Shown: positions 1 to 64,000 of the stretch, piece after piece
How positions within the stretch are numbered: position 1 is the first letter of the stretch
Layout: each line of letters starts with the position of its first letter
From: a virus
Strand: one strand, 5' to 3'
Virus genome (UHGV): UHGV-0178594
Length of the DNA: 64,000 bases
Made by a program: the position numbers and the translations under genes
The notes under the pieces: model-generated
What the model was told of the DNA's origin: nothing
The model's input: only the letters and a program-made list of their open reading frames with translations
The model's database searches: none

Positions 1-969
1 TACTCCTAATATCATTCGTGTTGTATAGCCGATCCGGTCCTCAAAATGGGCTACGTTTTTCACCAACAGCTTACGAGGCAACGATTCGTCCAGCTTATTT
101 TCCTGGTCGTAACGATACACGAGGATCTCAATAACCATTCCCGGCGTGATGTCGGGATTACCCGCGACCTCAATATCCATTTTGGGTACGAGCGACAATT
201 GCATATTGCGCAGAGTTTCCATATCCGGATCGGATATATAGCGTATTGGAAGTGAGCTATCGCCATATTCGACATAGCCTTCAGTCATTGAATAGCCGGT
301 AAATCGATACTGAGTATTTGCCGTAACGGCATACTCTTGCTGTATAAGCCTCATTTTTGAAATCGTGTATTCCGCCCTGGGGTTGTTCCCTTCATAGGTG
401 AATGATGGTTTGGCTTTCATAAGGTCAGCTAATGTATAAAAGTTAAACTGACCACGGCAGGCCCAGCATAAAGCGCCTTTATCGCGGGCCATTTCAGATA
501 GCATTTTGGAGGGTTTTTCCCCGGCGGAAAGATGGTACGTACAGCTTCGTTTCAATGCGCTGGAGGCGATTTTCAGTGTACCGGTATACGTCTTGAAAAT
601 GGTATCAGGCGTTTTATTTGTATGCAGGTTAGCCCGTATGGCGGGGATCTTAAATATCCGAACGTCTTCACTGACTGCAATGACCGTGATGACATCACCA
701 GCCAGCACCGCAGATGTTACGAAAAAAGTTGTTTTAAACGTGCCTGAATTGCCTTGTGGATCTCCCATCTCTGCAACCAGTGCTGCGCCGTATTTTGTTT
801 TCCAGTCATCAATTATGGTGCCGGTAATGTCGTGAATTTCCAGTTTCAGCAATGGTGCACGCAGGTTTGCCTTTTCCACATATACGGAAGTGAATATCCA
901 CTCCCTGGGTACTTTGTTTCCGTTGATGGTAACGGACTGTAGAAAGTATTGCTGTAGCTCCTGGGACAT
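1..969 (-). CDS. hypothetical phage protein (partial; continues beyond left edge)
   Basis: Hand translation from ATG at 969..967 (MSQELQQYFLQSVTINGNKVPRE...) stays open toward position 1; start 3 nt after stop of upstream gene; not in ORF track because no in-window stop. Confidence 0.4.
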   Translation of the reverse strand, partial: MSQELQQYFLQSVTINGNKVPREWIFTSVYVEKANLRAPLLKLEIHDITGTIIDDWKTKYGAALVAEMGDPQGNSGTFKTTFFVTSAVLAGDVITVIAVSEDVRIFKIPAIRANLHTNKTPDTIFKTYTGTLKIASSALKRSCTYHLSAGEKPSKMLSEMARDKGALCWACRGQFNFYTLADLMKAKPSFTYEGNNPRAEYTISKMRLIQQEYAVTANTQYRFTGYSMTEGYVEYGDSSLPIRYISDPDMETLRNMQLSLVPKMDIEVAGNPDITPGMVIEILVYRYDQENKLDESLPRKLLVKNVAHFEDRIGYTTRMILGV

Positions 970-972
970 GGC

Positions 973-1740
973 TTACCCCATTCTCAGAGAGGTTTCAGTA
1001 ATAATTCGTTTCGCGTCCAGCTCCCAGGCGGTGATCACGTCTGCTATAACACTAATTGCCGTTTGTGCAGCATAAATACGCTCTTCCCCAATTGGGGCTG
1101 AAACATCAGTAAAACTGATGTCTTTAGCATCCTGAATCGCGCAAATTAGCGGGACGGGTACTCGTACCAGCGGGGTTGTTGCTTCAAACTGCGTTCCTGC
1201 CATCAAGCGAAGACGTGCTCCTAGCGAGTTACACATCAGACTCATGGTCGCCTTATCCGTCGCCATTAATGTAACGTCATACGTCAGATTTGCCTGGGTG
1301 TATTCCAGGGCTACTAAAGGCATACCGCTGCCAGGTTCGCAGAAGTGATCACATCTTTTGCGGTCTATCTGCTGGTCATTGTTGATATAGCTGATATCCA
1401 TTGAGCGCGAGATATTAATCAGAGGGAGTGCATCGCGATTAATGTTCGGATTCTCTGGCTTTCTCCCTTGCCCGGCATTAGCACGGCGAACCGCTTTAAG
1501 GAACTCGACCGCGTTATCAAAACGGGCAACATAAACACGCTCCGCTGGTGGGCGACTCAGGAATGATGCAAAGCGCCTTTCTTCTTTTGCTGGTTCCACC
1601 AGCGTTACGTCAGAAAAAATGTCACTGATTAGCGTAGCAAAAGCGTTATCCACTCTTTCCAGACCAGTTGTCTGGAATTTTCCAGTACGCGTTGTCTGCC
1701 ACTCGCCAATGCGGGACAGGAGAGTTTTGTTGGGTGTCAT
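973..1740 (-). CDS. hypothetical protein
   Basis: 255-aa ORF, 4-nt overlap with upstream ORF (operon); no recognisable motif. Confidence 0.55.
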   Translation of the reverse strand: MTPNKTLLSRIGEWQTTRTGKFQTTGLERVDNAFATLISDIFSDVTLVEPAKEERRFASFLSRPPAERVYVARFDNAVEFLKAVRRANAGQGRKPENPNINRDALPLINISRSMDISYINNDQQIDRKRCDHFCEPGSGMPLVALEYTQANLTYDVTLMATDKATMSLMCNSLGARLRLMAGTQFEATTPLVRVPVPLICAIQDAKDISFTDVSAPIGEERIYAAQTAISVIADVITAWELDAKRIITETSLRMG

Positions 1741-2540
1741 TCGATCACTCCGTTTTGAGTGGTATCAAAGTTCCTGGCCGGGATGCAGTAATAAAGGGAG
1801 CCGACGTGTTGTGTTCCGTAGCTGAAGATTCGATGCACGTACCACCAGCGGCGGGCGAGGCCATTCGCCATTTCTTCGTTCCATTCCAGGATTGAACCAA
1901 CAGGTACGTTGTTTGCAGCAATACGCAGGATTAGCACTTCATCAGCAAGACCATCCTGTTCTCCATCGGCATCAATGGCATGAAACGAATCCCTTCCGTC
2001 CGGGTTATCCAGGACGTATACGATTTCCGGTTCCAGATAGGTAAGCTCACGCTGGTTGTTGTCCAGTTGCGTGAAAGACTCTTCACCTGTTTCATCGTTT
2101 ACGACGCCATAGGTGCCATCAGCCGGGCGGTATAAAAGCGCCTCGAACGCGTCAGGGCTTGATTCAATAATGAGCATCCAATCGGCGCGGATCTGGTCGT
2201 TGAACGCTTTATGTCCGTTATATCGGGTTTTAAGCTGCTGGTTTGGTTCTCTGTTAGCGAGCGATGCCGGTAGGGGAGCGATGTCAGGTTCAATCACTTC
2301 CGTAACAGAGTCACCAGCATTATCAGGCCAATTATCATGGCTATTAGATTGGGTGGCGGCGTGCTCTTCCAGAATACTGAATGGCCCTGCACTGACATTC
2401 CCATTTTCCGTTGTGCTTCCTTCATTCGCTTCAACCGTCGTTGTCTCTTCTCTCTGCGTGCTGTCATGTTCTGTTCCCTTTCTCATCAGGCTTGCATCAT
2501 CAGCAAGCCATTCATCAAAACGGCCCATAAGCGTCCTCAA
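1737..2540 (-). CDS. hypothetical protein with acidic low-complexity N-terminus
   Basis: 267-aa ORF, first gene of leftward operon divergent from higB. Confidence 0.55.
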   Translation of the reverse strand: MRTLMGRFDEWLADDASLMRKGTEHDSTQREETTTVEANEGSTTENGNVSAGPFSILEEHAATQSNSHDNWPDNAGDSVTEVIEPDIAPLPASLANREPNQQLKTRYNGHKAFNDQIRADWMLIIESSPDAFEALLYRPADGTYGVVNDETGEESFTQLDNNQRELTYLEPEIVYVLDNPDGRDSFHAIDADGEQDGLADEVLILRIAANNVPVGSILEWNEEMANGLARRWWYVHRIFSYGTQHVGSLYYCIPARNFDTTQNGVIE

Positions 2541-2691
2541 AGGTCGATTTATCAGGTATCGAAAGGAAGATTTTCGGGAGATTGTGATTTTGGATGGAGG
2601 AGGGGAATTGTTATAATATGCACTTGCGCACGGTGCAACGGTGCGCTATCATTATGACATTCATTAATAATCATGGAGGATAAAATGATCG

Positions 2692-2994
2692 ATGAACAAA
2701 AAGATTAACATAAAGAATTTCAGGGATGAGTGGCTTGATGATTTTTTTGAATTTTCAATACCACACAAAAAGATACCTTCTGATATTCAGATTACATTGT
2801 TGCGGAAGCTGGATATTATCAATGCTGCAACTACTTGGAAGGACTTGAGATCACCACCAGGTAATCGGTATGAGGAATTGTCAGGGAAGCTAAACGGCTA
2901 TTCATCAATAAGGGTGAATAAGCAATACAGGTTAATTTTTAAGTGGGTTAACGGAAAGGCCGAGGACTTGTATCTCGACCCTCACAAATACTAA
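2692..2994 (+). CDS. higB: HigB-family toxin (RelE/ParE superfamily mRNA interferase)
   Basis: 100 aa; C-terminal ...YRLIFKWVNGKAEDLYLDPHKY typical of HigB killer proteins; followed by HTH antitoxin. Confidence 0.75.
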   Translation: MNKKINIKNFRDEWLDDFFEFSIPHKKIPSDIQITLLRKLDIINAATTWKDLRSPPGNRYEELSGKLNGYSSIRVNKQYRLIFKWVNGKAEDLYLDPHKY

Positions 2995-3065
2995 AACAAA
3001 TACCCGGCGGATGGGCCGGGTACTGACCAGAGTCCACTTAATACGCACGCTAGTAAGGGCAAAAA

Positions 3066-3404
3066 ATGAAACAGGCAACCAGAAAACCGACGACTGTAGG
3101 TGATATCCTGCTGTACGAATACCTGGAGCCGTTAGAGCTTAAGATCAACGAGTTAGCAGAAATACTTCATGTTCATCGTAACACCGTAAGTGCTCTTGTT
3201 AATAACAATCGTAAGCTAACGATGGATATGGCATATCGCCTGGCAAAAGCATTCGATACTTCTGTAGATTTTTGGATTAATCTTCAGACCGCAGTAGACC
3301 TGTGGGAAGTCGAAAATGATATGCGCGTTCAGGAAGAGTTAAGTCGTATCAATACTGCTGAAAAATTTATTTCTCAGCGGAACCTGAATAAAAAAGCAGC
3401 CTGA
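3066..3404 (+). CDS. higA: HigA antitoxin, XRE-type HTH
   Basis: 112 aa; HTH LAEILHVHRNTVSALVNNNRKLTMDMAYRLAKAF; directly downstream of higB; hairpin terminator follows at ~3428-3452. Confidence 0.75.
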   Translation: MKQATRKPTTVGDILLYEYLEPLELKINELAEILHVHRNTVSALVNNNRKLTMDMAYRLAKAFDTSVDFWINLQTAVDLWEVENDMRVQEELSRINTAEKFISQRNLNKKAA

Positions 3405-3460
3405 TATAGTTAAACACATACAAAAAGCCCACTTAACAAGTGGGCTTTCCTTTGGAATTA

Positions 3461-3820
3461 ATGAACATTAAACCTATCCGTACAGAACAAGATTATGAGG
3501 CCGCACTGCGTGAAGTCGAACCGATGTTCGATAACGAACCGGAAATGAATACTCCGGAAGGTGATTTCTTTGAGGTTATGAGTCTTCTCATTGAGGAGTA
3601 CGAGAAGAAACATTACCCAATTCAGCCACCATCACCTATTGAGGCCATTAAGTTCCGCATGGAACAGCAAGGGCTGACCGTGAAGGATCTGGAACCGGCT
3701 ATTGGTAAATCAAATCGTGTTTACGAGGTGCTAAATGGGACACGAAATTTGACGTTACCTATGATTCGTCGTTTACATTCCCAGTTTGGCATTCCTCTTG
3801 AAAGCCTGGTTGGTGTTTGA
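3461..3820 (+). CDS. HigA-like HTH regulator (E. coli K-12 HigA architecture), no cognate HigB upstream
   Basis: N-terminal domain plus C-terminal HTH (GTRNLTLPMIRRLHSQFGIPLESL) resembling K-12 HigA; start taken at internal ATG (MNIKPIRTEQ). Confidence 0.6.
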   Translation: MNIKPIRTEQDYEAALREVEPMFDNEPEMNTPEGDFFEVMSLLIEEYEKKHYPIQPPSPIEAIKFRMEQQGLTVKDLEPAIGKSNRVYEVLNGTRNLTLPMIRRLHSQFGIPLESLVGV

Positions 3821-3869
3821 GTTTGGCGGTCTGGAAGACCGCCTTCACCAAAAATAAAGATAAGAAGGT

Positions 3870-4619
3870 TTGAATTTTTATATGAGCAAAGATTCATCAT
3901 TAGAAAATAAAGATGAAAATGTCACAGTCAGGAACACAATAGAAGAAGCCATAAGAGACAAGTTATTTAATAAGTTGTTTGCATATGTTGTGGTTTCTTT
4001 TTTAGTCGTTAACTGGCAGGATATTATTATATTATTTAAATCAAAGTACGATATATATACAACATTGTCTATAGTATGGGTTGGTGAGAAATATCACTTT
4101 CCTTATGTTGGCCCCATCATTGTATCTCCGTTTGTGGCTCATTTTGTTATGCCATTTATATATGGAACCACTGCGTCAGTGGTAATGCCTTATATAACAA
4201 TGTATATATCAAAAGCAACAGGCAGGAACTATGCAAGAATTAGATACATTGACTATGAGTTTGATTTAGAAGAGAGGGCAAGAATAAAAGAGTTGCAGAT
4301 CAACTTGAAGCAAAAAGAGAGCAAGCTTTTAAGTCTAGAAAAGCAAACAGAAGATCAATATAAATTATTGTCTGCAATTGAAGAGAAGAAGAGAGAGACT
4401 GAGAGTGCCAGAGTGGCTCTGTATCACGGCATAAAAGTAATTGTCGATGTATATAAAGCAAAAAAGAAAAGAATTTCCACCCAAGAAGATTTTGCCGATT
4501 TATTAAAAGCAATTGAAGAAAGCGATTTTTATAAAGACACTGGATTGTGGGGTATTAATAAACTAATAGATGACGTAGAGAAAATATATGAGTCTCAATC
4601 GACAACAAAGGACAAGTAA
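3870..4619 (+). CDS. membrane protein with two TM helices and long C-terminal coiled coil
   Basis: AT-rich ORF; hydrophobic segments FAYVVVSFLVVNW and PIIVSPFVAHFVMPFIYG, then K/E-rich coiled coil; terminator at 4622-4648. Confidence 0.55.
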   Translation: MNFYMSKDSSLENKDENVTVRNTIEEAIRDKLFNKLFAYVVVSFLVVNWQDIIILFKSKYDIYTTLSIVWVGEKYHFPYVGPIIVSPFVAHFVMPFIYGTTASVVMPYITMYISKATGRNYARIRYIDYEFDLEERARIKELQINLKQKESKLLSLEKQTEDQYKLLSAIEEKKRETESARVALYHGIKVIVDVYKAKKKRISTQEDFADLLKAIEESDFYKDTGLWGINKLIDDVEKIYESQSTTKDK

Positions 4620-4652
4620 TATAAAAGGCGGGATAACCGCCTTTGTTGTAAA

Positions 4653-5849
4653 TTAAGAACCTTTCTTCACATACTCCATAAACATTTTTTCAGCTTGCTC
4701 AGGTGACGTTCCTGTCATGACCAGCGCATCAATGAACGCTTGCTTCTTCAGTGCGAATTGATCGGCAAGGCGTTGCTGAAGCTCCTTGTTTTTCTGTTTC
4801 TCACGTTGCAAGGCTGCTTCTTTTGCTGCTGCCCGTTTTTTCTGTGCATCGGACAACTTTCTGGCCCTGGTCAGCTGGTCACGTAGCTTGTCAATCTTGC
4901 CGTTGTCCTTTGCCAGTTTTGTGCTTAAAGCGGCCTGGCGTTTCTGATAGAGCTTCCATTCACGTTTAGCTGCCTCAACATTCGTTTTGCTGCTACGGTT
5001 TCGATTGAACGCCTTCTCGTCTTCTTTTGTGAAGTGTTTTGTCGTGCGGCGGCGATCGTCACCAAAGGCAACTTGCGTTGCAGCTTTTTGCAGGGCGCGA
5101 GCAATACTCATCTGCCAACTGGCAGACTGTAGTCGTGTCATTGAGTGGATCACATGTTTACAGGCGACGCCTTGCAGCTTAGGGTTGCGAACTTTTGGAT
5201 AGGCGTATTCTTTTGGCGGGGCCAGGGCAAAGTTACCTGCAGTGGCGATGTAGCGATACCAGTATTGATGGCGACCGCAGTCACAATCGAAAGACACTCG
5301 CCCGGCACACAGTGATTTTGTGACTTTCAGGGCTGATTTATCGTCTTCTGCGATGTCATCGACCATCTGATCCCATTCTTCAAAACGTACCCGGACAATG
5401 TGGTGCTGGTGAACGGATATATCGGACGCTTCCACGCGGATATTAATCACATTGTGACGAAGAGATACGGGCGTAGCTCTTTTGATACCAGAACCGTCGT
5501 CTACGGCGTTATTTGCTCGCTTAATATCGATAGCCTGGCTGGACGCTACCAGTTGTGCGTATGTAATGCCAGCCGTCTTGCTGTCGTATTTTTCGCGAGC
5601 TTTGCTTCGCAGCTTTTCGAAGCCTTTCAGATCGTCACGCGTAAAGAACGTGCCGCCTTTCTTTTTCCCCAGCTTAAGAATGTCTTCGGCTGATTTATTC
5701 CTAAGCCTGCCCGGCGTGAGTGTCCTGTTCGCCTGGCGGCGTTTGCGGTTTTGCTCTTTCCTGATGAGTTCAAATACGCGTGTGAAATCCTTAGAGGACA
5801 GGCCGTCAGTGATATATCGCCCGTCCTGATTTTTCAGGAAGTCAGGCAT
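4653..5849 (-). CDS. SWIM-type zinc-finger protein with basic coiled-coil C-terminus
   Basis: 398 aa; CxC...CxH motif (FDCDCGRHQYWYRY...GVACKHVIH); K/R/Q-rich tail. Confidence 0.55.
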   Translation of the reverse strand: MPDFLKNQDGRYITDGLSSKDFTRVFELIRKEQNRKRRQANRTLTPGRLRNKSAEDILKLGKKKGGTFFTRDDLKGFEKLRSKAREKYDSKTAGITYAQLVASSQAIDIKRANNAVDDGSGIKRATPVSLRHNVINIRVEASDISVHQHHIVRVRFEEWDQMVDDIAEDDKSALKVTKSLCAGRVSFDCDCGRHQYWYRYIATAGNFALAPPKEYAYPKVRNPKLQGVACKHVIHSMTRLQSASWQMSIARALQKAATQVAFGDDRRRTTKHFTKEDEKAFNRNRSSKTNVEAAKREWKLYQKRQAALSTKLAKDNGKIDKLRDQLTRARKLSDAQKKRAAAKEAALQREKQKNKELQQRLADQFALKKQAFIDALVMTGTSPEQAEKMFMEYVKKGS

Positions 5850-6171
5850 TTTCTATCTCCGGTGCCGAGCCAGCGTAATCGCGAATCTTGTTTCTTAGCC
5901 ATGCTGCGTCAGGAAGAGTTAACGTTGTCCCTACCGGCATTTCTTCCATTTCTGACTCATGGCCCACCAGCACGCGAAATACCCAGCGCAAATCAGCGTT
6001 GCCATAGGCGCGATAGGCCGCCAGGTCTGAGCGATAAACCTCATCAATTTTTATCGTGTACTGGAAATTATCGGAGTGATACTCCGATACCCGCTTGATC
6101 ATCTCCTGATGGAATAGTGCGCGCAGCACATCGTCTTCAATGCATCGATCGTCGAGCCTGCTGTAACTCAT
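5842..6171 (-). CDS. hypothetical protein
   Basis: 109-aa ORF overlapping start of downstream SWIM gene by 8 nt (translational coupling). Confidence 0.45.
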   Translation of the reverse strand: MSYSRLDDRCIEDDVLRALFHQEMIKRVSEYHSDNFQYTIKIDEVYRSDLAAYRAYGNADLRWVFRVLVGHESEMEEMPVGTTLTLPDAAWLRNKIRDYAGSAPEIENA

Positions 6172-6502
6172 AACAGTTCCTCACAGTCATAACCTGGGGG
6201 GAACTGTATGCAGGGTGTGAAATGCGAGAAACAGACAGGCCACCAGTTCAGGGGGATGTGGTTCATAAATCCCCTCACTGGTGACAAGTGACTTTCATTA
6301 ATCTTTATGCGGGGGCCAGCTTCATTGTTTGCTGGCTGTAGATTAAAAATTAAATAGTGTGAATGACATGGACGTTATTCTCGAATTGTTAAAGCTAATT
6401 GTTCTGTTTATGAACGCCTCGTTGACCACGCAAATACTGGCGTTAGTATTTTTGTTACTCTTCTACCTGGTATTAAGGGAGTTAACAAAGCTACTGAGTT
6501 GA

Positions 6503-7156
6503 TTAAAGTATCACCGTATCTTCATCAATTACTTGCCCGGCCAGCGATTTTGGTTGGGTATTTCCTGCTTTAGCTTTTTGATCGCTGATAATGGACAGGA
6601 ACGAGGCCATTATCCCTGCTTTGTTTTCTTTCTCTACCGCTCCTGTCATTTGTTTCAGGTAATCCGCGCTGGCAACATTATGGTATACCGTTGCATAGCA
6701 GCACAGAATCATCAGGATGTGCTCTGGTCGGATATCTTGCCAGTTAACTCGATAAACCTCTTCACCGTTGCCGTTGTATTCGGTATCGACGATAGAGTCG
6801 GGGATCTCAAATGCCCCTTTGTTCTTGTCAGGCAGGGATAGCAGCCTTTGTAGTTTCAGCTCCCGGTATCTCTCCATGCCGACAATGATCGCTGCTCTGC
6901 CGTCGGCGTGCCGTGTTTTTAATGTTACCTGGCTGGCACCTGTACCGGCTGAAATGGTTGGCGTGATTTCGTCAACCAGCACCTTAAATTCACTTTTACG
7001 CAGCTCGGCAATTGCTGGTGGAATTTTTCGTTTTTGTTCAATAGCAGATGCAGGGAGCGGCTTTACTTTGTCAATTACAAGCGCGCCGTCTTTCAGGACT
7101 GCCGTAGCCATCAGCGGCTTGTTAGTAGAAAGACTGAATATTGCGATCTTTTGCAT
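6503..7156 (-). CDS. hypothetical protein
   Basis: 217-aa ORF; hairpin with U-run (minus-strand reading) at ~7178-7205. Confidence 0.5.
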   Translation of the reverse strand: MQKIAIFSLSTNKPLMATAVLKDGALVIDKVKPLPASAIEQKRKIPPAIAELRKSEFKVLVDEITPTISAGTGASQVTLKTRHADGRAAIIVGMERYRELKLQRLLSLPDKNKGAFEIPDSIVDTEYNGNGEEVYRVNWQDIRPEHILMILCCYATVYHNVASADYLKQMTGAVEKENKAGIMASFLSIISDQKAKAGNTQPKSLAGQVIDEDTVIL

Positions 7157-7421
7157 GGCTTTTACTCCACGATAGCAGGCACAAAAAAAGGCCGCACATG
7201 GCGGCCTGCTTTGGCGTTATGACTCCCTACCGCGCATCGGCTGAAAGTTAGTCGTCAAAAGAACCTTCAACGGGAGCCGTTTGCGCAATGGATTTTGTCC
7301 AGATTGTGATTTCCAGAATAGTGTCAACAATTTTTTTGAATTTTTTATTCGCGCTGAATTTGGCCTAGGTCATTTTGGCGTAGATGTTTGCTTTTGTAAC
7401 ATAAAACTTCAGTTTTTTTAC

Positions 7422-8045
7422 ATGAAGGATGGTTTTGTGAAGTTAAGGGTTTTGGGAGCAGTGCTCGCGGTTATATTGGGGGGAGTTTCTCTTAATGCTG
7501 CCTATGCAGGCGCATTACCTGCAAAGTATGAGGCTGGGCTGAAGGTGTTGCGAAACGCCAAAACAAACTATACGCCTGATGAAGTTTCAAACTATTGCCA
7601 AAAAGAAAATATCCCACTGAAACCTGTAGAGCCATTCTTTAAAAGCAACATTGAGTTCTGTGTATTTGCGTATGCAGCAGATGAAACAGGAAAGGCCATA
7701 CAAAAGACAGGGTATTCCACCAAAGACACAATGTCGGTGTTAAGTAACGGCGTGTTGCAGTTTGAGCTTTATCGTCAGCAAGGAATGGGAGATCTATTGC
7801 AGCCTTTGTATGGTCTAGCATTGGTGCCGGAAGGTCAGCAGTTTCTGATCAAAAAAGGCCTCATGAGGCAGGAAGATGTAGCTGGTTTCGATGCCATCGT
7901 TGCCTATGAAAAACAACTCAAGGAACAGCGCAATAAAAAACCATCTGCCTCATGCGTGCAAAGCAAAACAGCAGAATACAGCGCAGTGGCTGGGCCTTTA
8001 GCCCCACAAATGGCAGAGCAATGGTGTAAACAATACGGGCAATAA
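7422..8045 (+). CDS. secreted protein (signal peptide)
   Basis: Start at internal ATG giving MKDGFVKLRVLGAVLAVILGGVSLNAAYA signal-like N-terminus. Confidence 0.5.
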   Translation: MKDGFVKLRVLGAVLAVILGGVSLNAAYAGALPAKYEAGLKVLRNAKTNYTPDEVSNYCQKENIPLKPVEPFFKSNIEFCVFAYAADETGKAIQKTGYSTKDTMSVLSNGVLQFELYRQQGMGDLLQPLYGLALVPEGQQFLIKKGLMRQEDVAGFDAIVAYEKQLKEQRNKKPSASCVQSKTAEYSAVAGPLAPQMAEQWCKQYGQ

Positions 8046-8065
8046 GTTACGCAGCGGAGGCAGAA

Positions 8066-8458
8066 TTGAAAAGATTAGCTATTGCTTTATTGGCAGCTTT
8101 CCCTTTGATCGCTCACGCCGGGAATTTACAAGTGAAGTGCGGTAGGTTTGATATAAAAATCTATCCGAACGCCATATTTCTGAATGGGAATAAGGTCGAT
8201 AACGCGCACCGGAAAACTGAATCTGACGTAATGAGCTATGTGTTCCAGGAGTATGCCGAGATGGGGGGAACTTACACGTTGTACTCGCTGGATGTTCCTT
8301 CTCGCGGTGATATGACGTTATCTCATCAATGGCAGAACGCCGATGGCGAAGCTCTGCGCGAGGTTAAAACAGAAAAATGTGGCACTTTCCATTCTTTTAA
8401 AGGGAAAGCGCCCAATGTTAAATCTACGCTTGAAAAACAGCGTGCTGGTGAGCTTTAA
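8066..8458 (+). CDS. small secreted protein (signal peptide)
   Basis: MKRLAIALLAAFPLIAHA signal-like N-terminus; 130 aa. Confidence 0.5.
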   Translation: MKRLAIALLAAFPLIAHAGNLQVKCGRFDIKIYPNAIFLNGNKVDNAHRKTESDVMSYVFQEYAEMGGTYTLYSLDVPSRGDMTLSHQWQNADGEALREVKTEKCGTFHSFKGKAPNVKSTLEKQRAGEL

Positions 8459-8793
8459 GCCCCTTTAATCACGGAGATTTCGTTTCCCGCACGATAGCGG
8501 CGGGGAACGGAACTCTCCATCAGGTCACGAATTACTCCCGCTTCACGCAGTTCCTCTGTCTCCCAGTATCTGTTTGTCACCAGGTCAAGGCTGGCAATGA
8601 CTTTATGCCGGTCATTCGGCATTGCTTCTTTTTCAGCCATTATCATCAGTGAGAACTCTTCATCCAGTAGAATTTGATACCAGACTTTTGACAGTTCCAA
8701 CTCTCTAATGAGGGTGAAGCGCCGCTCAATTGTGGCGGAAGAATAAGTGAAATCAATTTTTTTCGTGACATACATTTTGCTGTGTCCGGTCAC
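8455..8793 (-). CDS. hypothetical protein
   Basis: 112-aa ORF convergent with 8066..8458. Confidence 0.4.
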   Translation of the reverse strand: MTGHSKMYVTKKIDFTYSSATIERRFTLIRELELSKVWYQILLDEEFSLMIMAEKEAMPNDRHKVIASLDLVTNRYWETEELREAGVIRDLMESSVPRRYRAGNEISVIKGA

Positions 8794-8831
8794 TTAGTAG
8801 TTAAAGCCCCGGCATGACCGGGGCAAATCTA

Positions 8832-9758
8832 TTAACTAACAATCCAGTCGGTCGCTGCTACATCTTCTGGCTGTAAATCAATCGCACAGATCTTGCCGTC
8901 GCGAAAGGTGCGCCAGTTTTTCCGTGAGCCTCTTTCGGGCCATACCCAGACACTTTCAGGCCAGGATGCTCGACGGCATACGGTTGCATACCCTGTTTTA
9001 ATCTTCTCTCTGGCGGTATGCAACGACAGGTTTGCCTTTGGACTTTCAGGCACAGGATGGTGAATGGCCTGAAATAGCCCCATCCTGGGATGATACCAGC
9101 GTTTGTTGCGTGGTTCAGCCTCCGACATAACCTGCTTAAAGGCTTTCCGGAAGGGGGCCAGGGCCACAATGGAGCGTCTCGCAAGCAAACCATCGGGAGT
9201 TAAAAACTCATGCGTATCTGTGGGGATCCGGTAAGCGTTGACCAGGTTGCGGCATTTGGCTTCAGTCAGGCCGCATTTCGCCGCTAACTGGCGATAGCCA
9301 ATGTAGCCTTCCGGAATATTGCCTTTCTTTATTTGCTCGACGGTTTCAGCGACTTTGGTCACTTGTGCCGATACTTCGGCTACCTGGGCATTAACGGCGT
9401 TGATCCGGCGTTCATGCTCAAGATGCATTTGCGCCATTTCGGCCAGAATTTCGGCTTTTGATTTTAACGGTCCTCTGGCATTCTCCAGTTCGCGCCAGCG
9501 GTCCACCAGCCGGGCGGTGAATTCGGGAGAGAGCTGCGCGACGACGATAATGCTATCGCGCTTGCCTTGTTCGCCTTCGAAGACGTAATAGCTCGCCGGG
9601 CGGCCTGCAGTGGGCTTTTCCTCAATTTGAGGAAAAGTTATTACGCCCCGTTCCGCCAGGTGTTCAATGGTGCGTTTAACGTTGTCAGGACGCTTACCCA
9701 CCAGCTCCGCGATCTCAATACTGGTCATTGTCGCTTTTTGAGAGATGGACAGATTCAT
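8832..9758 (-). CDS. antirepressor-like protein (Rha/Bro-N-type N-terminus) fused to DUF2829-like C-terminal domain
   Basis: N-terminus MTSIEIAELVGKRPDNVKRTIEHL...; C-terminus ...WVWPE...DWIVS; homologous to 50236..50943 plus 50039..50251. Confidence 0.6.
   Translation of the reverse strand: MNLSISQKATMTSIEIAELVGKRPDNVKRTIEHLAERGVITFPQIEEKPTAGRPASYYVFEGEQGKRDSIIVVAQLSPEFTARLVDRWRELENARGPLKSKAEILAEMAQMHLEHERRINAVNAQVAEVSAQVTKVAETVEQIKKGNIPEGYIGYRQLAAKCGLTEAKCRNLVNAYRIPTDTHEFLTPDGLLARRSIVALAPFRKAFKQVMSEAEPRNKRWYHPRMGLFQAIHHPVPESPKANLSLHTAREKIKTGYATVCRRASWPESVWVWPERGSRKNWRTFRDGKICAIDLQPEDVAATDWIVS
9190..9600. repeat. ~0.4-kb direct repeat (left copy) inside antirepressor gene, ~90% identical to 50390-50760
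   Basis: Long identical runs, e.g. aaaactcatgcgtatctgtggggatccggtaagcgttgaccaggtt and ttcgcgccagcggtccaccagccgggcggtgaattcgggagagagctgcgc. Confidence 0.7.
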
Positions 9759-9973
9759 CAGTGCACCTCCACGCAGTTCATTGGCAGATTCCAGTAATTG
9801 AGGATCTCCATCGCATCAAGAGTGAAGCGAGCAGCAAAAATGCAGGGTTCTTCGGGAAGGTATGAGCGCGCTTCTGCTTCGGTTGCAGCCATGACGCAGA
9901 TATACAGGTGTTTTTGGCAGGAATAGAAACGCCAGATAAATTCAGAATGAGTTGGGGTAGGGATAGTAGCCAT
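9758..9973 (-). CDS. Icd-like small protein (immI-type module)
   Basis: 71 aa, ATGA-coupled to antirepressor gene; paralog of 50943..51167 (EFIWRF...AATE.EARS). Confidence 0.4.
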   Translation of the reverse strand: MATIPTPTHSEFIWRFYSCQKHLYICVMAATEAEARSYLPEEPCIFAARFTLDAMEILNYWNLPMNCVEVH

Positions 9974-10785
9974 ATTGGCAGCCTCCTTTGACTAAGTTAA
10001 GGAGCTACCGCGTGAGGTTCCAATCTCAATGGCGGTAGCACTGACTGGGTTGGAACTACCGGCGTCAAAGGGAACCGGCCTGCCTTTCGGCAGCCCAGCC
10101 AGCACTACCATTGATCTCTGAGCTAAACGCTAAGTATGGCTGTGCGATGGCATGACACAAAAAAAGACGCGTTCGGCGTCTGTGTCGCCTTTGACATTAT
10201 CCGGGGTTCCAATCCCGGCACCCGTTTTTCTAAGGTGCCGTAGAAATATACCCCACGATAATGCCAGGGCGCAACTGTGTGTTTTCTTATGCTTTTCTTT
10301 TCTTCTTTTGGGCTTGCTTGCAGGCGTAGGCCATTGCTTTAGCTTTCACTTCATCCAGCTTTCCGGTGATCACTTCTTTTCCGAGAGTGACAAACCAGTC
10401 ATAGCAACCGCCAGTGATGTTCTGGATTTGAAAGTTGAGGTAGCGAACGGTCATTTTGACACCCCCAGCGCGAGTAAAGAATGCAGATTATCGCGTGAGT
10501 GGCGGACAACGAGTGATGGGAAAAGACAGTAGCTGTTCATAGTGTAGTGACTCCTTGCTTTCGGAGCCGCCATCGACTGTTCCACGGTCTGGTGGCGGCG
10601 CAATAAAGGTTGGAACACCGTGAGTCAACGGGGGCTTTTCAGCCACCTATATTGCACCGCCATTGGTATGGCGGCGGCAATCATACGAAAAACCAAACGG
10701 TTTGTCTCAAAAAGTTGACCGGTGTACCAATCGGTTGTGAATGTACAACGGCGAATCTCACAATTCAACTTAAAATGTTAGAAAA

Positions 10786-11361
10786 TTAATTTATCAATTC
10801 AGTCACCATCTGATACAACGTCATTTCATCAGCATTGTGCCGCCTGAAATCTGCTTTGCCGCCTATTTTTCCATCAGCATGAACAGGAACCAACCAGGGG
10901 TATTGCTCGCGGATCTCTGCTGGCGCTGCGTGTTGATGGTGCCATTTACACAAAGGGAGGACGTATTTATGCGCGTTCTCTGCTGTTCTCCCGAAGATGT
11001 GGTGCAGGGATACCACAGGGCTATGCTGTCCGTGCATATGGCAGGCAATGCAGGGGAGAGCACCGATGGCAGTTTGTATCCGGCGCTCATCTGCTGTGAG
11101 TGTTCTGCCTTTCAGGCCGCGTGACGCGCGAGTTTTTTTGACAGGAGCAGAAGCGGCCTTCTCTTTTCTTCGCTGTTCATATTGCTTCGCTTTTTCAATT
11201 TTCTTTTGCCGATATTCAGGCGATGCGGCTTTTTCTCGCGCACGCTGCTGCTGGCGTTGAGCTTGCTGAAGACGCTTTGCCCTTTGTTCCTCCCGCCATT
11301 TCGGATCAGCCAGTTTTTGCAGGGCTTTTTGTGTCTGTTTCTCCCAATAGCTTTGCTTCAT
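10786..11361 (-). CDS. Ref-like HNH endonuclease (recombination enhancement function)
   Basis: Cys/His cluster LPCIACHMHGQH...LPLCKWHHQH; ORF track begins at TTG 11403, ATG at 11361 preferred; 34-bp palindrome immediately upstream. Confidence 0.55.
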   Translation of the reverse strand: MKQSYWEKQTQKALQKLADPKWREEQRAKRLQQAQRQQQRAREKAASPEYRQKKIEKAKQYEQRRKEKAASAPVKKTRASRGLKGRTLTADERRIQTAIGALPCIACHMHGQHSPVVSLHHIFGRTAENAHKYVLPLCKWHHQHAAPAEIREQYPWLVPVHADGKIGGKADFRRHNADEMTLYQMVTELIN

Positions 11362-11404
11362 AGAAATACCCGGTTTGTCTACATCGCCGCTATGGTTGAT
11401 CAAA

Positions 11405-11438
11405 TGTGTTAGAAAATCAAAATTGATTTTCTAACACA
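11405..11438. promoter_or_regulatory. 34-bp perfect palindrome, bipartite operator candidate (GTTAGAA-N14-TTCTAAC)
   Basis: TGTGTTAGAAAATCAA-AA-TTGATTTTCTAACACA in divergent promoter region between Ref-like gene and rightward early operon. Confidence 0.6.
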
Positions 11439-11633
11439 AAATGAAGATACTTTTTTTCAGACGCTATATCAGGAGGTCATGATGCTTGTCGCAATAAGTG
11501 CAATCCACCAGCAATCCGGTACAGAAATTGGGTTGCTATATGCCCTGTTTTTCACTGTCCTGGCGTTGTTTGAGCTGGGCATTGAACTCTTTGCTCTCAT
11601 CAACTTTTGCGTAACGTTCCTGGGGAAACTTTG

Positions 11634-12245
11634 ATGTCAAAACGCATTATGAAAATTTACATCGCGGGTCCGATGACTGGTTATCCCGACTACAACCGCA
11701 CAGCGTTTTTTTCGAAAGCAAAAGAGCTGATGGAGGTAGGGCATATTGTTCTGAATCCGGCGCTGTTACCTGCTGGCCTCTGCGAGAGCGAATACATGGA
11801 TATTTGCCTTGCAATGGTGCGTTCGGCTAATGCGGTCTATTTGCTCAAGGGGTGGGAGGAATCAGTTGGCGCTCGTGCAGAGCACGAGCTGGCTCAAAAG
11901 CTGGGGCTGAATGTAATTTATGAGTCACCAACCAACATTGAATGCCAGGTTGCTCCGCATATTTACCGGGAACTGGTCAATGCACTGCGTGATATCGCTG
12001 CTGTATATCACGGCACAGAACAGCTTCGTGAGCGTTTAGCCCATACCATTTCCTATTACCTGTCTGCATCTCATGAGCACAAGCTCCGTCAGAAGGTAAT
12101 GATCAAATTTATCATGAGGTTATCGAAATCCCTGGCAAACGCCGATCCAAAGAATCCATTACCGAAAGTGGCAATGAATTACCTGAAGTCCTGCAACATT
12201 GTTTCTGAAGATGGCGTTCTTTTGGTTAGAAGGAGTTCTGCGTGA
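11634..12245 (+). CDS. DUF4406 / nucleoside 2-deoxyribosyltransferase-like protein
   Basis: IYIAGPMTGYPDYN motif near N-terminus; first gene of long rightward operon. Confidence 0.55.
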   Translation: MSKRIMKIYIAGPMTGYPDYNRTAFFSKAKELMEVGHIVLNPALLPAGLCESEYMDICLAMVRSANAVYLLKGWEESVGARAEHELAQKLGLNVIYESPTNIECQVAPHIYRELVNALRDIAAVYHGTEQLRERLAHTISYYLSASHEHKLRQKVMIKFIMRLSKSLANADPKNPLPKVAMNYLKSCNIVSEDGVLLVRRSSA

Positions 12246-12592
12246 GCTGGCGGGGATGGGGAAGGGCAGAAATCATGATACTCCGCCAGTGCGCCGGGAC
12301 TATGACAGTCGAGGGTATTGGGAGACTGATCGGGCGTACCGGTGGTGCTGTCAGGACTAAAGCGCGGCAATTGCGGATCAGCATGATTCTGAAAGGTGAC
12401 TTTCACCAGTCAGCCAAATACCGGCAGAGCGATATAGAGCTGGCGCGGCAGCTTCATCAGTGTGGCGTTCCCCGCCGTGAGATCGCAGAAAAACTCGAAA
12501 TGCCCCTGGGCATGATTAATCAGTACGTTTATTTCGAAAGGAGAGTGCATGAAGTCAGAAGGTTTAACGCCCGCACAACTGGCAGAGCGTAA
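12242..12592 (+). CDS. hypothetical protein
   Basis: 116-aa ORF, ATGA-coupled to upstream gene; overlaps next ORF by 44 nt. Confidence 0.4.
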   Translation: MSWRGWGRAEIMILRQCAGTMTVEGIGRLIGRTGGAVRTKARQLRISMILKGDFHQSAKYRQSDIELARQLHQCGVPRREIAEKLEMPLGMINQYVYFERRVHEVRRFNARTTGRA

Positions 12593-13058
12593 CGCTGAGT
12601 ATGTAACGGAAATTTCCCGACTTGAGAAAGAGCGCGCGGCGCTGGCGGCAGAGAATGCGACACTGAAGGCGATATGTGAGGACCGCCGCACGTTCATCAT
12701 GAATGGCGTGCTGCTTGGTTTTATCCAGATGCCAACAGCGGAAATAGATCCAGCTCTTGAAACAATTCGTGTCGCCCTATCACCACAAAATCCTACCCCT
12801 GCGACCGACGCTTTCTTGGATGAAATGAAGACTGAAGCACGCAAGGAAGGGGCTTACTTTGTGGCGAACAGAATGTTGGCTGCCTGGAAAGCTGGTTTTA
12901 TTGATGATACTGCGAAGAACGCCGCGGATATTGCCCGGATGATTCTTACCTCTACTGATTTTATGGCTAATGCGCCGGAAGGAGATTTTGACCGCTCATT
13001 CTCTGATGGCGTTCTCGAAGATATCGCTGAACAGCTTCGTAAAGGAGTCATCCAGTGA
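12549..13058 (+). CDS. Ead/Ea22-like protein
   Basis: Shares ERAALAAENATLKA coiled-coil and C-terminal IAEQLRKG module with paralogs 14099, 18256. Confidence 0.55.
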   Translation: MKSEGLTPAQLAERNAEYVTEISRLEKERAALAAENATLKAICEDRRTFIMNGVLLGFIQMPTAEIDPALETIRVALSPQNPTPATDAFLDEMKTEARKEGAYFVANRMLAAWKAGFIDDTAKNAADIARMILTSTDFMANAPEGDFDRSFSDGVLEDIAEQLRKGVIQ

Positions 13059-13777
13059 GCGAAATTAATTACCAGGCACTGCGTGAGGCGGCGGAACGTG
13101 CAATTCCAGCAATGGAACGCCTGTTAATGTTGCCAGCTGATGATGATTTGTTAAGTGAACAGGAACTTAAAGATTACGGTGTGGATATTGATGCGCTCAA
13201 CGCCTTCAAATTTCTGGCCGGACCAGAAACCGTGCTGGCACTACTGGATGAACGGGAAAGAAACCAGCAATACATCAAATCTCGCGACCAGGAGAACGAG
13301 GATATTGCGCTAACGGTAGGGAAGCTGTTAATCGAAAACGGTCAGCTTGTTGCCGATACGCTACGCCACTTAGCTGATAACGAAATCGACTCTGATTATT
13401 TTGCTATCACCTCAACTAATGAGAACGGTACTGAAATTGATCATGAGATGTCTATTACCGATTACGCACTGCAAGCTGCCGGAACTGTAGACGAATTGGT
13501 TGCGGCGCTGGAAGCCGCAAAATCAAAACTCAACGAGCAGCGTGAATATTACGAGGGAGTAATCGCGGATGGAAGTAAGCGCATAGCAGAGTTAGAAAGT
13601 GGTTCTCAGGCACAAAAGTTAGTTGAAGCAATCATTGTTGCGATAGAAAACGAACAGGAACGTCTTTTTGATGAAGATTACCTAATGGATTCGAAAGAAT
13701 GCATTGACGTAATTCGTGAAGAAGTAAAGCGATGGAATGATTCCCGCGCCGCTGGCATTCGCATCAAAGGAGAGTGA
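13055..13777 (+). CDS. Ead/Ea22-like protein
   Basis: GTG start in conserved junction; N-terminus [14 protein letters not shown] shared with 19190 ORF. Confidence 0.55.
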
Positions 13778-13778
13778 G

Positions 13779-14102
13779 ATGACCACATCGCATTCTGCAA
13801 TCACCCAGGAAAAAGTATTTCGCTTGCTCGAACGTCTGGAGGCGCTCGCCACGGAGGAGGATATATCCCCGGAGATGCTGGTCGAGTGCAGCCGTGTGAT
13901 ATTGCGTCGCAAGAACGACATCGCGCGGCTGACATCTGGCGCACAATCCGTATCAGCCAGTCCAACGCTTTATTGCAGCTTCTGCAACAAATCCCAGCAC
14001 ACCGTTAAAAAGTTAATTGCCGGGGACAACGTTTTCATCTGCAACGAGTGCGTGAAAGATTGCAACAACATTATCCAGGAAGAGCAAAGGGAATCAGCAT
14101 GA
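13779..14102 (+). CDS. ClpX N-terminal zinc-binding-domain-like protein
   Basis: C-terminus [36 protein letters not shown] closely resembles ClpX ZBD ([20 protein letters not shown]...ICDECV). Confidence 0.6.
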
Positions 14103-14809
14103 AATTTTCCAAATTCTCGGAGTTGGTGAATCGTATTTTGTCCAACAACCACAGCCATCGTCGCGATATGGATGTAACGATCGTTGTTCATTCGCCTGGT
14201 CGCATCGGTTCAACACCATCAGTTGAGGTTCAGTCAATTCAGGTGGGTTTTGATTGGGATGCCGGGAAAGTGCTGATTTTCCCAGCACAGCCACTGACCA
14301 CGCTAACACCAGAACAGATTACTGATATTACGGATAGTGTGCGCAAAGGTCAGTCTTGGCACGCATATCAGGAATACAAGAAGCATAAAGAGCAGTTGGA
14401 AAAATTGTCGATTGAACTGGATGCTGCAAGACGGCGCATTACAGAACTGGAGAGCGAACGCGCGGTGCTGGCGGCGGAGAATGCGGAGCTGAAGTCTGTG
14501 CACCCTCAACCATTCGGAGCTGAGATGATGAAGGCTCTTGATGCGTATGAGAAGCATCAGGATGAAGTGCCAGAGACTGGAATGCTCAATGCATTTTTCA
14601 TCTTGCGCGACAGTATCCGTGTTGACACCCCAGCCACCGATGCTTTCCTGGCTGAAGTACGTGCGCAGGGCGTGGATATGGCTCGTAACGCGATGATTGA
14701 TTTTGTCGATGGTGAAGTTGGGCCAAACAAGAACGTTCCGGGGCTGATTAGAGGCGCAGAGATATGCGTAAGTATTGCTGAACAGCTTCGCAAAGGAGGC
14801 AGCCAGTGA
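14099..14809 (+). CDS. Ead/Ea22-like protein
   Basis: ATGA overlap with upstream stop; [13 protein letters not shown] and [11 protein letters not shown] modules. Confidence 0.55.
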
Positions 14810-15081
14810 ATATCGACACGACAATAACGATCGATACGCTCCTAAATACCGGTCTGGCACTTCTCGGTTGGCTTTACATCATGTCCCGTACATGGCGATG
14901 GCTGGGTTCCATTTTCCTAAAACAGTGGAAAAAACGGCGCAAACAGGAACTACGTCAGAAGGCATTAGAAGCGTTCTATGACGCATTTGAGCTTAGCCGC
15001 ATTGAACCAGGTACAACAGCCAGGATAGCGACAAAAGGCGACCTGATGATAGTGATGTTCAGACAGGAGAAAACAAAATGA
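14806..15081 (+). CDS. small membrane protein
   Basis: 91 aa with hydrophobic segment LLNTGLALLGWLYIM. Confidence 0.45.
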   Translation: MNIDTTITIDTLLNTGLALLGWLYIMSRTWRWLGSIFLKQWKKRRKQELRQKALEAFYDAFELSRIEPGTTARIATKGDLMIVMFRQEKTK

Positions 15082-15302
15082 CAGAACAGACGATGACAAA
15101 TCGCGAACTTGTTGATGCCGCGATTGAACTTGCTGGCGATTTTTATTCCATGTTGGGTTACGAGCATCGACCTGGTTTTAAGTATTGGGAGTCACCGCAT
15201 CCGCAAGAACAACAGGTGTTTGAAATGGCCTGCCGTGCTTTTGAGGTTATTCGCGGTTCTGATGTGATGGAGGCCGTTGCCGACTTGGAGGATGAAGAGT
15301 GA
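15078..15302 (+). CDS. hypothetical protein
   Basis: 74-aa ORF, overlapping stop/start with neighbours. Confidence 0.45.
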   Translation: MTEQTMTNRELVDAAIELAGDFYSMLGYEHRPGFKYWESPHPQEQQVFEMACRAFEVIRGSDVMEAVADLEDEE

Positions 15303-15610
15303 GCATCATTAAAGAAATGCCGGTAGAACGTGATGAATATGGCTGCTGGACACATCCGGAGTATGAAAAGTTTTGCGCAGGTCGTGAATATATATCCACT
15401 GAGGAATTTGACGCCTGGATGAAGGAAAATAATCTTCAGTGGACTATTCGCAGTATGGATGAAGATCATTTTAATCTGGACGCAGATGGTCCCGATATTG
15501 CCGCCTGGGAACCAGAGCGACCAGAGGGCGAAGGATGGTTTGTTGGCTCTATTCATGACACTGAAGATGGCCCGGTTTGTATCTGGCTGCGGGAGAAGGT
15601 TGCCGCATGA
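15299..15610 (+). CDS. hypothetical protein
   Basis: 103-aa ORF in coupled operon. Confidence 0.45.
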
Positions 15611-16293
15611 CCCAGGCGCTGCATGAAGTGAATTTATATAGCCGTATTGATGGTTCAGGCTACAGAAACATATGGGTTGTTGGTGATCTGCATGGTTGCT
15701 ACACCAGATTGATGTCTGAACTTCATCGTGTGGACTTTGACCCGACACAGGATTTACTGATATCGGTTGGCGACCTTATCGATCGCGGCACCGAAAATGT
15801 TGAATGCCTGGAGCTATTGCAGATGCCCTGGTTTCGGTCGGTTATGGGAAACCACGAGCGATTAATGATCGATGCGTTAAGCCCCGCAGGCAACGTGAAT
15901 AACTGGCTAATGAATGGCGGCCAATGGTTCTTCATGCTGGACGCTGATCGGGAAATATTAGCCAGGGCGCTGGTGGAGCTGGTAAAGCGTCTGCCCTATA
16001 TCATTGAGTTGAACACCGGGCATGAAACTATCGTTATAGCCCATGCCGACTATCCTGATAACGAATACCAGTTTGGTAAACCTGTTAGCGATCTCAATGT
16101 TACCTGGCGGCGTGAGCGATTTTATGACGCGGTTGATGGTGTTGGTGGAATGATCACTGGTGCAGATAGCTTTATTTTCGGGCATACGCCAGTAAACAGC
16201 CCGAAATCTTTCTGGAACCAGCACTACATAGACACTGGCGCGGTTTTTTGCGGAAATCTGACGCTAAAGCAGGTGAAGGGAGGCCAGCCGTAA
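15607..16293 (+). CDS. Ser/Thr protein phosphatase (lambda PPase / NinI-like metallophosphatase)
   Basis: Motifs GDLHG, GDLIDRG, GNHE characteristic of PPP-family phosphatases; ATGA-coupled start. Confidence 0.8.
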
Positions 16294-16324
16294 TCCTGAA
16301 CACATCGTTTATGCACTCAAAACC

Positions 16325-16356
16325 GTGTTAGAATATTGATTTTAATTTTCTAACAT
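16325..16356. promoter_or_regulatory. palindromic operator candidate (GTTAGAA-N14-TTCTAAC)
   Basis: GTGTTAGAATATTGATTTTAATTTTCTAACAT between phosphatase gene and 16398 ORF. Confidence 0.5.
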
Positions 16357-16397
16357 ATTATTTTACCGCTCGGAACAAAACAGAGTCGGTATACATT

Positions 16398-17393
16398 ATG
16401 AGTGCAATAATCACACCTCATTTCGTAAACGGAGCTGGTGTGGCTGTCTTTCCGGTAGACAAGCCCACCAGCAACTACATTGGCGCAGGTCGCCGTTTCA
16501 TTATCTCTCCACTTCCGCGCGAACAGGCTGAAAACACGCCAGATGGCGTAGTGGATCTGAACTATTCGCTGGTTGCCAACCAGTCTCTGAAAGCATTTTT
16601 TCAAAGCGAGCGCGTATTTAACGCATTAGGCGGTGAAGATTCGCTTGTTCATTGGGTAAGTTCCAATATCCACGATTGCCAGGCGCACGATAAGCGCGAT
16701 TGCAGCCACCAGCTAACCACTCATTTCTATAACGGCTCTGCCGTTCGCCTGTGCTGGAAGCATGATGCGGAATACATGATGAAGGGGTACGGCAAGCTGG
16801 ATGACCAGTTATCCCTAAATCGTGCCAACTGGGTTATGAACTGGGCTGCGAGCGAGTTAAAACTACCGCCAGAACGCGATCTGAGCATGGTTGAACTCAC
16901 TTTTTGGGCCATTCGCCGGAATCTGAAAGACGAGCTGCCAGATGAAGCCGGTCGCATTGCATTTTGTCAGCCAAAACAGGAAATCCCTACCGGCACACTG
17001 AAAGAATCGGATATCACCTGGGAGCACAGCACCCGTGAGCTGGTGGACATAACCGCAGAGCAGATCGTCAACCTGTCTGTAGATGAGGATTCCGGCCTGC
17101 TGTATATGCGCCGACCAAAAGCGGTTCTCGGTAAAAGCCCGGCTTATCTCCGGTTTGTGATTTCTCGTCCGTGCATCGGATGCGGAGGCAAAGTTAATCA
17201 CCCGTTCATGTACCGCGCCCGCTCGTTAAACGAACACGATCGCTGGGCCGTTCCTCTTTGCGATGAATGCGCCAGAAGCGCAGAAAACGATGTCCGGGCA
17301 TGGGAAAAAGCACATGGCATACGCCTTTACGTAGCCGCCAACCAGCTTTTCGACTTCGCCATCGAGCGCGGAGTGATCACGTTCAATAACTGA
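16398..17393 (+). CDS. hypothetical phage protein with C-terminal Cys cluster
   Basis: 331 aa; CIGCGG...PLCDEC zinc-ribbon-like motif; palindromic site 16325-16356 upstream. Confidence 0.5.
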   Translation: MSAIITPHFVNGAGVAVFPVDKPTSNYIGAGRRFIISPLPREQAENTPDGVVDLNYSLVANQSLKAFFQSERVFNALGGEDSLVHWVSSNIHDCQAHDKRDCSHQLTTHFYNGSAVRLCWKHDAEYMMKGYGKLDDQLSLNRANWVMNWAASELKLPPERDLSMVELTFWAIRRNLKDELPDEAGRIAFCQPKQEIPTGTLKESDITWEHSTRELVDITAEQIVNLSVDEDSGLLYMRRPKAVLGKSPAYLRFVISRPCIGCGGKVNHPFMYRARSLNEHDRWAVPLCDECARSAENDVRAWEKAHGIRLYVAANQLFDFAIERGVITFNN

Positions 17394-17397
17394 TGGA

Positions 17398-17976
17398 GTG
17401 GATCAAAAAATGAAAGAACGCGGGATGATTTTTAACGATGAGATGGTCCGGGCAATTCTTGGCGGGAATAAAACACAGACTCGCAGGATTGTTGAAGAAA
17501 AATTCTATGGACGAGCAGTTGCCGCAGAGTTGCTTGCCAAGCATTGTCCATATGGTCAACCGGGCGATCGTATTTGGGTTCGCGAAACCTACCGGGTACA
17601 TGGCAAAGCGACGGACGTCGCAACGCTGGTTTATCGCGCAAGCGTGCGTAACTCCTGGACAGAACAAACGCACCGGGTTCCGGTCGATGTTTGTAATAAA
17701 CCAGTATCAGAAAAGTGGACGCCATCAATTCACATGCCGCGCTGGGCATCGCGCATTCTTCTGGAAATTACCGACGTGCGTGTGGAACGGCTGCATGACA
17801 TGAGCGAGGCAGATGCTAAAGCAGAAGGCGCAACTCCGGCGACGTACAAGATTACGCCACCTGAAGCTGTTTATCGCGTTGGTTTTGGTGATATCTGGCG
17901 CAGTATTTACGGGCAGGATAACTGGCTATCTAACCCGTGGGTATGGGTAATCGAGTTTAAGCGCATTCAGGAATAA
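17398..17976 (+). CDS. hypothetical phage protein
   Basis: 192-aa ORF; start uncertain (ATG at 17398, 17410 or 17425). Confidence 0.45.
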   Translation: MDQKMKERGMIFNDEMVRAILGGNKTQTRRIVEEKFYGRAVAAELLAKHCPYGQPGDRIWVRETYRVHGKATDVATLVYRASVRNSWTEQTHRVPVDVCNKPVSEKWTPSIHMPRWASRILLEITDVRVERLHDMSEADAKAEGATPATYKITPPEAVYRVGFGDIWRSIYGQDNWLSNPWVWVIEFKRIQE

Positions 17977-18059
17977 ACCGTGAGTATGCATCAAATCGTC
18001 AGTTTTTCAGGTGGACGAGCATCGGCCTGTCTCGTTCATCTGTTCGAAGAGGTAGTGGA

Positions 18060-18263
18060 ATGACAATCGTAAAAACCCATACCGGTACCGTGATCACCAA
18101 AGATGGCCCGCAGGTAAAAAAACTGCACCAAACAGAGCGGATGTGGGTCGTTGGCAAAAACGAGTTTTACCACAAAGAAACTGGACGCCGCCATTTTGCA
18201 GAAAATACGCGCCGCCGACTGCTGTTAGACACCATCAAGCCTATCGAGGTGAAGCATGTTTAA
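18060..18263 (+). CDS. hypothetical small protein
   Basis: 67-aa ORF. Confidence 0.4.
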   Translation: MTIVKTHTGTVITKDGPQVKKLHQTERMWVVGKNEFYHKETGRRHFAENTRRRLLLDTIKPIEVKHV

Positions 18264-18495
18264 ACAGAACGAAAAAGCTATCGCTCAAATTGCTGATTAT
18301 ATCCCGCGTGCGTGCCGAGGTATGCAGTTGCAGGAAGCCAAAGCGCGCCTGGAGAAAAAAATTGCGCTCTATATTGATGACGGCTGTGATGCCGCCGTTC
18401 TTAACGCGGCGTTCGCACCAGCTCTTAACCGTCATACTCGGGAGTCTTTTTTTTCGTGCATCGCAGCGCAACTCCGCAAAGGAGGCAACCAGTGA
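18256..18495 (+). CDS. Ea22-like C-terminal module protein
   Basis: Ends ...CIAAQLRKGGNQ, same C-terminal module as other Ea22-like ORFs. Confidence 0.4.
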   Translation: MFKQNEKAIAQIADYIPRACRGMQLQEAKARLEKKIALYIDDGCDAAVLNAAFAPALNRHTRESFFSCIAAQLRKGGNQ

Positions 18496-18758
18496 GTGAG
18501 TCAAAATGCCAAATTAATGGCAACAAGATAGAACCGTGCGCGGCGTTGACGCAATCCCTGGAACATGACGCTGAATACACGACGCGAAAAGGTCTGCTGA
18601 AATACAAAATCTATAACCATGCATTAATTCATTCACAAGACCTGATCATGCTGCGGTCAGGCGAGTTTTCTAAATCGCCGATTCGAATTTCATTTTGCCC
18701 GTTCTGTGGTGAAAGTCTGAAAACGTGGGAAGCGGAGGCAACCAGTGATCAAAATTAA
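18492..18758 (+). CDS. hypothetical protein with zinc-ribbon-like motif
   Basis: GTG start in conserved junction; ...ISFCPFCGESLKTWEA. Confidence 0.4.
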   Translation: MSESKCQINGNKIEPCAALTQSLEHDAEYTTRKGLLKYKIYNHALIHSQDLIMLRSGEFSKSPIRISFCPFCGESLKTWEAEATSDQN

Positions 18759-19203
18759 CTATCAAGAACTGCGCGAGGCGGCGGAACAGGCAACGCAAGA
18801 TGAATGGGTAGCATATATTTTGCCGGGTCATAACGGCATTTATCCTGCGCGCACGTCTGAGGGTAGGCATTGCGGATACTTTATTGACTGGCCTGGTATT
18901 GATGGGCTGAGAAACGCTGGTGCCAATGCCCGTTATATCGCGGCTATCCCACCAAAAGTTGCTCTGGCGCTACTGGGCGAAATTAAGCGCCTGGAAGACG
19001 CAAATATTGATGCCATGTGCCGAATTGCAGAACTGGAGAGCAATCGCGCGACGCTGGCGGCGGAGCAGCGTATTCAGATTGCAATAAATGAACTGGTTGC
19101 TCTGGCCCCGCGCCTGGATAAACGAGCGATGGATGCACTCTCTGTGACTGTGGTGCACCTGTATAAACTGATTAATAAGGAGGCAACCAGTGAGCGAAAT
19201 TAA
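18745..19203 (+). CDS. Ead/Ea22-like protein
   Basis: N-terminus (V)IKINYQELREAAEQ; internal ELESNRATLAAEQ. Confidence 0.5.
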   Translation: MIKINYQELREAAEQATQDEWVAYILPGHNGIYPARTSEGRHCGYFIDWPGIDGLRNAGANARYIAAIPPKVALALLGEIKRLEDANIDAMCRIAELESNRATLAAEQRIQIAINELVALAPRLDKRAMDALSVTVVHLYKLINKEATSERN

Positions 19204-19888
19204 TTACCAGGCACTGCGTGAGGCGGCAGTGAAAGCAACGTGGGGAGACTGGGACTCATATAAACCACACCGTGGCGCACGTGGTTATGAGGTCCGACTA
19301 AGTAGTCAGGCCATTGCGCAACACGTTCTGAAAAACAACGCTGAATTTATTGCTGCCTTTAATCCCAAGGTTGCTTTGGCACTACTGGATGAGATCAACG
19401 CATTAGAGGAAACGCGTATCAACGATGTTTGCCGTATTGTGGAACTAACAAAACAACTGGAGTCGGCAAAATCAAAACTCAACGAGCAGCGCGAGCATTA
19501 CGAGGGAGTAATCGCGGATGGAGGTAAGCGCATAGCAGAACTGGAAAAACAATGCGCTGAATCGGAGCGAAAAGCATTAAGCAACTTTGAAGAGTGTGCT
19601 GCGATGGCTGAACGTATCGAAGAGTTGGAGCAGGCCAACACAAGACAGGACGCCAATATAAACCACCAGCAGGAGGGCGTGACTCAATCAGTCACCCGAT
19701 ACATATATCACTACAACGCAGTGAATGGTTCTGACTCTATGTCTGGAATTGCGCGGTTAACTTTCATGATCAAATCACAATCTGACCTTGACGCACTTAA
19801 AAGCGCACTTAGCAAGGTTGGTGGTTTCCGTGCAAAAGCAATTACATCTCTTTCATATCTTGGGTGTGAGGAAGATAGCAAACGATGA
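19190..19888 (+). CDS. Ead/Ea22-like protein
   Basis: N-terminus [13 protein letters not shown]; shares [25 protein letters not shown] with 13055 ORF. Confidence 0.5.
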   Translation: MSEINYQALREAAVKATWGDWDSYKPHRGARGYEVRLSSQAIAQHVLKNNAEFIAAFNPKVALALLDEINALEETRINDVCRIVELTKQLESAKSKLNEQREHYEGVIADGGKRIAELEKQCAESERKALSNFEECAAMAERIEELEQANTRQDANINHQQEGVTQSVTRYIYHYNAVNGSDSMSGIARLTFMIKSQSDLDALKSALSKVGGFRAKAITSLSYLGCEEDSKR

Positions 19889-20418
19889 AAGAAGGATTTA
19901 AAGATAATTCAGGTGCAGCGCAAAACACTGGAGAAATCATTGAGGCATTTAATGGGGAGGAAATGCCCACTTTATTCAGAAAAGAATATCCGCGAAAGAG
20001 TAGAGCACTAGAATTGCTGTTTATCATTCTGTTTTTCGTGTTGCTGATACCAATAGCCTCAATATTAGTGACTGTTCTAATGGGGAAAGTATTTGAACCG
20101 TTAGTTGAACTGTATATCGATATAGTGTGGACCCCATTCAGGAAGCTACACAATAAAATTAACCCACATAAGGAAACAGATATGGCAACTTTGAAAAAAG
20201 AAGATCGTTTTACCAAAAAACAAATCGCCGAGGCAAAAATCCTCGATAACAACGGAACCTACTTCATCAACGGTTCCATTCTTCCTGTTTATATCAATGA
20301 AGATGGAGACACTTACCTTATTGAAGAGTACGAAAAAGGCGAGCCGAGCGAACACCTCATTAAAGATTTGTTCGCGGATGGCGTTATTGTTGCTGTTAAT
20401 CCGATTGGCTACAACTAA
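19885..20418 (+). CDS. hypothetical AT-rich membrane protein (possibly two small genes)
   Basis: Hydrophobic segment LLFIILFFVLLIPIASILVTVLMG; second possible start at MATLKK (~20182). Confidence 0.35.
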   Translation: MKEGFKDNSGAAQNTGEIIEAFNGEEMPTLFRKEYPRKSRALELLFIILFFVLLIPIASILVTVLMGKVFEPLVELYIDIVWTPFRKLHNKINPHKETDMATLKKEDRFTKKQIAEAKILDNNGTYFINGSILPVYINEDGDTYLIEEYEKGEPSEHLIKDLFADGVIVAVNPIGYN

Positions 20419-20428
20419 AGCATAAATT

Positions 20429-20941
20429 ATGACCAGTATTACCAGAGAACAGGCCAAGAAAATTATTGAAGCTGCCGATGAGGTTATTAGTGCGCTTGCC
20501 GGAACTAACGAGGATGTTCACCCTGGTAGCGATAACATGCTACGTCTGTGGGATGACCTGAATGACCGTTACGCGCCGCCGGAAGTTGTGCGTGAGCTGG
20601 CGCGTATCGTGCTGGCATCGCTGGAAGCGGAGCCTGTAGCGTGGCGATATCGCTACGTGAAAAAAGGCGTTACGGACTCTCAGGGGGAGCCGTGGGTTGG
20701 TGACTGGAAATATGTACCGACAAAAGAGGATTGCAACGACAGGCCGAGCTATGAGATTCAGGCCTTATTCACTGCCCCGCCAGTCCCGGTGACATCAGAA
20801 GGACTGGTTAAAGCCGTGCGTTTCTATGAACAAGTTAAGCGTGAAAATCCGCCAGTCGAAACCGGAGCATGGAAAGACGCGATTGACTGGGTGCTCAAAG
20901 AGGCCTGCCAGGTTGTAAACACTGGCATCAAAGGAGACTGA
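20429..20941 (+). CDS. hypothetical protein
   Basis: 170 aa; shares LASLEAEPVA...PPVPVT module with 21149 ORF. Confidence 0.45.
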   Translation: MTSITREQAKKIIEAADEVISALAGTNEDVHPGSDNMLRLWDDLNDRYAPPEVVRELARIVLASLEAEPVAWRYRYVKKGVTDSQGEPWVGDWKYVPTKEDCNDRPSYEIQALFTAPPVPVTSEGLVKAVRFYEQVKRENPPVETGAWKDAIDWVLKEACQVVNTGIKGD

Positions 20942-20942
20942 T

Positions 20943-21152
20943 ATGGCTATTGCCGCAAGTTACACCATGCATCTCTATTGTGATTGCCTCCAGTGTACAG
21001 ATGGCAAATATAAGTCGCCAGACTTCGGTGAGTATATCGGTACGTCATGGGCTGGCTGTGCAAAAGAGGCGCGCAAAGATGGCTGGCGAATAAGCAAAGA
21101 CAAAACGCGTGCTTTTGCGCCCGGGCATAAAGTTTTGAGGATTAACAAATGA
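20943..21152 (+). CDS. hypothetical small Cys-rich protein
   Basis: 69 aa; CDCLQC...C. Confidence 0.4.
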   Translation: MAIAASYTMHLYCDCLQCTDGKYKSPDFGEYIGTSWAGCAKEARKDGWRISKDKTRAFAPGHKVLRINK

Positions 21153-22213
21153 CCACTTTAACCGACAAAGAACTGATTAAAGAAATCAAAGAGCGAATCG
21201 GCAGCCTGGACGTGCGAGACAATATTGAGCGCCGTGCTTATGAAATTGCTCTGGCATCGCTGGAGGCAGAGCCAGTGGCAAAAATTATAGCTCACTACCC
21301 ATTAGGAATTGACGTAGGCAAACAAAAGTTCGTACAGGCCATTGGAGAGCTTCCTGACTTTGGAGGATATCTATTCGCCGCTCCACCTGTGCCGGTAACA
21401 CAGGCTAATGTCGCGCAAGCAATTGAAAATCTTAAGCAGAAGTTAGTGGAATGCAATCGCTATAACTACTGCGCAGATGCAGTTAAAGATGTTGAGGATG
21501 CCAGCCGCGTCTTGGCACTCCAAAATCAAAATATGTCAGCACCGATAACGCAGGAGGCCATTGAAAACGCAATTGAATATATCCGCAGTATTGCTTTTCA
21601 CATCGATGAAGACGATTACCACGGCAAGCATATTGCGTATTTCATGCGACAAGCACTGGTCTGGCTGGAAGGGCATTCATGCAGCGACGACAGACAGGAT
21701 AAAGCCGAGAATCAACCAGTACGCGGTAACCAGGCTGCCGAATCCAATCGCGGTAATGAGTGGACCGGCAATCCTGATATTGATAACGCCATCATCATGC
21801 TTGACCGCATAGATACGGCGGAAAGTTACGATGATGACCGTATTGAGGCTGTTAAGGCTGTTTTGCGTAGACTGGCAGGCAACTCTCCGGTAATTCCGGA
21901 TGGTTTATCCACGGTATGCGCTGAGGCTTATCAGGTTGTAGGAGTTATGGCAGATGCGCTTGGTGTATTCGGTGATGCAGCAGTACAGAAAGTTCTGGAT
22001 AACCTGTCACAGCAAAAACTTGTTCACAGAGATGTGCTGCCGTTCTCGCTTCCGGTAACTCCGGATGGTTGGGTTATGGTTCCTAAACAGGTAACGCCGG
22101 AAATCAGCAACGCGATAAACGTTGTGGGTCAACGCTGTACATGCGGAAATTGCTCTCAGCGGTTGTGGGATTTATTACTCGACGCCACACAGCAAGGAGT
22201 TAACCGTGGCTAA
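21149..22213 (+). CDS. hypothetical protein
   Basis: 354 aa; ATGA-coupled; N-terminal module paralogous to 20429 ORF. Confidence 0.5.
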   Translation: MTTLTDKELIKEIKERIGSLDVRDNIERRAYEIALASLEAEPVAKIIAHYPLGIDVGKQKFVQAIGELPDFGGYLFAAPPVPVTQANVAQAIENLKQKLVECNRYNYCADAVKDVEDASRVLALQNQNMSAPITQEAIENAIEYIRSIAFHIDEDDYHGKHIAYFMRQALVWLEGHSCSDDRQDKAENQPVRGNQAAESNRGNEWTGNPDIDNAIIMLDRIDTAESYDDDRIEAVKAVLRRLAGNSPVIPDGLSTVCAEAYQVVGVMADALGVFGDAAVQKVLDNLSQQKLVHRDVLPFSLPVTPDGWVMVPKQVTPEISNAINVVGQRCTCGNCSQRLWDLLLDATQQGVNRG

Positions 22214-22389
22214 CCTGCAACTTATCCTCAAAGGTGAAAAGATTTGAGGATTCGCATCATTAATAACACCGACAAGCATCCGGATGATTATTTGGATTGC
22301 TCGTTAGCAGAGCGCGTGGAATTGATATAAGAGAATCTCCGCGCATCGGCAACACACAGCTAAATATGTTCGCAATAAAGGGTAAATCA

Positions 22390-22791
22390 ATGGCTAAATT
22401 TCGGAGAACTATTATTTTTCTGGCAATGTTATCTGCCTGCCATTTATCACATGCATCGGTTATTGTTGCAACCGCCGCAACAACGGCAGCAATTAGCGCC
22501 TCAGCCGCAAGCGAGCAGGAGCAACGCACTGCAATCAATGCATCCGCAAATACTACCACTGTAGCAGTCACGCAAGATAAGCCAAATATAGGCTTTGTTA
22601 CTTGCGGAAAACGGTATGGAGAGACGGTCGGTTCTCTTGGTTGCGCAGTGTGGCATGACGAACGAGCAGAAATTCCGTGGAAATCATGGCCTGGTTACAT
22701 TCTTGGCGAAAAGATACCCACCAGCTATGAAGTAAATGCTATTTCGTTCGACCAATATAACAGAGTCGCAACGGTCTACTTTTCTTATTAA
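22390..22791 (+). CDS. secreted protein (signal peptide)
   Basis: Internal start gives MAKFRRTIIFLAMLSACHLSHA signal-like N-terminus. Confidence 0.4.
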   Translation: MAKFRRTIIFLAMLSACHLSHASVIVATAATTAAISASAASEQEQRTAINASANTTTVAVTQDKPNIGFVTCGKRYGETVGSLGCAVWHDERAEIPWKSWPGYILGEKIPTSYEVNAISFDQYNRVATVYFSY

Positions 22792-22797
22792 CACGGA

Positions 22798-23097
22798 GTG
22801 ATTATGTGGCGCGGTAATAATCATGGCAGAAGCCATATGATACTTACCGAATATAAGCTAGACCACAAAACCAATAAATCACGCTCAGTATATTTGCTCC
22901 GGCACAATAGCCGCGTAAGGAATACCGTGCTGGAGCAATATCTGACCGTTGAAATGGATAATTTCGGGAATTTCAAGCCAACAATATCGCTTGATGATTT
23001 CCCTCGTGGTTTAAGCGAAAGAGAAGCAATGCTGAAATTAGCAGAATGGCTACAAAGATTGAGCATTGTTATTGAAGATAACTGGAGTCAACCATAA
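22798..23097 (+). CDS. hypothetical protein
   Basis: 99-aa ORF. Confidence 0.4.
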   Translation: MIMWRGNNHGRSHMILTEYKLDHKTNKSRSVYLLRHNSRVRNTVLEQYLTVEMDNFGNFKPTISLDDFPRGLSEREAMLKLAEWLQRLSIVIEDNWSQP

Positions 23098-23273
23098 TGA
23101 AAAACAGAAAGAAATTTTGGATTACTTTTTTGTTTGTATGCCTTTGCGGTTCATTTGTTTTGTTGGCTGGTGGTGTTGAATGGGGAACGATGGGATGTGG
23201 AGTTGGGAGTGGCTTTACGCTTCTTGCAGCCTGGGTTATCGCTGGCGTTCAGTCTGGAGGAGGGTATTACTAA
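23097..23273 (+). CDS. small hydrophobic protein (58 aa)
   Basis: Hand-found ORF below track cutoff, MKNRKKFWITFLFVCLCGSFVLLAGG...; start overlaps upstream stop. Confidence 0.3.
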   Translation: MKNRKKFWITFLFVCLCGSFVLLAGGVEWGTMGCGVGSGFTLLAAWVIAGVQSGGGYY

Positions 23274-23352
23274 GTAATTTTATTACCCCCTTCATAACGG
23301 ATATCACTCTCGTGATAACGGATATTCCAATTTTGATAACGGATAAAGCCAA

Positions 23353-23562
23353 ATGAGGCATTTTTTAAGGCTGGCATTTGTTCTGGCGCTATTTGCTCCT
23401 CCGGCTGCGATGGCTGGAGAACAGCAGCACTGTGTAACTGAATCAGAGAATCTTGTAATAGTCACTCAATGCGATGACGGAACGGTGACCGTGGTTAATG
23501 TACGAGATAACCGTGTAGCCGTGTGTCGTAAAGGCGAATCATGCAAGGAGATAAAGCTATGA
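23353..23562 (+). CDS. small secreted protein
   Basis: MRHFLRLAFVLALFAPPAAMA signal-like N-terminus, Cys-rich mature part. Confidence 0.4.
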   Translation: MRHFLRLAFVLALFAPPAAMAGEQQHCVTESENLVIVTQCDDGTVTVVNVRDNRVAVCRKGESCKEIKL

Positions 23563-24323
23563 CCAAAATCACTAAAGAGCGTATATCAGAGATTATTTCC
23601 CGTATCGAAATGTATGGTCACGGTGCTGGATATACGGCAGATGAAGTATTGGCGCTTGCCAAAATAGCGTTAGCGCCTTGCAAGGATGGTAACGGAATGA
23701 CACTGATTGACTTTTTAGTGAAGGAATTATCTAAGGGAGCTGGATGGCCTGATGGAAAAGATTTTTGCTATCTACCCATTCCGCTGGCAGGTTGTAGTTG
23801 GGCTACGGTTCGTTTTGATACGCGCCATAAAAATTACCAATCATCAAAGAATTATTCCTTTGATGGCATTATTTGCGATATCAGTGACCTTGATCGCAGT
23901 GCGTTTACATCGGTTGTCACTCGTGAACAATATGAAGCAGCTCGCATAGCGTCTCAGAAAGTCGAGTTCAATGGTGATGAACTTGAAAGTAAGGCTTACA
24001 AGTTAGATTTTGAGCAATGGCTGGAACAGCAACGCGGGAAAATCGATGTGGACTGCGGTTGTGTGTCTGCGGAAACATTCATGCACTGGTTGCGGGTAGC
24101 TTATGAGGCTGGCAACCATCCGGATTTTCCGGATAGTTCCCAACAATCGCCCAAGAAAAGCGTAAAAACCTCTCTGGAAAGAGGCTATCTTGAGGCCGCA
24201 TTAAAGATTAAGCCGGGCCATACGCTAGGCGTCATTGATGCCATGTTGGTTCATGAAATGGCTAAGGCTTTATTGCCACTGGTAGCAGATCAACATGAGG
24301 CGAGTCATGCCAACGAAAGCTGA
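23559..24323 (+). CDS. hypothetical protein
   Basis: ATGA-coupled start (MTKITKERIS). Confidence 0.45.
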   Translation: MTKITKERISEIISRIEMYGHGAGYTADEVLALAKIALAPCKDGNGMTLIDFLVKELSKGAGWPDGKDFCYLPIPLAGCSWATVRFDTRHKNYQSSKNYSFDGIICDISDLDRSAFTSVVTREQYEAARIASQKVEFNGDELESKAYKLDFEQWLEQQRGKIDVDCGCVSAETFMHWLRVAYEAGNHPDFPDSSQQSPKKSVKTSLERGYLEAALKIKPGHTLGVIDAMLVHEMAKALLPLVADQHEASHANES

Positions 24324-24591
24324 ACTACAGACGCGTGTAGAGGAACTTGAAAAAGAGAACACTGGCCTCAAAAAAATGCTGGCACGGGCAGAAAGGGAGT
24401 TATCTGGCAAACTTCTGCCAGAAGAACTGCCACCAGCAGATATACCAAAGCGAGTGTCTCGGTGGATGAAGTCTTTTTGTTTGCCGTGGGAGGCGTTTTG
24501 GTGCTACGACCATCGCAGATGGTGTGATGAACTTGATAGCAGTTTTCCCTACTTTGCGGAAGGTAACACCTGCCCTCAATGCAGGGGATAG
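24295..24591 (+). CDS. hypothetical protein
   Basis: 98-aa ORF with coiled-coil N-terminus and Cys-rich C-terminus. Confidence 0.35.
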   Translation: MRRVMPTKAELQTRVEELEKENTGLKKMLARAERELSGKLLPEELPPADIPKRVSRWMKSFCLPWEAFWCYDHRRWCDELDSSFPYFAEGNTCPQCRG

Positions 24592-24926
24592 CATTTAACG
24601 AAATCGATCACCCTATCCTGAACTTCGGAAAGAAGGTATTTTTCACGAGCCAGGACGTCAGGATATTGACGTTCTGGCCTTACCAGATGCCGGAGCTTCC
24701 CATTAAGCAGAATGGCCTCAGAAAACACTTTTACGCTGTGCTTTATCCCCTCTGTTTCACTTTTCAGCGTCAAAATAAAGCGCAATTGCTTGTTAGCCTG
24801 ATTCAGATTCAATACCCGAATTTGCAGTTCGTCTATGCTATTTCGCAATGGGATTGATGCCACCACACTGGTGCAGTCTCTGATTGTCTGAATTGAACGG
24901 CTAACATTGAGAACGTTATTGTGCAT
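24576..24926 (-). CDS. hypothetical protein (paralog of 25234..25584)
   Basis: Shared N-terminal motif ...SIQTIRDCTSVVASIP vs ...SMQTIRTNTAVVDSFP. Confidence 0.45.
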   Translation of the reverse strand: MHNNVLNVSRSIQTIRDCTSVVASIPLRNSIDELQIRVLNLNQANKQLRFILTLKSETEGIKHSVKVFSEAILLNGKLRHLVRPERQYPDVLAREKYLLSEVQDRVIDFVKCYPLH

Positions 24927-24958
24927 GTGCCTGATCCACTAACTCCGGGAGGTTTCTT

Positions 24959-25231
24959 GTGTCAGATCGAAATATAGCAGCTAAAAGCAAGGAAGAGCGA
25001 GACAAGGTGAACGTAGACCTTGCCGCCAGCGGCGTTGCTTACAAAGAACGGCTGAATATACCTGTGATTGCAGAGCAGGTGGCCCGTGAGCAACCGGAAA
25101 ACCTGCGCGCCTATTTCATGGAACGGCTACGGCACTACCGGCTGTTAAGCCTCCAGTTGCCAAAAGGGAGCGATCCGGTGTATCAGAACGAGGATGCGAA
25201 AAAAAATAACGGCAAGATGGGGGAGACTTAA
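24959..25231 (+). CDS. hypothetical protein
   Basis: 90-aa ORF between inverted paralogs. Confidence 0.4.
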
Positions 25232-25233
25232 AC

Positions 25234-25584
25234 ATGCTTAACTATCACGACAACACGCGTTCTATGCAGACAATCCGCACCAATACAGCGGTGGTCGATA
25301 GCTTTCCTGTACATACTCAAGGCCGTGAAGATACCGTGGAAGTGCGACGCATGTTGTGTCGCCGGTCACCGGGCCACCAGCACTTCATCGTAACGTTTAA
25401 AAGCGATGTAGAGCGCGCCGAGAAAATCTCTAACTCCACATCTCTGGTTAAGCCGTTAGCGGAGGTTATTGTGCGCAACAATAAGGCGCGCTTTGTCCTT
25501 GAGGAGCATCATTCTGATTTTAATGAAAAAATCGAGTCAAGCATTTTGCAATATATGAATGGCACGTTCACGCCACCAATGTGA
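25234..25584 (+). CDS. hypothetical protein (paralog of 24576..24926)
   Basis: See paralog; ATGA-like coupling with upstream ORF. Confidence 0.45.
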   Translation: MLNYHDNTRSMQTIRTNTAVVDSFPVHTQGREDTVEVRRMLCRRSPGHQHFIVTFKSDVERAEKISNSTSLVKPLAEVIVRNNKARFVLEEHHSDFNEKIESSILQYMNGTFTPPM

Positions 25585-25645
25585 TTAGCCCCCAGCGTGG
25601 CGCGCGTACAAACCCCGCTTTCACAAACTATGCCTTTTCAATGTA

Positions 25646-25665
25646 TACTGTATGAATAAACAGTA
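25646..25665. promoter_or_regulatory. LexA box (SOS operator) upstream of umuD-like gene
   Basis: TACTGTATGAATAAACAGTA matches CTGT-N8-ACAG consensus, ~20 bp upstream of ORF start. Confidence 0.75.
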
Positions 25666-25683
25666 TTATTGAGGTAAAACGCT

Positions 25684-26073
25684 ATGGGCTTCCCTTCTCC
25701 TGCGGCGGATTATGCAGAGAGCCGTATTTCTCTTGATCAGCAACTAATCAGACATCCTTCTGCGACCTACTTCATGCGGGCGGCAGACAGCCATCACCGT
25801 GAGGGAATATTGCAAGGTGCTTTGCTGGTGGTTGATTCCTCACTTACTCCGGTTGATGGTTCACTGCTTATATGCGCTATGGAGGGTGAATATCGCATAA
25901 AGAGATACAGGAAGTATCCGCGCCAGCACCTGGAGGATTTAAGCACCGGGAAGAAAGAGGCGTTACCAGTGGATGACGATGGATACACGGGCAGTAATGC
26001 TGTTTTTGGTGTGATCACTCATGTCATCAATGATGCCCGAAGTGGGGAATTTGATGATTGTCCGGTTATTTAA
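25684..26073 (+). CDS. UmuD'-like protein (P1 HumD-like, S24 peptidase fold)
   Basis: Strong similarity to UmuD core (GFPSPAADY...HPSATYF...VFGVITHV); 129 aa; LexA box upstream; no umuC adjacent. Confidence 0.7.
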   Translation: MGFPSPAADYAESRISLDQQLIRHPSATYFMRAADSHHREGILQGALLVVDSSLTPVDGSLLICAMEGEYRIKRYRKYPRQHLEDLSTGKKEALPVDDDGYTGSNAVFGVITHVINDARSGEFDDCPVI

Positions 26074-26145
26074 GCTGCAAAGTGCTGGTGCTTTATGCCT
26101 GTGAAGTTTATAATTGTGTACACATAACGAGTACACGAGGTGTTT

Positions 26146-26367
26146 ATGCAATCCATTAACTTCCGTACCGCGCGCGGCAACCTTTCTGAAGTGCTCAACA
26201 ATGTTGAAGCCGGGGAAGAGGTTGAAATCACCCGCAGAGGCCGTGAGCCAGCAGTAATTGTCAGCAAGGCTACTTTCGAAGCCTACAAAAAAGCGGCGCT
26301 GGATGCTGAATTTGCATCCCTGTTTGACACCCTGGACTCCACCAACAAGGAACTGGTTAACCGATAA
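26146..26367 (+). CDS. phd: Phd antitoxin (prevent-host-death)
   Basis: [39 protein letters not shown] matches P1 Phd as I recall it. Confidence 0.85.
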
Positions 26368-26747
26368 TGAGGCATATATCACCGGAAGAACTTATTGCGC
26401 TTCATGATGCGAATATAAACCGCTACGGCGGCCTGCCGGGAATGTCAGATCCGGGTAGGGCAGAGGCCATTATCGGGAGAGTTCAGGCAAGAGTTGCCTA
26501 CGAAGAGATCACCGACCTTTTCGAAGTCTCCGCAACCTACCTGGTGGCTACAGCGAGAGGGCATATATTCAATGATGCCAATAAGCGTACCGCGCTAAAC
26601 AGTGCGCTGCTATTTCTACGCCGTAACGGTATACAGGTATATGATTCTCCCGTGCTGGTGGAACTTGCGGTGGGGGCTGCAACTGGTGAAATCCCCGTAT
26701 CTTCAGTAGCGGAAAAACTACGTGAACTATATGGTTCCAATATTTGA
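26367..26747 (+). CDS. doc: Doc toxin (death-on-curing, Fic fold)
   Basis: [17 protein letters not shown]...[11 protein letters not shown]; ATGA-coupled to phd. Confidence 0.85.
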
Positions 26748-26776
26748 AAAGAAGCCCGCTCAACCAAGCGGGCTTC
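26746..26776 (-). terminator. rho-independent terminator (minus-strand reading)
   Basis: Hairpin gaagcccgct/gcgggcttc preceded on plus strand by A-run (U-run in minus transcript). Confidence 0.5.
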
Positions 26777-26827
26777 CTACTATCACTCAATGATTTTTTC
26801 TGCTGTCAGCCAGCTAATTTCTTGCTT

Positions 26828-27625
26828 TTAGGCGTCAGCATCAGCATCCTCTGCTTCCACATCTGCCGCGACTTCATCGGACTGTTCTTCTTTGGCCTGT
26901 TCTGCAATCGCCGCACGGCATTTCGCCCTGGCTGTAGCGATGGCCTCAACTTTCACGTCATTAGGAATACTTGAGGTGACATACATATCCAGTTCTTCAG
27001 CACGGAATACTGTTTTGTCCAGGAATTCATCAAGCATCCAGGTTAAGGAAAAGTCGCAGGAAATCAGCTCTACTTCGCCTTCCGCGCCGTTTGGGAAATG
27101 GATAAACATCTGCTTGCCCAAGCCAAGCACGCGACAAGCAGCCATCATTACTGCAAGTTCCAGGTCTTTGTTTTCACCTGCTACTGGTTGATCCACACCA
27201 GTAATAGTGCCGTTCAAATGGATATTATATGGCTGATATTTAGAGATGCGTTCTACACGCCATGTGCCGGTTAAGGTTCCCTGGCGGAAGATTATTGGCG
27301 TGACCGAAAGCGACAGCTCTCGAATGAGTTGTTGTGCTATGGCTGGGTCATACAGGGGATCTAACGCGATGCATCCATAAGACTGCGCCAGTTCAAACAA
27401 TTCTTCCTGTGTGCACTGAATGTCTCTTGCCGTAATAAAACGTCTGACTCCCGTTTTTCCGTCACGCCAGATAGCAATGCCATTCTCACTATCTAACTCT
27501 TCGTCTAAACCCAGGTATGTAAGGATGGTTCGCTCAATGGTGGCAAAGGGCAGGGACATATCATCGTTTACATCCACCAGCAGGCCGTTACGCAGGCGAT
27601 ATTGAATGTTTTTGGTATTTTCCAC
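26828..27625 (-). CDS. hypothetical protein with acidic C-terminal tail
   Basis: 265-aa ORF, last gene of leftward operon starting at cre-like gene. Confidence 0.5.
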   Translation of the reverse strand: MENTKNIQYRLRNGLLVDVNDDMSLPFATIERTILTYLGLDEELDSENGIAIWRDGKTGVRRFITARDIQCTQEELFELAQSYGCIALDPLYDPAIAQQLIRELSLSVTPIIFRQGTLTGTWRVERISKYQPYNIHLNGTITGVDQPVAGENKDLELAVMMAACRVLGLGKQMFIHFPNGAEGEVELISCDFSLTWMLDEFLDKTVFRAEELDMYVTSSIPNDVKVEAIATARAKCRAAIAEQAKEEQSDEVAADVEAEDADADA

Positions 27626-27631
27626 GTTAAA

Positions 27632-28282
27632 TCACTCCACAACAAACCAGTCACAGGCCAGTAAATCATCCACAGACGGCAACCAAACGCTGTCCATATT
27701 TTGTGCATCTTTCAATACAAAATGGTCACCATAAGGAACGTGAATGCCGTGTAAATTGACGCTTCCAGCGAGAACTAACCAGCAGAATTGCTTTTCGCCT
27801 TTCCACTCGCGTCGGGCAACTTTCTTGCCTTCCTTCAACCACATTAGCGCATCAGAGAAGTCGGCTGCTTCAAGGTCGATTTCTTCTTGCTGGGTGGTGA
27901 TGCCACCAGCAGAAATAGTTACGCTCCCAGTAAGATTAATCATTACGCCGTTGTCATCCGTAATGATGACCGTGGTTCCATTTTTGGAGGCGTCGTTAAC
28001 CAGGCCATAGCATTCCTCAAATGGTTTCTCCGGGGCATAGAACAGATAACCGTTTTCATAAACGATCAGATACCCGCCAGTTTTTGGTCGGTGTTTTTGT
28101 AAAAACATTGCGTCAACACAAACTGTTGCCCCTTTTGGTTCAACGAGTTCGATGCAGCCCCAAAGTGGGGCATCAGTTACTCCGAAAATAACAACATTTT
28201 TGATTTTCGATGCACTAACGTTTTTGTGAGCTTTGTATTTGGGAAGGAACTTAAAAAGCTCTTTCGTTGGCATGTTATTCAT
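27632..28282 (-). CDS. hypothetical protein with C-terminal DUF2829-like domain
   Basis: C-terminus FSDALMWLKEGKKVARREW...DWFVVE resembles DUF2829 phage domain. Confidence 0.5.
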   Translation of the reverse strand: MNNMPTKELFKFLPKYKAHKNVSASKIKNVVIFGVTDAPLWGCIELVEPKGATVCVDAMFLQKHRPKTGGYLIVYENGYLFYAPEKPFEECYGLVNDASKNGTTVIITDDNGVMINLTGSVTISAGGITTQQEEIDLEAADFSDALMWLKEGKKVARREWKGEKQFCWLVLAGSVNLHGIHVPYGDHFVLKDAQNMDSVWLPSVDDLLACDWFVVE

Positions 28283-28296
28283 AGCCTTTCCTCTAC

Positions 28297-28791
28297 TTAA
28301 AACTTTGCGTACTGAAGCGGTGTACGCTTGATTTCAATGCGGTCTTCCGATGTGCTACCAAAGCCACCAGCACCTCGCTCTGTTTCATCGAGTTCATCAA
28401 CTTCTACCAGCGATACCGGTTCAACACGCTCAAAAATGCCTTGCATGACCGCCATTCCTGGCTTGAGGCAAACGCCTTCACCACCGGGATCTGTAATCAG
28501 TTTTGCTTTGATTTCACCGCGATAATCGGAGTCGATAATTCCTACGCAGTTAGCCAGGCGCGTATGCTTTTTGCAGCCCAATCCGGAACGAGGATAAAGT
28601 TTCAGACACCAGCCAGGAGGGATCGCCATAGCGAGGCCGGTATGCACCCACCAGCTTGAGGAAATAGCGCCGTTGCTATTGATACCTGGCGTTATTTCAA
28701 CAGCAATAAAATCCATCGCCGCCGATCCGGCGGTGGCGTAAACGGGGAGTCTTGCCGCCGGATGAAGGCGTTTCACTTTCACGTTAATCAT
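28297..28791 (-). CDS. dUTPase-like protein
   Basis: dUTPase-like motifs AGSAAMDF, RSGLG, GIIDSDYRGEI, RGAGGFGST. Confidence 0.6.
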   Translation of the reverse strand: MINVKVKRLHPAARLPVYATAGSAAMDFIAVEITPGINSNGAISSSWWVHTGLAMAIPPGWCLKLYPRSGLGCKKHTRLANCVGIIDSDYRGEIKAKLITDPGGEGVCLKPGMAVMQGIFERVEPVSLVEVDELDETERGAGGFGSTSEDRIEIKRTPLQYAKF

Positions 28792-29276
28792 TGCTTTTTA
28801 GCTCTCCGGGTAAATGTATAAATCCGGCGTTTGATATGCGGAGCGGTCGGAACGGAGACGCAGGTATTCTCGATAACACCTTGTTCCTCCAGCGATCGCA
28901 CAGCACGCAAGAACTGTGATGCATCACCACCGCCAGACAGCCAGAATTTGCGGGCATAGACGCTGCCATTACGGATAATTTCTGCGATCACCCGCGCTTG
29001 CGTCTGGCTTTCTCGATAGCCAAAGAGTTCTCTTGCCTCTCCTTGTGGGATAGCCAACTGATAGCCTTTCCCGCTACGGTGACGGACAAAACCGTGAGCA
29101 ATGAGGTTCTTCAGCTCATTTCGGGTGCGGATACACCCGTACTCAGGGAACTGTGTGTTGATATCACCAGGCTTATGCCATTCATCAGGACTATCAGCCA
29201 GGAGGGACAGAAGTTTCCCTGACAGCTCAGGATTAGTGGTTGGATAGCAGTTCAGGGATGGGTAGTAAGTTTTCAT
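28788..29276 (-). CDS. hypothetical protein
   Basis: 162-aa ORF, overlapping stop/start coupling. Confidence 0.45.
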   Translation of the reverse strand: MKTYYPSLNCYPTTNPELSGKLLSLLADSPDEWHKPGDINTQFPEYGCIRTRNELKNLIAHGFVRHRSGKGYQLAIPQGEARELFGYRESQTQARVIAEIIRNGSVYARKFWLSGGGDASQFLRAVRSLEEQGVIENTCVSVPTAPHIKRRIYTFTRRAKKQ

Positions 29277-29617
29277 TTGCGCCCCCTTGCCGGATAGCGC
29301 CCGGCATTTGCATCAGGAGCAATGAAGCCGCTGGTGGGGCGAGTGAAAACATGGTTAATTTTCTCGGTCATAGCGCGATAATTTTCCTGATAGTGGGCCA
29401 GGAGTTTTTCAGCAGCAATGACGGTTACTTTCCGGACGTAGCGTTCAGCTTCCTCCAGATTTCGCCAGTTTTTTTCGAGGGTAAACACGGGAACGGCATC
29501 AAGTCCGGTCATAACACCGAACACCACGACCGCCTGGTCGCGCTTAACGCCCGCAGTGAAGGTTATGGTGTAACCGTCAACAGTGAAGCGTTTTGATTCC
29601 GTAATACGATTGTGCAA
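29273..29617 (-). CDS. hypothetical protein (immediately downstream of cre-like gene)
   Basis: 114-aa ORF. Confidence 0.45.
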   Translation of the reverse strand: MHNRITESKRFTVDGYTITFTAGVKRDQAVVVFGVMTGLDAVPVFTLEKNWRNLEEAERYVRKVTVIAAEKLLAHYQENYRAMTEKINHVFTRPTSGFIAPDANAGRYPARGRK

Positions 29618-29689
29618 AGTACCCTCCGCAATAGGCGAGGGTACTTTACATTAAAATGCACTGTCTAAAAAGATTGTTAGAAAATTAAT

Positions 29690-30718
29690 TTATGAATCCA
29701 TCAGGCGACTATTTGCACCAACGGATGCCCCGCTACGGCGCAAATATCGCATAAGTGTTTCGGGCTTTTTCCATGTGCCTTCCTGCATGATCTCGACCAT
29801 TGACACCTGTTTCTCAGCCATATCAATTGCCGCACCAACACGCGCACTATGGCCTGTCCACGTCCGGTATCTTCCTTTGTTCGGCGTGGCATCTCGTTTG
29901 TTCAGCAACCCCCAGGCATCGCTGAATATTTTCTCCATTGCAGGTGCAGTAAGGGGAGTTGTCGTGATTCTGGCCTTATTACTGCGGTGTATTGGCGGGA
30001 ATAGCACCGCGTCCGGATGTTGACGAAGTCCGGACACCTCCAGCCAGTCGTTCAGTACGGCGGTAGTGCAACGAGAAAGCACCTTATCAAGTCCGGCGGC
30101 GGTCGTGATGGTCTTCGTGTGCGAAATATGCAGCGTTACAGTGTCACCTGTTTGGTCCAGATCTCCGACGCGGATGCGCGAGATTTCTGACATACGCATC
30201 AGGGTATTGTATGCCACGAAGAGAAACGCCCGATTGCGCAGGTCCACCAGCCGCTCGGAACGGGACAGCAATACGTCGAGCAATTTCAGATCATCCCACC
30301 GCAACGGTATAGCCTGGCCTGTTCGCTCGCCTTTTTCCGTTGCCGCTTCGCGCCGGATGCGCCGCATGGCCAGAGACACACTTTTATCGTCCGACAGCGG
30401 CGGGAGGCCACATTGCGAAAGCAGCATGTTAAGCATGGCATAGTGCTTATCAATGGTGGTCGAAGCCAGATCGGCCTCATGCAACTGGAGAAGATACTCG
30501 CGGGCCATTTCCGACGTAATCGGGAACCAGGGGCGCTGGCGCGAGTTACACCACCGCGCCCAGGAATGAAACACCAGACGGAGATCACGAAGTGTATTTG
30601 GGGCATAAGCTCCCTGGTCGTTCATGAACTGCATAAAGTTTTTTGCAGCTTCCTGGTATTCGGTGCCAATATCGCGCAGAAAACCACCAGAACCGCCGGA
30701 GATAACTAGTTCACCCAT
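29690..30718 (-). CDS. Cre-like tyrosine site-specific recombinase
   Basis: Extended similarity to P1 Cre (WFP...YLL.L...SLAMRRIRRE...RNRAFLFVAYNTLMR, SGHSARVGAA.DMA); 342 aa. Confidence 0.8.
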   Translation of the reverse strand: MGELVISGGSGGFLRDIGTEYQEAAKNFMQFMNDQGAYAPNTLRDLRLVFHSWARWCNSRQRPWFPITSEMAREYLLQLHEADLASTTIDKHYAMLNMLLSQCGLPPLSDDKSVSLAMRRIRREAATEKGERTGQAIPLRWDDLKLLDVLLSRSERLVDLRNRAFLFVAYNTLMRMSEISRIRVGDLDQTGDTVTLHISHTKTITTAAGLDKVLSRCTTAVLNDWLEVSGLRQHPDAVLFPPIHRSNKARITTTPLTAPAMEKIFSDAWGLLNKRDATPNKGRYRTWTGHSARVGAAIDMAEKQVSMVEIMQEGTWKKPETLMRYLRRSGASVGANSRLMDS

Positions 30719-30870
30719 GAAACTATTAAACCTCTATATACAGATAACGCTACGTGAAAAATAGAAAACTGACAGGGTAGTTATAAGTTAATTTTCAAAA
30801 TTCAAGCCTTTGATTCGAGGCATGATTTTTCATCCTTGTCAATACTGCCAGTTTACTGGAGATTATAGCC

Positions 30871-30902
30871 TAACTTTAAATAATGCCAATTATTTAAAGT
30901 TA
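30871..30902. promoter_or_regulatory. lox-like recombination site candidate (13-bp inverted repeats, 6-bp spacer)
   Basis: TAACTTTAAATAA-tgccaa-TTATTTAAAGTTA, perfect arms; 153 bp upstream of cre-like start; arm begins TAACTT as in loxP. Confidence 0.5.
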
Positions 30903-31098
30903 GAAATCGGAACTTTTTTCCCAAAAAAACACCGACCAGATCACTTCGCAAATCCGTCAGCCATGCGGTAGCCGCTCCTGGTTACATTTTCTAATAGGAA
31001 CAATCAAAAAAAAGCGGTTTTATCCTTTACTCACCTTGTTATTCAGCATAAATTTGTCACAGGACTTTTATGTTAGAAAACTAAATCGAGTAGGAATA

Positions 31099-32136
31099 AT
31101 GAGTAAGAAGTCGATCGAGAATGAGTACAAACGGTTCCTGCAAACCGCTGAACGGTGGAAAGAGCTGGTGGTCGCAAACTCTGTTTTCCATGATACCAGT
31201 TATGTTGGCGAGGAATTTCGCCATGTTGCATTAACACATGATCCGGCTGTATTAGAAGAAGCTGAAAAATGCATAGCCGAATGGAAAGCCTTTGTTGATC
31301 TGTGTCGCAAGGATGATGACAAAGCCTCAAACATTGTTGAGTCGGTTTATTTACCGATCCCATTCATTGTTGAGGATACTAATCAGAGTACGCACATCGT
31401 TATGCAAAGCGCAACCACAACGAGAACATTTACGCGCGAAGACCTGCTGAAAAAATACGATAAAACTATAAAGAAAAGCATGAAAAACAGGATATTTTCA
31501 CAGGTTGTCGGTGCGCTTGAAGAAGAACGCAGATTCTTCGCCGCTGAACGTGAGGGCGAGGTATACCGCGCAAGAAAAGAAGGTTATACCGATGTGGTGA
31601 TTACCACCAATATTGAGGGCAACAATGGACTTTCACGCTTCAGAGTGGGTACGCACGGTGCGCTGATCTTTGCAAAAAAAGCAAACACAGAGATTCCCGT
31701 TGTTAACAACGTTGGTGAGCGCCGCACCCTTACCATTTACACTGGCATTAAACCGCTTCCGTGCGGACTTCTCGGCGAATTTGACCTTTATCGGGTTCGT
31801 GATCTGGAAAAGCAGCAGCCAAGCTACGTCGTGAAGTCATATATCCTGAGAAACATTGATATCCGCAATCAGAGTTTAAAAAACAAATCAGATAAAATGC
31901 TGGCCGAAGCCGATCCAGCCATACACCAGATCGTAAGCCGGAAAATTCAAGAGGCTAAAGATGCAATGGCAAGGCTGGATAAAATGGACCTGGAACTACT
32001 GGAAGTTATGATTGCCTCCGGCGATGACCTGACAGGCATCCGCCTTACTGAAGCCAGGAAAAAATACGGTAAAAGCGTTGAAGAACGCTATGGGTACACA
32101 TTCACACAAACGATGTACGCGGCAAAACTCTGGTAA
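31099..32136 (+). CDS. hypothetical protein; positional analogue of P1 c1 (between pacB and lox)
   Basis: 346-aa ORF convergent with pacB-like gene; GTTAGAA half-site in its leader; no recognisable motif. Confidence 0.4.
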   Translation: MSKKSIENEYKRFLQTAERWKELVVANSVFHDTSYVGEEFRHVALTHDPAVLEEAEKCIAEWKAFVDLCRKDDDKASNIVESVYLPIPFIVEDTNQSTHIVMQSATTTRTFTREDLLKKYDKTIKKSMKNRIFSQVVGALEEERRFFAAEREGEVYRARKEGYTDVVITTNIEGNNGLSRFRVGTHGALIFAKKANTEIPVVNNVGERRTLTIYTGIKPLPCGLLGEFDLYRVRDLEKQQPSYVVKSYILRNIDIRNQSLKNKSDKMLAEADPAIHQIVSRKIQEAKDAMARLDKMDLELLEVMIASGDDLTGIRLTEARKKYGKSVEERYGYTFTQTMYAAKLW

Positions 32137-32153
32137 TCGCAAGCCACCCACAA

Positions 32154-32175
32154 GCCCCGAATCGCCGGGGCTTTT
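32154..32175 (+). terminator. rho-independent terminator
   Basis: gccccg-aatcgc-cggggc hairpin followed by TTTT. Confidence 0.55.
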
Positions 32176-33682
32176 AAATGTCAATATCAGGAATATCCAC
32201 TTCTGCCAACACCTGATCGCGGAATGTTGCGAGTTCTGCGCCAATGTCTTCATTAGCAGGCACGTAATCCACCAGCATAGTGAAGCAGTAGGTATCCCAT
32301 CTGTCCGGTGACTTGATGTTTAACTTCTGCCGCATGTGCTCCTTGCGCATCATCGCTACCTTCCCTTCTTCGTTAAGCATATACGGGATTTTTGATGCCT
32401 GATCTGCGGTTTTGGGGTCACTATCGATACGCATACGCCCGGATTTAATGGCATCCCCTGCCATAATATTGGCGTAAGCACGCTGATTGACAAAGCGTTC
32501 TCTGTCTCTTAGCGCAAACATAGGCTTACCCCAACGGATGCGAACGGGATTAGCACCACGGCGGACAAGCTGCGCACACGTATCTGAACCAAAGCCATCA
32601 GCATCCACAGCAATGGTGATGTTCGGGTATTTATCAGGAGTGCATTCGTTATAGATAAAGTCGGCAAAAGCCAACGGGTCCATAGTGCCTGGCATCTCCA
32701 GTATCTTAAAGTTCACAACGCGTCGTTTCTCACGATAACCGGATACTTTGCATATATTGAGCACCGATTTATCGCGACCATTACCGACGTCAGCGGTCGC
32801 TACCCAGCCCCAATCTTTCTCCAGCAACACTTTACGCCGTGCGGCGCGGTCGCACTCATCACGACCAAGCAAATACCCGTTAATTGCACGCGGGAACTGG
32901 CCCAGCACCTTAACCATGTACTCCAGCGAATCCCTGCCGCCGTACTCCAGCAATTTCTCACGAATAAAGCTCGGTTCAACGAATGGTGATTCTTCAGAGT
33001 TAAGGACTATTGCCGTCCAGACACCTTCCGGATTGCCTTCTGCCTTTGCCCTTGAATGGTGAGATTCATAAAAGTAACCGCTTGGACGCGTAGGCTGGGA
33101 AAGCATGAGCATACGGTTATCTTTCTGCGTTAACGCCCCCGTCATGACGTTAATCGCCTTATCGGATATGCCCGATGCTTCATCAAGAATTAGCAGTAAA
33201 TGCTCCGCGTGCTCCCCCGCCAGTGCCTCTTCGTTACCGAGTCGATAACCTTTACAGAGCACTTCCCATATCCCTTTACGGGAACGCTCATAAAACATGG
33301 TGTCAGACAGGACAAAATAGGTCTGTAACCAGCCGTGGCGCTTAACAGCATTCGCCCAAAACTGTTTCACGTATTTGAATACGCCTGTTTTTACCTGGCC
33401 TATTTTGTTCGCAACAATAATGACGCGGGCGTCGGGGAACAGGATCATAAAAATTAGTAGCAACATCGCGGTAAGGGACGACTTACCCGTTCCGTGTCCG
33501 GACGTAACGGTCGTCCTGCTTCCCGTCTCCTGCACTGACTGAATGATCTGCTGCTGCTGGTGGGAGGGGAACATCCCAAAAATATCGACAACCGCCTGGG
33601 TAAAGTTGTATCGATACCTGATAACCATATCGCGCCAACGTGGATCACTGGTGACGCACTTAATCTTACGACCACCAGCCAT
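32174..33682 (-). CDS. terminase large subunit (PacB-like)
   Basis: 502 aa; Walker A-like TSGHGTGKSS and overall terminase ATPase/nuclease layout; downstream of PacA-like gene. Confidence 0.7.
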   Translation of the reverse strand: MAGGRKIKCVTSDPRWRDMVIRYRYNFTQAVVDIFGMFPSHQQQQIIQSVQETGSRTTVTSGHGTGKSSLTAMLLLIFMILFPDARVIIVANKIGQVKTGVFKYVKQFWANAVKRHGWLQTYFVLSDTMFYERSRKGIWEVLCKGYRLGNEEALAGEHAEHLLLILDEASGISDKAINVMTGALTQKDNRMLMLSQPTRPSGYFYESHHSRAKAEGNPEGVWTAIVLNSEESPFVEPSFIREKLLEYGGRDSLEYMVKVLGQFPRAINGYLLGRDECDRAARRKVLLEKDWGWVATADVGNGRDKSVLNICKVSGYREKRRVVNFKILEMPGTMDPLAFADFIYNECTPDKYPNITIAVDADGFGSDTCAQLVRRGANPVRIRWGKPMFALRDRERFVNQRAYANIMAGDAIKSGRMRIDSDPKTADQASKIPYMLNEEGKVAMMRKEHMRQKLNIKSPDRWDTYCFTMLVDYVPANEDIGAELATFRDQVLAEVDIPDIDI

Positions 33683-35046
33683 TAGTCATCCTCCGGCTGG
33701 TCTATCGCAATCTCGTCATCTACAGCATCAAAACCGGTATCCCCCGCGTCATAATCACCGTAGATATCAGCCGTGGCGTAAGGGTCTATATTCAGGTCTT
33801 CATCATTGGCCTCAAATTCACCGGCTTTACGTTCTCCGTTCCGGTCGTAATCCCCCATCCCAAGCCTATCAACGATTTTCGCTACTTCAGCCCGGCGTTG
33901 TGCAAGCCATTGTGGGAGTCCAGCTTGTTGCTCGGCAAACTGCTTCGCCTCTTTATCCAGTTGCTCATCATCAACATCGTTAACGTCAGAAACCGGAGGC
34001 TCCAGAAGTGAGATCGCTTTTGCCGCTCGTGCCGCCAGGATAGCCGGGACACTGACGCCCTGCCGCTCGATATATTCAGCAACACCTATATCATCCAGCT
34101 CCTCGCGCTCACGCATACGTATAGCGGCGGCGATAACCCTGGCGGCGCGTGCGTCAGCGCCAATGCGATACTCAATCTCCTTGCCACGCTGCTCGGCTTG
34201 TAGGCGGGCAATCGCCAGTTTTTCTCTGGCCTCAGCCTCCCTGAATGCCTGCTGACGCGCGCCCTGCGCAAGTTTTTCATCCCCCTGGCGTAGCTTCTGC
34301 TCGTTCTGATAGATGGCTGCCAGCCTGGTGATAAAGTCATTCATGTAGTAGGCCGCATCGCTGATCAGTCCGAGAAGACGCTGCCCTGGGTGCATCCCCT
34401 CTGGCTGTGTATCACCGAGGGCGTCAATCTCTTCCTGTAGTCGCTCCGCTTCCTGGTCAACGATAGCCTGATACTGAATTGCTCGTTCCTGCGCCATCTG
34501 AATCGCAAGTCGTAAATGTTCAGTCGCGCCGTTCTTCATCATCTCACGGGCGACGTTGGTGGCAGGCAAAGTGGTGCTTTGAGCTGATGAATCAGGGATC
34601 ATTTGCAATGATCCCTTGTTTCGTTGGGCTTTATCGCTGCTTTTAGGGATCATTTCTCCCATTTCATCACAAAATGATCCCTTCACATCCTTGTGTATCT
34701 TGTTGTTATTACTTGGCTTTTCTTTGTGATCCGCATTTTGTTTTTGCGGCATGGCGCGGAACCGTCCACCAGCCAAAGATTTGTCAGTTTTTGTAAATTC
34801 TGTGCTTTTATTAGCCTTTTTTTGCTCTTTTTTTGAGCCGGTGGCGCTGCTTTTTGCGCGCTGTTTTGTACTTTTCCCGGTAGCCTTAGCTTTCGCCTTA
34901 ACCTCATTTTTTTTCATATTGAGATGCTTTCTGGCGGTGTTAAAGCTGAGGTCATGCTGCTCGCAATATTCTTTTATGGTGATCCCGGTTTCTTCTCTTA
35001 ACTCCAGGAACTTAGCTCGATGCGCTTCCCAGTTAATTAACGTCAT
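33682..35046 (-). CDS. terminase small / pac-recognition subunit (PacA-like)
   Basis: N-terminal HTH-like segment; GATC hexamer cluster inside the gene as in P1 pacA; ATGA-coupled to pacB-like. Confidence 0.55.
   Translation of the reverse strand: MTLINWEAHRAKFLELREETGITIKEYCEQHDLSFNTARKHLNMKKNEVKAKAKATGKSTKQRAKSSATGSKKEQKKANKSTEFTKTDKSLAGGRFRAMPQKQNADHKEKPSNNNKIHKDVKGSFCDEMGEMIPKSSDKAQRNKGSLQMIPDSSAQSTTLPATNVAREMMKNGATEHLRLAIQMAQERAIQYQAIVDQEAERLQEEIDALGDTQPEGMHPGQRLLGLISDAAYYMNDFITRLAAIYQNEQKLRQGDEKLAQGARQQAFREAEAREKLAIARLQAEQRGKEIEYRIGADARAARVIAAAIRMREREELDDIGVAEYIERQGVSVPAILAARAAKAISLLEPPVSDVNDVDDEQLDKEAKQFAEQQAGLPQWLAQRRAEVAKIVDRLGMGDYDRNGERKAGEFEANDEDLNIDPYATADIYGDYDAGDTGFDAVDDEIAIDQPEDD
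34594..34731. promoter_or_regulatory. candidate pac site: cluster of GATC-containing hexamers (TGATCC)
   Basis: GGGATCATT x2 and AATGATCCC x2 as inverted pairs plus TGATCC at 34726; five GATC in ~135 bp inside pacA-like gene. Confidence 0.45.
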
Positions 35047-35435
35047 AGGGAAGCCTCACGTTTTTTCACAGCGGCGTTCCATAGCTGGTTAGTCATCGCC
35101 ACCAACTGACGCTGCTCCTTTCGTAATTGAGCTTCTATCTTTCGGTTGGTGTTTTTCACCAACAGCCGACCGAATTCAGGAGTGCGCCCGCGCACCTTGA
35201 ACTGGTATCCATTCAGGCCATGTAACCAATATTTCCGGGGGTATACGCGGTCGTCTATTTCGCAAATGGCACGACTGGAACGAACAAAAAAACGTATGAT
35301 GTTATTTACGTTTACGCGCGACACATGAAGGTGAGGATATTGTGCTTTTGCACGGCTGGTGATTTCGGTGACCGTCAGATAGCAGTTAGCCCTGATCATG
35401 ATATCCGCTATTTCGGCGCTACTGATTTGCTCCAT
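35043..35435 (-). CDS. hypothetical protein; positional analogue of P1 Lpa (late promoter activator)
   Basis: 130-aa ORF immediately upstream of and coupled to pacA-like gene. Confidence 0.35.
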   Translation of the reverse strand: MEQISSAEIADIMIRANCYLTVTEITSRAKAQYPHLHVSRVNVNNIIRFFVRSSRAICEIDDRVYPRKYWLHGLNGYQFKVRGRTPEFGRLLVKNTNRKIEAQLRKEQRQLVAMTNQLWNAAVKKREASL

Positions 35436-35511
35436 TTATCCCCCGGATAGAAAAAGACCGAGGGGATGATAATCAGCTTGTTAATACTGAGAAGACTGTC
35501 AAAAACACGAT

Positions 35512-35543
35512 CTATTAGAAAATTAATATCAATTTGCTAACAC
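35512..35543. promoter_or_regulatory. degenerate palindromic operator candidate (ATTAGAA-N14-TGCTAAC)
   Basis: Upstream of Lpa-position gene; right arm abuts stop of 35543 ORF. Confidence 0.4.
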
Positions 35544-35926
35544 TACCAGCGGGATAAACGAACAACATGCTTAACTTTTGCCTCCCACTTCCCTTTATGT
35601 TTGTTGATCACCGCCTGCGCCATCTTCAGACTGGCTTCAAAATCGGCTTTTCGACCACTATTGCCCACCAGCAACGCTCCGTCTATTTCGGGTAAGCATA
35701 AATAATCCTGCTCGACGGTAAGCGGCATTGATGATGTAACCTGGCAGGCTTTCCATCTGAAGCGTATGCGCACACTCCTGACTGACATCACGACATAACC
35801 TGATATTGTGCTCTTGTGTCCGGCGTCTGTGCGTGTAGCCTTGCATGATGTTATCTTGCAGGTGATGATGTCCCAACCAATGTGCATCGCATCCTCAGTG
35901 CGTAATTTAGTAGTCTCGTACATCAA
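35543..35926 (-). CDS. hypothetical protein
   Basis: 127-aa ORF; stop abuts palindromic site 35512-35543. Confidence 0.35.
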   Translation of the reverse strand: MMYETTKLRTEDAMHIGWDIITCKITSCKATRTDAGHKSTISGYVVMSVRSVRIRFRWKACQVTSSMPLTVEQDYLCLPEIDGALLVGNSGRKADFEASLKMAQAVINKHKGKWEAKVKHVVRLSRW

Positions 35927-36498
35927 AAAACCTCCCAGTCAGTAGCGATAATATCAACTCCAGTTGCAAACCAGTCTGTCTGCGCCTGTAAATCCCCATT
36001 CATCATTACCAGGCGAGGCATAACCATCACATCACAACCTTCAACAATATCGAATGCCTCTTCCGGCAGGAATTCGACGAGCTTTTCTTTGCTACCAACA
36101 CTGCCACGGAGCATCGATATATAGCTCCCTTTAGGCCATGATGTTCGCCGGGCATCAAGCCCCTTCATCATCCAGTAAAAGGCCGATGAGAACGGGATGT
36201 TCTTTTTGGCGATGAGCACGTTATTCGCTTCTGTGTACTTCAGGAACTTAACTAACCTTACCATCGACTCGGATAACGCAATGTACGGCTCATGATTGAT
36301 TGCTGACACACTTACGCCGTGCAGTCCAACACTTACCACTGTCATATCACCGTTCTGTGCAGTTTCGATGTTGACGCCTTTACGAACTAACGCTGCATAA
36401 AGCTCCTCGCGCTTTTGCGTCCAGCATTCTCGTCGCCCTATAAAGTCACTCAAAACGAGATCATCTTCTAAATACGCGTTATCGTTCGCCGTTAACAT
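35923..36498 (-). CDS. hypothetical protein
   Basis: 191-aa ORF, coupled to downstream ORF. Confidence 0.45.
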   Translation of the reverse strand: MLTANDNAYLEDDLVLSDFIGRRECWTQKREELYAALVRKGVNIETAQNGDMTVVSVGLHGVSVSAINHEPYIALSESMVRLVKFLKYTEANNVLIAKKNIPFSSAFYWMMKGLDARRTSWPKGSYISMLRGSVGSKEKLVEFLPEEAFDIVEGCDVMVMPRLVMMNGDLQAQTDWFATGVDIIATDWEVF

Positions 36499-36950
36499 AA
36501 CGTCTCCTTTTTTACACGCGCGACTATCCCCCGGCTGAACCGGTAGTGACGTCGTAACTTCGTATTAATTAAGGGTTACAGCCTGAGCGGCTATATGATG
36601 AATTGAAAGGAGTTGTGGCGGTGGTGCCTCCACCTGCCAGGTTAGCCACGCCCGGCGACGACACTTATCAGAACGTAGTGAATGAAAATGGCTTCGTCAC
36701 GAGCGCATAGCCGCAATTACCACAACGGAAACGGCGCTCACGCTAATTAAACGCCTTTTCCTGTTGTACGCCGTGCTCTTCCGGCTGTCACACCGAATCG
36801 CCAGGATGGTGAATCCGCAGTCCGACGCTATGAACGGGGCTTGCACATTCCGGCTACCTGGTGTGCCCATGCAGTGTTAGTAAAAGGTACCTAACAGCTA
36901 CACCAGACCGCTAACGACGCATGTGCCATACGCCGTGTTACAACCAAATG

Positions 36951-37026
36951 TGGTGGCCCCTACCGGACTTGAACCGGTGACCGTGCGATTATGAGTCGCC
37001 CGCTCTAACCACTGAGCTAAAGGGCC
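36951..37026 (-). tRNA. tRNA, anticodon CAU (tRNA-Ile2/ileX-like or Met)
   Basis: 76 nt, GGCCCTTTAGCTCAGTGGTTAGAGC...CTCATAA...GGTTCAAGTCC...CCA; close to E. coli tRNA-Ile(LAU). Confidence 0.8.
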
Positions 37027-37455
37027 AGATTACTGTTAATTACGCTTACGCTTTTTGCCAGAACCGCGTAAGGCTTTTGCCGCTTGCTCTACCCCGTATG
37101 CAACCACCAGCAGAAACAATAATGTCCACTCCGGGTTTTTATCGGCAAACGCCCAAAAATCCATCACTTGCAGCCACCTTTTAAGACAAAACGCCATTGC
37201 TGTTAGGTTGCGGTGCCGGGTGCCTCCCGGTGACGTTAACCAGTTAACAATTAACGCCGGATCACTTATGGATTCTCGTTACGCCAGTAAAAAGACCACC
37301 TTTACTGTTTTAACTGTTCCGCGTGCGCTTAGCCGCATTCACCGCAATGGTAAGAGCATTTGGCTGACTGGGCGGCGATGACGCCTGTACGCATTTGGTG
37401 ATCCGGTTCTGCTTCCGGCATTCGCTTAATTAGCCAAATACTCTTAACGTTGCGC

Positions 37456-37542
37456 TGGCGGAGAGTAATGGAATCGAACCATCATCGCTTGCGCAATGGG
37501 ACGGTTTTCAAGACCGCTTGAGCACCATGCTCCCTACTCTCC
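37456..37542 (-). tRNA. type II tRNA, anticodon UGA (Ser candidate), atypical D-arm
   Basis: 87 nt; acceptor GGAGAGT/ACTCTCC, loop CTTGAAA, long variable arm, T-loop TTCGATT, encoded CCA. Confidence 0.5.
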
Positions 37543-37647
37543 AGTGATTGTGATGGTCGGTGCTGAACTCCGACACAGGGTTGTAGCAAGCCCCGCAAAG
37601 CGCGCACTACTGTAGTTGCGGCACATCAGCCTGTGCATTCATCACAA

Positions 37648-37725
37648 CGGTAAGGGTACTTCGTAGGGATTCGAACCCTCTGCCAAGCTCGGCGATCTCC
37701 GACGTCGCAAAATACCCTTACCTGT
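37648..37725 (-). other. tRNA-like fragment / degenerate tRNA
   Basis: Contains GGGTTCGAATCCC T-arm inside an 8-bp closing helix but no canonical D or anticodon arm. Confidence 0.3.
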
Positions 37726-37730
37726 TGTGT

Positions 37731-37806
37731 TGGTGCCGGTTAACGGACTCGAACCGCTGACATCCTGCTTACAAGGCAGGCGCTCTACCAACTGAGCTAA
37801 ACCGGC
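37731..37806 (-). tRNA. tRNA-Thr (anticodon UGU)
   Basis: GCCGGTTTAGCTCAGTTGGTAGAGC...CTTGTAA...GGTTCGAGTCC...AACCGGCACCA. Confidence 0.8.
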
Positions 37807-37810
37807 AATT

Positions 37811-37897
37811 TGGTGGGGAGTGATGGAGTCGAACCATCCGAGTCGCAATGACAGTAGATTTACAGTCTACCCCGCTACCCCTACGGACTAACTCCCC
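37811..37897 (-). tRNA. tRNA-Tyr (anticodon GUA), type II
   Basis: 87 nt; anticodon loop CTGTAAA, long variable arm, T-loop TTCGACT, CCA end. Confidence 0.75.
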
Positions 37898-37902
37898 TAA
37901 AT

Positions 37903-37979
37903 TGGCGATGGTGGGTGGATTCGAACCACCGACCGACAGCTTAGAAGGCTGCTGCTCTATCCTACTGAGCTACACCATC
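37903..37979 (-). tRNA. tRNA-Arg (anticodon UCU)
   Basis: GATGGTGTAGCTCAGTAGGATAGAGC...CTTCTAA...GGTTCGAATCC...CACCATCGCCA. Confidence 0.75.
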
Positions 37980-38440
37980 ACTTGCCGGGTACGTCTCCGG
38001 CGAGGGCTTCCACCTCCGTATGCTTTTCGGCGCACCGCGCCCTGGCTGCAATTCGGTAACAGGGGATGCATAACCCTGGCTTCCAGCGTGATTAGCGCCT
38101 TCAGCATGACGGGATATACCCGTTACAAGACATTATCCCAGAAAGCCATTAACCAATGGCTGTTACGCGGGAGGGACGTAACAGGTAAGGGCGCTGACCA
38201 GAAAGACCTGACCCTTCTCATTCATCTGGTTAATCACACCAGCGCCCTTGCCTGTTATGCCTCCCCGTTCCCTAATACACAGACGGGGACACTCTGCGGT
38301 CGATTTTTTGACGGGGGACGACTCATACCCCGTGGCGTCAGGCTTCTTAGGCCGCTACCATCATCAGATCATCGTTTGCATTTACTTTAATGGTCGGGTT
38401 CTAAACCGCCGCAAAGTCGCTAACCATGACGAAAACACTG

Positions 38441-38464
38441 AAAAAACACCCACCCGAAGGTGGG
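38441..38464 (-). terminator. rho-independent terminator (minus-strand reading)
   Basis: cccacc-cgaa-ggtggg hairpin with A6 on plus side (U6 after hairpin in minus transcript). Confidence 0.55.
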
Positions 38465-39290
38465 CAAATATCCCACTCGCGGTATTGCCACTTAGGCGTA
38501 TGGTCAACCTGGCAACTCGGTGTCCTCAACGGGGAAGGAATAACCCCGCCATACTTACCGCCGCGCCTGTCGCGGTTATCGCTACGTATCAACATAAAAG
38601 CCGACTGCCTGAGCAAGATTCACTTTCAAAGGCCCGCAGAAAGGAATCCATAGTCGGCTTTTATCTTGAAGCGGCTCTCTCTCCGCCCGTCACCGTCCTA
38701 TCCCGGTTGTCGCGTTTGCCACGCCAGCCGTAACGAGGTTTAAAGTCTTTTCACGTTTTCATCACTCGACTGCCGTCTATGGCTGTTCGTTGCAGCGGGG
38801 GTGCCTCCCCCTGGGAATATCCCCGGCCTTACCCCATTCTTTCAAGACACAATGCAAGGCCACATCCGCATAGGTGCATTACCGCAACGTTAAGGAGACT
38901 CAGAGTCAGCAAAATAAGAGGAAAACCCAACTCTGCGCCTCCTTAACGTTGAGGATGTGCACTGATGATGACCCGATGCAGCCTGGCCCACTTAACATAC
39001 TCACTGCCAGATCATCATCAATGAACACCATAAAAAGACCTTCCGTGGCTCAAGTCACTGTCGTTTACTCCGTAAAATGCTCTCGCTGAAACCACTTTAC
39101 GCACTAAACCTGCCGGGCATGTATTTGCACGGTGCCGGAGCTTTCCCTTACCTTAAAATTTACTTTCTAACACTTAAAATTGTTTGATGCTGGTGGGGAA
39201 AGACAATGAAGTGACTATCAAACCCGCAAGCGACATGGGAAGCTCCCCACCAGCACGAAAAATTCTATGTTAAGTTAACTACATAATCAA

Positions 39291-39323
39291 TATGTTAGAA
39301 AAACAATTTTAATTTTCTAACAC
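39291..39323. promoter_or_regulatory. palindromic operator candidate (GTTAGAA-N14-TTCTAAC)
   Basis: ATGTTAGAAAAACAATTTTAATTTTCTAACACA, 4 bp from stop of 39325 ORF. Confidence 0.5.
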
Positions 39324-39324
39324 A

Positions 39325-40533
39325 TTATTTCCCGTAAAGATTTTCAACTCCACCGTTCTTCTTATCCCACTCGTTCGCCCATACCCGGCAAGCATCAATT
39401 ATTTCCTGACGGCGATCGCCCTGCATGAACGGAATGCTTTCATGAAAGCTGCTTGGAATGCAGGCCACACTGAACACTGTATCAAACTCAGTCTGCTTGA
39501 TTGCCTCCAACGTCTCTGGACGCATTTTCAATTCGTCGATCGGTGCATCCTTAGAGTCCATAATCCGGCGATGCAAGCGTGGAAAATCCGTTTCAAGGTA
39601 CGCCATAATTTTATCTGCCAGACATTCGTCTATGTCGGTATTCCAGTCAGTTTCGAAGCCAGGAATTCGGTAGTAAAGCGGCGTTCCCCATACTGACGGG
39701 ATCACATCCATCGTCAGCAGGCGGCTGGTTCTGATTTGCTGATGGTAATTTGCCGTCAGCAACGCTTCGCCACGTTGCCCAGTCTCCGCGACCAGACCAT
39801 GCGGAAACTCATGGATATAGGCAATAGCTTCTCTTCCGTCATACATTAGCGGGAATGTCTCTGGCCTTTGCCCCATGCCACAGGCGCGATTCAGATCATG
39901 ACCAAGCTCTGAGCACTCTCGTTTCAATGTTTCAATAATGCTCTGCGCCGCTGCTAACTTTTTACGCAGTGTGACGAGTTCGCCTTGATACTCAACGCAT
40001 TGCTGATTTAGCTTGGTTAAACGCTCTTTTAGTTCCCGACGCTCTCTTTTCAGCGTGCGGTTATCTTTCTCCGCAACATCCAGTCGTTTTGTCAGGCTTG
40101 GCGGATAGTCTTTTTTGTAACGACTCAAATCGACTTCAGCAGATTTGCGCAGTGTATTTGCCTGCTCAAGACGCGCCTCCAGATTGCCGATCTCATTACG
40201 CATATTCGCGGCAAATTGATTAACTGCATCCCCCAGGCTTTCAACTGTCGCTGATACACCAGTGACTTGAGAAAAACGGATCAAGCCATCATTAACGGCT
40301 TGCTGATATTCCTCAAACTGATCCACCAGCTTATTGTAATCAACTGCCCCATCATCAAGGAGCTGGTTGATTTCCGCCACCAGGTTATCTGTAGTGGCAA
40401 TGACGCTCTCATGCAGTCGCTTTGACAGGTCATCGCCCGGATTTCGTTTCTGTATAAGCGCGATTTGTGTCCGCAGCGTTTCAATTGCGGTTGAGATGAT
40501 CTCCAGGCTTGATGATTCTACTTGCTGACTCAT
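39325..40533 (-). CDS. coiled-coil protein with C-terminal globular domain
   Basis: 402 aa; N-terminal ~200 aa heptad-rich; flanked by GTTAGAA palindromic sites and terminator 40606-40631. Confidence 0.5.
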   Translation of the reverse strand: MSQQVESSSLEIISTAIETLRTQIALIQKRNPGDDLSKRLHESVIATTDNLVAEINQLLDDGAVDYNKLVDQFEEYQQAVNDGLIRFSQVTGVSATVESLGDAVNQFAANMRNEIGNLEARLEQANTLRKSAEVDLSRYKKDYPPSLTKRLDVAEKDNRTLKRERRELKERLTKLNQQCVEYQGELVTLRKKLAAAQSIIETLKRECSELGHDLNRACGMGQRPETFPLMYDGREAIAYIHEFPHGLVAETGQRGEALLTANYHQQIRTSRLLTMDVIPSVWGTPLYYRIPGFETDWNTDIDECLADKIMAYLETDFPRLHRRIMDSKDAPIDELKMRPETLEAIKQTEFDTVFSVACIPSSFHESIPFMQGDRRQEIIDACRVWANEWDKKNGGVENLYGK

Positions 40534-40605
40534 GTTTGTTCCCTTTCTTGAAATTAGTTTTCTAACATATTTTATTAGTATGCAATTTCAATAAAAAGAC
40601 TCAGG

Positions 40606-40631
40606 CAACAAAAAACCCGCCAACTGGCGGG
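40606..40631 (-). terminator. rho-independent terminator (minus-strand reading)
   Basis: cccgcc-aact-ggcggg hairpin adjacent to A-run on plus strand. Confidence 0.6.
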
Positions 40632-40642
40632 TTTATGACCGT

Positions 40643-40969
40643 TTAGACGTGTTGGAGTAGCATGTATGCCATATAAATCAAAGCTATCAGTACGACAACT
40701 ACCTCTGAAATTCTAAACGCGCGCTTTACTATCTGCCGCTCACCGTGGGGTATACCATCCGAGTATTCCTGATCCGTCATTTTCCCCAGCCAGCTTACCG
40801 ATAACAGAGCTGCATTCTCACTCATATCAAGTTCACTTACGGCCTCTCGTATAAGTGGCGCGGTTACTTTCCTGGAAGCAACTTTCATGGTTATGCTTCT
40901 GGTTCTTCCGGCGTCATCAGCAAACGTCAGATTTACGTGGTGTTTTCTGCTCAATGAACAAACTCCCAA
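40643..40969 (-). CDS. tail-anchored membrane protein
   Basis: 108 aa with single C-terminal hydrophobic helix VVVVLIALIYMAYMLL. Confidence 0.45.
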   Translation of the reverse strand: MGVCSLSRKHHVNLTFADDAGRTRSITMKVASRKVTAPLIREAVSELDMSENAALLSVSWLGKMTDQEYSDGIPHGERQIVKRAFRISEVVVVLIALIYMAYMLLQHV

Positions 40970-41151
40970 TCATTGGCTTTCGCGCTTTCCGGGGTAATGC
41001 ATACCTTGTCGCCGGTAACTATGTTTCGGGCTTCTAATGCCCCATCATCCATCTTTTTAAGCTCTATACAGAAAGAATGAGGCCATGAGCAGCGACGAGC
41101 AACAACGTTAGCACCGGCAGGGATAAGTTCAGCCACGTTAAGTAAACGCAA
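40951..41151 (-). CDS. hypothetical small protein
   Basis: 66-aa ORF overlapping downstream start. Confidence 0.35.
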   Translation of the reverse strand: MRLLNVAELIPAGANVVARRCSWPHSFCIELKKMDDGALEARNIVTGDKVCITPESAKANDWEFVH

Positions 41152-41165
41152 AACGATTTCTCCGT

Positions 41166-41609
41166 TTAATCAAGATTTACATATTCCGTGATAGCTTTTA
41201 TGGCTTCATCGGCACTGCGCGCCTCAAAGCAGTAATAGCCTGCTTCCGTGAGGCGAGTCATCCAGACGAGCTGTTCGGGAGTCAGACGGTTTCTCCCGTG
41301 CTTCATCTCAATGCGCATTCCGTGATACCCACCACGAGCAAGGTCAATAGAAAGGTCCGGATAGCCCTTCTTCTGACCTTCTGCCACCATCTTAATGGCT
41401 GTCCTTTTGCCTCTCAGGCCGCCGTTCGGTGTTGAGTGTGTGTGCTCATACACGTATCGCATGTTGCGATACAGCCAATCCAGAACGCGAACCTGTTCGT
41501 AATGTTCGTAATTCCGTTTTAATAAGTCAGGATTTCTTTCTAACTCTCTCAGTGCAGCAGCGTGCGGGGATATTTCAGAATACGCACTATGATGCCTGCG
41601 TCTTCGCAT
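41166..41609 (-). CDS. VRR-NUC domain nuclease
   Basis: PD-(D/E)xK-type motif GYPDLSIDL...GMRIEMKHG; ATG directly abuts a GTTAGAA half-site. Confidence 0.55.
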   Translation of the reverse strand: MRRRRHHSAYSEISPHAAALRELERNPDLLKRNYEHYEQVRVLDWLYRNMRYVYEHTHSTPNGGLRGKRTAIKMVAEGQKKGYPDLSIDLARGGYHGMRIEMKHGRNRLTPEQLVWMTRLTEAGYYCFEARSADEAIKAITEYVNLD

Positions 41610-41798
41610 CAAATTTCTAACACAAACTTCCTGAAATCATGAACACGATAATAACAAGAGCGTTAGTTTTATCAAAACCGAGGGGAATACTACTGAAGAG
41701 ATAGGCGGATGCAACAGGTCGGACTTGTTTTTAGAGTAAATGGTGATGCGGGTCAACAAGCCGGGTAAATTGTATGTCATTTACCCAACTTGTTATTT

Positions 41799-42059
41799 TT
41801 AATGGTTTATTTTATCAGGTTCGTTAATTTCCGTAACCGCCTTGTCGATAGCAATCATCCATCCTTCATAGGATAAATCATCAACAAGTCCCACCAGCTT
41901 ATCGTCAGTGTGCGGAAAATAAATCCATCCCCATTTCGAAGGGTTTTCTATATGCCGCAGGGTAAATACCCGCTTATAACGGTGGTATTCAAGGGCGTAT
42001 CCCTTCCCTTGTGAGTACGCTTTTAAGTCGTCGATCGTAAACCTACGATTCTTCCGCAT
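41799..42059 (-). CDS. hypothetical protein
   Basis: 86-aa ORF coupled to upstream ORF. Confidence 0.4.
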   Translation of the reverse strand: MRKNRRFTIDDLKAYSQGKGYALEYHRYKRVFTLRHIENPSKWGWIYFPHTDDKLVGLVDDLSYEGWMIAIDKAVTEINEPDKINH

Positions 42060-42061
42060 GG

Positions 42062-42496
42062 CTACCCCACGATTCGATATTTCTCTATAGACTCGTCGTA
42101 ACTTGTGTATACGTATGGCTCTGTATCATCAGCATAAGGCGCGACTTCCAGAGCATGAACGGGATTGTATACCGCGTCATTTTCCAGGCGATCGCTCGAA
42201 TACAGATGCCCGGCTAAAACCGTAAGCGCCGGGCGACTCATTTTGTAGATTTCTGCCACATCACTATCTACAACTTGTCCAAATGATATGTCGCCACGCT
42301 CCAGCAATAACGTTTTAAGCGCAGGCCACCACGGCCCATAAAGATGATAAAGCTGTGGATCTCTTTTCAGCCTTTCCGCCATGCCATCCAGATATGCATC
42401 CAGAAACGCCTCTTCACTCCTGCCATTGAGCGCCTGCGGCAAAATGTCCTCAAGGTAGGATTCCGTCGGTTTTACAGTGTCAATTAATGTCGTCAT
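42062..42496 (-). CDS. hypothetical protein
   Basis: 144-aa ORF downstream of darB-like gene. Confidence 0.45.
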   Translation of the reverse strand: MTTLIDTVKPTESYLEDILPQALNGRSEEAFLDAYLDGMAERLKRDPQLYHLYGPWWPALKTLLLERGDISFGQVVDSDVAEIYKMSRPALTVLAGHLYSSDRLENDAVYNPVHALEVAPYADDTEPYVYTSYDESIEKYRIVG

Positions 42497-42532
42497 TCAA
42501 ATTCGGCCCCGGTTGGGGCCGCTCCTTATCTG

Positions 42533-45500
42533 TTAGGCCGCATCGGCGATTATTTTACGCAGTTCATCTAACGAGTAACGCGTAGATACCATCCATGCAG
42601 GACGGTCAAAGTTCACATCAGCAACCGGGTTTGCTTCAAAATTCCAGAAACGCCCGCCAATCTTCTTAATCGCGTCTTTGGCGTTCCGTATTGTCGAGGA
42701 ACCAGGTTGGTCGGCAATGAGATAAACCGCACCGACGTCCTCGCTGACACTCCACCAGCGCCCGCGAACACGCGCCTTAGCGCGAATCGGCTTATCATTA
42801 ACCACAATGATATAGTCATCATTCGCCGCTTCATCAGCTCTTGCTTCAGCCACTGCCGCCTGCTCTTCTCTTTTGCTTTCAGCCTGTTCAAGCCTTTCCG
42901 CGATCTCTGATTCGGTGGCCCCGCCGTTTTTCAGCGATACATAGTCTTGCCACGTTGCTGATTTGAGCGCATCCGGCAACTCATTCACATAGTCACCGTC
43001 TTTCAACTCACGGGCGCGGCGGGTAGCCATTTCTACCAGGCGATTAACAGAAACAGCATCAGCAAAATCGTCCTTACTAATGTGTTTTTCATCAAATGCA
43101 TTGATGACAGCCCCCACCTTAATCCACTGTGATGCCGGTGATTCCAGGGGGTTATCAGCCTGGACTATGGCGAGTTTCGCTCCATCTACCCCATTATTCG
43201 CCAACTGTTCCAATGCCGCCCATCCATCTGCATCACTGAGTGATTTATATTGCTCAAACAATGCATCGCGCCAGGCCACCAGCGCAGAACGTGTTTTTTC
43301 GATCTTCGTCTTAATTTTGGCGATCTTGACCTGATTAAACATCCGTTCAATATCATCGATATTGCTAAAGGCTTTCATTCTGCCCTTGAATAAACGGTAT
43401 GCCAGCACGGTCCTCCAGAATGATTCCAGACCTTCTCCGGACGGTTTGCGGAACAAGCTAAGAATATCTTCAGAAGTGACTTTATTAAGCGAACGACCTG
43501 ACAGACCACGCCCAGCCATCCAGTTTTCGAACTCCTGGACAACATCATCCATCGTTGCCTGTGCGCCCCATGCCTGCATTCCCTGGATGTAATCATACCC
43601 ATACAATGCCTGGAGGAATCCCTCGCCGTCCACGATATTCAGCGGGTTATCACTGGCTTGTATTTTTGCCACTTCACGCTTCAGCGCCTCATCGTTGCCA
43701 TCTGGATATATCCATCGTTCAGGTGCTATATCCGATGCTCGCCCGATTTTTTGGCCTATCACGCCATCATAGGCCGATGACAGCGCGATCTGACCATCAT
43801 CTGTGCGATATGCCCAGTATTTAATAGCTGACCCACCGCCCCATGCATTACCAGGTTTACCAGCAATAACATTCATTACCCCATTGCGAATAGCATCATA
43901 GAACTGATCGCGAGTAAGTATTGTTGATAGCTGGTGGCACTGAACACCACGCGCAGCCGTTGCGCGCGATTCAGCTACCCCCTCTTCAAAAGTTACCGCT
44001 TCAATCACAGAGTCAAACGGCAATGTAACGATTGACCCCGGTGATCGAGCGTAACGACTTGCTCTATCCAGCCAGGCGATACGGCAGAGGTATTGTGCTT
44101 TTTCACCGTCAATTTTTTCCACCCGGACAATCGCTGTTGTTTCGCGATCATCAATGACTGCACGGTAATAACTACCTTTATGCAACAGGATATTCTTGTC
44201 AGTGCGCATATATTCCTGTGGGTTCTGAATAACATCGATACTGATATCCAGCACACCAGACTTAATAGCGCGCTCCACATCACCACGAGAGCGTTTCATT
44301 ATGGTATCCGCGTCTTTTGCCCTGGTGATCGCAAACCGCAGCACCCGCGCACGTTTTCTGTAGCTACTCAACTGCTCAAGCGCGAATTTTTGCCCATTCC
44401 TGTTCGTACCCGCTTTTATCAGGTCGTCAAGATTGCGCTGGTAATACTCTATCTGTTCCATCGCGCTTTTCAGTTCTGTCTCCATCATGCCGATATCTTT
44501 TCCGGCGGCGTTTGCCGCTTTCAGGTAGATATCGAGAGCATTGTTGGCCTCGCGCTGTGCTTTCAGTTTCAGACGTTCTTCACGCTCTTGCGCCTGGCGA
44601 GCCATGATTGCGCGGCGTTCTTCCGGGTTTGCCGCCAGCATAATAGCGCGTTCATCAGCATCATCCGCATCACCATTGGCGATCTCTGACATGTCGGAGG
44701 TCATCACCATCTTGATCCAGTCTTTCTTACGTTTCAGCGTATCCAGACGGAAGTCGTCGAATGTGCCTTTGCCACAATAGTAGTGAACATTGACCTTCTC
44801 TTGCGGTGAACCTACGCGCGCACCGCGCCCATTTCGTTGGTCGATACTGGCTGGTGTCCAGGGTAGTGTCAGGTGGTGGATATCGGTTGTCCCGATATGC
44901 AGGTTAATACCTACTTCAGCCTTCTTGTTACAGATAATGATGCGCGTGCGCCCTTCGTTATAGTCGGCGGCAATGCCTTCCATACCCTCAAGGCCAGCAT
45001 CATTTTTAGCTGAGAGATAATCCTCATATTGGGCAAGTTTGCTGTAGTAGGTTTCCCATGCCCCTTCTTTGTATTCACCGTTTTTATTCGGAGTAGGTTC
45101 AGTCGGCTTATTCACCTTCTTCAGCTTGATGCCGCCAGCCTGGCTAACGGTCGTCGCATTGATAATGCCTATCTCCTGCTCCGGCATTTGCAGTGCACTG
45201 GCGATAATACGGCGCAGCTTCTGGTGCTGGGCTTTTTCATCAATGAAGACAATTTGTTTACCGTTCTTCAGACCTTCACGAAGGTTTTCGATCAGCGCGG
45301 CATACTTCGGCGGGATGGGGTGTGATACCTGCTGCAGATCAATCCCGGCGGCAGCAATGGCCTTCAGTATTTCAGCTTCCAGTTCAATGCTGGCACGTAT
45401 TTCAACATGCGCCGGATGTTCACTAAAGGTGGTCTTCACTACCTTACTGGTGCGCGTACTAACCAGCCCACCAGCGCCGTCTTCTTCGGCCTCGTCTGCA

Positions 45501-48500
45501 TCATCTGCCACTTTACCGCCAGCTACTTTTGGCAGGGCATCAGCAATAGCTTTTACCTTGTCTGCAAGCTCAACGGGGAACTGGAATGTAATCGCACTGG
45601 CATACAGATCCGGATCTATAGCAACCTTATCCATGTCGCGGATGATGGAGAAGATGAAATCATCCGGTTTTTCGTTTGTGATATGCCCGTTTTCATCAAC
45701 CGTCAGCGCATCTTTACTACTTAACTCCTGTGCACGCTTACGAAGCTCTTCATAAGCAGCCTCCTGCTCCCCTGTCATCGGGATCTGCAAGGTATTCTCG
45801 ACAATATCAGGGATTTTAACCGTCGCCCCGACGTCCGCAGCAGTCTTCAGAGTAGTCCAGCGATGGAAAATACCACGCAGGCCATCAAGGTTCTGGAAGC
45901 CAACCAGCCCCTGCTTCTCTTCCACTTCCCCGGAAATTTTCTGGACCTGAACTGTGGCTGTTTTACCAAACACACGAACGAAATCATCAGGCGTAATGAT
46001 GCCCATGCGCATCCACTCTTCCTGCGGAATGACAGTAGACAGCATGTTGAAGGCATCAATCGGACTGTTCACCAGCGGTGTTGCCGTCAGCATGACTACA
46101 CCACGCCCGTTGTTGCGTTTCATCATGTACGCAGCTTTTACAGCCATGTCGCGGGCCATCTTGGATACTGCCGGGTTAGGCAAATATGCCAGTTGTCCCG
46201 CTTCACGCCCGGCATTAAAGGAGTTGCGGTAGTTATGCCCCTCGTCGGCAATCACGCTATCGAAGTTCATATCCTCAAAGTACGGGATATTCTGCTTCTT
46301 CGTTGTACCGGTATTCGCGGCCTGATCCTTAATCTTGTTCTTCTTCTGCGCATCACGGTGTTTACCAGACGCCAGGTCAAGACGCCCCATTTCCACAGCA
46401 TTAAAGACAGCTTGCTGTGAGTTCTCCTCGATGGTTTTTTCTCGTAGCGGGATAGACGCGAATTGTTCTTTTGTCATGATGACCGTTCGCCAATTTGACG
46501 ACGGGATCATGTTCATGCGCTGAACGATAACGGCGCTGGCGGACTCTTTCACAACATTTCTGGTAAGAGGCTGCCCGTTACTGTCGAGGCGGGGTTCGCC
46601 ATTTTCATCAAGCACCGGCGCGGTCAGAATATTGCCGTCTTCATCACGAACTTCATCCAGACCGATAAACATCATATTTGCGAAGGCATCAGCACTGTAG
46701 AAGCTCTGTGCCTCGTGATACCAGTTCTGATAAACCGCCTTCGGAACAACAATACACGTGCGTTTAGTGCGACCTGTTTCGAAGTTATACGCCTCAAGCG
46801 CAAGCGCGGTCGTGGTTTTACCCAGCCCGGTACCAAATCCCATGATGCCGCGCCCATCTTCTGACAAGCGACGAACTTCTTCATTCTGATAAGTCAGAGG
46901 AATGCGCTTTCCACTAATCCCTTCCAGGCCAAGCGGTGCGTTAGAGTGCGTGAACGGAATGAAGCCATTGAATGCGTCGTTATAGTCACGGGCTATCTGA
47001 TCCGCCTGCGGGTGGGTGCGTAACCAGTCGTTAAAGCTAACTTCCAGTTGAGCAATTTTATCCAAGTACTCGTTAGCGTTCTGCCCACGCGGTTTAACAC
47101 CGTTCAGGTAGTTTTCTAACTGGTTCAGGAAGCCGTCTTTATTGTTGGCCTTCTTGAACTCATTCCCGTTTTTGCCGTTTACGGTTCGTAGTTGATAGCC
47201 GGTAAATACCCCGTCCTTACCTTCGTAATCGTCCGGAGATACCAGAATGCCATCGACGACCTTCAGATCAGGTTCAGTGTACTTAAACTCGTCATAGCCC
47301 TGCTCTGCCAGGAACTCTTTTATCAAGCGGCGATCCAGCCAGCGGGCGTTCAGATTAACGGTGACTTTATTTAGTGGCGTGAAAATGCGTTTCTCTTCGA
47401 TTTTCGCCAACTGACGCTCAAAGTTCGCTTTCTGCTCACCTGTTGACGCATCACGCCAACCCACCAGCAATGTTGTTTTGGTTGCAATATCGCCGCTGGT
47501 GGCGCGGTCCATCGGCAGCAGGCAGCCATACCCATCAATAGCGATATCATCAAATTTCGCCAGGTATTCAAGGGCCGCGTCGTCGTCCTCTGGCAGTTCA
47601 CCAGCAAACGCCTCACGAAAGTCGCCCAGCGTTATAGGATTAAGGGCTACATCACTGAAAAGATGTGCTATCACTTGTTCAGGACGTGTAAAGTCAATAC
47701 CGGCAGCACCATCCGTTACATCAAGTCGCCCTGCCAGAAGGTCAGAAGTGGAACCATCCTGTTTCACATTGCCAGTGAACGTCATCCAGTTTTTAGCGCC
47801 AGCTTCAGCAAGCCCATTCAGCTTAATCGCGTGCGGTGGTCCATACTTCGCAACTTCTGCTGCCGCCAGGCGGGATGCATCTGCCAGTTTGTCATCAACG
47901 TTCACCCCCAGGTTACGCAAATCAAGTGCCTTGTTGATCAACTGCCCTATCAACGCACCGCGCATAACGCGCTCCCTGTCTTTTTCTCGCTGTTTGCCAG
48001 CAAAGCGAATCATTGCTGCCACTTCATCACTGACAACCGATGGATAGTCGGACGCGATCGCCGATATCTGGTCCCATGACAAAGCCAGAATCCCGTTTGT
48101 TGACTGGAACGCGATCTGCAGATCGCCAAACGTCGAAACACCATATCGACTTACATCAAGCGCGGAGGATTTGGTTGTCGTGTCCTTAACCCATTTCAGA
48201 CCATCAAACTCATGCCAGATACCGCCTACAAGGCGTTTATCGCCCACTTTCGCGCCCTGCCATGCCTGGGTAGTTACTCCGAGCAAATCCCAATTAATAC
48301 GGCTTTCAAAGCGGCGTGATAACGCGGTTTTCATCGACTCATTGGATACACGACCGTCCTTTTTCACCACCAGGGTATTGCGGAAGCTGGTGCGTTCCAT
48401 GTCGCCGTAAACAAATCGCTTCCCTTCGGTTGTAAACCATTTCCCTTTGAGGAAGGTATCCCAAAGGACGTTTGCCGATTTGAGCGTTGCATCATCCGTG

Positions 48501-49384
48501 TCGGGGATCATCTCCAGGAAGGTTTCCGGGTGTTTACGCAATACCCATACGTCCACCACCGTATCTGTACCGGATTCGCTGAACGTACCAGAAGGCATAC
48601 GATGCGCGCCCAAAAATTCCGCTTTACGGCTGACTTTATCGCGCAATTTTTTGTATTTCGTACCATCGGTCATGCCATTCGGCACCACCAATACAATTAG
48701 TCCACCAGGCTTAACCTTGTCGATTGTGCGCAGCACAAAGTAATTGCCAACGTTCTTCTCGTTTGCATATGCCGGATCAAGCCCGGCGACACCGGAACGC
48801 CCTTCACCAAACGGTACGTTACCAACAGCGTGATCATACATTGCGTCTTTCGCCGCCAGCGCCTCAAACGCCCCGATATTCACATCGTCTTCCGGGTGCA
48901 AAAGCTGGTTTATTCGACCGGAAATCGGAGACAGTTCGGCGCTGGTCATTATCATGCCCTGCCGTTTTGTCTCCTGGAAAATACCTGTGCCCGCTGATGG
49001 TTCCAGTACGTGCCCGCCATCAATACCGTAGTCAGCAAACAGATCCCATATACCTTCAGCCATAAACTGTGGCGTGTAGTATTCGTATTGGCTGCCCTCA
49101 CCATCTGTCAGGCCGCCTTCACCGGTATACCCGGCAAGAATCTGACGTTGTGCGTCAGTTAATTTCGCCCCATCGAAGCCGGGCGGAAGGGAATTAAGAA
49201 GATTTACTGCGGCGTTGTTTGCTGCCCGGCGTGTTTTCTGAATACTGACGCCATCGACTTTCTTAACGCCAAAGGTCACTACAGCTCGCGGTTTATGCAA
49301 CCGACTAACAATTTCAATCAGCGCCCCAATGCTGGTGGCCTGGCTAATTGAATCAATTATTTTGTCCAAAGGAAGCCCCCTCAA
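42533..49384 (-). CDS. DarB-like anti-restriction protein: N6-adenine methyltransferase fused to SF2 helicase
   Basis: 2283 aa (P1 DarB is of similar size as I recall); MTase motifs EPSAGTGIF and GNVPFG; helicase motifs GTGLGKTT, DEGHNYRN, LTATPLVNSP. Confidence 0.75.
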   Translation of the reverse strand: MRGLPLDKIIDSISQATSIGALIEIVSRLHKPRAVVTFGVKKVDGVSIQKTRRAANNAAVNLLNSLPPGFDGAKLTDAQRQILAGYTGEGGLTDGEGSQYEYYTPQFMAEGIWDLFADYGIDGGHVLEPSAGTGIFQETKRQGMIMTSAELSPISGRINQLLHPEDDVNIGAFEALAAKDAMYDHAVGNVPFGEGRSGVAGLDPAYANEKNVGNYFVLRTIDKVKPGGLIVLVVPNGMTDGTKYKKLRDKVSRKAEFLGAHRMPSGTFSESGTDTVVDVWVLRKHPETFLEMIPDTDDATLKSANVLWDTFLKGKWFTTEGKRFVYGDMERTSFRNTLVVKKDGRVSNESMKTALSRRFESRINWDLLGVTTQAWQGAKVGDKRLVGGIWHEFDGLKWVKDTTTKSSALDVSRYGVSTFGDLQIAFQSTNGILALSWDQISAIASDYPSVVSDEVAAMIRFAGKQREKDRERVMRGALIGQLINKALDLRNLGVNVDDKLADASRLAAAEVAKYGPPHAIKLNGLAEAGAKNWMTFTGNVKQDGSTSDLLAGRLDVTDGAAGIDFTRPEQVIAHLFSDVALNPITLGDFREAFAGELPEDDDAALEYLAKFDDIAIDGYGCLLPMDRATSGDIATKTTLLVGWRDASTGEQKANFERQLAKIEEKRIFTPLNKVTVNLNARWLDRRLIKEFLAEQGYDEFKYTEPDLKVVDGILVSPDDYEGKDGVFTGYQLRTVNGKNGNEFKKANNKDGFLNQLENYLNGVKPRGQNANEYLDKIAQLEVSFNDWLRTHPQADQIARDYNDAFNGFIPFTHSNAPLGLEGISGKRIPLTYQNEEVRRLSEDGRGIMGFGTGLGKTTTALALEAYNFETGRTKRTCIVVPKAVYQNWYHEAQSFYSADAFANMMFIGLDEVRDEDGNILTAPVLDENGEPRLDSNGQPLTRNVVKESASAVIVQRMNMIPSSNWRTVIMTKEQFASIPLREKTIEENSQQAVFNAVEMGRLDLASGKHRDAQKKNKIKDQAANTGTTKKQNIPYFEDMNFDSVIADEGHNYRNSFNAGREAGQLAYLPNPAVSKMARDMAVKAAYMMKRNNGRGVVMLTATPLVNSPIDAFNMLSTVIPQEEWMRMGIITPDDFVRVFGKTATVQVQKISGEVEEKQGLVGFQNLDGLRGIFHRWTTLKTAADVGATVKIPDIVENTLQIPMTGEQEAAYEELRKRAQELSSKDALTVDENGHITNEKPDDFIFSIIRDMDKVAIDPDLYASAITFQFPVELADKVKAIADALPKVAGGKVADDADEAEEDGAGGLVSTRTSKVVKTTFSEHPAHVEIRASIELEAEILKAIAAAGIDLQQVSHPIPPKYAALIENLREGLKNGKQIVFIDEKAQHQKLRRIIASALQMPEQEIGIINATTVSQAGGIKLKKVNKPTEPTPNKNGEYKEGAWETYYSKLAQYEDYLSAKNDAGLEGMEGIAADYNEGRTRIIICNKKAEVGINLHIGTTDIHHLTLPWTPASIDQRNGRGARVGSPQEKVNVHYYCGKGTFDDFRLDTLKRKKDWIKMVMTSDMSEIANGDADDADERAIMLAANPEERRAIMARQAQEREERLKLKAQREANNALDIYLKAANAAGKDIGMMETELKSAMEQIEYYQRNLDDLIKAGTNRNGQKFALEQLSSYRKRARVLRFAITRAKDADTIMKRSRGDVERAIKSGVLDISIDVIQNPQEYMRTDKNILLHKGSYYRAVIDDRETTAIVRVEKIDGEKAQYLCRIAWLDRASRYARSPGSIVTLPFDSVIEAVTFEEGVAESRATAARGVQCHQLSTILTRDQFYDAIRNGVMNVIAGKPGNAWGGGSAIKYWAYRTDDGQIALSSAYDGVIGQKIGRASDIAPERWIYPDGNDEALKREVAKIQASDNPLNIVDGEGFLQALYGYDYIQGMQAWGAQATMDDVVQEFENWMAGRGLSGRSLNKVTSEDILSLFRKPSGEGLESFWRTVLAYRLFKGRMKAFSNIDDIERMFNQVKIAKIKTKIEKTRSALVAWRDALFEQYKSLSDADGWAALEQLANNGVDGAKLAIVQADNPLESPASQWIKVGAVINAFDEKHISKDDFADAVSVNRLVEMATRRARELKDGDYVNELPDALKSATWQDYVSLKNGGATESEIAERLEQAESKREEQAAVAEARADEAANDDYIIVVNDKPIRAKARVRGRWWSVSEDVGAVYLIADQPGSSTIRNAKDAIKKIGGRFWNFEANPVADVNFDRPAWMVSTRYSLDELRKIIADAA

Positions 49385-49521
49385 AACCGTTAAATCCGCC
49401 TTAAGCGGTTCGGTTTGAGAGGGTATGGAGAATGTTATTTTCAGGGATGAACGACACTACCGTCAAAATCACATACTCACCATAGTTTGCCTACTTATTA
49501 ACCCATGAGCGGGAGAAATAT

Positions 49522-50007
49522 ATGGCAAACATTGAACCTCGCTGGCTTATTGAGGCCCGTAAAAATATTGGAGTCACCGAAATAAAAGGAGCGAAACACA
49601 ATCCAGAGATCGTTCAGTTCTGGCGGGATATTAAGCGCAGCGGAATTAAAGACGACGAAACGCCGTGGTGCGCTGCATTTGTTGGTGCAATGCTGGAACG
49701 TGTAGGTATCCGCTCAACAAGATTTGAGTCGGCAAAATCCTATCTGGATTGGGGCGAGAAATTAGATACACCGGCATACGGATGTATCGTTGTATTTACC
49801 CGCGTAGGCGGTGGGCACGTAGGCTTCGTTGTCGGACACCGCGCCAATGGCGATCTGCTTGTCTTGGGTGGGAACCAGGGGGATGCTGTTAATATTCGCG
49901 CATTCCCAACATCAAGAGTGTCTGGCTATCGCTGGCCTGCTGGCGAACCACGCAATACAGCTCTGTTACCAGTCGGAGACGCAGCAACCTCAACTAATGA
50001 GGCATAA
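49522..50007 (+). CDS. putative cysteine peptidase / cell-wall hydrolase (CHAP or NlpC/P60-like)
   Basis: Candidate catalytic Cys (TPWCAAFV) and His (GGGHVGFVV) spacing; 161 aa. Confidence 0.4.
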   Translation: MANIEPRWLIEARKNIGVTEIKGAKHNPEIVQFWRDIKRSGIKDDETPWCAAFVGAMLERVGIRSTRFESAKSYLDWGEKLDTPAYGCIVVFTRVGGGHVGFVVGHRANGDLLVLGGNQGDAVNIRAFPTSRVSGYRWPAGEPRNTALLPVGDAATSTNEA

Positions 50008-50030
50008 AAAAGCCCCGGCCAAGCCGGGGC
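50005..50030 (-). terminator. rho-independent terminator (minus-strand reading)
   Basis: gccccggc-caa-gccggggc hairpin next to A7 on plus strand. Confidence 0.6.
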
Positions 50031-50038
50031 ATCACACT

Positions 50039-50251
50039 TCAAGTTACGATCCAATCATTACCGACTGCATCCGCCGTCGATAAATCGACTTCCCGGATCT
50101 GGTATCCATTAATACAAAACCATCCAGTAGTAGAGCTATTATCAGGCCAGACCCATACACCAACACTCCATGCTTTACGGCGGCACACTTCAGCCTGTCC
50201 TTCCCTGATTTTTTTTACCGCCTGCATGATGTCCATCACTCGCCTCCCCAA
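50039..50251 (-). CDS. DUF2829-like small protein (separate ORF here, fused to antirepressor in left copy)
   Basis: ...EVCRRKAWSVGVWVWPD...DWIVT; 16-nt overlap with upstream antirepressor ORF. Confidence 0.45.
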   Translation of the reverse strand: MGRRVMDIMQAVKKIREGQAEVCRRKAWSVGVWVWPDNSSTTGWFCINGYQIREVDLSTADAVGNDWIVT

Positions 50252-50943
50252 CCGATTACCTGGAATTGCCCCATCCTTGGGTGATACCAGCGTTTTCCTC
50301 GGTGTTCAGCCTCCGACATCATCAGGGTAAAGGCATTCATGAAGGGAGATAAGGCCACAATAGTACGACGCGACAATACCCCCTCTGGCGTCAAAAACTC
50401 ATGCGTATCTGTGGGGATCCGGTAAGCGTTGACCAGGTTACGGCATTTGGCTTCAGTCAGGCCGCATTTCGCCGCCAGTTGGCGGTAGCCAATGTAGCCT
50501 TCTGGTATGTTGCCTTTCTTGATCTGCTCGACGGTTTCAGCGACCTGGCTAACCTTTGACTCAACAGCATGAAGCCGCTTTTGCTGCTGAACTGCATTCG
50601 CAGCCATTGCAGCGATCATCTCTATTTCGGTCAACGGCTGGCGTACTTGTTCTTCCAGTTCGCGCCAGCGGTCCACCAGCCGGGCGGTGAATTCGGGAGA
50701 GAGCTGCGCAACGACAATAATGCTGTCTCGTTTGCCTTGCTCGCCTTCGAAGACGTAAGCCTCAACGCCACGACGCAATCCTAAGTTATTGATTTTTTCG
50801 AAAACAGCCATTGGCGGTTTTCGGATAATGCTTCGAGCAACCATACGCTCAATACTACGTTTAACGTCAGAGTGTTGACTTCCCACCAGCTCCGCAATCT
50901 CAATGCTGGTCATTGATAGTTTTTCGAGAATGCAGATATCCAT
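50236..50943 (-). CDS. antirepressor-like protein (Rha/Bro-N-type)
   Basis: Paralog of 8832..9758 N-terminal 230 aa; ~90% identical DNA stretches. Confidence 0.6.
   Translation of the reverse strand: MDICILEKLSMTSIEIAELVGSQHSDVKRSIERMVARSIIRKPPMAVFEKINNLGLRRGVEAYVFEGEQGKRDSIIVVAQLSPEFTARLVDRWRELEEQVRQPLTEIEMIAAMAANAVQQQKRLHAVESKVSQVAETVEQIKKGNIPEGYIGYRQLAAKCGLTEAKCRNLVNAYRIPTDTHEFLTPEGVLSRRTIVALSPFMNAFTLMMSEAEHRGKRWYHPRMGQFQVIGWGGE
50390..50760. repeat. ~0.4-kb direct repeat (right copy) inside antirepressor gene
   Basis: See left copy; same orientation, ~41 kb apart. Confidence 0.7.
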
Positions 50944-51167
50944 CAGTGAGCCTCCGCAATGCCGGGATTGGTAATATTGCGATACCAGGGATTAGTGTTT
51001 GGTTGTGGGGAAGTAGAGAAACGACCAGTGAGAACGCCATACTGATCAGGGATCAGAGAACGGGCTTCTTTTTCAGTTGCGGCAATTGCGAAGTGATCAC
51101 AATGTTTTTGCAGGGAGTGGAAACGCCAGATGAATTCTGGACGTGAGCAATGATTGGCATTAACCAT
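50943..51167 (-). CDS. Icd-like small protein
   Basis: Paralog of 9758..9973; ATGA-coupled to antirepressor. Confidence 0.4.
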   Translation of the reverse strand: MVNANHCSRPEFIWRFHSLQKHCDHFAIAATEKEARSLIPDQYGVLTGRFSTSPQPNTNPWYRNITNPGIAEAH

Positions 51168-51494
51168 AGTTACGGCCTCGTAAGTTGATAAACAACCTGC
51201 GACCCGCTGTCAAACAGGTGGCAGGACGTGACAGGGTTGACAGACTGGCACTTACGAAACCAGCAGGCCGAAGCCTCCCCATCACGCCCCACCATAATTC
51301 GGGCGTAACGTGGTTTTACGGACACAAAAATACCGCAATATCGGAAATGTGCGGTTGTCCGCGTAAGTATTCAGGCTGTCAAACCTGGTCGCAGAATTTG
51401 CTACGACGGCATGAATATAAGCCTGAACATTAGAAAGATCAACAGAATTTTTATCAAATGCTGTTTTTTAGTGACAATGTAAATCATACATTCT

Positions 51495-51526
51495 TGATTA
51501 GAAACATCAATTTAATTTTCTAACAT
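51495..51526. promoter_or_regulatory. palindromic operator candidate (ATTAGAA-N14-TTCTAAC)
   Basis: Between RepL-like gene and icd-ant module. Confidence 0.5.
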
Positions 51527-51582
51527 ACATTTTCGAGCGATGAAATTCCCGCCGCACGGTTATTGTACAGTCAATCGCAACA

Positions 51583-52542
51583 TCATCCCCGAAAGCCCTC
51601 CGGAATTGACCAGTCTTCCCGGTCAAATTCAGACCGATAGCCACGCTGTATCATCAGGTCAAATGCTTCATTGATGGTTGCACATCCCTGGGAACCAGAA
51701 TAATCCATAGAGAAATCCAGGGCGCTGGATCGTTTGGGCTTATTCACTGTGGTAGCACTACGTAACCATGCAAATTTTTTTGCCAGTTTTTCAGCGGTAC
51801 GATACAGAGCCTGCCGTTTTGCGTACCCCTCGTCTGAACGACGCTTTGCAGCTCTCGCTTTTGCTGCCGCCAGGCAGTGGTTGGTATGTTCTTCCCTGAT
51901 TACTGTTTTTTTATCCAGCAAGCCATTATCCGCTTGAGAACTATCTGCTGGTGAAGCCTTTGGCTGAACCGCGCATGATCTTTCTCTTCTTTTGGCTATA
52001 GAGTGACTCTTATTTTCTATTGGCTGTTCATTTTGAACATGGGGGGGCTTGTTCAATTTGAACAGGGGGTTCCCAGTTTCAAAAAAATAACGAACCTTTG
52101 AAATCAACTGCTTAACCAGTTTTGTGGCGTTGGCAAATTTGATGCCCTGCTTACTCCCTATCTCCATTGCTACATGAATGAAGTGGAGAAATTGTGTTGT
52201 AAACCGGTACACGTTACACACCTGAGCATTGTTATTCGCTACCTGATGCTGCTTAACAAGCATTCCGCACTTCGTCGCTTCGGCAAATGCCCGGCGCACA
52301 GTAGAAATACTGCGTCCTGTAATCTCGGACATATCCGCATATGAGCGACGGATCATGTATTCATCGGTAGCTCCTGCCAGGTTGGCGAACTCGGCAATAA
52401 TGGCGCTATGTGAAGGGGAAAGAAAACCGCTATGACGAGCAAAAAAACTCAACTGATGACCTTTGATTTTTTTGTGGTATTCAGTGTTGTTTTTATACTC
52501 AGAAGTGTTGAAAGTAACTGAAACTGAATTTAAAATACTCAC
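51583..52542 (-). CDS. RepL-like replication protein (lytic replicon type)
   Basis: N-terminus MSILNSVSVTFNTSEY...; internal direct repeats suggest an origin inside the gene as in P1 repL/oriL. Confidence 0.45.
   Translation of the reverse strand: MSILNSVSVTFNTSEYKNNTEYHKKIKGHQLSFFARHSGFLSPSHSAIIAEFANLAGATDEYMIRRSYADMSEITGRSISTVRRAFAEATKCGMLVKQHQVANNNAQVCNVYRFTTQFLHFIHVAMEIGSKQGIKFANATKLVKQLISKVRYFFETGNPLFKLNKPPHVQNEQPIENKSHSIAKRRERSCAVQPKASPADSSQADNGLLDKKTVIREEHTNHCLAAAKARAAKRRSDEGYAKRQALYRTAEKLAKKFAWLRSATTVNKPKRSSALDFSMDYSGSQGCATINEAFDLMIQRGYRSEFDREDWSIPEGFRG
52026..52070. repeat. two ~20-bp direct repeats inside repL-like gene (candidate oriL iterons)
   Basis: GTTCATTTTGAACATGGGGGGG and GTTCAATTTGAACAGGGGGT. 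Confidence 0.35.
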
Positions 52543-52741
52543 CAGATAGTTCCGTGAAAAATCTATCTACCGTATAAATCTATGCCAGTGGATTTATACA
52601 CCCAAAAGCCGCTACTCAGCGGCTTTTGCTTTTTTTGGCAGTCGCTACCGGAGCAGTGACCGCGATCCTACTCGATCACGTGCCGTCGGATCAACAGTGT
52701 ATAAAAACACACTGTGTTAGAAAATTAAGCTAGCTTTTAGC

Positions 52742-53740
52742 TCACATCCTCTTAGACACAAAGATCAGCGGAGTCACCGTCTTGTTCTCTTTCACCGGTA
52801 TTTCTTGTTGTTTATTGGCTGATATTGGCAGACCATAAGTGGCATTAGCCCCCAGGGATTCAAGCATCGCCGCGACAATGCGTGCATCATCCTCTGACTG
52901 CATACGGCAGAGCGCCCGGCGCTGTTCTGCGCTGATAAAAACAGGCATTTCCTGGATAGCATCACGCAAAATACGGCGGCATTTCTTCGCGTTCTCCCCC
53001 TGGCTTTCCATCATCGCGGCCTGGTCGCGTAGTTTGTCGCGAAGCTGCATATTTTCCACTTCAAGATGTATCAGTTCCGACTCCAGAACTTCACGTTGTG
53101 CTGATTCGAATATGGCTTGCTGACTCTTCATTGCTGAAAAGTGGTGAACCAGATCCGTAGCAGCATTATCGGTAAAACCTTGTTCGATAAGTGCCGCATG
53201 AATCGCCGCGTCGCGTTCTTCTGCTGATTCAAGCATCAGGCTTTTCTTGTCGAGGCTGATATAGTTAGGCACAGTTACGTAATCAAAACCGTGAAAAGAC
53301 TTTACCAGGGATACAGAGTAATCTGGACCAGATGTAGCCCATGACCAACCACCTGCGCAAGAATTAATCATACCCTGAACAATACGTCCGGTGTCCGTAT
53401 CCAGTATTTCCTGTGTATGGGTAACAATGCCGTTGTCGTCAATTGAAATGTCGATAGTCCTGTTTGACGGCACGTTCTCCAATACAACAGGCTTCCCATC
53501 TACCATCACAACAGAGACTTCCGGCAAGTCCAGGCTTTTCGTTTTGTTATAGTGCATCGCCCGGCGACCATGACCATAATAACCATACATCTCACCCAGT
53601 GCGATACGCTCTTTTGTTTCTGGCGAGTTGAATGTGTCTCGTACCGACTGGATAACGTAATTGCGATTGTTCTGAGGTGTGTGTTTGCGGATTTTCTCTA
53701 CCAGGGAGAAGCGATCCGTAACGGTATTCAGTGATTGCAT
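52742..53740 (-). CDS. hypothetical virion-associated protein (possible prohead protease)
   Basis: 332-aa ORF directly downstream of and coupled to 561-aa portal-like ORF; assignment is positional. Confidence 0.35.
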   Translation of the reverse strand: MQSLNTVTDRFSLVEKIRKHTPQNNRNYVIQSVRDTFNSPETKERIALGEMYGYYGHGRRAMHYNKTKSLDLPEVSVVMVDGKPVVLENVPSNRTIDISIDDNGIVTHTQEILDTDTGRIVQGMINSCAGGWSWATSGPDYSVSLVKSFHGFDYVTVPNYISLDKKSLMLESAEERDAAIHAALIEQGFTDNAATDLVHHFSAMKSQQAIFESAQREVLESELIHLEVENMQLRDKLRDQAAMMESQGENAKKCRRILRDAIQEMPVFISAEQRRALCRMQSEDDARIVAAMLESLGANATYGLPISANKQQEIPVKENKTVTPLIFVSKRM

Positions 53741-53753
53741 TATTTCCCTCCGG

Positions 53754-55439
53754 TTAATTATTGCTCATCACAAATTTTGCAAAGTTGATTAATTGTTCTT
53801 GCGTCCAGTTTTCCGGATCGTCACCGGACGACAACGGCGCGGATTCGTACATACCATGCTCGTTGTTTTGCTCTGATTCATTCGCCTTAAACTCTTGGAT
53901 CATTACGTTGAGAGTGTCATCGTCGATACGAAGCTGTTCGGTGAACAGATAACGCATAAACGCGTCGCTACCCGCCAGTTTCGGGTTGTTCTGGATCTGG
54001 TCCATTATTTGCGAGATGACAGCTACGAAGTTGGCGCGCGCATCCAGCTCTCGGTTTTCCTCTTCCTGGATAGCTGTGTTCATTGAGTTGAATTGCACGT
54101 CATAAGGACGGTTTTTTTCGGTGTAAACCTTCCCGTATTTATAAGCGAGGTGAATGTCATGAAGCCGATAAATAGTCCGCTGGGCGGCCTGTCTGATCCA
54201 GTTCGCGCGTAAGGCGGCCTGGATAGCTGTTTGCTGCCAACCGCCTTCTCCAAGTCCACCACTCATCTGATCAGCCCAGCCAAGCATTGTTGCGTCAATA
54301 CCGAGGCTTGCCGCGAGCTGTCGGAGATGAAACATAACGTCTTCGATACCACTGATATCTGCGGGTATAGATTGCGTATCAATGGTGATCCCGTTCTTCC
54401 CATCCCCCATGACGGGTATCAGATGGTTAAGTACAGATGGGAGAGCATTAGAATTAATCGACCGTTGCGCTACGAGGTCGCTATGACGCTTCAGTGCCTG
54501 GCTGACCCCGCGCGTATAATTCGCCGCGTTTACCGGATCTATCGTGTTCGTTGTGAGTGCAATCAGGCGATCAATTTTTGCAGCGTTGTTTCGCGTTGCT
54601 TTCAGCGCAGCAAGCGCGGCACATAAATTCAGGTAGGGTTCATAACTGTATTCAAGAAACGACGTACCGTAGTTCTGCGTCTCCATTAACGGCTTGTCCT
54701 GCTGTTCACTAAGCAAGGAATAGCCTTTAGTGCCGTAAGTTACTGGCATTACTTTATGCTGAGGCGTCCAGTACGGGTTTTTCATGGAAACCAGATTCCA
54801 CGGTTCGGTTATAACTCTGCGCAAAGTATGCGTATCCAGAATATAATCACCGCTGAATCCGACAAGTTGGCTACCGCGATAAAACTCCTGAACGAAATGA
54901 GGGAGCGTGTAATAGCTCGACTCAATTCCAGTTATCCCCTTCCCTTGCTCTGCATATGGACGAATATAAGACACACCGAAAATAGCCATGATCATGGCCC
55001 ACGATGGCAGGCCATCATTAATCATTGAGCTTAAATCAGCGGTCAATTCCTCACATCGACTTACAGCCTCCTTATCCGCCCCATTTTTCGGAGAGAGAAT
55101 AAATGCGAGGCCTGTTTTTTTTGATGGAGCCAGAGAATGCGCAATGTGAATGTTTAATGCTGTGGAGATAGTCGGACTTTTCGCCATCGTCTCCAGTATG
55201 TTGTATTTTTGCAGGCGGTCACTCGGTAATTCTGCCGATATAGATACAGTATCCGCCGCGCTTGTCATGCCATCGCTATTGCTCCCCAGGATGCCAGGAC
55301 GCAAGGCGGACAGGCCAGAACGAGCAACGACGCTATGCCCGCTCGCAAATACGACCGGATCGGCAGGCGTAACATCACCACCGCTGAAGGCTTTCTTCAA
55401 TGCCGACAGAAAGCCCTTGTTTTTGTCTTTCGTTGCCAT
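53754..55439 (-). CDS. hypothetical virion protein (possible portal)
   Basis: 561-aa ORF downstream of dar-like operon; size consistent with portal; no motif confirmed. Confidence 0.35.
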   Translation of the reverse strand: MATKDKNKGFLSALKKAFSGGDVTPADPVVFASGHSVVARSGLSALRPGILGSNSDGMTSAADTVSISAELPSDRLQKYNILETMAKSPTISTALNIHIAHSLAPSKKTGLAFILSPKNGADKEAVSRCEELTADLSSMINDGLPSWAMIMAIFGVSYIRPYAEQGKGITGIESSYYTLPHFVQEFYRGSQLVGFSGDYILDTHTLRRVITEPWNLVSMKNPYWTPQHKVMPVTYGTKGYSLLSEQQDKPLMETQNYGTSFLEYSYEPYLNLCAALAALKATRNNAAKIDRLIALTTNTIDPVNAANYTRGVSQALKRHSDLVAQRSINSNALPSVLNHLIPVMGDGKNGITIDTQSIPADISGIEDVMFHLRQLAASLGIDATMLGWADQMSGGLGEGGWQQTAIQAALRANWIRQAAQRTIYRLHDIHLAYKYGKVYTEKNRPYDVQFNSMNTAIQEEENRELDARANFVAVISQIMDQIQNNPKLAGSDAFMRYLFTEQLRIDDDTLNVMIQEFKANESEQNNEHGMYESAPLSSGDDPENWTQEQLINFAKFVMSNN

Positions 55440-55671
55440 GATTCACCGCAAAAGGTTTCCGATTTCGTGGCAGCTTATCCAGTGTGTGATTTCATCAGTA
55501 ATTTTTCGTTGTTTTCACCATATGCTGATGTTTTTTCATATGCGGAAATGCTTTTCCAAAAACGCAACCACCAAACAAGGAAGTTATGTTTATAAACATT
55601 TTTGTTGTGTTTTATATCTTTTGTGTTAGTATTCTTATCGCCCATGATGGATAAATTGCATAAGGAAACTT

Positions 55672-55854
55672 GTGAAGTATTCAGAGTTCAAACGCTGGTT
55701 AATCCAGCAAGGGGCAGAGTTCAGGAAAGCGCCTGGTGGCGGCAGTCATCAGAAAGTGAACCTGAACGGAAAGCGGTCGGTTTTCCCGGACCACGGTTCA
55801 AAGGAAATGCCTGAACCGCTACGCAAGAAAATAATGAAGGACCTGGGGCTTTAA
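55672..55854 (+). CDS. hicA: HicA toxin (mRNA interferase)
   Basis: MKYSEFKRWLIQQGAEFRK...GSHQK...LRKKIMKDLGL closely matches HicA family. Confidence 0.8.
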   Translation: MKYSEFKRWLIQQGAEFRKAPGGGSHQKVNLNGKRSVFPDHGSKEMPEPLRKKIMKDLGL

Positions 55855-55884
55855 GCCCCAGCCTTTTTCACTAGGAGCTTCTCT

Positions 55885-56316
55885 ATGTTTAACTATCCGG
55901 TAAAACTGGAGCGCGACGACAAAACCGGCGCGTATGTCGTATCATGCCGCGACCTACCATTGTTTAATTCCGTGGGTGACTCAGTTGAAGAAGCGTTGCT
56001 TGAGGCTGGTTATGGATTGGTCGCAGCGGTTGCGATTGAGATTGAAGAACGCCGACCTGTTCCCACTGGTAGCGAGCCAAAAGAAGGTGAGTACGTTGTC
56101 TCTTTGCCAGTGCTACCAGCAATGAAGGCTGCACTCCACAACGCGATGATAGAAACCGGCACACGCAAAGCAGAGTTGGCGCGCAAACTCGGAAAAAATG
56201 GAACACAGATTGATCGTCTTCTCGACGTCGAACATTCATCGAAAGTTGAAACTGTCGAGCTGGCACTGCATCAACTGAATAAAAATATCGTCGTATCTGT
56301 CACACCAATGCGGTGA
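55885..56316 (+). CDS. hicB: HicB antitoxin
   Basis: 143 aa directly downstream of hicA; N-terminal RNase H-like segment (YPV.LERDDKTGAYVVSCRDLP) plus C-terminal HTH-like region. Confidence 0.75.
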   Translation: MFNYPVKLERDDKTGAYVVSCRDLPLFNSVGDSVEEALLEAGYGLVAAVAIEIEERRPVPTGSEPKEGEYVVSLPVLPAMKAALHNAMIETGTRKAELARKLGKNGTQIDRLLDVEHSSKVETVELALHQLNKNIVVSVTPMR

Positions 56317-56427
56317 CTGCTCCCCGCCCTGCTGGGCGAGGATTTACGGGGTATTTGTTAAAAACGCTCTATTCAAAGAAGAAATACCGAATCCCCCGGA
56401 GGTTATCCGGGGTGTCCGGTCGCCAGG

Positions 56428-57813
56428 TCAGGTTTCCAGCCCAAAATCGCTTTGTTCTGTTTTGGCTTCGAACATCGTGAAGTTAAGCCCTTTCCCCTCT
56501 CCATGTTCCAGTTCAATCTCATTAGAAACAGCGGTCAAAATACTACGTAGATCGACATCTCCACCGCCGAACATATCGCCCAACGCCTGCTGTTTATGAA
56601 TCAGTTCGTCGTTGATTTTTTGTGCCATTTTTTTGAATGCAGCCCCCATGCGCTTCGCGCTTCGATTATTTGCCACGATGAATAGCGCCAACGCCTCAGC
56701 TTCCGGCGTGCTATCACCGAAGAGTCCGCGCTGGGCTATCACCTCTTCCACTGCCTGACCGTTGTCTTTGGCTTCACGAACAAGGTTAATCGCGTCCTGG
56801 AGTGCTGCTATAGCCTGTTTATCCAGACCGTTCACCTGCTCTATACCATCAACCAGACCAGTTACAGCATCATGATGTGCATCGCCAGAAATCGACTGCA
56901 TTTGCGCAAAGTCACTGGCCGCTGTATTAAGCGCGGTCAGGATATTGCGCATTTCCGGATCCGGTTCTTCCGCCACAAGCCGAACAAGTCGCTCATCCTT
57001 ATAGGCTTTGGCAAAAATCGCATTCTGAATGCGATCGATAAGCTGTTTCGTTGGACGTCCATCGGCTGTAAGCAAACCTGCCGTCGCGGTATCGCCTATT
57101 TCGTGCAAAAACGCACGAATAAACGCATCATTGGACCGCGCCAGTAGATTTCCATCATCTGAAGGATTAAATAGCGCCATGACGCTCTCAGTGAGAAATT
57201 GCGCATCCGCATACGCTTTCTCACTTGCAGCCATCTCTTGCAGATCGCTGATGTTTGAGTCGCGTGCAAATTGAGCACGATCAACGTCAGTGAGGCGCTC
57301 GCGAACCAGTACAGGCATCACCATTGCCCTGACGTCTTCGGGATTAAGGCCAAACTCTTTAGCGTGATCGATAAGATATTGTCGGTAATCTTCAGCCTGC
57401 CCTTGTTCATAAGCACGCCAGATTCCCATGCTTCGACCATTACCAGACTCAACGACATTATCCGGACCAACAATCGGGGAACCATGACTACTCATACCCG
57501 AATCAGTGAGTTGTGCCGGGCGTAAATTGGCGGCGATACGGTTAACCTGGAGCTTACTTGACAGTCGGGTGCGATCGCGAGGCTGGAGTTCCTCCGGAAA
57601 TGACGGATTTATACTTCCGTCCAGGTTGTTAGAAATGATGAGCTTTTTGGCATCAATAACCTTGAACGCTGTTTTAACTTCGTCGCCTTTGCTGGTGACG
57701 ACATAGCTGCTACGCCCCAACTTCGTCTCTTGCTTTTCAAGAGATGACACCACAGCGATAACCCCCTCAATGTTCGCTGCGGCCAGAAGTGCTGATGTTA
57801 CGTTTTGAGTCAC
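56428..57813 (-). CDS. dar-operon protein (DdrB-like position)
   Basis: 461-aa ORF last in lydA-lydB-hdf-darA-like operon; positional assignment only. Confidence 0.4.
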   Translation of the reverse strand: MTQNVTSALLAAANIEGVIAVVSSLEKQETKLGRSSYVVTSKGDEVKTAFKVIDAKKLIISNNLDGSINPSFPEELQPRDRTRLSSKLQVNRIAANLRPAQLTDSGMSSHGSPIVGPDNVVESGNGRSMGIWRAYEQGQAEDYRQYLIDHAKEFGLNPEDVRAMVMPVLVRERLTDVDRAQFARDSNISDLQEMAASEKAYADAQFLTESVMALFNPSDDGNLLARSNDAFIRAFLHEIGDTATAGLLTADGRPTKQLIDRIQNAIFAKAYKDERLVRLVAEEPDPEMRNILTALNTAASDFAQMQSISGDAHHDAVTGLVDGIEQVNGLDKQAIAALQDAINLVREAKDNGQAVEEVIAQRGLFGDSTPEAEALALFIVANNRSAKRMGAAFKKMAQKINDELIHKQQALGDMFGGGDVDLRSILTAVSNEIELEHGEGKGLNFTMFEAKTEQSDFGLET

Positions 57814-57904
57814 AATTAACCACCTTTCTGTAAAAAAGGCAGTGTAAAAAGTGTGTTATTTCGGTGACTATTTTAAGAAGAAAGGGGCATTTTGCCCCTC
57901 TCTT

Positions 57905-58276
57905 TTACGCTGCATACCCGTTAGCTGAAACCCAGTTTACGGTCTGTTCTTTGGCCTGGTCGAGTGTCAAAAATTCACCAACATATTGAGATATGCCTCT
58001 CAAAGCATCGATGAACTCCATTTGTGATGATTTAGTAAATGCACCACTAAGGAAGTCAGCAACAATTTTAGGCGTTTCTTGTGCCGCCGGTTGCACTTCC
58101 TCTTCTTGCTGTTGTGCTGGATTATTCGATGAACCAAGCCCCAGCTTCATCATCACTTCAACTATCCGCACGCCAATAGTGACACGTTGTACCGCAGTCG
58201 CGCTTTTTTGCGCTGACATCAGCTCAGACAGTTCTTTGCCTAAGCTAAGGCGCTCCGTTACTGATATTTTCACCAC
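57905..58276 (-). CDS. DdrA-like small protein (positional)
   Basis: 123-aa ORF coupled to DarA-like gene. Confidence 0.4.
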   Translation of the reverse strand: MVKISVTERLSLGKELSELMSAQKSATAVQRVTIGVRIVEVMMKLGLGSSNNPAQQQEEEVQPAAQETPKIVADFLSGAFTKSSQMEFIDALRGISQYVGEFLTLDQAKEQTVNWVSANGYAA

Positions 58277-60222
58277 ACGCCCCCTTGTTGTATCTCTGCC
58301 AGAATGTTGATCAGGTGATCGGCTGCCGCACCAACAAGTGACTCGTTCTCATCATATCGACCTGCGTTGATAAGAACATTAGCTGCCTCCTGAATGCGAT
58401 CAAACTCCGCTCTAATCACCGTCAAATCACGGGACGTAAACTGCAACGGCACGGATTTCAGATATTCCAGCGCACTGTCCGCCTCCTGATCAGCCTCACT
58501 AACTACTGGCCCATCTGAACCTGTATCAGACTCTTGGGGGGATTCAGGTTCAGACTCAGGTTCTGGTTCTTGTACTGCTTCCGGTGCCTGATCTAATGTC
58601 TGTTCAGCTTCGACTACTTCTGATTGATTCTGAAGCGCGTCATAGATATCCATTATAAAAAGGTTCTCCCCATCTCCAAGTGGATAAGCGACGTTAGGAA
58701 ATGCTTTGCGGAAGAGGATTTTTATCTGCGCCTTAAAGGTTTTCAAGTCGCTTCCAAACAGATCAACGTAGCCATCAATATGGTTCGACATACTGGACGC
58801 AACCAATTCGCCTGCAATCTCTTTCAATTCATCGTCACCAGGGAGATATAGCAACTCGTACTGACTGACTTCTTCGTCTGTCAGTTTGCGGTCATACGTA
58901 ATGATTCCGTGACGAGCATATTCGTAATACGGATCAGCCTGATCAGGACGGTCAAGTACAGCTTTATTTCCTTCAGGAACCGCACCAACACCCGCCGGGC
59001 GAGATTGGAGCGCATAGCGATATTTACCAACCTCCAGGGGATCAGGATGTGATGCTGGTTGTGGCTCCTGTTCAGGCTGCGGCTGATCAGTTGGCTCAGG
59101 CTGGCCCGGCAACACATCCACTTTGTATTGATCAGCATTATGTTCACGATAGGCTTTAAGTAATTTGGTTGCAGCGTCCGCTGAACTCCCACCTTTAACA
59201 GCACTGACATCAATACTGAAATTGCCTTCTGGTGCCTCAATCGTGACAAAGCTATCACTGCCTGACGTGACATACTTAACTACAGCACCATTATCCAGCG
59301 TTGTTTGGCCTTCTGTAGCAAGATTATGTTTTATGTGTCGCAGTTGATCATTGAAGGCACGCTCTTTAGTTCCTTGGCTCTTAGCTGACAATAAATTATC
59401 GCGCTTAGCCTGCAATTCCGCGTTAAGGGCTTTTTGTGCGTCTAATTTATTCTGCATATCATTGAGTGTTGAGCGTTTCTCTGCCAGCCCCCGCTGTGCG
59501 TCTTCAACCTGCTCAATCAGCACAGAACGTTCTTCTGCCAGCTTGTCGGCTTCATTGAGATACCCCTCAATATCAGCCTTCATTTTGTCCTGGCGCTCCT
59601 TTGCTTTTTTGAATTTTGCACTGTTACGCTCAATGAGGTTAGAAAGCGCCTGACACACCTGGCTCAGAGATACATCACGCCCACCGATTGGCGCAACAAC
59701 ATGCGTAACGTTTCTTTTGTTAAGAAGAAACTGAAACGCAACCAGCTCGTCATCCCCTTTAATTCTTGTGCCGTCTGCGGTTGGAGAATGGAAAATTATG
59801 CTTGTCGTTTGTCCATCGGTTAGAGGTATTTGTGCTGTTACAACAGGGATATTAGCAACCCGGCGCACGCGCCCAATGATTGCCCCACCGATACTATTAC
59901 GTCCGTCTTCATATTCACCTGCCTCATCCGTACCCGCAGCAATGTCAGTGCCATTCAGGCCGCGATTAAGCGCCCGGACAAATGCTCGCATTGTTTGCGC
60001 TAACCGCAATTTTGTTGTGGTTATAGCTTCGAACATTGCCTCATTGGTAGTTACCAAAATTTCGTTGCCCATATAGGCCAGCTCGATATCTTCCAGCGTC
60101 GCAGGCTCGATAAGTAAATCATCCTCGGTGATATCTTCCGCCACCCAACGATTAGGCGTATATCCAGTGAGCGTATCTGCAAAAGTGGACTGGATATTTA
60201 TTCGAATAGGTTTCTTTATCAT
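58270..60222 (-). CDS. DarA-like capsid-internal anti-restriction protein
   Basis: 650 aa (P1 DarA ~639 aa as I recall); operon order lydA-lydB-hdf-darA mirrors P1. Confidence 0.5.
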   Translation of the reverse strand: MIKKPIRINIQSTFADTLTGYTPNRWVAEDITEDDLLIEPATLEDIELAYMGNEILVTTNEAMFEAITTTKLRLAQTMRAFVRALNRGLNGTDIAAGTDEAGEYEDGRNSIGGAIIGRVRRVANIPVVTAQIPLTDGQTTSIIFHSPTADGTRIKGDDELVAFQFLLNKRNVTHVVAPIGGRDVSLSQVCQALSNLIERNSAKFKKAKERQDKMKADIEGYLNEADKLAEERSVLIEQVEDAQRGLAEKRSTLNDMQNKLDAQKALNAELQAKRDNLLSAKSQGTKERAFNDQLRHIKHNLATEGQTTLDNGAVVKYVTSGSDSFVTIEAPEGNFSIDVSAVKGGSSADAATKLLKAYREHNADQYKVDVLPGQPEPTDQPQPEQEPQPASHPDPLEVGKYRYALQSRPAGVGAVPEGNKAVLDRPDQADPYYEYARHGIITYDRKLTDEEVSQYELLYLPGDDELKEIAGELVASSMSNHIDGYVDLFGSDLKTFKAQIKILFRKAFPNVAYPLGDGENLFIMDIYDALQNQSEVVEAEQTLDQAPEAVQEPEPESEPESPQESDTGSDGPVVSEADQEADSALEYLKSVPLQFTSRDLTVIRAEFDRIQEAANVLINAGRYDENESLVGAAADHLINILAEIQQGGVW

Positions 60223-60836
60223 GCATCTTCCTCCAGGCGCGCTATTTCTTCTTTCAATACGCGAGTTTTCGCCAGTTCCTGCGCCATCTCGGTTCTAATG
60301 ATTTCAGTTTCTCTTGTTGCGCGGTCTGAATTACCTTGCACCTGATTTAATTTTTCTTTGGCCCTTTCAATATCCTCGCGGATCGCATCGCGAGATTCCT
60401 TTGCCTCTGCTAGTTTCTGCGCATTGGACTTAACGCCTTTTATTTTCTTATTCCCATCATCAATATCTTTCGCCGCACGAGCTAACTTACGCGCCAATGA
60501 TTTCTGAAATGATGATGCGCCTTTATTAAATAAAGCAGCCAGTGATTGCCCTAAAGCCATCAGCGTTTTAACTGGCTTGAAAGGAACAATTTTTCCGTTC
60601 AGTTTTACACCAGAAATATCACCAGTATCATTAACCTGAACGTCCATCGTCTGCTCATCGATTCCGATAAGGGTAAACGTGCGCGTCATGATCCCGTCTT
60701 TCTTCCTGCCATTACTGGCGGGGATCACCCTCGCTATCTTGTAGCCTCCTTTACCGATTTCTTTGACGAGTTTTGCCAGCCCCTTTTCGTTTAACTCATC
60801 ATAATTAAGAAGAACATAATTAGACTTATTTGACAT
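60219..60836 (-). CDS. Hdf-like protein (positional)
   Basis: ORF between lydB-like and darA-like genes; start taken at internal ATG (MSNKSNY). Confidence 0.4.
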   Translation of the reverse strand: MSNKSNYVLLNYDELNEKGLAKLVKEIGKGGYKIARVIPASNGRKKDGIMTRTFTLIGIDEQTMDVQVNDTGDISGVKLNGKIVPFKPVKTLMALGQSLAALFNKGASSFQKSLARKLARAAKDIDDGNKKIKGVKSNAQKLAEAKESRDAIREDIERAKEKLNQVQGNSDRATRETEIIRTEMAQELAKTRVLKEEIARLEEDA

Positions 60837-61272
60837 TCCAGTCTCCTTCACACTTTTCAATCATAAACTGGCGTTCTATGCAGTCATTGATAGGGAAAAT
60901 GCGATAAAGCGGATTCAGGCGGCAATTACCGTTAGTCAATGTGACCTTTAGATCCCACTTCGCTGGCTCAAGATATTTCGTGTCGATGAGCAAATATTCT
61001 TCTCTCTCACCGCGTTTTGATGCGTCAACTGGTCTTGTTTTCCCCGAAATAACCACAGATGGATTTTTCAAGTCCTGCAACCAATATTCGATTTGTGCAT
61101 TGCTTACCCAGCTTCGCTTAACGCGAAGCGACACAGGAAACGCTATAGCAGACTCTTTCACTACAGCTTCGCCAATGCTCAAAATATCAACACTCTTGCG
61201 ACGAAATAAGAAACGGTCAATAACGGCAACAAATGCCATGATAAAAATGAAATAATTTCCAAAGTCACCCAT
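60826..61272 (-). CDS. LydB-like antiholin (positional)
   Basis: 148 aa, ATGA-coupled downstream of holin-like gene. Confidence 0.45.
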   Translation of the reverse strand: MGDFGNYFIFIMAFVAVIDRFLFRRKSVDILSIGEAVVKESAIAFPVSLRVKRSWVSNAQIEYWLQDLKNPSVVISGKTRPVDASKRGEREEYLLIDTKYLEPAKWDLKVTLTNGNCRLNPLYRIFPINDCIERQFMIEKCEGDWNVK

Positions 61273-61598
61273 TACTTCTCTCCACCTTTTCCCCCACTCG
61301 CTATTACGCTTAAGAGATTCAAGACGTTACTAGCTCTGGACTTCAAGCCCTGTAAAATTTCACTTCCGTTGTTACTGGCAATCAGAACAACGCAGTAAAT
61401 GATGCCTTCCGGCCATTCATAGCTATCAGCCACCCAAAACCCCGCAAGCCCGGCAGTTACCGCAGTAAACAATTCACTCGCGAGGTTGAGCAGTGACGCA
61501 GAAATGCGCCCGTCTCTAACTCCGAGAAGGAATACGCCGGTTCCACTCAGCAGGGATGTTATGACTGCTACAGCCAGATTTTCATAATCTGCAAACAT
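61272..61598 (-). CDS. holin (LydA-like)
   Basis: 108 aa with hydrophobic helices AVAVITSLLSGTGVFLLGV, LASELFTAVTAGLAGFWV, IIYCVVLIA. Confidence 0.5.
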   Translation of the reverse strand: MFADYENLAVAVITSLLSGTGVFLLGVRDGRISASLLNLASELFTAVTAGLAGFWVADSYEWPEGIIYCVVLIASNNGSEILQGLKSRASNVLNLLSVIASGGKGGEK

Positions 61599-62058
61599 AC
61601 CCCTCCAGAAATGACGTTTAACGCGGCTTCAACTTATCCAGTTTGTTATTTTCCGACTAAATGCCATTCACACAAAATGGATGCATATGATGGCCCGGTG
61701 GTCCGTAAACCTCGTCACTCAGAGCGTGGAGGATGCCAAATTCGCGTATCAACAAAATGGTCCAAACACGGCTTTAAAGAGAAATACGCTTGAATGCGCA
61801 AGATGTGAGCTGATTCTTGAGGACAAAATGATGACATGTGAGTCTTCACAAGCGTCATTCAGTGAATATAATGCCCCCCTCTCAGATACCACTAACTGAG
61901 TGTTCATTTTGCCCGCCGTCATTGACTGGACGGCGGCCTTTTTGTACCAAAGGATTGTATTACTAAAAAAGGTCACAAAAGCACTCACTAATAAAGCCCT
62001 CAACAAAAGAGGGCTTGAAATATCAAAAAAGCAGTGCTGATTGGATTGTTATGATTGT

Positions 62059-62481
62059 TTATACAGGCATCTCAGGCCATGAGATATCTGCATCAACAGA
62101 AGTGTCAACTCTATTAAGAAGAACTCTATACCTCTTTAACTTTGTCAACATTTCTATTTCCTCATCAGTGGCAATATCCATATCAACAGCATCCTGAAGC
62201 GTTGATATTTTTATGCTCACATCATTCATAAGACTACTTTTGGTGTTTTCAGCAATGCTGACTCTATCCTCTAAGCTCATAGGTTGTGGGTCAGATAACA
62301 TTGGATAACCATCGCCATTTGCAATTATTATTTTCCCATTGCCATACCCTGATAACAATTCATCATATAAGTCATCAGGTATATGTACAGTATCGGACGG
62401 CCATGAACCGTTTTTATCGTAATCTTCTTTTAGACTGTCGTCGTAGAAACCACCAGTCTCTTTGCTGTAATACTTTGCCAT
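62059..62481 (-). CDS. tail fibre assembly protein (Tfa / gene U-like)
   Basis: MAKYYSKETGGFYDD... N-terminus and C-terminal ...DISWPEMPV typical of Tfa chaperones; directly downstream of tail fibre gene. Confidence 0.7.
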   Translation of the reverse strand: MAKYYSKETGGFYDDSLKEDYDKNGSWPSDTVHIPDDLYDELLSGYGNGKIIIANGDGYPMLSDPQPMSLEDRVSIAENTKSSLMNDVSIKISTLQDAVDMDIATDEEIEMLTKLKRYRVLLNRVDTSVDADISWPEMPV

Positions 62482-62512
62482 TTAAGCACCTTCATTCTAA
62501 TTAACTATATTT

Positions 62513-64000
62513 TTAATAACCATAAGCAACATACTGTGCATATATTTTATCAGTGGAGCTACTTTTCACTGTAAAACCAGTGGCTGAGTGGTTGTATGTA
62601 TAAAGAATTGAATTGACAGCATTCCCGCTGTGAGGCGAAATCACAACTACCGCACACGCCTCAGGAAAAGTAGTCGGAAAGTTAACCACGCTTCCTGGAG
62701 TTAAATTTGTTATAAACCCCCACTGCATCATCACCCTAGTTGATGTATCCTTATGCCATCCATGAATGTTGGCATATGCTGTGTTTTTAGCCTGATATTT
62801 CGTGTTGAAATTACTATAGTTACCAGGGGTAATCTGACCAGCGGCAGATAAATTCCCCATAACCCTTACATGACCATCAGCACGTCCTAATTCTACGCGA
62901 CCATCACCGCCATCTATCTTTAATGGAGTGTAAACGACATCACCATTAACATTTTGCCCAGTGGTTGATATCTGGAAACTATATCCAGTATTAGTTATTA
63001 GGAATCCATAGTTATTATTATAAGTTAGGCGTATAGCATTTTGGCTGCTGGATATAATTTCACCGGTAACAGTACCACCTGTTGTTGGTAACGCACCAAC
63101 ATGACTTGCCGTTAATGTGATGTCTGCAGAACCATCAAAAGCCACTCCACTTATTTTTCTGGCAGTTTTTAACTTTGTCGCTGTAGCTGCATTACCACTT
63201 GTATTTTGATTTCCGGCAATATTAACGCCCGGAAGATTGATGTTTGCTGTACCATCAAACGAAACCCCGCCTATTGTGCGCGCTGTTTGTAGTTTCGTTG
63301 CAGTTGCAGCATTGCCGGTAGTGCTCTGATTACCTGTTTTATTCACGCCCGGCAGGTCGATGTTTGCGGTGCCATTAAATGAAACACCACCAATAGTTCT
63401 TGCCGTTTGTAATTTCGTTGCAGACGCCGCGTTTCCGGTTGTGTTCTGGTTGCCTGTTGTATTTACACCAGGGATGGAATCCTTCGATGTGTAGACCTGC
63501 GCCCACTCAGACCAACTGGCTGTATCAGTATCTCGTCGCGAACGTACATGTACAGGCGCATGAGCACCACTTGTACCGCTCCAACCTATGAACAACTCGC
63601 CTTCACCAGCGGCAGTTGCGCCCTTAAGATGAAGCACATTCCCGTAAGCAGAAGGATAGCCGTTGTTGTACGCCTCATACATCTGCAATCCAGCAGCAGC
63701 ACCTTGCGTTGTACCGGTGAGCGCAGTAACACGCCCTCTGGACGTAATTGTTGGTATCGAAATGTTCGCAGAACCATCAAAATTAACACCGTTGATTGTG
63801 CGGGCTGTTTGCAGTTTTGTAGCGGTTGCAGCATTACCTGTTGTGTTCTGGTTACCGGCAATGTTCACACCCGGCAGGTTGATATTGGCGCTGCCATCAA
63901 ATGACACTCCGCCGATTGTGCGTGCCGTCTGAAGTTTCGTTGCGGTTGCAGCATTGCCGGTAGTGCTCTGATTACCTGTTTTATTCACGCCTGGCAGGTC
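62513..64000 (-). CDS. tail fibre protein (partial; likely continues beyond right edge)
   Basis: Repeated ~40-aa unit GNQ.TTGNAATATKLQTARTIGGVSFDG.ANI.LPGVN; ORF track start at 63988 may be internal. Confidence 0.7.
   Translation of the reverse strand, partial: DLPGVNKTGNQSTTGNAATATKLQTARTIGGVSFDGSANINLPGVNIAGNQNTTGNAATATKLQTARTINGVNFDGSANISIPTITSRGRVTALTGTTQGAAAGLQMYEAYNNGYPSAYGNVLHLKGATAAGEGELFIGWSGTSGAHAPVHVRSRRDTDTASWSEWAQVYTSKDSIPGVNTTGNQNTTGNAASATKLQTARTIGGVSFNGTANIDLPGVNKTGNQSTTGNAATATKLQTARTIGGVSFDGTANINLPGVNIAGNQNTSGNAATATKLKTARKISGVAFDGSADITLTASHVGALPTTGGTVTGEIISSSQNAIRLTYNNNYGFLITNTGYSFQISTTGQNVNGDVVYTPLKIDGGDGRVELGRADGHVRVMGNLSAAGQITPGNYSNFNTKYQAKNTAYANIHGWHKDTSTRVMMQWGFITNLTPGSVVNFPTTFPEACAVVVISPHSGNAVNSILYTYNHSATGFTVKSSSTDKIYAQYVAYGY
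63118..64000. repeat. intragenic ~120-bp tandem repeats in tail fibre gene
   Basis: At least five copies of the 40-codon unit at DNA and protein level. Confidence 0.6.

Follow-up and report, generated by a model that had tools for sequence, protein, structure and literature searches.

The stretch of DNA analysed here as a whole (64,000 nucleotides, referred to as the window) contains what we regard, with a probability of roughly 0.9, as the humD gene of a D6-like phage-plasmid of the P1 group, preceded by an SOS operator and predicted to encode a HumD protein acting together with host UmuC. Gene, operator and function are already known: they were described for P1 more than 20 years ago, and a curated NCBI family model exists. 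The primary paper on P1 HumD is reportedly McLenigan et al. 1999, J Bacteriol 181:7005. An initial annotation of this DNA had interpreted the locus as a UmuD'-like gene that lacks the arm, is controlled by LexA and has no accompanying umuC, and this interpretation is supported by the identity with P1 HumD, by the match to the family model NF051876 and by the annotation of P1 itself. The following features of the region are referred to below:

24576-24926, minus strand: 116-aa ORF, phrog_2594 paralogue, on the other side of hot
24959-25231, plus strand: hot, DNA polymerase III theta subunit homologue (Pfam DNA_pol3_theta, 112.7 bits; NF008207, 104 bits)
25234-25584, plus strand: 116-aa ORF, phrog_2594, between hot and the humD operator
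25620-25649, plus strand: sigma-70-like promoter candidate for humD, predicted from a 10/12 consensus match
25646-25665, no strand assigned: LexA box (SOS operator) TACTGTATGAATAAACAGTA, identified by the top matrix score and an annotated P1 counterpart
25671-25674, plus strand: Shine-Dalgarno sequence GAGG, read from the sequence, 9 nt 5' of the ATG
25675-25677, plus strand: in-frame TAA three codons 5' of the humD start, read from the sequence
25684-26073, plus strand: humD, 129-aa arm-less UmuD'-like protein of the HumD family (HumD equivalog, 98% identity with P1 HumD)
26146-26367, plus strand: phd antitoxin (Pfam PhdYeFM_antitox; annotated at the homologous place in P1, RCS47 and D6)
26367-26747, plus strand: doc toxin (Pfam Fic/DOC; annotated in P1, RCS47 and D6)

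The humD reading frame and its operator

The product of humD matches the HumD equivalog NF051876 ('HumD family translesion DNA polymerase') over residues 1-129 of 129 with 218.1 bits, the cut-off being 120, and is 98%, 96% and 95% identical to the HumD proteins of P1, RCS47 and D6, respectively. In full agreement with the parallel to P1 humD drawn in the initial annotation, the RefSeq record of P1 (NC_005856) describes humD (P1_gp103) as 'DNA repair; functionally complements E. coli UmuD'', lists phd and doc next to it and marks its homologue of the LexA box as 'LexA binding site in the regulatory region of lxr and humD'. The protein also matches Pfam Peptidase_S24 (PF00717; 35.1 bits, cut-off 23.3) and the sequences of crystal and NMR structures of UmuD' (1umu with E=6e-23, and in addition 1i4v and 8gmt). 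With the model for UmuD, the autoproteolytic subunit of pol V (NF007621), it reaches 86.9 bits, which is below the cut-off of 110.

The aligned span covers residues 25-139 of E. coli K-12 UmuD, i.e. Gly25 onward, and the HumD start M-GFPSPAADY comes to lie opposite G25-FPSPAADY of UmuD. After its Met, HumD thus begins with the very residue, Gly, that is exposed as the N-terminus of UmuD' once RecA-mediated cleavage has taken place. The N-terminal cleavable arm cannot be encoded, because translation in this frame is closed by the TAA at 25675-25677, and a hidden upstream start that would add an arm to humD was ruled out on the same grounds. The description of the ORF as a 129-aa UmuD core homologue devoid of the arm is therefore upheld by the Gly25 alignment, the 1umu match and the upstream stop codon. 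The same arm-less start is shared by 102 of 120 database relatives. Some relatives (P0021, P0026, P0035, P0046, P0061, P0064 and P0067) are longer, with 148-223 aa, and a part of them is titled 'LexA family transcriptional regulator'. Most of the longer entries contain an internal MGFPSPA, which reads MDFPSPA in P0064, and they look like start-codon over-calls through the operator region and not like true arm-bearing forms. With a score below the UmuD cut-off, no arm and no umuC, the protein is not UmuD proper; its predicted way of working is UmuD'-like, but it is not a UmuD orthologue.

The box TACTGTATGAATAAACAGTA occurs only once in the window (25646-25665, exact search), ends 18 nt 5' of the humD ATG and agrees with the consensus TACTGT(AT)4ACAGTA at 17 of 20 positions, the three mismatches all residing within the central AT-rich spacer. 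All 20-mers of the window were scored with a position weight matrix, an approximate one trained on twenty E. coli LexA boxes from the literature, and 30 shuffles of the window served as the null. The site proved to be the top LexA-type 20-mer of the window, with 25.4 bits compared with a shuffle maximum of 18.3, and its heterology index of about 3.0 (an approximate value) lies inside the range of the strong chromosomal training boxes. Uniqueness and score are thus consistent with the near-consensus LexA box that had been proposed just upstream of the ORF. Note that the loose core CTGT-N8-ACAG with at most one mismatch is present at chance frequency (19 observed versus 20.2 expected in the window), so that the strength of the humD site resides in the entire 20-mer and only the full 20-mer score is informative. 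The other exact CTGT-N8-ACAG core, at 6161-6176, was dropped because it reached only 10.5 bits as a 20-mer.

The predicted humD promoter is composed of the -35 element TTCACA (25620-25625), a spacer of 18 nt and the -10 element TATACT (25644-25649), which shares the first 4 nt of the LexA box. Such an overlap of -10 element and box is the usual layout for SOS operators. In a consensus scan, promoter-like matches in the humD region were no more numerous than expected from shuffles; the -10 element and the geometry of the predicted promoter are kept in D6, RCS47 and divergent Cyrano-type loci, and the GAGG Shine-Dalgarno sequence is also kept in P1, RCS47 and D6. At the sequence level, 25646-25665 hence combines the hallmarks of an E. 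coli-type LexA operator, namely CTGT-N8-ACAG, TA flanks, an AT-rich spacer and overlap with a promoter, and the LexA box in the promoter region that characterizes the HumD family is likewise present in sequence. In the literature, humD is named as LexA-regulated (PMC9603915).

Gene neighbourhood, conservation and alternative readings

The gene order in the window is hot - orf116 - humD - phd - doc. Between humD and phd-doc (26073-26146), no terminator-like element was found, and SOS-induced transcription of humD could therefore read into the addiction module. The claim that umuC is missing was confirmed: tblastn with E. coli UmuC yielded no umuC in the 64-kb window (best E 0.25) and, at 80 related loci, none in the 3-kb flanks of humD (threshold E<=1e-5). 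The gene thus stands alone, as is typical of the HumD family, and is not accompanied by an adjacent umuC-type Y-family polymerase gene.

The two phrog_2594 ORFs flank hot on opposite strands, are 35% identical to each other and gave neither a Pfam nor an NCBIfam match. The plus-strand copy (25234-25584) occupies the place of P1 lxr. Two phrog_2594 ORFs arranged around hot in this manner were present in only four of 80 related viral contigs.

Judged by its sequence, the window belongs to an E. coli phage-plasmid of the P1 group that resembles D6 and is not P1 proper. Similarity to P1 is limited to the part from 25636 to inside doc, and the neighbouring genes (repL, dut, DUF2829 and isaA-like) correspond to those found in phage D6 and in E. 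coli phage-plasmids of about 90 kb. Plasmid prophages resembling D6 have been recognised as a group (PMC6799933).

Conservation was assessed in 80 IMG/VR viral contigs, each encoding a HumD protein at least 95% identical. A high-scoring LexA box resides 18-19 nt 5' of the ATG in every one of these 80 humD loci, and CTGT-N8-ACAG is kept in all 13 sequence variants of the box. The humD region with the box is furthermore present in 643 PLSDB plasmids. Compared with P1, RCS47, D6 and Cyrano, dN/dS of the window humD amounts to 0.04-0.09 at dS values of up to 0.72. In the Cyrano-type loci the upstream DNA is otherwise unrelated, yet the box TACTGTATGTGTATACAGTA and the TATACT -10 element are retained. 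Conservation of the box in 80/80 loci and across unrelated flanks, together with the low dN/dS, implies that gene and operator function and are inherited together in several kinds of element, and box and gene appear to be passed on as one module from one phage-plasmid family to another.

Two further settings of the gene were encountered. In phage Cyrano (L006) and Shigella sonnei p38 (L007), both phage-plasmids of about 110 kb, a humD copy together with its own LexA box (1510-1935) shows 87% DNA identity, adjoins apbC/minD-like and metG genes and is unlinked to phd-doc. In Salmonella and Citrobacter chromosomes (L111-L116, about 4440-5390), HumD-family genes encoding proteins of about 70% identity are found at the ends of P2-like prophages, where they are divergent from a gene for an 80-aa DinI-family protein (dinI). 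The common intergenic region of humD and dinI contains one or two LexA boxes, of 24 bits and 10-17 bits, and no Y-family polymerase (IMS-family) gene is present among the called genes of these chromosomal loci. This gives the impression of a compact SOS cassette with a layout other than the humD-phd-doc order of P1.

In the window as well as in 48 of 80 related loci, hot is located shortly upstream of humD, which might indicate that HumD and Hot act on the replisome and not on UmuC. By modulating Pol III (alpha, beta and epsilon), they would serve the plasmid-prophage as a checkpoint for damage or as a module that protects the replisome. Going by its title, a study by Silva et al. 2012 (listed in PMC4713147) reports that umuD gene products bind Pol III subunits. 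However, hot of P1 has its own late promoter and P1 humD has a separate LexA-controlled region, and humD is found without hot in Cyrano-type elements and chromosomal prophages. As the published complementation of UmuD' by P1 HumD (PMC7092418; note in the P1 record) suffices to account for the gene, we consider a replisome-directed role improbable.

A different function could be suspected from the protease residues. An alignment to UmuD and HumD had been proposed beforehand as a check on the catalytic residues, and it places Ser36 (codon 25789-25791) opposite the nucleophile Ser60 of UmuD and Lys73 (codon 25900-25902) opposite the general base Lys97. HumD thus has the domain match, the Ser nucleophile and the Lys general base by which a peptidase S24 is recognized in sequence. 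The statement of the initial annotation that the region of the Ser-Lys dyad is altered applies to the flanking motif, which reads AADSHH in the window HumD and SGDSMI in UmuD, but not to the dyad, as Ser36 and Lys73 are both present. Among 116 HumD-family proteins with 66-96% identity, Lys73 is kept in 113, the position of the nucleophile is occupied by Ser in 80, Thr in 35 and Ala in one, and the preceding position, corresponding to the Asp of GDSM, varies between R, A, C, D and N. The drift between Ser and Thr and the degenerate GDSM motif suggest a relaxed constraint on catalysis. Going by UmuD' genetics, a pre-cleaved UmuD' homologue should need no protease chemistry in its role as a polymerase accessory, and drift of the protease motif is thus expected for a protein that is made already cleaved. 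The earlier doubt about activity, which had been based on ADSHH, was consequently not warranted: with Ser and Lys retained, the changed motif does not call the accessory-subunit function into question.

Cleavage of UmuD can occur between the subunits of a dimer. It is therefore conceivable that HumD is mainly a trans-acting S24 protease or heterodimer partner which, as part of mixed dimers, uses Ser36 and Lys73 to cut the UmuD of the host or some other S24 substrate and in this way speeds up activation of pol V, without being the accessory subunit itself. The retention of Ser36 in the window and the near-invariance of Lys73 in the family would fit such a role. Replacement of the nucleophile by Thr in 35 relatives and the free exchange of the preceding Asp are, in contrast, difficult to reconcile with selection for catalysis, and P1 HumD is reported to complement UmuD' directly. 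Hence, we consider trans-acting proteolysis as the main function very improbable. Finally, the notion that humD is a decaying umuDC remnant behind a chance or relic match to a LexA box, with nothing functional left, could invoke the absence of umuC nearby and the changed GDSM motif but is refuted by dN/dS, by the conservation of the full-length 129-aa form in hundreds of plasmids and contigs and by a box that scores above all shuffles and is maintained in 80/80 loci across unrelated flanks.

A second LexA-like site within repL

It had also been stated that the window contains no other LexA box. At the sequence level this is wrong, because TACTGTTTTTTTATCCAGCA at 51901-51920 scores 21.8 bits, a value exceeding that of every shuffle (maximum 18.3). 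The site lies in the following gene:

51583-52542, minus strand: repL homologue, 319 aa, containing 51901-51920

Read on the gene strand, the site is TGCTGGATAAAAAAACAGTA; it specifies L-L-D-K-K-T-V, which falls into a linker of RepL that is poorly conserved. The RepL protein of the window is 94% identical to D6 RepL and 28% identical to P1 RepL. The site is present in D6 and in 21 of 22 IMG/VR relatives; wherever the box is present, the core CTGG-N8-[A/C]CAG is invariant, and the 5' flank is hypervariable. In the close relative L091, an in-frame deletion of 12 nt removes the site. The contig from which L091 derives also supplied L008, which among the humD loci is closest to that of the window. 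A comparable LexA-like site was not detected in P1 repL, where the best score was 2.9 bits.

These data raise the question whether host LexA controls two points in the D6-type lineage, the humD operator and a LexA-type operator in repL at 51901-51920. We consider this unlikely. The codons for L-L-D-K-K-T-V alone could explain the conservation of the site, and the pattern seen in the 22 relatives and D6 does not separate coding constraint from operator function. If the site were nevertheless an operator, it would establish a direct link between the SOS state and lytic replication, given that the lytic origin of P1 (oriL) lies within repL.

Proposed regulation and comparison with known systems

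In the best-supported reading, which is the one published for P1 and has SOS-controlled HumD working with host UmuC, dimers of host LexA would occupy 25646-25665 in an undamaged lysogen and shut off humD, since the box overlaps the -10 element and the start region of the predicted promoter and would thus occlude it. Upon DNA damage, activation of RecA would lead to self-cleavage of LexA and thereby to transcription of humD. As HumD starts at the equivalent of UmuD Gly25, the cleavage step would be skipped: the protein would be made directly in its activated form, bypassing the slow RecA-mediated conversion of UmuD to UmuD'. A HumD dimer would then combine with UmuC encoded by the host to a pol V-like translesion polymerase, and with the host providing this partner, the element could do without a umuC gene. 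Lesion bypass and mutagenesis would then set in earlier or be stronger, which would be of advantage to the replicating plasmid-prophage. The sequence identity of gene and box, their geometry and conservation, the purifying selection and the absence of umuC are established here directly; what we infer is that LexA occludes the promoter, that a HumD2-UmuC complex forms in this element and that the element gains a selective benefit, and for this particular allele LexA binding, the promoter and the interaction of HumD with UmuC are predictions. Replacement of UmuD' in concert with host UmuC is a function reported for P1 HumD, which by analogy is probably also that of the allele studied here.

The picture of the family as a whole, with a protein that is always arm-less, a gene that is always preceded by a LexA box and never located beside umuC, and a protease motif that drifts, supports the accepted model. 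The copy in the window confirms a P1/D6-type phage-plasmid with a standard SOS-inducible humD-phd-doc cluster, and no new biology follows from it.

UmuD homologues borne by plasmids or ICEs include MucA, RumA, ImpA and SamA. All four are mobile-element-borne, SOS-linked accessory subunits of Y-family polymerases and belong to the S24 type (PMC7092418, PMC11541004). They have kept the cleavable arm, and each is encoded in an operon that also contains the gene of its polymerase (such as mucB or rumB); neither is the case for HumD. E. coli UmuD/UmuD' (1umu, 1i4v, 8gmt) shares 43-45% identity with the window HumD over the UmuD' core as well as the equivalents of Ser60 and Lys97, and E. coli umuD also has a LexA box about 20 nt 5' of its start codon. 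Unlike UmuD, HumD lacks the arm of 24 residues together with the Cys24-Gly25 cleavage site, contains an insertion of four residues and a C-terminal extension of about ten residues, is not encoded in an operon with umuC and remains below the NCBIfam cut-off for UmuD.

The closest agreement is seen with P1 and D6. P1 HumD has the same length of 129 aa, 98% identity, the same MGFPSPAADY start and the same AADSHH motif, and differs in three residues, the allele of the window having A11 for V, I63 for V and G103 for C. The LexA box is located at the same place (18 nt 5' of the ATG in the window, 19 nt in P1) and differs at two spacer positions (GAATA in the window, AAATG in P1); phd-doc follows downstream and umuC is missing in both. 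While the operator of P1 is shared with the divergent lxr gene, lxr is absent from the window and its place is taken by a co-directional 116-aa phrog_2594 ORF, so that read-through transcription from upstream could differ from that in P1. The backbone of the window also differs from that of P1 in being D6-like. D6, in turn, deviates from the window by an extra orf109 between humD and phd, by a truncated hot gene and by the lack of a second phrog_2594 copy, but its orf108, annotated as UmuD-like protein, encodes a HumD of 95% identity, is preceded by an identical LexA box and has the same repL, dut, DUF2829 and isaA-like neighbours.

Follow-up and report, generated by a model that had tools for sequence, protein, structure and literature searches.

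A conserved dre-distal operon of D6-type phage-plasmids encoding a dUTPase and a predicted Tad2-family protein

In phage P1, the genes distal to the site-specific recombinase gene cre are c8, ref, mat and the EcoP1I res/mod genes, all of them non-essential accessory genes. In phage D6 (NC_050154/MF356679), the same relative position, downstream of the recombinase gene dre, is occupied by orf117–orf113, of which dut, orf2 and orf3 were previously present in AY753669. This D6-lineage gene set was sequenced in 2004 and 2018, and is found in many clinical Enterobacteriaceae plasmids. The P1 isaA gene is non-essential, and the P1 ssb operon is a C1-controlled early operon with a C1 operator in its promoter. 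Among Tad2 proteins, ModTad2 is a sponge for His-ADPR, while AcrIIA7/HgmTad2 was shown to act as a gcADPR and cGG sponge, and binding is lost in the W21/N22 mutants of HgmTad2. The N7-cADPR signal of E. coli type IV Thoeris is blocked by no known Tad protein. In a 2025 in-silico survey preprint (AntiDefenseFinder-type screening), Tad2 was detected in 93% of the phage-plasmids of the D6 type and in 56% of those of the P1 type.

Here, we analysed a window of 64,000 nt (virus genome UHGV-0178594), in which five leftward genes are located between doc and a recombinase gene.

Lineage of the element and gene order around dre

Five minus-strand ORFs were found at the coordinates in Table 1, forming the coupled leftward operon downstream of the recombinase that the initial annotation had described. 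That annotation had called the recombinase Cre-like. It is indeed a tyrosine recombinase, but its identity is 94% to D6 Dre and only 42% to P1 Cre. A rox site is located between dre and c1, the same place at which rox is annotated in D6 records; the reference sequence used, TAACTTTAAATAATGCCAATTATTTAAAGTTA, is the one we take to be the Dre target (Sauer & McDermott 2004). The gene order doc / isaA-like ... dre / rox / c1 / pacB-pacA-lpa is that of the D6 type, and the lpa-pacAB-c1-rox-dre segment is inverted relative to doc in comparison with P1. Judged by its recombinase and gene order, the window belongs to the D6 type of phage-plasmid and not to the P1 type.

Table 1. Features of the dre-distal region (positions in the window; dN/dS against D6 orthologues)
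Feature	Coordinates	Strand	dN/dS	Description and basis
Terminator	26749..26778	-		Intrinsic terminator ending the leftward operon; 13-bp GC-rich stem then UUUUC; shared tail-to-tail with doc
IsaA-family protein	26828..27625	-	0.12	265 aa; D6 orf113; GTG start; phrog_2326 (E = 4.4e-125); variable acidic tail
OB–Tad2 protein	27632..28282	-	0.28	216 aa; Dec-like OB fold (aa 10–97), beta-rich linker (aa 98–137), Tad2/DUF2829 (aa 137–216); PF11195, AF2, Foldseek
dut	28297..28791	-	0.15	164 aa; canonical homotrimeric-type dUTPase; 16-aa C-terminal tail; PF00692, TIGR00576, NF001862, five motifs
162-aa protein	28788..29276	-	0.06	D6 orf116/orf3; phrog_6669; lineage-restricted
114-aa protein	29273..29617	-	0.17	D6 orf117/orf2; phrog_1968; TTG start
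Hairpin	29613..29650	-		Conserved RNA hairpin between dre and 114-aa ORF; folding of region
dre	29690..30718	-		Tyrosine recombinase; Phage_integrase, PF00589
Promoter-like site	30862..30889	-		Putative sigma-70 site, TTGGCA-16-TATAAT (11/12), overlapping rox and reading into dre; consensus scan
rox	30871..30902	.		Target of Dre recombination; 32/32 match to reference, 0 expected by chance

The same five genes are annotated in D6 as orf117–orf113, in the same order and orientation and between the same neighbours, namely, phd-doc on one side and dre, rox, c1, pacB, pacA and lpa on the other. The block proteins of D6 and the window share 72–87% identity. D6 differs in having a small pdcA-like ORF after doc, which the window lacks, and in its DUF2829 protein, which has 146 aa and no OB domain, whereas the window protein has one. 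The block is also carried by approximately 95–130 sequenced plasmids of E. coli, Salmonella and Shigella, with a best RefSeq plasmid match of 99.4% identity. The 162-aa gene was present in 130 PLSDB plasmids, just seven of which carry the window allele at an identity of at least 99%; this allele and that of IsaA are a minority type. On this synteny, the block exists as described but has been catalogued before, being the normal conserved gene set after Dre in D6-type phage-plasmids. The main value of the comparison is the removal of a false lead, as the block is not peculiar to this element.

The initial annotation had interpreted the locus as remodelled relative to P1. It is extremely unlikely, in our estimate, that unusual cargo replaced the P1 cra, ref and EcoP1I genes in this element and that Dut has a signalling or derepressor role like that of its staphylococcal phage counterparts. 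The gene content does differ from that of P1, in which none of the five block genes is found downstream of cre; the P1 post-cre genes show no homology to the block, and homologues of Mat and Ref are located elsewhere in the window, the latter at 10789–11235, about 18.5 kb away, close to the 18 kb first noted. However, the arrangement is typical of the lineage, as D6 and the plasmids share it, and the GC content of the segment is the same as that of its flanks. Replacement is thus largely refuted by synteny, and the block differs from the P1 locus because the lineage differs, not through remodelling of this element. The P1 gene order on which the interpretation had been based was correct for ref and res/mod, but cra is located upstream of cre. 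In P1-like references, where the block had been expected to be neither conserved nor annotated with known functions, it is conserved, and functions are assigned to two of its five genes.

Coupling and putative expression signals of the operon

The 114-aa/162-aa and 162-aa/dut junctions are ATGA overlaps, dut is followed by a 14-nt spacer carrying a GAGGAAAGG Shine-Dalgarno sequence, and the 265-aa gene is preceded by a 6-nt spacer. The dN/dS values against the D6 orthologues were low for all five ORFs (Table 1), which are therefore genuine coding genes under purifying selection.

In the consensus scan, the site overlapping rox was the sole strong promoter-like match upstream of the block, and no convincing promoter was detected inside it. 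The 93-nt intergenic region between dre and the 114-aa ORF folded with −26.7 kcal/mol (z = −4.84) into a hairpin, the 3′ arm of which contains both the Shine-Dalgarno sequence (GGAGG) and the start codon (TTG) of this ORF. The hairpin is kept in D6, with a G-U change. Since it is followed by just UUU, we infer a role as an attenuator or in translational control. The hairpin after dre could also end transcription, which counts against co-transcription with dre. P1-type C1 operators (ATTGCTCTAATAAATTT, up to three mismatches) were absent from the whole window, and hence C1 control of the block could not be argued. No Rfam family was detected within the block.

The five coupled genes lie between dre/rox and the strong terminator adjoining doc. 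As a whole, the block is probably what normally makes up the distal portion of the dre transcription unit in D6-lineage phage-plasmids, and would serve as a non-essential accessory operon in nucleotide hygiene and counter-defence. Transcription would start at the rox-overlapping promoter and proceed through dre, and then through the hairpin masking the ribosome-binding site of the first gene, to the terminator.

P1 carries a restriction-modification system downstream of its recombinase gene, and relatives carry at the distal end an extra nuclease-like gene (phrog_5902, similar to terminase nuclease; no match in PADLOC). Both would fit a block that acts, in whole or in part, as a defence or exclusion module benefiting the lysogen, like EcoP1I at the equivalent place, instead of counter-defence. 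This is highly improbable, as none of the five block proteins was matched by PADLOC, only a single D6-like element carried complete defence systems in the survey preprint, and the two genes with assigned functions point to nucleotide hygiene and anti-defence.

The dUTPase, the D6-restricted proteins and IsaA

The dUTPase-like assignment made in the initial annotation proved right, with all three profile scores above cut-off: PF00692 (49.9 bits; cut-off 22), TIGR00576 (116.8; cut-off 102.55) and NF001862 (116.7; cut-off 103). In the NCBIfam scan of the block, dut alone was matched. The protein matches 58 solved dUTPases (best E = 1e-23) in a near-gapless alignment, its residues 2–147 aligning to residues 8–150 of a canonical 152-aa Dut with small gaps only. 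Motifs I–V are all present (AGSAAMD, PRSG, GIIDSDYRG, Q117 and RGAGGFGS), with the catalytic Asp in motif III and a Phe in motif V. The canonical homotrimeric dUTPases (E. coli Dut, 1dud; best match, 7n56) have these motifs and a similar length in common with the window protein, which differs in the extra 16-residue tail after motif V and in AVMQ versus RIAQ at motif IV. By these motifs, Dut is an ordinary canonical trimeric dUTPase, and would hydrolyse dUTP, keeping uracil out of replicating plasmid or phage DNA. The staphylococcal-style signalling function suggested earlier found no support: the five motifs and near-gapless fit to canonical 150-aa dUTPases argue against it, as does the absence from this alignment of the staphylococcal-type extra insertion (motif VI). 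To our knowledge, there is no SaPI-type Stl repressor system in a D6-type phage-plasmid setting.

The 114-aa protein gave no match in Pfam, NCBIfam, PADLOC or PDB, and nothing significant was obtained in a search of its family profile against PDB. It was also considered as a homologue of P1 C8, the product of the gene after cre in P1, but no alignment was obtained. The 162-aa protein was found in only five clusters among 1.84 billion representatives, two of the five being chance ankyrin/PKD matches, and all IMG/VR loci carrying its gene are D6-like. An exhaustive HMMER search yielded a single real remote relative, P0116, which has no Pfam match. Residues 18–74 of the 162-aa protein resemble a winged helix, with a non-significant profile match to the EutK DNA-binding domain (E = 0.43), and the protein may bind DNA. 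The searches of the two family profiles against PDB also gave Gp53 (E = 0.16, not significant); a match to ATP synthase alpha (E = 0.01) was judged to be due to chance. Both the 114-aa and 162-aa proteins are D6-restricted.

The 265-aa protein shows 46.6% identity to P1 IsaA over 85% of its length. The acidic tail pointed out in the initial annotation is present, with 11 D/E and 2 K/R among the last 30 residues, but is absent in several family members. No functional homologue of IsaA was found by sequence or fold. In P1-type phages (SJ46 gp048-IsaA; Ro157c2YLVW gp12-gp13), the OB–Tad2 protein (approximately 59% identity) and IsaA (approximately 46%) are encoded adjacently and in the same order as in the window. 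There, however, the pair is located directly after ssb, far from cre, whereas the window pair is located downstream of dre. This location after ssb makes the D6 block, as read from gene order, a mosaic of a D6-specific trio (114 aa, 162 aa and dut) joined to the Tad2-like/IsaA pair. In P1, ssb is followed by isaA and the Tad2-like gene is lost; in the annotated 320-aa ‘IsaA’, a 56-aa leader from upstream is joined in frame to isaA. In the P1 reference annotation, IsaA thus seems to contain a fused leader that remained after the Tad2-like gene had been lost.

All P1/D6 phages have a conserved IsaA, which, together with the two D6-restricted proteins, is a reasonable candidate for new host-interaction functions. 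All three proteins would be non-essential accessory factors, and we speculate that they, too, serve in host interaction or counter-defence. As no functional homologue was found for three of the five proteins, the term counter-defence operon draws on one gene and its context.

The two-domain OB–Tad2 protein

The most informative gene of the block was missed by the initial annotation, as DUF2829 is now the Tad2 family of Thoeris anti-defence proteins. The DUF2829-like C-terminal domain itself had been correctly recognized: residues 141–215 match PF11195, the former DUF2829 now named ‘Tad2-like’, with 66.7 bits (cut-off 25). In phmmer searches, the 216-aa protein matched ModTad2 (9eib; E = 7.5e-11) and SPO1 Tad2 (E = 5e-6), with weak matches to AcrIIA7 of the same family (E = 0.005–0.012). 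An AF2 model was obtained with a pLDDT of 77.9 (C-terminal domain, approximately 70–89; linker, <50). Foldseek aligned this model to 9eib with E = 3.7e-7 and TM 0.73–0.84, and the matches to 9eib, 8v3e and 8smf together (E = 3.7e-7 to 1e-4, target TM 0.7–0.84, probability 1.0) indicate the Tad2 fold, with its alpha-1 helix and antiparallel sheet.

The protein has the Pfam family, fold, helix alpha-1 and Trp/Trp/Ser/Asp pocket in common with the solved Tad2 sponges (SPO1 Tad2, 8sme/8smf; ModTad2, 8v3e/9eib; HgmTad2/AcrIIA7, 8kbi), but differs from them in a 135-residue N-terminal extension, a short beta2–beta3 insert and several pocket residues. Of the residues corresponding to W25, W73, D79 and S76 of SPO1 Tad2, W160, W200 and D206 do not vary within the family, and S203 is found in 33 of its 34 members. 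In the window allele, Lys161 replaces the phosphate-binding Asn (N26 in SPO1 Tad2, N22 in HgmTad2), which is kept in 26 of the 34 relatives. Three further pocket positions are D, S and D versus N, V and G, and all four changes covary. Given these differences, the ligand of the window Tad2 is uncertain. Based on both searches and the model, the 216-aa protein is predicted to be a sponge for Thoeris immune signals, with ModTad2 as its closest solved relative. Its Tad2 domain would assemble like the solved Tad2 proteins and soak up an ADP-ribose-derived signal from host TIR (Thoeris) immunity, the removal of which would hold the Thoeris effector off during infection or induction.

The family relationship with AcrIIA7 and the four pocket differences from characterized Tad2 proteins, one of them at N26, are also consistent with an AcrIIA7-type anti-CRISPR or other non-Thoeris role, in which case the block would be unrelated to TIR signalling. 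We regard this as decidedly unlikely, since AcrIIA7/HgmTad2 is itself a gcADPR and cGG sponge, and the closest solved relatives are Thoeris sponges. Furthermore, we know of no type II-A Cas9 systems used by the enterobacterial hosts of these elements.

The N-terminal OB domain was confidently modelled and matches Dec of phage L (6e3c), with weak scores in both structure (Foldseek E = 1.7e-3, probability 1.0) and sequence (E = 0.02). The alignments cover the core of the OB fold and the beta-rich segment after it; the sequence match spans residues 56–126, including GGYL...FE..Y and I.LTG.VT.SA. This resemblance of the first 135 residues to the Dec OB fold and the start of a trimeric beta-helix, together with the annotation of some stand-alone homologues as ‘capsid decoration protein’, would suit a virion decoration or structural protein. 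Such a function is very unlikely, however, because the D6 orthologue has no OB domain, another allele has its Tad2 domain fused to Dut rather than to the OB domain, the gene is located in a non-structural operon beside the recombinase gene or ssb, the linker is modelled at low confidence, and P1 itself lacks the gene. The absence of the OB domain in D6 and the Dut–Tad2 fusion allele instead indicate that Tad2 is the conserved core of the predicted sponge. The OB domain, unlike Dec in being fused to a Tad2 domain and dispensable in D6, would be an add-on module. A fused homologue in Klebsiella phage SopranoGao is located in an early regulatory region.

The window Tad2, with pocket residues K, D, S and D versus N, N, V and G, a shortened 41-residue core and the Dec-like OB domain, may be a sponge for a different TIR-derived signal, neither gcADPR nor His-ADPR but, for example, N7-cADPR. 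The dre-distal operon, together with the second Tad2 paralogue described below, IsaA and the two D6-restricted proteins, would then constitute a multi-target counter-defence island. We consider this extended proposal unlikely; if true, such an island would belong to clinically widespread phage-plasmids. In these phage-plasmids there are one or two genes of the Tad2 family, whose pocket residues and inserts occur as discrete, recombining alleles, and this offers a tractable system for asking how the specificity of the sponges follows the several signal chemistries of E. coli Thoeris. As Tad2 in D6/P1 phage-plasmids is already reported, the residual novelty is the covarying ligand-pocket variant, the OB fusion and the three genes without assigned function.

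A second Tad2 paralogue, very divergent and without a match in PADLOC, is located at 35923–36498 in the window. In RefSeq, Tad2-like paralogues are labelled ‘MW1434 family type I TA system toxin’; this label was not reproduced with the current NCBIfam models, and the proteins match PF11195.

Gene order and lineage of the block

We found five minus-strand ORFs between the recombinase gene and doc, as the initial annotation had described, and the coupling it proposed for these leftward genes was supported: the first two junctions (114-aa/162-aa and 162-aa/dut) are ATGA stop/start overlaps, and the third and fourth are spacers of 14 nt and 6 nt with Shine–Dalgarno-like sequences. The dN/dS values against the phage D6 orthologues were 0.17, 0.06, 0.15, 0.28 and 0.12 (114-, 162-, 164-, 216- and 265-aa products, respectively), indicating that purifying selection acts on all five and that they are real genes. 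The GC content of the block was 0.45–0.52, and the flanks were not distinguishable from it by GC.

Features of the window and of the extracted plasmid loci
Feature	Coordinates	Strand	Remarks
Mat homologue	6542-7153
C4 antisense RNA genes (two)	10028-10238 and 51214-51420	-
Ref homologue	10789-11235
116-aa paralogue	24576-24926	-	ORF call
116-aa paralogue	25234-25584	+	ORF call
IsaA-like, 265 aa	26828-27625	-	ORF call
OB-Tad2, 216 aa	27632-28282	-	ORF call
dut, 164 aa	28297-28791	-	ORF call
162-aa ORF	28788-29276	-	ORF call
114-aa ORF	29273-29617	-	ORF call; TTG start
Hairpin	29613-29650	-	between dre stop and 114-aa ORF TTG start
Promoter-like site, TTGGCA-16-TATAAT	30889-30862	-	sigma-70-like; 11/12 match; reads into dre
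Second Tad2-like protein, 191 aa	35923-36498	-	PF11195 40.4 bits on residues 103-190; phrog_7362
tRNA cluster, five genes	36951-37979	-	Met, Ser, Thr, Tyr, Arg
phrog_5902 gene, 366 aa	2175-3275 of extracted locus L016		plasmid NZ_CP104667
phrog_5902 gene, 335 aa	2284-3291 of extracted locus L017		plasmid NZ_CP031917

When window positions 26000–31000 were used as the megablast query, D6 was the sole phage covering the block (86% coverage, 83.6% identity), while the matches of P1, P7, SJ46 and RCS47 were limited to the phd–doc end; in PLSDB, 95 plasmids covered at least 80% of the query, the best being NZ_CP085065.1 (99.4% identical). The recombinase showed 94% identity to D6 Dre versus 42% to Cre, and an exact 32-bp rox site lies at 30871–30902. 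The D6 annotation gives the order found here, namely orf117, orf116, dUTPase (orf115), DUF2829 (orf114) and orf113, 'similar to P1 isaA'; the 2004 immC-region record of D6 already holds dre, orf2, orf3 and dut, and the RefSeq annotation of the nearest plasmids has the D6 gene set. The 162-aa gene is present in 130 plasmids, adjoining dut in all 11 listed rows with an annotated flanking gene, and the OB-Tad2 gene in 258. In D6 and the plasmids the block is conserved, and two of its five genes are annotated with a known function. Since these elements share the order, the contrast with P1 is one of lineage, and the proposed local remodelling did not hold.

In a 2025 preprint surveying P1/D6 phage-plasmids, the reported frequency of 'Tad2 AcrIIA7 (anti-Thoeris)' was 93% among D6 sequences and 56% among P1 sequences, and one UniRef homologue is already named Thoeris anti-defense Tad2 family protein. 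The arrangement and the two functions that can be assigned were thus on record before, and the new remainder is modest: a pocket-variant allele, the Dec-like OB fusion, a further Tad2 paralogue and three genes to which no function could be given.

Tad2 proteins and their alleles

The DUF2829-like C-terminal domain noted initially was confirmed, residues 141–215 of the 216-aa protein matching PF11195 (now 'Thoeris anti-defense 2-like') at 66.7 bits. The best solved relatives by sequence were ModTad2 (9eib, 8v3e; E ~1e-10) and SPO1 Tad2 (5e-6), with weak matches to AcrIIA7/HgmTad2. In the AlphaFold model from 34 homologues (pLDDT 77.9), a low-confidence linker connects two domains that are modelled confidently. 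By Foldseek, the C-terminal domain matched ModTad2-His-ADPR (E = 3.7e-7, TM 0.73–0.84) and the N-terminal OB fold matched phage L Dec (6e3c; E = 1.7e-3; by sequence, E = 0.02). Unlike this protein, the D6 DUF2829 protein lacks the OB domain. The Tad2 domain is thus the conserved core, given also a Dut–Tad2 fusion allele, and the protein is likely a signal sponge.

Published work describes SPO1 Tad2 as a tetramer that captures 1''-3' gcADPR with residues including W25, N26, W73 and D79; for HgmTad2/AcrIIA7, cyclic dinucleotides are further ligands, and type IV Thoeris is blocked by none of the published Tad proteins. In the OB-Tad2 alignment (34 sequences), the W25, W73 and D79 equivalents were invariant and that of S76 was found in 33. 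The window allele has K at the N26 equivalent, D, S and D instead of N, V and G at three further covarying pocket positions, and a core of 41 residues versus 50 or 58 in most close phage-plasmid alleles. That alleles of this type target TIR signals other than gcADPR or His-ADPR is a possibility we consider unlikely. N-domain, linker (TTVIITDDNG... or VSLSIEGHNG...) and core (41, 50 or 58 residues) are discrete alleles reassorted among plasmids, a pattern typical of diversifying or arms-race selection.

The second Tad2-like gene is located upstream of orf 35543-35926, lpa, pacA and pacB. Its product is very divergent, with W-P in place of W-N, and showed no significant BLASTP similarity to the 216-aa copy. 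The label 'MW1434 family type I TA system toxin', given to its homologue in RefSeq, was not reproduced with current NCBIfam models.

The dUTPase and the remaining genes

The dUTPase-like call was upheld: Dut exceeded the curated cut-offs of TIGR00576, NF001862 and PF00692, its alignment to canonical enzymes was almost gapless (best E = 1e-23), and it has all of motifs I–V and a C-terminal tail of 16 aa. The alignment to canonical dUTPases contained no staphylococcal motif-VI-type insertion, and the suggested signalling role of staphylococcal style was therefore not supported; the economical reading is ordinary dUTP sanitation. A 241-aa protein of E. coli plasmids (P0062) is a natural Dut–Tad2 fusion, in which Dut breaks off within motif V (RGAGG|ITTQQEE...) and the linker and Tad2 domain follow; it lacks the OB domain, the Dut Phe lid and most of motif V, and apparently arose by deletion between short AGG repeats.

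Among phage records, the 114-aa and 162-aa proteins, both of shallow families, were confined to D6-type elements; they gave no matches in Pfam, NCBIfam or PADLOC and none significant in PDB. A winged helix in the 162-aa protein would be a guess from a non-significant profile match. Some D6-type plasmids carry an extra phrog_5902 gene between doc and the isaA-like gene, which marks the distal end of the operon as an insertion spot; its product resembles in part the terminase large-subunit nuclease region.

Transcription signals and comparison with P1

The sole strong sigma-70-like site upstream of the block overlaps rox, recalling the P1 cre promoters around lox; its ‒35 hexamer is inside the rox spacer, and it is the strongest such match in the region. 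We infer that the block is co-transcribed with dre. The hairpin (region at ‒26.7 kcal/mol, z = ‒4.84), which directly follows the dre stop codon and is conserved in D6, buries both the GGAGG Shine–Dalgarno element and the TTG codon that opens the 114-aa ORF, and may be an attenuator or translational switch. A terminator with a 13-bp stem follows the last gene. No P1-type C1 operator was found anywhere in the window.

The gene orders in P1 are lox-cra-cre-c8-ref-mat-res-mod-lxc-ulx-darB and doc-pdcA-pdcB-lpa-pacA-pacB-c1-...-lox; the initial contrast with P1 gene content was broadly right, except that cra had been placed after cre and lies between lox and cre. Relative to doc, the lpa...dre segment is inverted in the window and D6 compared with P1, so that the genes distal to dre come to lie next to doc. 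SJ46 and Ro157c2YLVW have an OB-Tad2 gene between ssb and isaA, whereas P1 lacks it there, through either precise loss or never having acquired it. The annotated P1 IsaA (320 aa; NC_005856 21569–22531, 1270–2232 of the extracted P1 locus, L008) appears to consist of isaA with an upstream leader of 56 aa joined to it in frame; this leader shares 86% identity with the beginning of the long gp048 annotation in SJ46 (compared at 4833–5678 of the extracted SJ46 locus, L006).

Elsewhere in the window, one C4 antisense RNA gene is followed by isrK and the other is accompanied by an a1/b1 target element. The paralogues of 116 aa, which share 35% identity (E = 3e-9), are divergently oriented and flank a homologue of hot (DNA polymerase III theta); D6 carries one of them, orf106.

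Follow-up and report, generated by a model that had tools for sequence, protein, structure and literature searches.

RESULTS

A recombinase gene and an inverted repeat beside a prophage repressor gene

The window, by which we mean the whole 64,000-nucleotide stretch of DNA that was analyzed (UHGV virus genome UHGV-0178594), carries on its minus strand an intact gene for a tyrosine recombinase. A perfect inverted repeat lies between the start of this gene and a divergently oriented repressor gene, beyond which two terminase genes follow. The features of the locus are listed below.

29690..30718, minus strand: dre allele encoding a Cre-family tyrosine recombinase; intact ORF of 342 aa with an ATG start
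30862..30889, minus strand: candidate sigma-70 promoter for dre, 11/12 consensus match
30871..30902, plus strand: rox site, a perfect inverted repeat that matches the rox annotated in AY753669 at 32/32 positions
30871-30884: left arm of rox, TAACTTTAAATAAT
30885-30888: spacer of rox, GCCA
30889-30902: right arm of rox, ATTATTTAAAGTTA
31099..32136, plus strand: gene for a c1-type prophage repressor of 345 aa (80% identity to D6 C1), oriented divergently from dre with rox between the two genes
32174-33682, minus strand: pacB terminase gene, 92% identical to D6 PacB
33682-35046, minus strand: pacA terminase gene, 74% identical to D6 PacA

The recombinase is a close relative of Dre

The 342-aa recombinase matches the Pfam families Phage_integrase (PF00589, E = 1.1e-16) and the N-terminal SAM-like domain PF02899, and its residues 22-341 align with residues 21-340 of P1 Cre, as represented by solved Cre structures, at an E value of 1e-70 and with 40.5% identity. 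This bears out the original prediction of a 342-aa recombinase aligning with Cre along its length. The catalytic set of the Cre subfamily is complete (7/7), consisting of R175, E178, K202, H290, R293, W316, and the nucleophile Y325, the counterparts of R173, E176, K201, H289, R292, W315, and Y324 in Cre. When compared with Dre of phage D6 (AAV84949), 320 of the 342 residues are identical (94%) in a gap-free alignment.

Among the 22 substitutions relative to Dre are R217C, V270G, and several that cluster at residues 58-69 in the N-terminal domain; in Cre numbering, they fall at positions 2-29, 57-80, 101, 216, 226, 232, 270, 328, and 330. At all 21 of the Cre DNA-contact or specificity positions that were checked, the window protein has the Dre residue; with the exception of K43, R259, and G263, these positions come from the Cre-loxP structure. 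The three exceptions, which have been named as specificity determinants of Cre (PMC4957104) and separate rox from loxP specificity, are R44, P259, and K263 in the window protein, as they are in Dre, and thus correspond to K43R, R259P, and G263K with respect to Cre. Between the window and D6, the dre gene has a dS of 0.69 and a dN/dS of 0.045; strong purifying selection acts on dre.

The inverted repeat is rox

The complete site at 30871..30902 reads TAACTTTAAATAATGCCAATTATTTAAAGTTA. It is identical at 32/32 positions to nucleotides 4909-4940 of AY753669, which are annotated there as a misc_recomb feature, "region of crossover (rox) site for Dre recombinase," and it also matches the rox sequence printed in PMC4777119. 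With up to 3 mismatches, no second copy of the palindrome occurs in the 64-kb window, and not one arose in 100 shuffles.

A repeat finder run on the window returned 15-nt arms that are 100% complementary, with 4 nt between them. The 15th arm pair (C/G) is complementary in the window and lacks complementarity in D6, and since 14 of the 15 arm bases are conserved in relatives, the site is 14-4-14 with the spacer GCCA; the published anatomy of rox is 14-bp inverted repeats with a 4-bp asymmetric spacer (PMC4777119, PMC12331466). The 13-6-13 architecture with a TGCCAA spacer that had been proposed for this palindrome has to be revised accordingly, as the complementarity of the arms extends one base deeper on each side. 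The perfect repeat itself had been recognized correctly, but the distance of 153 bp assigned to it is the difference between positions 30871 and 30718, leaving 152 bases between rox and the dre start codon. The hexamer TAACTT is indeed common to the arm and to loxP, as had been noted, but in loxP (ATAACTTCGTATA) it starts at arm position 2.

Searches of the window for loxP with up to 3 mismatches and for a second rox-like site found none. A scan of the window for additional rox half-sites yielded only one, with 2 mismatches at position 63014; with three matches in all against 0.79 expected, this half-site is within chance expectation.

The arms of rox are invariant among dre alleles

Homologues of the module in PLSDB fall into three identity bands: 7 records at ≥97% (the window type), 105 records at 80 to 90% (D6 proper), and 81 records at ~78.7%, the last of these from Salmonella, E. 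coli, and Shigella. The proteins from the PLSDB bands are 87 to 94% identical to the window protein, and a viral contig (L012) encodes a homologue of ~70% identity (69.9% to Dre). The 28 arm bases of rox are invariant in alleles whose proteins are only 70 to 88% identical to the window recombinase, and the site lies 152 bp upstream of the gene in every allele compared. In an intergenic alignment of six alleles, 30 of the 32 columns that make up the site show no variation, versus a mean column identity of 75% for the region. The chance of 32 neutral positions all surviving is ~0.55^32 = 5e-9 as a rough figure from the divergence between the window and D6, and ~0.86^32 = 0.008 if the 86% identity of the intergenic alignment is used instead.

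Three other spacers were found between 14-bp arms identical to those of rox. ACTA occurs in S. Typhi plasmid pK91 (NZ_CP029912; L004, 4272-4303), GCTA occurs beside the ~70%-identical Dre homologue (L012, 3706-3737), and CCCC occurs in another viral contig (L019, 12405-12436). A scan of GTDB with the arms only gave one match, in a Clostridia metagenome-assembled genome (OZ007016; L030, 6381-6412). There, the 32 bp are AT rich and form a palindrome of full symmetry, whose TAAT center lies between runs of A and T; no dre homologue is found nearby, and we rejected this match as an unrelated hairpin.

The surroundings of rox are far less uniform. Together with ~10 bp adjoining it on the dre side (GATTATAGCC), rox is identical in the window and D6. 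Positions 30903-31040, from rox toward c1, are nearly unalignable between the two, and on the other side, toward dre, 45 bp diverges too, although less than the stretch between rox and c1. Evidently, the regulatory region next to c1 has undergone replacement, in keeping with C1 repressors that are only 80% identical.

A candidate dre promoter overlaps rox

The candidate sigma-70 promoter for dre shares part of the rox sequence. Its -35 hexamer, TTGGCA at 30889..30884, is made up of the rox spacer plus one base of each arm, and its -10 hexamer, TATAAT at 30867..30862, lies outside rox after a 16-nt spacer. It is one of two matches of at least 11/12 on both strands of the 64 kb. A match of 10/12 to 11/12 is retained in 4 of the 5 other alleles (D6, CP028585, the Shigella IncY plasmid, and L012) and is lost in the allele with the ACTA spacer. 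The overlap of this predicted promoter with rox suggests that rox-bound Dre may repress its own synthesis.

The window is part of a D6-like plasmid prophage

On its downstream side, dre is followed by two small ORFs and a dUTPase gene, so that the local order is dut, orf, orf, dre, rox, c1, pacB, pacA, the same as in the D6 immC region. The two terminase genes (32174..35046) lie 1.3 to 4.1 kb from rox, in the order seen in AY753669 and MF356679. In a megablast search of phage records with positions 29600-31000, the only phage matched was D6, with ~86% identity falling on its dre and rox features. The whole window runs colinear with the genome of D6 (91 kb), with 50.6 kb aligned at a mean identity of 86% and the colinear stretch running from 64.8 kb of D6 through the rox origin to ~36 kb.

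Plasmids of ~90 kb in E. coli and E. marmotae carry the same allele (≥97% identity). Besides the 7 PLSDB records, complete E. coli genomes contain 17 records at this level, the best being NZ_CP104667 with 99.6%, a plasmid typed as non-mobilizable. Among the dre-rox matches in E. coli RefSeq records, 153 of 158 are on plasmids and 5 are on records labeled as chromosomes, which could represent integration or cointegrates of D6-like elements. The element also carries plasmid maintenance genes, as does D6. From the colinearity with D6 and the plasmid matches, it follows that the window belongs to a D6-like, P1-type plasmid prophage, a class that has already been described (PMC6799933). The presence of Dre and rox in E. 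coli genomes was previously noted by Karimova et al. (PMC4957104).

ARAGORN identified five tRNA genes on the minus strand at 36951-37979 (Met, Ser-UGA, Thr, Tyr, and Arg-UCU); at the syntenic place, the D6 record has three (Ser, Thr, and Asn) on the opposite strand.

DISCUSSION

Our data identify the locus, with high confidence, as the Dre/rox recombination module of a D6-like (P1-type) Escherichia plasmid prophage, consisting of a natural dre allele and a canonical rox site. The sequence-level features that define Dre/rox were all found here, namely, an orthologous recombinase, the rox sequence, the Dre-type specificity residues, and the location between dre and c1 in the immC region. With respect to its functional class, the original prediction was right, the locus having a recombinase of the Cre family and, a short distance upstream, the lox-type site that belongs to it. 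The pair, however, is already known, and the claim of a new lox-type site is wrong: with a site identical to rox at 32/32 positions and a protein that is 94% Dre, this is Dre/rox itself. Comparison with published rox, one of the checks proposed along with that claim, yields identity, hence no new site. Nor is orthogonality to Cre/loxP, which had been put forward as a prediction for the supposed new pair, a novel expectation, as it has already been published for Dre/rox (PMC12331466). The description of Dre/rox is credited to Sauer and McDermott in 2004 (PMC4777119).

Compared with the Dre/rox system of Escherichia (Salmonella) phage D6 (AY753669, MF356679), the window has the same 32-bp rox, the same gap-free 342-aa protein length, the same 152-bp distance, and the same gene neighborhood. 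It differs by the 22 substitutions in the protein and by region DNA that is only ~86% identical, and the element represents a D6-like lineage distinct from D6, present in plasmids of E. coli and E. marmotae. With P1 Cre/loxP, it shares the fold, the family, the R-E-K-H-R-W-Y catalytic set, and a genomic arrangement in which a plasmid prophage has the recombinase gene and the target site side by side in its pac-c1 region. Unlike in P1, the site is 14-4-14 rather than the 13-8-13 of loxP, the protein identity of 40.5% is low, and loxP does not occur in the window. A third system, Panto/pox from Pantoea sp. aB (PMC4957104), likewise has a Cre-type recombinase, and rox is among the sites that Panto recombines. 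In its arms, pox departs from rox at one base (PMC4957104); the site in the window is exactly rox and not pox.

By analogy with Dre and Cre, one Dre monomer would occupy each of the two 14-bp arms of a rox site, and two such sites would synapse in a tetramer. Tyr325 would then cleave and exchange one pair of strands and subsequently the other via a Holliday junction in the central region, with the asymmetric GCCA core setting the direction of the site. This recombination could serve the element in two ways, both suggested by analogy with P1 Cre/lox. On infection, it may circularize linear genomes with terminal redundancy and a rox site at either end, and it may resolve dimers of the plasmid prophage to monomers for partition. 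Cyclization and dimer resolution are reportedly the roles of Cre/lox in P1, as Austin, Ziese and Sternberg in 1981 and Lobocka et al. in 2004 are said to have described. A search of pacA for a P1-style pac site, that is, a cluster of TGATCA/G Dam hexamers, found one hexamer only, at 34362, and the densest clusters of TGATCA/G in the window are near 58.3 kb, outside pacA. We infer the putative position of pac relative to rox by analogy.

It is conceivable that the 22 differences from Dre alter the target specificity, in which case the true site would be a new lox-type sequence and rox would be a relic. The number of substitutions and the clustering of several of them at N-terminal residues 58-69 are what such a scenario could draw on. 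However, canonical rox, perfectly kept while its flanks diverge, is the one lox-like inverted repeat in the vicinity of the gene, none of the substitutions affects a checked DNA-contact or specificity position, and the window offers no second rox-like site, the half-site at 63014 being within chance expectation. Moreover, recombinases with only 70 to 88% identity to that of the window keep the same arms, and Panto still uses rox despite an identity to Dre of only 52% (PMC4957104). Since a recombinase this distant recombines rox, loss of rox recognition in a 94%-identical allele is very unlikely, and we regard the altered-specificity scenario as highly improbable. For D6 Dre, recombination of rox and the absence of cross-reaction with Cre/loxP have been published (PMC12331466). 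Judging from its sequence, the window allele would be expected to behave likewise, recombining rox with rox and not loxP.

Two further explanations would take the palindrome or the recombinase out of its role in Dre/rox recombination, and both appear scarcely credible to us. The palindrome might be mainly a transcription element, such as a promoter, an operator, or a hairpin between dre and c1, rather than a recombination site, a notion encouraged by the 11/12 sigma-70 match that overlaps it and points into dre. Yet the identical sequence is the experimentally defined crossover site of Dre, the invariance of 28/28 arm bases goes far beyond the needs of a -35 hexamer, and a role as a promoter is compatible with a role in recombination and no substitute for it. 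Alternatively, the recombinase might act as an integrase, with a rox-like site on the host chromosome as the point of insertion of the element, as the 5 of 158 E. coli matches on chromosome-labeled records could indicate. This is difficult to reconcile with the 153 matches on plasmids, with the plasmid maintenance genes that the element has in common with D6, and with a site that is a symmetric lox-type 14-4-14 core without arm-type sites.

As a discovery, this assignment has little value, Dre/rox having been a standard genome-engineering tool beside Cre/loxP since 2004. The useful outcome is a negative one, in that the candidate new lox-type site is not worth pursuing as a new orthogonal pair. 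Of modest value are the invariance of the rox arms among Dre homologues down to ~70% protein identity, the spacer variants, and the embedded candidate promoter.

More speculatively, and rather doubtfully when taken together, rox might double as the core of an autoregulated dre promoter, the spacer variants ACTA, GCTA, and CCCC might define heterospecific classes of rox, and the allele with 22 substitutions might differ usefully from laboratory Dre in its activity. If there is a dre promoter in rox, two constraints would act simultaneously on the spacer sequence, and an active embedded promoter would matter when rox is placed upstream of genes in bacterial constructs. If the spacer variants are heterospecific, they could stop co-resident D6-like phage-plasmids from fusing and would provide ready-made orthogonal rox sites.

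Two plasmids of the ~78.7% band were inspected, one from Shigella flexneri (NZ_CP054995, IncY; L003) and the other being L004; one is IncY and one is IncFIB, and IS26 adjoins the module in both. One of the two carries the macrolide resistance genes mph(A), mrx(A), and mef(B), and the other has a pacB shortened by IS26.

Follow-up and report, generated by a model that had tools for sequence, protein, structure and literature searches.

A GATC repeat cluster inside pacA as the probable packaging recognition site of a D6-like phage-plasmid

A gene resembling pacA of phage P1 that holds a tight group of GATC sites raises the question of whether those sites form the packaging signal of the element that carries them. 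The obvious precedent is pac of P1, which has been defined experimentally and comprises seven TGATCA/G hexamers inside pacA (PMC10028697). A preliminary description of the DNA considered here, a 64,000-nt stretch from a virus genome that is referred to throughout as the window, had drawn on this precedent, and its account of the P1 hexamers is correct according to both the P1 records and the published work (PMC10028697); by analogy, it predicted a packaging site from five TGATCC hexamers in the pacA-like gene.

The element and its packaging genes

By its gene content, the window represents a plasmid prophage of E. coli of the D6-like kind, with the synteny of P1. D6-type pacAB, c1, rox/dre and lpa are all found in the order of D6 (lpa-pacA-pacB-c1-rox-dre), an order that is also that of P1, and the rox site is identical to the one in D6 (Table 1). 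At the nucleotide level pacAB is 80.5% identical to its D6 counterpart, and the window pacA is 99.6% identical to that of the E. coli plasmid NZ_CP085065.1 and is matched by 121 plasmids in PLSDB.

The product of the gene that contains the cluster, PacA, shares 74% amino acid identity with PacA of phage D6 and matches the terminase family phrog_1711 (E = 7e-167), its N-terminus also matching small-terminase phrogs; PHROGs is the only collection that recognises it, with no sequence match in Pfam, NCBIfam or PDB. Similarity to P1 PacA extends over the full length and is weak (20% identity, E = 5e-8), and it is seen only by pairwise BLASTP, since a tblastn search of the phage collection returned D6 as its sole match and did not detect P1. 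PacB is 92% identical to D6 PacB and 56% identical to P1 PacB over 488 aa, and it matches the large-terminase family phrog_2 (E = 4e-41). The Dre-like reading frame has a counterpart in the near-identical plasmid that is annotated as a tyrosine recombinase. The distance from the cluster to rox is 3.8 kb along pacA transcription, compared with 4.0 kb from pac to lox in P1 in the same relative orientation; that is, going in the packaging direction, which is itself inferred from P1, a lox-type site is reached after a few kb.

The near-identical plasmid NZ_CP085065.1 also carries a D12-class (Dam-family) methyltransferase (PF02086, E = 2e-53), with about 70% nucleotide identity to the D6 adenine methylase and to dmt of P1/P7. 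No Dam gene lies within the window itself, where no ORF of at least 80 aa contains D/N/S-PP-Y/F/W/H, the catalytic motif IV of DNA amino-methyltransferases.

Table 1. Coordinates of the GATC sites, neighbouring elements and packaging genes in the window
Feature	Position	Strand	Details
GATC site 1	34727..34733	+	pacA nt 316; TGATCCG; encodes Asp-His
GATC site 2	34673..34682	+	pacA nt 368; AATGATCCCT; encodes Gly-Ser
GATC site 3	34645..34654	- (gene-sense)	pacA nt 396; AATGATCCCT; encodes Met-Ile-Pro; inverted pair with site 2
GATC site 4	34607..34616	+	pacA nt 434; AATGATCCCT; encodes Gly-Ser
GATC site 5	34594..34603	- (gene-sense)	pacA nt 447; AATGATCCCT; encodes Met-Ile-Pro; palindrome with site 4, 3-nt spacer
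Possible distal sixth site, TGATCCC	34980..34986	+	pacA nt 63; HTH-coding part; Gly-Ile-Thr
Conserved block TTTACAAAAACTGACAA	34781..34797	-	pacA nt 250-266; about 50 bp upstream of site 1
pacA, predicted small-terminase / pac-recognition subunit, 454 aa	33682..35046	-	contains the cluster; D6 PacA homology, phrog_1711
pacB, predicted large terminase, 502 aa	32174..33682	-	directly downstream of pacA, stop/start overlapping
lpa, predicted late-promoter activator	35043..35435	-	overlaps pacA, directly upstream; Pfam PF25716 BPP1_LPA, E = 2.5e-50
rox site, D6 equivalent of P1 loxP	30871..30902	.	identical to the rox sequence annotated in D6
Dre-like tyrosine recombinase, predicted to act on rox	29690..30718	-	position and length as D6 dre

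Sites, repeats and density

The five GATCs start at window positions 34597, 34610, 34648, 34676 and 34728 and fall within 135 bp. This places the cluster at nt 316-450 of the 454-aa reading frame of the PacA homologue, in agreement with the roughly 320-450 nt given before. As had been described, each of the five matches TGATCC on either the plus or the minus strand, and they occupy all three reading frames of the gene (DH, GS, MI, GS, MI). The two inverted-repeat pairs reported earlier are real, and their regularity had been understated: four of the five sites are exact copies of the 10-mer AATGATCCCT, two per strand within 90 bp, the minus-strand copies (34594-34603 and 34645-34654) reading AGGGATCATT on the plus strand, and together the 10-mers form perfect inverted repeats with spacers of 3 nt and 18 nt (16 nt for 11-nt arms). 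The 10-mer occurs four times in the 64-kb window, always in the cluster, against an expectation of about 0.14, and neither the rest of the window nor the 94-kb sister plasmid has a copy outside the cluster. The P1-type combination of multiple, closely spaced Dam-site (GATC) repeats inside a pacA coding sequence that adjoins pacB is thus found here.

GATC density reaches about 37/kb in the cluster against 3.3/kb across the window, in which this is the densest cluster. The expected excess over background is therefore there, but it is statistically weak when taken alone, random placement giving a cluster of five GATCs in 135 bp somewhere in 64 kb with P ~0.19; with the pacA linker of the window taken as a pre-specified region, the Poisson P for GATC is 0.005. 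Since the window-wide figure means that density alone is not decisive, weight is put here on the repeats and on conservation. Another small GATC cluster is present in the window at 52664-52763, upstream of repL.

Conservation of the cluster and what it may serve

Conservation was assessed across three D6-type clades that are about 64% identical over pacA nt 241-520, with one locus, L088 (Salmonella pSa1423-90k), left out on account of a pacA full of frameshifts. All 20 GATC bases are invariant in the three clades, against 125 of 260 other positions (Fisher P = 1e-6), and for third-codon positions the corresponding counts are 7 of 7 inside the GATCs and 30 of 86 outside. Site coordinates are identical in all variants and there are no indels in the low-complexity linker, gene length varying elsewhere.

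The individual sites differ in how far their conservation extends. Site 1 keeps a gene-sense GATCA in 22 of 22 distinct D6-lineage sequences and is absent from the Enterobacter-type relative L027. At site 2 the GATC is kept in 21 of the 22 variants, the sole loss (GACC) being in L053; it stays intact through a Gly-to-Arg change (GGA to AGA), and it is conserved also in L027 and its companion L089. Sites 3 and 5 are invariant as AAATGATCC and AATGATCCC, respectively, in the three clades and in L027/L089, and at site 4 an invariant GATC has variable flanks (AGATCC in D6, TGATCT in the L085 clade). The hexamer TGATCC, accurate for the window, does not hold for the lineage, in which GATC is what is conserved, within a consensus of (A)ATGATCC(C), and D6 has TGATCT and AGATCC at two sites.

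Two further elements of the gene bear on the extent of the site. The possible distal TGATCCC is present in all D6-lineage sequences, and L027, L034 and L046 encode the same GIT without a GATC; its conservation is hard to interpret because of protein constraint. The block TTTACAAAAACTGACAA is nearly invariant in its nucleotides in the window, D6, L085 and L027/L089, amid surroundings that are unalignable, and in L027 it sits halfway between the left GATC cluster and the right one. It may, speculatively, be a central or cleavage element, and, as it also encodes a conserved FTKTD peptide, its conservation may reflect protein constraint.

Overall, the alignment provides strong evidence for purifying selection at the DNA level on the GATCs and their spacing, beyond what the protein alone would explain. 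The Met-Ile-Pro and Gly-Ser peptides are conserved too, so selection on the protein could account for some of the conservation, and one could go further and suppose that the repeats arose as a side effect of a duplicated linker peptide, KGS-x-(E/Q)MIP, which occurs twice, with the GATCs being incidental to codon choice. The two copies, KGSFCDEMGEMIP and KGSLQMIP, are indeed alike, and in neither of them does MIP vary across the three clades. However, the halves of each pair are reverse complements that encode different peptides in different frames, which duplication would not yield; the synonymous positions in the GATCs are unchanged (7/7, against a background of 35%), and the replacement of Gly by Arg still preserves a GATC. 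Other lineages, moreover, keep GATC clusters with entirely different peptides (DH, DQ repeats). Such an origin is very improbable.

The inverted repeats could also be read as structures in their own right, either hairpins in the pacA mRNA that control translation or stability or cruciforms in the DNA, rather than as protein-binding repeats. Folding of the sense RNA does give two perfect hairpins (MFE -36.8 kcal/mol; z = -3.2 relative to shuffled sequences), and in every clade sites 2 and 3, like sites 4 and 5, are arranged as inverted pairs. Yet no compensatory change falls within either arm, the sole one (pair 59-96) lying at the outer edge of hairpin 3; the pairs are invariant or else broken one-sidedly, with columns 61/94, 127/145 and 132/140, for example, unpaired in 4 of 10 sequences, and covariation measures are not above slid controls. 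Conservation is centred on GATC, which is self-complementary anyway, and site 1 has no partner. Good folding notwithstanding, the lack of covariation and the one-sided breaks led us to reject a hairpin role, in RNA or DNA, as highly unlikely.

Clustering of GATCs in pacA recurs across the P1 supercluster. A PacB profile search yielded a single locus, in Serratia, from genome contigs, and 80 loci from IMG/VR. Among 11 lineages (PacB 56-100% identical, P1 included), pacA nt 150-480 is GATC-enriched, the Poisson P for the linker ranging from 8e-6 to 0.01 in nine and being 0.055 and 0.14 in the other two; all ten of the other lineages examined have GATC clusters in the same pacA linker, which is otherwise unalignable.

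Conservation at the DNA level shows that the GATCs matter without saying for what, and it is conceivable that the cluster is a Dam/SeqA-responsive DNA element with some other role, such as methylation-dependent timing of pacA/pacB expression or post-replication sequestration of the region. The true pac recognition or cut site would then be elsewhere, in the TTTACAAAAACTGACAA block or outside pacA altogether. The absence of a bipartite layout and of an IHF consensus fits this, as does the separate conserved non-GATC block 50 bp upstream, and the cluster upstream of repL (52664-52763) indicates that GATC clusters are not exclusive to packaging. Dam and SeqA, however, require GATC alone, a need that is exceeded by the asymmetric flanks AATGATCC kept at sites 3 and 5; such conserved extended flanks point instead to a sequence-specific protein such as PacA. 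The cluster also lies inside a coding region with no promoter context identified, and the homologous clusters of P1, the one relative that has been characterised, are pac recognition elements. On balance we regard a role of this other kind as unlikely.

A predicted pac site and its relation to P1 and D6

The cluster probably belongs to pac, the site at which a D6-like phage-plasmid initiates packaging, and forms its recognition part. This assignment draws on the identity of pacA and pacB, the synteny, the unique repeats, DNA-level conservation, recurrence, the methylase and the P1 precedent. It is a partial one because the architecture is not that of P1, no IHF consensus was found, GATC rather than strict TGATCC is conserved and the density statistic is weak; the natural variant L053, which lacks site 2, and the location of the Dam-family gene outside the window also count against it.

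Modelled on P1, the N-terminal helix-turn-helix of PacA would bind the (A)ATGATCC(C) elements, that is, two inverted pairs and one upstream single site, and binding would lead to cutting only where both strands carry methylated GATC adenines, the methylase being either host Dam or the Dam-family enzyme of the phage itself. PacA on its sites would recruit the large terminase PacB, which would cut nearby, and headful packaging would then proceed along pacA transcription, passing pacB and c1 and reaching rox. Packaging in that direction would place rox within the terminal redundancy of the first headfuls, as we propose, and Dre would circularise the injected DNA at rox. Fresh hemimethylated copies would be bound and left uncut, resulting in about one pac cut per concatemer.

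If confirmed, this would supply a packaging signal for D6-like phage-plasmids, which E. coli, Salmonella and Shigella commonly carry, and would indicate what host and plasmid DNA can be transduced by D6-like elements. It would also make it possible to build D6-based phagemids or packaging-defective helpers, following the example of P1, where the hexamers were synonymously recoded (PMC10028697). In evolutionary terms, it would provide a case in which a cis-site and its terminase diverge together inside coding sequence, with GATC clusters kept in every lineage and their flanks, number and layout changing. No new class of biology would be opened.

P1 pac spans 161-162 bp inside pacA and is made up of HEX4 and HEX3 with a central IHF site and cleavage region; it is cut by PacA/PacB and regulated by Dam methylation. 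The window resembles it in that multiple close GATC repeats lie in the stretch of pacA that encodes the linker directly following the N-terminal HTH, with lpa upstream and with pacB, c1 and a lox-type site (at about 4 kb) downstream along pacA transcription, and in that a dmt-like Dam-family methylase is present in the lineage. The motif, by contrast, is different: the asymmetric (A)ATGATCC(C) of the window is arranged in inverted pairs on both strands, whereas P1 uses palindromic TGATCA/G. The TGATCA/G hexamer is not what is found here, the window having TGATCC and the lineage variants TGATCT and AGATCC, and the GATC(A) half alone is common to P1. The layout differs as well, with one 135-bp cluster of five sites and a largest gap of 48 bp in the window as opposed to 4 + 3 sites around a centre of about 90 bp in P1. 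There is no left cluster, as no GATC occurs at nt 64-315 of the window pacA, where ten other lineages have one right after the HTH. The IHF consensus WATCAANNNNTTR, allowing at most one mismatch, has no match at pacA nt 120-520 of the window, D6, L085 or L027, in a simple consensus scan that recovers the annotated P1 site and that a degenerate site could escape. Finally, the putative recognition helix of PacA reads NTARKHL in the window and NTARR(E/Y/Q)L in the lineages that use TGATCA.

L027 and L089, Enterobacter/metagenome relatives of D6 whose PacB is 83% identical, use the same ATGATCC(C) motif family and can be aligned with the window at sites 2, 3 and 5 and at the TTACAAAAACTGACAA block; their layout is bipartite and resembles that of P1, with three sites at nt 157-181 and five at nt 380-471, about 200 bp apart. 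Relative to them, the lineage of the window and D6 is missing the left cluster and has a site 1 of its own.

D6 itself (MF356679 / AY753669) has the same five GATC positions in pacA (nt 316, 368, 396, 434 and 447), in the same orientation and at the same spacing, with about 64% nucleotide identity to the window through the cluster region. The flanks of its sites 2 and 4 differ (TGATCT, AGATCC), and D6 is therefore without perfect 10-mer palindromes. Neither of its GenBank records carries a pac site annotation, and a full-text literature search, the scope of which did not extend to the D6 genome paper, returned no description of a D6 pac site.

A bolder proposal, which we put forward tentatively and consider rather doubtful, is that the D6 lineage has re-engineered a P1-type pac into a one-sided, IHF-independent site composed of inverted pairs of the asymmetric, Dam-methylatable AATGATCC, read by a PacA with a changed putative recognition helix. 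In that case pacases of the D6 type and of the P1 type would be orthogonal to one another, P1 and D6 phage-plasmids residing together would avoid cross-packaging, and the two would offer a natural system for the co-evolution of a small terminase with a methylation-gated site, as well as a second phagemid-packaging signal for use in E. coli, orthogonal to that of P1.

Taken as a whole, the idea of a D6-type counterpart of P1 pac is partly supported, by gene identity, synteny, rox, selection, recurrence and the methylase, and the cluster departs from P1 in architecture and in IHF. What the cluster represents, as far as comparison of sequences can tell, is very probably a rearranged variant of P1 pac and no novel kind of element.

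A five-site GATC cluster within pacA

The preliminary description had placed five TGATCC hexamers on both strands, two pairs of them forming inverted repeats, some 320-450 nt into a pacA-like gene, and both arrangement and position are borne out: the cluster spans nt 316-450 in a gene whose product matches PHROG terminase family 1711 along its full length (E = 7e-167), and four of its five sites carry the exact 10-mer AATGATCCCT, whose copies make perfect inverted repeats with spacers of 3 nt and 18 nt (16 nt with 11-nt arms). No copy occurs outside the cluster in the window or in the 94-kb sister plasmid, the expectation under an order-1 Markov model being 0.14 copies. Strong predicted folding (z = -3.2) suggests a hairpin role, but covariation gives this role no support, the pairs being either invariant or broken on one side.

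GATC exceeds background locally, this being the densest GATC cluster of the window at ~37/kb versus 3.3/kb. Density by itself is nevertheless weak evidence: when 216 GATCs are placed at random, five fall within 135 bp somewhere in ~19% of trials. Over the whole window GATC is slightly below expectation (216 observed versus 250 expected).

The pacA-pacB pair shares 80.5% nucleotide identity with that of phage D6, and pacA is 99.6% identical to that of the E. coli plasmid NZ_CP085065.1 and matches 121 PLSDB plasmids. Identity to P1 is 56% for PacB and only ~20% for PacA (pairwise E = 5e-8). The order lpa-pacA-pacB-c1-rox/lox-recombinase is common to the window, D6 and P1; the distance from cluster to rox, following the direction of pacA transcription, is 3.8 kb, and from pac to lox in P1 it is 4.0 kb, with the same relative orientation. 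Two genes upstream of lpa/pacA lies a gene for a protein with a Tad2-like (Thoeris anti-defence 2) domain.

Coordinates of the features discussed (window positions unless stated)
Feature	Position	Strand	Remarks
Dre-like tyrosine recombinase gene	29690-30718		downstream of pacA-pacB, after rox
rox	30871-30902		exact copy of D6 rox, TAACTTTAAATAATGCCAATTATTTAAAGTTA; after c1
c1			downstream of pacA-pacB
pacB	32174-33682		502-aa ORF, after pacA
pacA	33682-35046	-	454-aa ORF, carries the cluster
lpa			upstream of pacA; PF25716
GATC starts in cluster	34597, 34610, 34648, 34676, 34728
10-mer AATGATCCCT	34607-34616, 34673-34682	+
10-mer, reading AGGGATCATT	34594-34603, 34645-34654	-
Remaining cluster site	34727-34733		TGATCCG
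Conserved block TTTACAAAAACTGACAA	34781-34797		within pacA
Putative recognition helix	~34921-34944		PacA residues ~35-42
Tad2-like protein gene	35923-36498	-	191 aa; PF11195, E = 4e-10
Second GATC cluster	52664-52763		three within 30 bp (52664, 52674, 52689), one at 52763
repL-like lytic replication gene	51583-52542	-
Terminator-like hairpin	52604-52638
GATC-free stretch	20207-23891		3.7 kb
Dam-family methyltransferase ORF	NZ_CP085065.1 91889-92920 (L091:41889-42920)	-	344 aa; PLSDB table lists no gene there

The second, smaller GATC cluster is intergenic, ~120-220 bp upstream of the repL-like gene, beside an inverted repeat (ACAGTGT...ACACTGT) and just beyond the terminator-like hairpin; a Dam-sensitive promoter/operator and an element related to an origin are possible roles for it. 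The GATC-free stretch has normal GC (43-53%), and ~12 sites would be expected at window density. No Pfam match was obtained for its ORFs (e.g., 21149-22213, 23541-24323), and since the closest plasmid carries a type I hsdRSM system there, the stretch has the look of foreign DNA in a variable slot for cargo or defence genes.

Conservation of the sites in the D6 lineage

Our pacA sample comprised 80 IMG/VR loci, one Serratia genome, D6, P1 and several plasmids, among which the D6 lineage forms three clades (window type, D6 type and the type of loci L085-L087) with only ~64% identity and no indels over pacA nt 241-520. The coordinates of the five GATCs, numbered here along pacA, are identical across the D6-lineage sequences, with one variant (locus L053) that has no site 2. 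All 20 GATC bases are invariant among the three clades versus 125 of 260 other positions (Fisher P = 1e-6), as are 7/7 third-codon positions inside GATCs versus 30/86 outside. The sites use all three reading frames (Asp-His, Gly-Ser, Met-Ile, Gly-Ser, Met-Ile), and at sites 2 and 4 GATC survives a Gly-to-Arg replacement (GGA to AGA). This pattern argues that the GATCs are under selection as DNA. That the cluster is a by-product of peptide repeats is contradicted by the synonymous-site and reading-frame evidence.

TGATCC, initially taken as the repeat unit, describes every site in the window but is not strict in the lineage: conservation is highest at sites 3 and 5 (sense strand AATGATCC), whereas sites 2 and 4 have flanks that vary (TGATCT, AGATCC), so the conserved unit is a GATC whose consensus context is (A)ATGATCC(C). 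A different role linked to Dam or SeqA is possible for the cluster, but the asymmetric flanks are conserved, which favours a sequence-specific binder over Dam or SeqA alone. On sequence comparison the cluster is probably the pac recognition element.

Catalytic motif IV of DNA amino-methyltransferases (D/N/S-PP-Y/F/W/H) is absent from all window ORFs of at least 80 aa. Beyond the window's span, the near-identical plasmid NZ_CP085065.1, an element of the same type, encodes a D12-class (Dam-family) enzyme (PF02086, E = 2e-53) whose gene has ~70% nucleotide identity to the D6 adenine methylase and P1/P7 dmt genes; Dam is also present in the E. coli host.

Recurrence across the supercluster

GATC clusters are present at pacA nt ~150-480 in every lineage examined (PacB 56-100% identical), in a linker after the N-terminal HTH that is unalignable between lineages. 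Poisson P values, each locus being compared with its own GATC background, were 8e-6 (L027, Enterobacter-type), 5e-5 (L034), 6e-5 (L046 and P1), 2e-4 (L004), 7.5e-4 (L055), 1.5e-3 (L050), 5e-3 (window), 0.011 (L029), 0.055 (L056) and 0.14 (L047). Most lineages have P1-like TGATCA/G, often at a 12-bp periodicity encoding Asp-His or Asp-Gln repeats, while the D6 lineage, the Enterobacter-type L027 and L089, and L055 have, on both strands, an asymmetric motif flanked by CC(C). In Pantoea-type loci (L034-L045 and L046), six or seven TGATCA at strict 12-bp periodicity (pacA nt ~154-247) encode (D-H/Q-x-x) peptide repeats, a striking case of a protein linker shaped by a repeat in its DNA.

Where the CC-flanked motif is used, the putative recognition helix of PacA reads NTARKHL (D6 and L027 types) or STGRKKL (L055); in TGATCA-using lineages it reads NTARR(E/Y/Q)L (NTVRRQL in L047). 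Helix and site motif possibly co-vary, in at most two independent events.

Ten lineages have a bipartite layout, with a left cluster from nt ~155-200, a right cluster at nt ~325-400 and 80-200 bp between them, whereas the D6 lineage, including the window, has the right-hand cluster only, expanded to five sites. Aligned with L027, the window shares sites 2, 3 and 5, site 1 is lineage-specific and the left cluster is lacking. The block TTTACAAAAACTGACAA, near-invariant in nucleotides in the D6-type clades and Enterobacter-type relatives, lies midway between the two clusters of L027; as a candidate cut-site or central element it is speculation because it also encodes a conserved peptide, FTKTD, and may simply be that.

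Comparison with P1 pac

P1 pac is a 161-bp site with seven Dam-methylatable hexamers (HEX4 and HEX3) and an IHF site; it is cut by PacA/PacB, and hemimethylated DNA is bound but is cut only after further methylation (classical work summarised in PMC10028697). The P1 record (NC_005856) annotates the cut sites and the IHF site ~255-285 nt into pacA, flanked by four TGATCA (nt 194-233) and three TGATCA/G (nt 324-352). The window cluster has neither TGATCA/G hexamers nor a bipartite 4+3 layout. An IHF consensus scan (≤1 mismatch) that recovers the annotated P1 site gave no match in pacA nt 120-520 of the window, D6, L085 or L027. The ~90-bp hexamer-free centre of P1 is also absent, and therefore the P1 analogy gives no cut position. 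D6 GenBank records carry no pac annotation, and a D6 pac site was not described in any text retrieved by full-text searches, although the D6 genome paper may describe one.

Overall, the prediction of a packaging site is well supported by comparison (conservation, synteny and recurrence), and the predicted site departs from P1 pac in hexamer, layout and IHF consensus. Like P1 pac, the cluster lies within pacA, consists of Dam-site repeats and has the same gene context with a lox-type site downstream, and it most likely works as P1 pac does. A P1 specialist would anticipate a site of this sort; what is informative is that the motif is altered, that the layout is one-sided and that GATC clusters are kept across the whole supercluster.
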